From a virus (lineage: Duplodnaviria; Heunggongvirae; Uroviricota; Caudoviricetes), in IMG/VR virus record IMGVR_UViG_2734482538_000001: 16,669 bases of DNA; one strand, written 5' to 3'. A model generated the notes under the pieces. That model ran no database searches, was not told the origin of the DNA, and was given only the letters and a program-made list of their open reading frames with translations. The position numbers and the translations under genes are program-made. Positions 1-16,669 of the stretch are shown in pieces. Position 1 is the first letter of the stretch, and each line of letters begins with the position of its first letter.

Positions 1-257
1 GGTTATCGCTCGCCACGGGAATATCTGCGGCAGCGGGCTTGTAATGGGTTAAGTGATAACAGATGTCTGGAAATATAGGGGCAAATCCAATCGTCGCCGT
101 ATTCCCGTATTAACAGAGACCGTAGCCCGACGGGGAACTCCTTCTGCGCGAGTGTGCGGGAATAATCAAAAACGATGCACACCGGGGTTACCGGGTACAC
201 ATATTTCATCATGCCAGCGAGTCCGGTTCTGGCACGGAAGAAACCGGACGTTATGAT

Positions 258-668
258 TTAGTGCGGAAATATTTGTGTAGTGTTCTGTATGTTCTCAGTA
301 AAGAGTAATGAATTATCAAAGGTATAGTAATACCTTTTGTTTTCGTGGATATTTGTAATCCATCTGAAAACCCCTGCTGTAGCAAGATTTTTCCTGTATT
401 CGTAAAATGATAACTCTCCTGATTTGAATCCTTTTAAGGTGGCTTCTATAAGGCATTTATTTTTTGAAAATCTTACATTTACAACCTTACCCTGTCCTTT
501 TATTAAAACCGTATTATCGTTTTCAAGAACAAGATGAATATTCTCTGTGGCTAAATAGTAAATGTAATGTGAGACATTGTGACGTTTTAGTTCAGAATAA
601 AACCAGTGATAGTTTAAATTATTTCGCACTTTATCGAATATTTGTTTAAAAATGGCAACCTGAGCCAT
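258..668 (-). CDS. DUF1398-family prophage protein (YbcV/YdfO-like, function unknown); moron gene, 136 aa
   Basis: Minus-strand ORF with stop at 258-260. I prefer the second ATG (668-666, [16 protein letters not shown]...) because GAAGG sits 7 nt upstream and 136 aa matches the length I recall for YbcV/YdfO; the track ORF extends to 683. Strongly AT-rich compared with the flanking phage DNA. Family assignment is from memory. Confidence 0.6.
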
Positions 669-725
669 TGTAGTACCTTCCATGTGATATGAGGGGGCGT
701 AGTCTGCACGATTATCTAAATTGCT

Positions 726-959
726 TCAATCTGGTCTAACCTGTTTTCTGAGCAATTCAGTAATGTCACTCTTTTCTTTGTTTGCTTCAGGCGAAACTCT
801 TTTTTCTGAGCACAGTCTCCGGCGGCAGGCTTCAATGACCCAGGCTGAGAAATTCCCGGACCCTTTTTGAACAAGAGCGATGTTAATTTGTTCAATCATT
901 TGGTTAGGAAAGCGGATGTTGCGGGTTGTTGTTCTGCGGGTTCTGTTCTTCGTTGACAT
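726..959 (-). CDS. DUF3950-family small prophage protein (YlcI/YnfO-like), 77 aa; possible ribbon-helix-helix-like fold
   Basis: Minus-strand ORF MSTKNRTRRTTTRNIRFPNQMIEQINIALVQKGSGNFSAWVIEACRRRL..., which I recognise as near-identical to E. coli K-12 YlcI/YnfO, small proteins that sit just upstream of the Nu1 homologs nohD/nohA. ATG at 959-957, stop at 726-728. The strand-helix-loop-helix reading is my inference. Confidence 0.65.
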   Translation of the reverse strand: MSTKNRTRRTTTRNIRFPNQMIEQINIALVQKGSGNFSAWVIEACRRRLCSEKRVSPEANKEKSDITELLRKQVRPD

Positions 960-1058
960 GAGGTTGCCCTGTATTCAGTGTCGCTGATTTGTATTGTCTG
1001 AAGTTGTTTTTACGTTAAGTTGATGCAGATCAATTAATACGATACCTGCGTCATAATT

Positions 1059-1158
1059 GATTATTTGACGTGGTTTGATGGCGTAGATGCACGTTGTGAC
1101 ATGTAGATGATAATTATTATCATTTTGCGGGTCCTTTCCGGCGATCCGACAGGTTACG
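1059..1158. other. Conserved lambda right-end segment immediately upstream of cosN (region containing cosQ)
   Basis: ttgattatttgacgtggtttgatgg...gcgggtcctttccggcgatccgacaggttacg closely matches the last ~100 nt of the lambda genome as I recall it. Confidence 0.6.
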
Positions 1159-1170
1159 GGGCGGAAGGCG
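1159..1170. other. cosN, the 12-nt cohesive-end core (variant sequence GGGCGGAAGGCG)
   Basis: Sits exactly between the conserved right-end flank (...caggttacg) and the conserved left-end flank (cgcgggttttcgctatttatg...), 178 nt upstream of the Nu1 start. Lambda cosN as I recall it is GGGCGGCGACCT. Confidence 0.6.
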
Positions 1171-1210
1171 CGCGGGTTTTCGCTATTTATGACAATTTTC
1201 CGGTTTAAGG

Positions 1211-1322
1211 CGTTTCCGTTCTTCTTCGCCGTAACCTAATGTTTTTATTTAAAACACCCCCTGAAAAGAAAGGAAACGACAGGTGCTGAAAACGGGCTTT
1301 TTGGCCTCTGTCGTTTCCTTTC
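1211..1322. promoter_or_regulatory. cosB: terminase small-subunit binding sites R3, R2, R1 with an A/T-rich IHF-type site (I1) between R3 and R2
   Basis: R3 cgtttccgttct at 1211-1222; R2 gaaaggaaacgacag at 1268-1282 and R1 ctgtcgtttcctttc at 1308-1322 form a perfect 15-bp inverted repeat; aatgtttttatttaaaaca at about 1238-1256. Arrangement matches lambda cosB. Confidence 0.7.
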
Positions 1323-1347
1323 TCTGTTTTTGTCCGTGGAATGAACA

Positions 1348-1867
1348 ATGGAAGTCAACAAAAAGCAGCTGGCTGACATTTTCGGTGCGAGTATCCGTAC
1401 CATTCAGAACTGGCAGGAACAGGGAATGCCCGTTCTGCGAGGCGGTGGCAAGGGTAATGAGGTGCTTTATGACTCTGCCGCCGTTATAAGATGGTATGCC
1501 GAAAGGGATGCTGAAATTGAGAACGAAAAGCTGCGCCGGGAAGTTGAAGAACTGCGGCAGGCCAGCGAGACAGATCTCCAGCCAGGGACTATTGAGTACG
1601 AACGCCATCGACTTACGCGTGCGCAGGCCGACGCACAGGAGCTGAAAAATGCCAGAGACTCCGCTGAAGTGGTGGAAACCGCATTCTGTACTTTCGTGCT
1701 GTCGCGGATCGCAGGTGAAATTGCCAGTATTCTCGACGGGATCCCCCTGTCGGTGCAGCGGCGTTTTCCGGAACTGGAAAACCGACATGTTGATTTCCTG
1801 AAACGGGATATCATCAAAGCCATGAACAAAGCAGCCGCGCTGGATGAACTGATACCGGGGTTGCTGA

Positions 1868-1893
<26 letters not shown>
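1348..1893 (+). CDS. nu1: Terminase small subunit gpNu1
   Basis: 181-aa ORF MEVNKKQLADIFGASIRTIQNWQEQGMPVLRGGGKGNEVLYDSAAV..., near-identical to lambda Nu1, with an N-terminal winged helix-turn-helix. Overlaps the A start by 26 nt as in lambda. Confidence 0.95.
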
Positions 1894-5574
<3,681 letters not shown>

Positions 5575-5594
<20 letters not shown>

Positions 5595-6894
5595 TCTCCC
5601 GCATATTGCCAGCATGGCTTTTAATGAGCCGCTGATGCTTGAACCCGCCTATGCGCGGGTTTTCTTTTGTGCGCTTGCAGGCCAGCTTGGGATCAGCTGC
5701 CTGACGGATGCAGTATCCGGCGACAGCCTGACTGCCGGAGAGGCACCCGCGGCGCTGGCGTTATCCGGTGATGATGACGGACCACGACAGGCCCGCAGTT
5801 ATCAGGTAATGAACGGCATCGCCGTGCTGCCGGTGTCCGGCACGCTGGTCAGCCGGACGCGGGCGCTGCAGCCGTACTCGGGGATGACCGGTTACAACGG
5901 CATTATCGCCCGTCTGCAACAGGCTGCCAGCGACCCGATGGTGGACGGCATTCTGCTCGATATGGACACACCGGGCGGAATGGTGGCGGGAGCATTTGAC
6001 TGCGCTGACATCATCGCCCGTGTGCGTGACATAAAGCCGGTATGGGCGCTGGCCAATGACATGAACTGCAGCGCAGGTCAGCTGCTTGCCAGTGCCGCCT
6101 CCCGGCGTCTGGTCACGCAGACCGCCCGGACAGGCTCCATCGGCGTCATGATGGCTCACAGTAATTACGGCGCTGCACTGGAGAAACAGGGCGTGGAAAT
6201 CACGCTGATTTACAGCGGCAGCCATAAGGTGGATGGCAACCCCTACAGCCATCTACCGGATGATGTCCGGGAAACATTGCAGTCCCGGATGGATGCAACC
6301 CGCCGGATGTTTGCACAGAAGGTGTCGGCATATACCGGCCTGTCCGTGCAGGCTGTGCTGGATACCGAGGCTGCAGTGTACAGCGGTCAGGAGGCCATTG
6401 ATGCCGGACTGGCTGATGAACTTGTTAACAGTACCGATGCGATCACCGTCATGCGTGATGCACTGGATGCACGTAAATCCCGTCTCTCAGGAGGGCGAAT
6501 GACCAAAGAGACTCAATCAACAACTGTTTCAGCCACTGCTTCGCAGGCTGACGTTACTGGCGTGGTGCAAGCGACGGAGGGCGAGAACGCCAGCGCGGCG
6601 CAGCCGGACGTGAACGCGCAGATCACCGCAGCGGTTGCGGCAGAAAACAGTCGCATTATGGGGATCCTCAACTGTGAGGAGGCTCACGGACGCGAAGAAC
6701 AGGCACGCGTGCTGGCCGAAACCCCCGGTATGACCGTGGAAACGGCCCGCCGTATTCTGGCCGCAGCACCACAGAGTGCACAGACGCGCAGTGACACTGC
6801 GCTGGATCGTCTGATGCAGGGGGCACCGGCACCGCTGGCTGCAGGTAACCCGGCATCTGATGCCGTTAACGATTTGCTGAACACACCAGTGTAA
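5575..6894 (+). CDS. C: Head maturation protease gpC (S49/ClpP-like)
   Basis: GTG start at 5575 (VTAELRNLPHIASMAFNEPLMLEP...) preceded by gaggaggag, overlapping the B 3' end by 20 nt as in lambda; 439 aa. The track ORF from 5440 is an over-extension into B. Confidence 0.9.
6289..6894 (+). CDS. nu3: Scaffolding protein gpNu3, nested in-frame in the 3' part of C
   Basis: In-frame internal ATG at 6289 (MDATRRMFAQKVSAYTGLSVQ...) to the C stop gives 201 aa, the lambda Nu3 arrangement. Confidence 0.8.
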   Translation: MDATRRMFAQKVSAYTGLSVQAVLDTEAAVYSGQEAIDAGLADELVNSTDAITVMRDALDARKSRLSGGRMTKETQSTTVSATASQADVTGVVQATEGENASAAQPDVNAQITAAVAAENSRIMGILNCEEAHGREEQARVLAETPGMTVETARRILAAAPQSAQTRSDTALDRLMQGAPAPLAAGNPASDAVNDLLNTPV

Positions 6895-6903
6895 GGGATG
6901 TTT

Positions 6904-7236
6904 ATGACGAGCAAAGAAACCTTTACCCATTACCAGCCGCTGGGCAATAGTGACCCGGCTCATACCGCAACCGCGCCCGGCGGATTGAGTGCGAAAGCGC
7001 CTGCAATGACCCCGCTGATGCTGGACACCTCCACCCGTAAGCTGGTTGCGTGGGATGGCACCACCGACGGTGCTGCCGTTGGCATTCTTGCGGTTGCTGC
7101 TGACCAGACCAGCACCACACTGACGTTCTACAAGTCCGGCACGTTCCGTTATGAGGATGTGCTCTGGCCGGAGGCTGCCAGCGACGAGACGAAAAAACGG
7201 ACCGTGTTTGCCGGAACGGCAATCAGCATCGTTTAA
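6904..7236 (+). CDS. D: Head decoration protein gpD
   Basis: [41 protein letters not shown]..., 110 aa starting at the second ATG of the track ORF (6898); matches lambda gpD. Confidence 0.93.
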
Positions 7237-7291
7237 CTTTACCCTTCATCACTAAAGGCCGCCTGTGTGGCTTTTTTTACGGGATTTTTTT

Positions 7292-8317
7292 ATGTCGATG
7301 TACACAACCGCCCAGCTGCTGGCGGCAAATGAGCAGAAATTTAAGTTTGATCCGCTGTTTCTGCGTCTCTTTTTCCGTGAGAGCTATCCCTTCACTACGG
7401 AGAAAGTCTATCTCTCACAAATTCCGGGACTGGTAAACATGGCGCTGTACGTTTCGCCGATTGTTTCCGGTGAGGTTATCCGTTCCCGTGGCGGCTCCAC
7501 CTCTGAATTTACGCCGGGATATGTCAAACCCAAGCATGAGGTGAATCCGCAGATGACCCTGCGTCGCCTGCCGGATGAAGATCCGCAGAATCTGGCGGAC
7601 CCGGCTTACCGCCGCCGTCGCATCATCATGCAGAACATGCGTGACGAAGAGCTGGCCATTGCTCAGGTCGAAGAGATGCAGGCAGTTTCTGCCGTGCTCA
7701 AGGGCAAATACACCATGACCGGTGAAGCCTTCGATCCGGTTGAGGTGGATATGGGCCGCAGTGCGGCGAACAACATCACACAGTCCGGCGTCACGGAGTG
7801 GAGCAAGCGTGACAAGTCCACGTATGACCCGACCGACGATATCGAAGCCTACGCGCTGAACGCCAGCGGTGTGGTGAATATCATCGTGTTTGACCCGAAA
7901 GGCTGGGCGCTGTTCCGTTCCTTCAAAGCCGTCAAGGAGAAGCTGGATACCCGTCGCGGCTCTCATTCCGAGCTGGAGACAGCGGTAAAAGACCTGGGCA
8001 AAGCGGTGTCCTATAAGGGAATGTATGGCGATGTGGCCATCGTCGTGTATTCCGGACAGTACGTGGAAAACGGCGTCAAAAAGAACTTCCTGCCGGACAA
8101 CACGATGGTGCTGGGGAACACTCAGGCTCGCGGTCTGCGCACCTATGGCTGCATTCAGGATGCGGACGCACAGCGCGAAGGCATTAACGCTTCTGCCCGT
8201 TACCCGAAAAACTGGGTGACCACCGGCGATCCGGCGCGTGAGTTCACCATGATTCAGTCAGCACCGCTGATGCTGCTGGCTGATCCTGATGAGTTCGTGT
8301 CCGTTCAACTGGCGTAA
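7292..8317 (+). CDS. E: Major capsid protein gpE
   Basis: MSMYTTAQLLAANEQKFKFDPLFLRLFFRESYPF..., 341 aa from the internal ATG at 7292 (track ORF starts at 7265); matches lambda gpE. Confidence 0.95.
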   Translation: MSMYTTAQLLAANEQKFKFDPLFLRLFFRESYPFTTEKVYLSQIPGLVNMALYVSPIVSGEVIRSRGGSTSEFTPGYVKPKHEVNPQMTLRRLPDEDPQNLADPAYRRRRIIMQNMRDEELAIAQVEEMQAVSAVLKGKYTMTGEAFDPVEVDMGRSAANNITQSGVTEWSKRDKSTYDPTDDIEAYALNASGVVNIIVFDPKGWALFRSFKAVKEKLDTRRGSHSELETAVKDLGKAVSYKGMYGDVAIVVYSGQYVENGVKKNFLPDNTMVLGNTQARGLRTYGCIQDADAQREGINASARYPKNWVTTGDPAREFTMIQSAPLMLLADPDEFVSVQLA

Positions 8318-8358
8318 TCATGGCCCTTCGGGGCCATTTTCTCTCTGTGGAGGAGTTC

Positions 8359-8757
8359 ATGACGAAAGATGAACTGATTGCCCGTCTTCAGGAGCTGGGT
8401 GAGCAATTGAACCGCGATGTCAGTTTGACGGGAACGAAAGAAGAACTGGCGCTTCGTGTGGCAGAGCTGGAAGAAGAGCTTGATGACACGGATGAAACTG
8501 CCGGTCAGGACACCCCTCTCAGCCGGGAAAATGTGCTGACCGGGCATGAAAATGAGGTGGTATCAGCGCAGCCGGATACCGTGATTCAGGATACGGCTGA
8601 ACTGGTCACGGTCGTGGCACTGGTGACGCTGCATACTGATGCACTTCACGCCACGCGGGATAAACCTGTGGCATTTGTGCTGCCGGGAACGGCGTTTCGT
8701 GTCTCTGCCGGTGTGGCAGCCGAAATGACAGAGCGCGGCCTGGCCAGAATGCAATAA
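8359..8757 (+). CDS. FI: DNA-packaging protein gpFI
   Basis: MTKDELIARLQELGEQLNRDVSLTGTKEELALRVAELEEELDDTDE..., 132 aa from the ATG at 8359 preceded by ggagg; matches lambda gpFI. Confidence 0.92.
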   Translation: MTKDELIARLQELGEQLNRDVSLTGTKEELALRVAELEEELDDTDETAGQDTPLSRENVLTGHENEVVSAQPDTVIQDTAELVTVVALVTLHTDALHATRDKPVAFVLPGTAFRVSAGVAAEMTERGLARMQ

Positions 8758-8768
8758 CGGGAGGCGCT

Positions 8769-9122
8769 GTGGCTGATTTCGATAACCTGTTCGATGCTGC
8801 CATTGCCCGCGCCGATGAAACGATACGCGGGTACATGGGAACGTCAGCCACCATGACATCCGGTGAGCAGTCAGGTGCGGTGATACGTGGTGTTTTTGAT
8901 GACCCTGAAAATATCAGCTATGCCGGACAGGGCGTGCGCGTTGAAGGCTCCAGCCCGTCCCTGTTTGTCCGGACTGATGAGGTGCGGCAGCTGCGGCGTG
9001 GAGACACGCTGACCATCGGTGAGGAAAATTTCTGGGTAGATCGGGTTTCGCCGGATGATGGCGGAAGTTGTCATCTCTGGCTTGGACGGGGCGTACCGCC
9101 TGCCGTTAACCGTCGCCGCTGA
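8769..9122 (+). CDS. FII: Head-tail connector (head completion) protein gpFII
   Basis: 117-aa ORF MADFDNLFDAAIARADETIRGYMGTSATMTSGEQSG..., matches lambda gpFII. Confidence 0.93.
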   Translation: MADFDNLFDAAIARADETIRGYMGTSATMTSGEQSGAVIRGVFDDPENISYAGQGVRVEGSSPSLFVRTDEVRQLRRGDTLTIGEENFWVDRVSPDDGGSCHLWLGRGVPPAVNRRR

Positions 9123-9133
9123 AAGGGGGATGT

Positions 9134-9712
9134 ATGGCCATAAAAGGTCTTGAGCAGGCCGTTGAAAACCTCAGCCGTATCAGCAAAACGGCGGTGCCCG
9201 GTGCCGCCGCAATGGCCATTAACCGCGTTGCTTCATCCGCGATATCGCAGTCTGCGTCACAGGTTGCCCGTGAGACAAAGGTACGCCGGAAACTGGTAAA
9301 GGAAAGGGCCAGGCTGAAAAGGGCCACGGTCAAAAATCCGCAGGCCAGAATCAAAGTTAACCGGGGGGATTTGCCCGTAATCAAGCTGGGTAATGCGCGG
9401 GTTGTCCTGTCCCGCCGCAGGCGTCATAAAAAGGGGCAGCGTTCATCCCTGAAAGGTGGCGGCAGCGTGCTTGTGGTGGGTAACCGTCGTATTCCCGGCG
9501 CGTTTATTCAGCAACTGAAAAACGGCCGGTGGCATGTTATGCAGCGTGTGGCCGGGAAAAACCGTTACCCCATTGATGTGGTGAAAATCCCGATGGCGGT
9601 GCCGCTGACCACGGCGTTTAAACAGAATATTGAACGGATACGGCGTGAACGTCTTCCGAAAGAGCTGGGCTATGCGCTGCAGCATCAACTGAGAATGGTA
9701 ATAAAGCGATGA
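9134..9712 (+). CDS. Z: Tail completion protein gpZ
   Basis: 192-aa ORF MAIKGLEQAVENLSRISKTAVPGAAAMAINRV..., matches lambda gpZ. Stop overlaps the U start (ATGA). Confidence 0.93.
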   Translation: MAIKGLEQAVENLSRISKTAVPGAAAMAINRVASSAISQSASQVARETKVRRKLVKERARLKRATVKNPQARIKVNRGDLPVIKLGNARVVLSRRRRHKKGQRSSLKGGGSVLVVGNRRIPGAFIQQLKNGRWHVMQRVAGKNRYPIDVVKIPMAVPLTTAFKQNIERIRRERLPKELGYALQHQLRMVIKR

Positions 9713-10104
9713 AACATACTGAACTCCGTGCAGCCGTACTGGATGCACTGGAGAAGCATGACACCGGGGCGACGCTTTTTGATGGTCGCCCCGCTGTTTT
9801 TGATGAGGAAGATTTTCCGGCAATTGCCGTTTATCTCACCGGCGCTGAATACACGGGCGAAGAGCTGGACAGCGATACCTGGCAGGCGGAGCTGCATATT
9901 GAAGTTTTCCTGCCTGCTCAGGTGCCGGATTCAGAGCTGGATTCGTGGATGGAGTCCCGGATTTATCCTGTGATGAGCGATATCCCGGCACTGTCAGATT
10001 TGATCACCAGTATGGTGGCCAGCGGCTATGACTACCGGCGCGACGATGATGCGGGCCTGTGGAGTTCAGCCGATCTGACTTATGTCATTATCTATGAAAT
10101 GTGA
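9709..10104 (+). CDS. U: Tail tube terminator protein gpU
   Basis: 131-aa [48 protein letters not shown]..., matches lambda gpU. Confidence 0.93.
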
Positions 10105-10111
10105 GGACGCT

Positions 10112-10852
10112 ATGCCTGTACCAAATCCTACAATGCCGGTGAAAGGTGCCGGGACCACCCTGTGGGTTTATAAGGGGAGCGGTGACCCTTATGCGAACCC
10201 GCTTTCAGACGTTGACTGGTCGCGTCTGGCAAAAGTTAAAGACCTGACGCCCGGCGAACTGACCGCTGAGTCCTATGACGACAGCTATCTCGATGATGAA
10301 GATGCAGACTGGACTGCGACCGGGCAGGGGCAGAAATCTGCCGGAGATACCAGCTTCACGCTGGCGTGGATGCCCGGAGAGCAGGGGCAGCAGGCGCTGC
10401 TGGCGTGGTTTAATGAAGGTGATACCCGTGCCTATAAAATCCGCTTCCCGAACGGCACGGTCGATGTGTTCCGTGGCTGGGTCAGCAGTATCGGTAAGGC
10501 GGTGACGGCGAAGGAGGTGATTACCCGCACGGTGAAGGTCACCAATGTGGGACGTCCGTCGATGGCAGAAGATCGCAGCACGGTGACGGCGACGACCGGC
10601 ATGACGGTGACACCCGCCAGTGCTTCCGTAGTGAAAGGGCAGAGCACCACGCTGACCGTGGCATTCCAGCCGGATGGCGCAACCGACAAGAGCTTCCGTG
10701 CGGTGTCTGCGGATAAAACAAAAGCCACCGTGTCGGTCAGTGGTATGACCATCACCGTGAAAGGTGTTGCTGCAGGCAAGGTCAACATTCCGGTCGTATC
10801 TGGTAATGGTGAGTTTGCTGCGGTTGCAGAAATCAACGTCACCGCCAGTTAA
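10112..10852 (+). CDS. V: Major tail tube protein gpV, with C-terminal Ig-like (Big_2) domain
   Basis: [31 protein letters not shown]..., 246 aa from the ATG at 10112 (track ORF starts at 10082); matches lambda gpV. Confidence 0.95.
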
Positions 10853-10867
10853 TCCGGAGAGTCAGCG

Positions 10868-11290
10868 ATGTTCCTGAAAACCGAATCATTTGAACATAAC
10901 GGTGTGACCGTCACGCTTTCTGAACTGTCAGCCCTGCAGCGTATTGAGCATCTCGACCTGATGAAACGGCAGGCAGAACAGGCGGAGTCAGACAGCAACC
11001 GGAAGTTTACTGTGGAAGACGCCATCAGAACCGGCGCTTTTGTGGTTGCGATGTCCCTGTGGCATAACCATCCGAAGAAGACGCAGATGCCGTCCATGAA
11101 TGAAGCCGTTAAACAGATTGAGCAGGAAGTGCTTACCACCTGGCCCACAGAGGCAATTTCTCATGCTGAAAACGTGGTGTACCGGCTGTCCGGTATGTAT
11201 GAGTTTGTGGTGAATGATGCTCCTGAACAGGCAGAGGACGCCGGGCCTGCAGAGCCTGTTTCTGCGGGAAAGTGTTCGACGGTGAGCTGA
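10868..11290 (+). CDS. G: Tail assembly chaperone gpG
   Basis: 140-aa ORF MFLKTESFEHNGVTVTLSELSALQRIEHLDLMKRQAEQ..., matches lambda gpG. Confidence 0.93.
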   Translation: MFLKTESFEHNGVTVTLSELSALQRIEHLDLMKRQAEQAESDSNRKFTVEDAIRTGAFVVAMSLWHNHPKKTQMPSMNEAVKQIEQEVLTTWPTEAISHAENVVYRLSGMYEFVVNDAPEQAEDAGPAEPVSAGKCSTVS

Positions 11291-11706
11291 GTTTTGCCCT
11301 GAAACTGGCGCGTGAGATGGGGCGACCCGACTGGCGCGCCATGCTTGCCGGGATGTCATCCACGGAGTATGCCGACTGGCACCGCTTTTACAGTACCCAT
11401 TATTTTCATGATGTTCTGCTGGATATGCACTTTTCCGGGCTGACGTACACCGTGCTCAGCCTGTTTTTCAGCGATCCGGAGATGCATCCGCTGGATTTCA
11501 GTCTGCTGAACCGGCGCGAGGCTGACGAAGAGCCTGAAGATGATGTGCTGATGCAGAAAGCGGCAGGGCTTGCCGGAGGTGTCCGCTTTGGCCCGGACGG
11601 GAATGAAGTTATCCCCGCTTCCCCGGATGTGGCGGACATGACGGAGGATGACGTAATGCTGATGACAGTATCAGAAGGGATCGCAGGAGGAGTCCGGTAT
11701 GGCTGA
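10868..11706 (+). CDS. GT: Tail assembly chaperone gpG-T, made by programmed -1 ribosomal frameshift at G GGA AAG (11266-11272)
   Basis: Slippery heptamer GGGAAAG lies in the G zero frame (G|GGA|AAG) 19 nt before the G stop. The -1 frame ORF (track 11272-11706, ...ELSFALKLAREMGRPDWRAMLAGMSSTEYADWHRFY...) runs to 11706 and overlaps the H start by 8 nt, as in lambda. Confidence 0.85.
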
Positions 11707-14260
11707 ACCGGTAGGCGATCTGGTCGTTGATTTGAGTCTGGATGCGGCCAGATTTGACGAGCAGATGGCCAGAGTCAGGCGTCATTTTTCCGGTACGGAA
11801 AGTGATGCGAAAAAAACAGCGGCAGTCGTTGAACAGTCGCTGAGCCGACAGGCGCTGGCTGCACAGAAAGCGGGGATTTCCGTCGGGCAGTATAAAGCCG
11901 CCATGCGTATGCTGCCTGCACAGTTCACCGACGTGGCCACGCAGCTTGCAGGGGGGCAGAATCCCTGGCTGATCCTGCTGCAACAGGGTGGTCAGGTTAA
12001 GGACTCCTTCGGCGGGATGATCCCCATGTTCAGGGGGCTTGCCGGCGCGATCACCCTGCCGATGGTGGGGGCCACCTCGCTGGCGGTGGCGACCGGTGCG
12101 CTGGCGTATGCCTGGTATCAGGGCAACTCAACCCTGTCCGATTTCAACAAAACGCTGGTCCTTTCCGGTAATCAGGCGGGACTGACGGCAGATCGTATGC
12201 TGGTCCTGTCCAGAGCCGGGCAGGCGGCAGGGCTGACGTTTAACCAGACCAGCGAGTCACTCAGCGCACTGGTTAAGGCGGGGGTAAGCGGTGAGGCTCA
12301 GATTGCGTCCATCAGCCAGAGTGTGGCGCGTTTCTCCTATGCATCCGGCGTGGAGGTGGACAAGGTCGCTGAAGCCTTCGGGAAGCTGACCACAGACCCG
12401 ACGTCGGGGCTGACGGCGATGGCACGCCAGTTCCATAACGTGACGGCGGAGCAGATTGCGTATGTTGCTCAGTTGCAGCGTTCCGGCGATGAAGCCGGGG
12501 CATTGCAGGCGGCGAACGAGGCCGCAACGAAAGGGTTTGATGACCAGACCCGCCGCCTGAAAGAGAACATGGGCACGCTGGAGACCTGGGCAGACAGGAC
12601 TGCACGTGCATTCAAATCCATGTGGGATGCGGTGCTGGATATTGGTCGTCCTGATACCGCGCAGGAGATGCTGATTAAGGCAGAGGCTGCGTTTAAGAAA
12701 GCAGACGACATCTGGAATCTGCGCAAGGATGATTATTTCGTTAACGATGAAGCACGGGCGCGTTACTGGGATGATCGTGAAAAAAAACGCCTGGAGCGGG
12801 ATGCAGCCCAAAAGAGGGTAGATCAACAGCGTCAACAGGACAAAAATGCGCAGCAGCAGAGCGATACCGAAGCGTCACGGCTGAAATATACCGAAGAGGC
12901 GCAGAAGGCTTACGAACGGCTGCAGACGCCGCTGGAGAAATATACCGCCCGTCAGGAAGAACTGAACAAGGCACTGAAAGACGGAAAAATCCTGCAGGCA
13001 GATTACAACACGCTGATGGCGGCGGCGAAAAAGGATTATGAAGCGACGCTGAAAAAGCCGAAACAGTCCGGCGTGAAGGTGTATGCGGGCGATCGTCAGG
13101 AAGACAGTGCTCATGCGGCCCTGCTGACGCTTCAGGCAGAACTCCGGACGCTGGAGAAGCATGCCGGAGCGAATGAGAAAATCAGCCAGCAGCGCCGGGA
13201 TTTGTGGAAGGCAGAAAGTCAGTTCGCGGTACTGGAGGAGGCGGCACAACGTCGCCAGCTGTCCGCACAGGAGAAATCCCTGCTGGCGCATAAAGACGAG
13301 ACGCTGGAGTACAAACGCCAGCTGGCTGCACTTGGTGACAAGGTTACGTATCAGGAGCACCTGAATGCGCTGGCGCAGCAGGCGGATAAATTCGCACAGC
13401 AGCAACGGGCAAAACGGGCAGCCATTGATGCGAAAAACCGGGGGCTGACTGACCGGCAGGCAGCGCGGGAAGCCACGGAACAGCGCCTGAAGGAACAGTA
13501 TGGCGATAATCCTCTGGCGCTGAATAACGTCATGTCAGAGCAGAAAAAGACCTGGGCGGCTGAAGACCAGCTTCGCGGGAGCTGGATGGCAGGCCTGAAG
13601 TCCGGCTGGAGTGAGTGGGAAGAGAGCGCCACGGACAGTATGTCACAGGTTAAAAGTGCAGCCACGCAGACCTTTGATGGTATTGCACAGAATATGGCGG
13701 CGATGCTGACCGGCAGTGAACAGAACTGGCGCAGCTTCACCCGCTCCGTGCTGTCCATGATGACAGAAATTCTGCTTAAGCAGGCAATGGTGGGGATTGT
13801 CGGGAGTATCGGCAGCGCCATTGGCGGGGCTGTTGGTGGCGGCGCATCCGCGTCAGGTGGTACAGCCATTCAGGCCGCTGCGGTGAAATTCCATTTTGCA
13901 ACCGGGGGATTTACGGGAACCGGCGGCAAATATGAGCCAGCGGGGATTGTTCACCGTGGTGAATTTGTCTTCACGAAGGAGGCAACCAGCCGGATTGGCG
14001 TGGGGAATCTCTACCGGCTGATGCGCGGCTATGCGGAAGGTGGTTATGTGGGCGGTGCCGGAAGTCCGGCGCAGATGCGGCGGGCTGAAGGCATTAATTT
14101 TAATCAGAACAATCACGTGGTGATTCAGAACGACGGTACGAATGGTCTGCCAGGTCCACAGATGATGAAGGCCGTGTATGACATGGCCCGCAAGGGTGCC
14201 CGTGATGAAATTCAGACACAGATGCGTGATGGTGGCCTGTTCTCCGGAGGTGGACGATGA
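11699..14260 (+). CDS. H: Tail tape measure protein gpH
   Basis: 853-aa ORF MAEPVGDLVVDLSLDAARFDEQMARVRRHFSG..., same length as lambda gpH, with a long Q/A/K/E-rich helical middle and a glycine-rich C-terminal part. ATGA overlap with M. Confidence 0.95.
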   Translation: MAEPVGDLVVDLSLDAARFDEQMARVRRHFSGTESDAKKTAAVVEQSLSRQALAAQKAGISVGQYKAAMRMLPAQFTDVATQLAGGQNPWLILLQQGGQVKDSFGGMIPMFRGLAGAITLPMVGATSLAVATGALAYAWYQGNSTLSDFNKTLVLSGNQAGLTADRMLVLSRAGQAAGLTFNQTSESLSALVKAGVSGEAQIASISQSVARFSYASGVEVDKVAEAFGKLTTDPTSGLTAMARQFHNVTAEQIAYVAQLQRSGDEAGALQAANEAATKGFDDQTRRLKENMGTLETWADRTARAFKSMWDAVLDIGRPDTAQEMLIKAEAAFKKADDIWNLRKDDYFVNDEARARYWDDREKKRLERDAAQKRVDQQRQQDKNAQQQSDTEASRLKYTEEAQKAYERLQTPLEKYTARQEELNKALKDGKILQADYNTLMAAAKKDYEATLKKPKQSGVKVYAGDRQEDSAHAALLTLQAELRTLEKHAGANEKISQQRRDLWKAESQFAVLEEAAQRRQLSAQEKSLLAHKDETLEYKRQLAALGDKVTYQEHLNALAQQADKFAQQQRAKRAAIDAKNRGLTDRQAAREATEQRLKEQYGDNPLALNNVMSEQKKTWAAEDQLRGSWMAGLKSGWSEWEESATDSMSQVKSAATQTFDGIAQNMAAMLTGSEQNWRSFTRSVLSMMTEILLKQAMVGIVGSIGSAIGGAVGGGASASGGTAIQAAAVKFHFATGGFTGTGGKYEPAGIVHRGEFVFTKEATSRIGVGNLYRLMRGYAEGGYVGGAGSPAQMRRAEGINFNQNNHVVIQNDGTNGLPGPQMMKAVYDMARKGARDEIQTQMRDGGLFSGGGR

Positions 14261-14586
14261 AAACCTTCCGCTGGAAAGTGAAACCCGGTATGGATGTGGC
14301 TTCGGCCCCTTCTGTAAGAAAGGTGCGCTTTGGTGATGGCTATTCCCAGCGAGCGCCTGCCGGGCTGAATGCCAACCTGAAAACGTACAGCGTGACGCTT
14401 TCTGTCCCCCGTGAGGAGGCCATGGTACTGGAGTCGTTTCTGGAAGAGCACGGGGGCTGGAAAGCCTTTCTGTGGACGCCGCCTTATGAGTGGCGGCAGA
14501 TAAAGGTGACCTGCGCAAAATGGTCGTCGCGGGTCAGTATGCTGCGTGTTGAGTTCAGCGCAGAGTTTGAACAGGTGGTGAACTGA
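14257..14586 (+). CDS. M: Tail tip assembly protein gpM
   Basis: 109-aa ORF MKTFRWKVKPGMDVASAPSVRKVRFGDGYSQRAPAGLNANLKTYSVT..., matches lambda gpM. Confidence 0.93.
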   Translation: MKTFRWKVKPGMDVASAPSVRKVRFGDGYSQRAPAGLNANLKTYSVTLSVPREEAMVLESFLEEHGGWKAFLWTPPYEWRQIKVTCAKWSSRVSMLRVEFSAEFEQVVN

Positions 14587-15284
14587 TGCAGGATATCCGG
14601 CAGGAAACACTGAATGAATGCACCCGTGCGGAGCAGTCGGCCAGCGTGGTGCTCTGGGAAATCGATCTGACAGAGGTCGGTGGAGAACGTTATTTTTTCT
14701 GTAATGAGCAGAACGAAAAAGGTGAGCCGGTCACCTGGCAGGGGCGACAGTATCAGCCGTATCCCATTCAGGGGAGTGGTTTTGAACTGAATGGCAAAGG
14801 CACCAGTACGCGCCCCACGCTGATGGTTTCTAACCTGTACGGTATGGTCACCGGGATGGCGGAAGATCTACAGAGTCTGGTCGGCGGAACGGTGGTCCGG
14901 CGTAAGGTTTACGCCCGTTTTCTGGATGCGGTGAACTTCGTCAACGGAAACAGTGACGCCGATCCGGAGCAGGAGGTGATCAGCCGCTGGCGCATTGAGC
15001 AGTGCAGCGAACTGAGCGCGGTGAGTGCCTCTTTTGTACTGTCCACGCCGACGGAAACAGATGGCGCTGTTTTTCCGGGACGTATCATGCTGGCCAACAC
15101 CTGCACCTGGACCTATCGCGGCGATGAGTGCGGTTATCACGGTCCGGCGGTCGCGGATGAATATGACCAGCCAACGTCCGACATCACGAAGGATAAATGC
15201 AGCAAATGCCTGAGTGGCTGTAAGTTTCGCAATAACGTCGGCAACTTTGGCGGCTTCCTTTCCATTAACAAACTTTCGCAGTAA
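14586..15284 (+). CDS. L: Tail tip assembly protein gpL
   Basis: 232-aa ORF MQDIRQETLNECTRAEQSASVVLWEIDLTEVGGERYFF..., matches lambda gpL, including the C-terminal Cys cluster (CSKCLSGC). Start overlaps the M stop by 1 nt. Confidence 0.93.
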   Translation: MQDIRQETLNECTRAEQSASVVLWEIDLTEVGGERYFFCNEQNEKGEPVTWQGRQYQPYPIQGSGFELNGKGTSTRPTLMVSNLYGMVTGMAEDLQSLVGGTVVRRKVYARFLDAVNFVNGNSDADPEQEVISRWRIEQCSELSAVSASFVLSTPTETDGAVFPGRIMLANTCTWTYRGDECGYHGPAVADEYDQPTSDITKDKCSKCLSGCKFRNNVGNFGGFLSINKLSQ

Positions 15285-15289
15285 ATCCC

Positions 15290-15740
15290 ATGACAGAGAC
15301 AGAATCAGCGATTCTGGCGCACGCCCGGCGATGTGCTCCAGCGGAGTCGTGCGGCTTCGTGGTAAGAACGCCGGAGGGGGAAAGATATTTCCCCTGCGTG
15401 AATATCTCCGGTGAGCCGGAGGCGTATTTCCGTATGTCGCCGGAAGACTGGCTGCAGGCAGAGATGCAGGGTGAGATTGTGGCACTGGTCCACAGCCACC
15501 CCGGTGGTCTGCCCTGGCTGAGTGAGGCCGACCGGCGGCTGCAGGTGCAGAGTGATTTGCCGTGGTGGCTGGTCTGCCGGGGGGCGATTCACAAGTTCCG
15601 CTGTGTGCCACATCTTACCGGGCGGCGCTTTGAGCACGGGGTGACGGACTGTTACACGCTGTTCCGGGATGCTTACCATCTGGCGGGGATTGAGATGCCG
15701 GATTTTCATCGTGAGGATGACTGGTGGCGTCACGGTCAGA
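15290..15740 (+). CDS. K: Tail tip assembly protein gpK (MPN/JAMM plus NlpC/P60 domains), 3' end lost in the N gap
   Basis: MTETESAILAHARRCAPAESCGFVV... matches lambda gpK. JAMM motif H-x-H-x7-S-x2-D is intact (HSHPGGLPWLSEAD, 15491-15532); the putative NlpC/P60 Cys (GVTDCYTLF) is present, the rest is in the gap. The start may instead be the later Met (MSPEDW, 15434) used in older lambda annotation. Confidence 0.85.
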
Positions 15741-16064
15741 NNNNNNNNNNNNNNNNNNNNNNNNNNNNNNNNNNNNNNNNNNNNNNNNNNNNNNNNNNNN
15801 NNNNNNNNNNNNNNNNNNNNNNNNNNNNNNNNNNNNNNNNNNNNNNNNNNNNNNNNNNNNNNNNNNNNNNNNNNNNNNNNNNNNNNNNNNNNNNNNNNNN
15901 NNNNNNNNNNNNNNNNNNNNNNNNNNNNNNNNNNNNNNNNNNNNNNNNNNNNNNNNNNNNNNNNNNNNNNNNNNNNNNNNNNNNNNNNNNNNNNNNNNNN
16001 NNNNNNNNNNNNNNNNNNNNNNNNNNNNNNNNNNNNNNNNNNNNNNNNNNNNNNNNNNNNNNNN
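15741..16064. other. Assembly or masking gap (324 N) covering the K 3' end, the K/I overlap and the I 5' end
   Basis: Continuous run of n. The track ORFs crossing it (15290-16096, 15724-16545) are read-through artefacts. Confidence 0.99.
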
Positions 16065-16065
16065 T

Positions 16066-16545
16066 GCCGGGCAGGATGTTAGCACGTCCGGATTAACGGC
16101 ACAGTTACATGAGGCTCTGCCTGACGGCGCTGTGATTCATATTGTTCCCAGAGTCGCCGGGGCCAAGTCAGGTGGTGTATTCCAGATTGTCCTGGGAGCA
16201 GCCGCCATTGCCGGATCATTCTTTACCGCCGGAGCCACCCTTGCAGCATGGGGGGCTGCCATTGGTGCCGGTGGTATGACCGGCATTCTGTTTTCTCTCG
16301 GTGCCAGTATGGTGCTCGGCGGTGTGGCTCAGATGCTGGCACCGAAAGCCAGAACTCCCCGCACACAGACAACGGATAACGGTAAGCAGAACACCTATTT
16401 CTCCTCACTGGATAACATGGTTGCCCAGGGCAATGTTATGCCTGTTCTGTATGGTGAAATGCGCGTGGGGTCACGTGTGGTATCTCAGGAGATCAGCACG
16501 GCAGACGAAGGGGACGGTGGTCAGGTTGTGGTGATTGGTCGCTGA
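16066..16545 (+). CDS. I: Tail tip assembly protein gpI, 5' end lost in the N gap
   Basis: In-frame sequence after the gap, AGQDVSTSGLTAQLHEALPDGAVIHIVPRVAGAKSGGVFQIVLGAAAIAGSFF...VVVIGR, matches the C-terminal ~160 aa of lambda gpI (223 aa). Stop at 16543-16545. Confidence 0.88.
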   Translation, partial: AGQDVSTSGLTAQLHEALPDGAVIHIVPRVAGAKSGGVFQIVLGAAAIAGSFFTAGATLAAWGAAIGAGGMTGILFSLGASMVLGGVAQMLAPKARTPRTQTTDNGKQNTYFSSLDNMVAQGNVMPVLYGEMRVGSRVVSQEISTADEGDGGQVVVIGR

Positions 16546-16605
16546 TGCAAAATGTTTTATGTGAAATCGCCTCCGGGCGGTTTTATCGTTTATGGAGCAT
16601 GACGA

Positions 16606-16669
16606 ATGGGTAAAGGCAGCAGTAAGGGGCATACCCCGCGCGAAGCGAAGGACAACCTGAAGTCCACGC
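16606..16669 (+). CDS. J: Tail tip / host-specificity protein gpJ, first 21 codons only; continues past the window end
   Basis: ATG at 16606 followed by MGKGSSKGHTPREAKDNLKST, the lambda gpJ N-terminus. The I-stop to J-start spacing of 61 nt equals lambda. Confidence 0.85.
   Translation, partial: MGKGSSKGHTPREAKDNLKST

Follow-up and report, generated by a model that had tools for sequence, protein, structure and literature searches.

What does it mean when a cos site is lambda-like on both sides of a nicking core that is not? In a 16,669-nt stretch of caudoviricete DNA (IMG/VR record IMGVR_UViG_2734482538_000001; hereafter the window), the 12 nt at 1159–1170 read GGGCGGAAGGCG, where lambda (NC_001416, bp 1–12) has GGGCGGCGACCT. 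A first-pass annotation had set this against the lambda core, counted five changes and proposed a packaging-impaired cryptic prophage, a natural cos-specificity variant with a different sticky end, or an assembly error. Alignment of the window to the lambda ends bore out both the lambda sequence given there and the count, as NC_001416 begins with that 12-mer and the two cores differ at positions 7, 8, 9, 10 and 12 only, all inside bp 7–12, with GGGCGG intact. The window therefore departs at 5 of 12 positions from the canonical cohesive end of lambda, 21 and phi80.

The core lies between ...CAGGTTACG on the left and CGCGGGTTTTCGCTATTTATG... on the right, is the single GGGCGG-N6-CGC site in the whole window and aligns with the 12 bp labelled as the cos site in a DE3/lambda record. 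On the plus strand, a CG dinucleotide at 1157–1158 adjoins the predicted top-strand nick (N2, between 1158 and 1159), followed by the left half GGGCGG at 1159–1164, identical to lambda, the variant right half AAGGCG at 1165–1170 (CGACCT in the lambda alignment) and a second CG at 1171–1172, to the right of the predicted bottom-strand nick (N1, between 1170 and 1171). The arrangement of conserved cosN bases, CG-GGGCGG......-CG, described in PMC4669245 is thus present at 1157–1172. The left CG is invariant in every cos site that we collected and the right CG is invariant in our alignments; the left half is kept in all but one of approximately 350 cos-like sites collected, the exception (L121) reading GGGCGA.

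Five changes in six neighbouring base pairs compare with approximately 4% divergence in the rest of the cos region (binomial probability ~6e-7, by our estimate), which marks a block allele and not a run of independent point mutations. The calculated free energy of the sticky-end duplex is −17.8 kcal/mol for the window and −18.2 kcal/mol for lambda, and both ends have 10/12 GC. Rotational symmetry of cosN extends to 8 of 16 bp in the window compared to 10 of 16 in lambda, with the symmetric pairs 3/10 and 6/7 lost and the pair 4/9 gained.

The remaining cos elements proved to be as lambda-like as the first-pass annotation had stated, for the flanks, for R3, R2 and R1 and for the near-identical Nu1 and A genes. 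The cosQ heptamer GGGTCCT (1129–1135, plus strand), the packaging termination signal (PMC4669245), is an exact match, is conserved in all aligned cos sites and lies 23 bp upstream of the top-strand nick position, the same spacing as in lambda. Of the cosB elements, R3 (1208–1223, plus strand; lambda bp 50–65, coordinates per PMC9026076), the critical TerS binding site, is identical to lambda over its 16 bp. The I1 region between R3 and R2 (1224–1266, plus strand), which is the IHF site in lambda (PMC4669245), is collinear with five substitutions. Comparison with lambda places R2, as an inverted 16-mer (AGAAAGGAAACGACAG), at 1267–1282 on the minus strand and R1 (CTGTCGTTTCCTTTCT) at 1308–1323 on the plus strand. 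The full tripartite cosB of R3, IHF region, inverted R2 and R1 is therefore present and collinear with lambda save for a 1-bp difference.

That difference falls at about 1294–1296, between R2 and R1 (lambda bp ~136–137), where the alignment reads GCGAGGC versus ACG-GGC and the window is 1 bp shorter than the lambda reference; consequently Nu1 starts at cos bp 190 and not 191. The shorter R2–R1 length is common to the other natural prophages and DE3 in the alignment. We also observed an A-to-C change at 1193 in the weak IHF/spacer region between cosN and R3 (lambda bp 35). It occurs in 10 of 92 variant-core loci and is absent from the aligned relatives, and is a polymorphism of one sub-lineage.

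Downstream, the window encodes adjacent Nu1-type TerS and gpA-type TerL genes with 98–99% aa identity to lambda. Nu1 (1348–1893, plus strand; 181 aa; Pfam Phage_Nu1, E 2e-101) differs from lambda at 3 of 181 aa, and A (1868–3793, plus strand; 641 aa), with its ATPase and endonuclease domains (Pfam GpA_ATPase and GpA_nuclease), at 4 of 641. The gpW protein is identical over all 68 aa.

Changes to cosN's right half have precedents. Feiss et al. (2015, PMC4669245) reported that differences at bp 7–12 are common in lambda-like phages, with N15 and phiD326 differing at positions 9 and 12 and Gifsy-1 at 8, 9 and 11, and that the left half of cosN, the nick-flanking CG dinucleotides and cosQ are conserved. 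In the same study, right-half mutations had a minimal phenotype and no measurable effect on cos cleavage; the symmetric change in the left half, G2C, cost approximately 10-fold, an asymmetry ascribed to anchoring of TerL by R3-bound TerS. Lambda TerL gave equal yields on cosN of lambda and of N15, and chromosomes with mismatched ends were viable, with approximately 4-fold lower yield/infectivity for two mismatches (PMC4669245). We note that tolerance was measured for single changes and for the N15 allele with its two changes, and not for five at once. A survey of natural cosN sites by Vahanian et al. (2017), as summarized in PMC9303873, found the first 4 bp and two flanking bp on each side to be conserved.

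Compared to lambda cos, the window is thus alike in cosQ and its spacing, GGGCGG, the flanking CG dinucleotides, R3/I1/R2/R1 and Nu1/A, and differs in the right half, at 5 of the 12 cohesive-end bases, and in the reduced symmetry given above. The N15/phiD326 core, for which we confirmed the N15 end as GGGCGGCGTCCG, resembles it in that change is confined to the right half and position 12 is G. N15 has two differences from lambda and a simple, R3-only cosB, whereas the window has five and the full lambda cosB; N15 cosN is cut by lambda TerL as efficiently as cosN of lambda (PMC4669245). The Salmonella phage Gifsy-1, by the description in PMC4669245, likewise combines several right-half changes with a conserved left half, but at other positions, with other bases and with its own cosB. 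The inferred cohesive end of mEp213/LLS, GGGCGGCGCGCT (PMC12315714), also has GGGCGG followed by a divergent right half; unlike the window, this allele, found 12 times among the IMG/VR cos-like sites scanned, accompanies non-lambda head genes and an unrelated TerS of ~162 aa that shares 20% identity with Nu1.

To cover sites with a different conserved left flank, we scanned IMG/VR with CCTGCCACG-N12-CGCGGG (loci L224–L333). In approximately 105 of the matches the lambda-type right flank TTTTCGC is missing, and some of these are clearly chance hits; many, however, are cos-like sites of other lineages that contain GGGCGG, and the analysis was restricted to these. At least 12 right halves were recovered, all after GGGCGG: AAGGCG (20), CAGCGG (13), CGCGCT (12), CGGCAT (9), CTGGCT (4), GAGCGG (4), CGACCT (3) and others. 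Many of the CCTGCCACG-GGGCGG+N6-CGCGGG sites are linked to an unrelated small terminase of ~162 aa (MDQEIA.../MDGELK..., ~20% identity to Nu1). The CCTGCCACG-type sites constitute a wider family of lambda-like cosN with hypervariable right halves.

We then asked how widespread the AAGGCG core is, using as the query a 40-mer across the core that is unable to seed on canonical sites and that replaced a 61-mer matching both alleles. The exact 40-mer was found at 166 places (150 chromosomal and 16 plasmid) in complete E. coli genomes, spread over 155 of the 5,426 and with ETEC H10407 among the carriers. It is also present in 23 PLSDB plasmids, of about 46 kb in most cases and belonging to E. coli, E. 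fergusonii, E. albertii and Shigella sonnei, and in two phage records, PhiR46_1 and YDC107_1. Among GTDB species representatives there was one true match, Escherichia sp. E1V33; eight further matches in GC-rich, unrelated genomes were taken as chance. A scan of IMG/VR with an exact 21-mer yielded 78 loci with the variant site. Over 13.8 kb, one of these (L166, IMGVR_UViG_2667527914_000011) matches the window at 100% identity, and presumably the window derives from it; the site is also found in another IMG/VR genome (L204), whose identity to the window is 99.8% over 11.8 kb. The nearest match among complete genomes, E. coli 582, has the same core and differs in nearby SNPs. Recurrence in many complete genomes with different flanks rules out an assembly artefact, and private decay with it: what we see is a population allele.

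The 61-mer, which matches either allele, hit 5,525 places in 3,455 complete E. coli genomes, so that the variant makes up approximately 3% of such sites. An allele-blind IMG/VR sample of 120 loci with lambda-type flanks held 115 canonical cores, three AAGGCG cores and two single-base variants, and we found no intermediates between CGACCT and AAGGCG among the sampled sites. Rare single-base cosN variants on lambda-type flanks (PhiR70_1, which is L007, and L274, L079 and L121) comprise GGGCGGAGACCT (C7A, whose A7 is shared with the AAGGCG allele), GGGCGGCGACCG (T12G) and GGGCGACGACCT (G6A, in the left half). One metagenomic viral contig of 56,122 bp, IMGVR_UViG_3300045988_113976, carries two variant cos copies (L174 and L182) and could be a longer-than-unit-length assembly or contain tandem elements. 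The exact 12-mer GGGCGGAAGGCG was absent from the searchable full-text literature apart from one unrelated plant paper, the Vahanian et al. survey lying outside that search.

The variant core occurs with many left-flank haplotypes and with three cosB/TerS types. The adjoining TerS proteins comprise a lambda type (with a ...SIRTIQNWQE helix), a ...DPRTIERWQS type, exemplified by ETEC H10407, which we take to be phage-21-like, and an N15/Monarch-like type (L071). The canonical core is found with the same three cosB types, which indicates that the core allele is uncoupled from packaging specificity. The window itself is mixed: its left flank and core are those of the 582/APEC haplotype, while its cosB side is of a haplotype that elsewhere accompanies the canonical core (UTAK-15); the first SNP that tells the haplotypes apart lies 59 bp to the right of the core. 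This mixture shows that the allele has moved between backgrounds, either by ordinary recombination in the conserved flanks or by end-heteroduplex resolution, a route demonstrated for N15 and lambda (PMC4669245).

Among the carriers are N15-like linear plasmid prophages of about 46 kb with telL/telR and ParA/ParB (L334, which is PhiR46_1, PV340565.1, and L008, L136 and L137). They have a complete lambda-type Nu1-to-J module and a tripartite lambda-type cosB, not the simple cosB of N15. E. coli 582 has a chromosomal lambdoid prophage whose Nu1 is the same protein as theirs (WP_000453567.1); integrated prophages and phage-plasmids have therefore exchanged their packaging and morphogenesis module.

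To see whether the nuclease varies with the core, we compared 73 lambda-type gpA sequences, of which 43 lie beside variant cores, 29 beside canonical cores and one beside another core. Four distinct gpA proteins are 100% identical beside both cores, as are four distinct Nu1 proteins. No residue of the gpA nuclease domain (322–600) tracks the core allele among the lambda-type gpA sequences compared; the strongest association, a frequency difference of 0.36, is N-terminal, at aa 9 and 21. Terminase and core thus do not co-vary, and the gpA of the window is only 2 aa from gpA proteins beside canonical cores.

Two of the differences between window and lambda gpA, L404R and T466I, fall in the nuclease domain near conserved acidic residues; presumably D401, E408 and D465 of lambda gpA are catalytic. 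A literature search for lambda gpA D401 returned papers on T4 gp17. L404R is rare: of 72 gpA sequences of lambda type, 3 have it, each beside a variant core, and 40 of the 43 variant-core loci lack it; R or K at this position occurs in diverged gpA homologues. T466I is common and found with both cores, and I at 466 also occurs in N15 gp2 and diverged gpA.

From Nu1 through L, the window aligns at full length and with 81–100% identity to the annotated morphogenesis proteins of PhiR46_1. The tail genes K and I are interrupted solely by a run of 324 N at 15741–16064, where the homologous interval in PhiR46_1 and E. coli genomes measures approximately 381–383 nt; the run, whose length is thus wrong, reflects a gap in the assembly or masking, and it accounts for the artificially long K (268 aa) and I (273 aa) reading frames in the ORF list. 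We had considered K/I as a divergent segment and rejected this, the stretch being a run of N, which limits how far the completeness of the prophage can be judged. At 11266–11272, at the end of G, the window has the slippery heptamer GGGAAAG of the lambda G-T frameshift, as expected of an intact tail-assembly chaperone pair. Nu1 and A are both intact in 46 of the 52 variant loci that extend far enough downstream.

Not all copies are functional. In E. coli C11 (L135, NZ_CP010133.1, 4347415–4353454), lom and a tail-fibre gene come directly after the variant cos, and the recT and lysozyme genes upstream of it are truncated; the locus is clearly a deletion remnant in which cos was kept and the terminase and head genes were lost. 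No phage record in the collection searched starts at the variant core, and PhiR46_1 was deposited in the plasmid-prophage layout, telL to telR. Our literature searches found no paper describing the PhiR phage series, and we therefore count PhiR46_1 as a deposited phage record and not as proof of virion ends.

These observations allow the competing readings to be weighed. An error of sequencing or assembly at a terminal or repeated site might be suspected from the draft-like source contig, with its N run elsewhere, and from the multiple copies of cos in many E. coli genomes (up to 7–9 places). Yet 155 complete genomes, each assembled independently, and 23 plasmids share the 12-mer while differing in flanking SNPs, and it stands again in the near-identical L204, so we regard the assembly error proposed in the first-pass annotation as practically excluded. 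Inactivation of cosN by the five changes, leaving a packaging-dead cryptic prophage, would fit the number of altered right-half positions (five of six), the loss of the symmetric pairs 3/10 and 6/7, the E. coli C11 remnant with cos fused to lom, and the lack of virion ends among the phage records in the collection. A dead site should decay randomly, however, and the block is identical at 166 E. coli places with varied flanks and three TerS types. It is carried, moreover, in four species by N15-like phage-plasmids of ~46 kb that presumably travel as virions, its adjoining terminase genes are mostly intact, the head and tail genes of the window are full-length apart from the N run in K and I, and right-half changes are tolerated experimentally (PMC4669245). 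The suggestion of a packaging-impaired cryptic prophage is therefore not supported, and we consider a dead site very unlikely.

A similarly low probability attaches to a distinct cleavage specificity, in which a nuclease co-evolved for AAGGCG and neither enzyme would cut the other's site. The discreteness of the allele, with intermediates absent among the sampled sites, and the L404R and T466I changes of the window gpA would accord with it. Against it, gpA proteins that are the same residue for residue serve both cores, nuclease-domain residues do not track the core, L404R is missing from nearly all variant-core loci, T466I accompanies both cores and N15 gp2, and lambda TerL shows no cosN specificity toward the N15 right-half variant (PMC4669245). 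Of the earlier proposal of a natural variant with a different sticky end, the natural variant stands, as the core recurs in hundreds of genomes, plasmids and phage records, while the changed terminase specificity does not: identical gpA and Nu1 proteins are found beside either core, and lambda TerL is insensitive to right-half changes (PMC4669245).

We therefore favor, with a probability of approximately 85%, the interpretation that the window contains a working lambda-type cos site carrying a common natural allele of the cosN right half. It fits the pattern of natural right-half variants, in which the left half and CG flanks are intact, the right half is changed and no matching terminase change is seen. 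The allele, previously undocumented in our search, is an addition to the documented right-half variation, and is ordinary rather than a defect or an error.

For such a working site, we propose that Nu1 dimers would bind R3, R2 and R1 and IHF would bend I1, holding gpA over cosN. The top-strand nick made by gpA would then fall at 1158/1159 and the bottom-strand nick at 1170/1171, with sequence reading probably limited to the GGGCGG left half and the flanking CG dinucleotides. The bottom-strand nick, which adjoins cosB, would be set by the Nu1–R3 anchor independently of bp 7–12, and reduced cosN symmetry should then matter little, in line with the published evidence. The resulting virion ends would be 5′-GGGCGGAAGGCG on the left and 5′-CGCCTTCCGCCC on the right, and would anneal about as stably as lambda ends. 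The nick positions, the actual overhang and the packaging competence of the window prophage are predicted here by analogy with lambda. From the distribution of the allele and the intactness of the adjoining genes, we infer that AAGGCG sites are cleaved and packaged at normal efficiency, the available experiment covering the N15 allele only.

Between a window end and a lambda end, 7 of 12 bases would pair (6 of them contiguous), with a mismatch next to the bottom-strand nick, and chromosomes with such hybrid ends should be poorly infectious. The right half could then be a compatibility label and not neutral sequence, with the majority allele favored by positive frequency-dependent selection and AAGGCG representing a second, largely end-incompatible group that spread as a 12-bp unit. 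We offer this as an unlikely speculation. Such selection would explain why lambda-type sites are nearly dimorphic (115/3/2 in the 120 loci) despite the indifference of the terminase. If it is true, AAGGCG would spread through end heteroduplexes or short-homology recombination over lambda-, 21-like- and N15/Monarch-type packaging modules.

For biology at large, the finding is of small importance. It supports the published view that only cosN's left half and the flanking CG are read by lambda terminase, and it adds to the known variation a frequent allele with five differences, at approximately 3% of lambda-type cos places in complete E. coli genomes. A mild puzzle is why lambda-type sites should be close to dimorphic if bp 7–12 can vary freely, for which frequency-dependent selection on end compatibility is a possible explanation. 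In practice, cos finders and terminus predictors that match GGGCGGCGACCT will miss such prophages and N15-like phage-plasmids, and the DNA of variant-core phages should anneal poorly to lambda ends.
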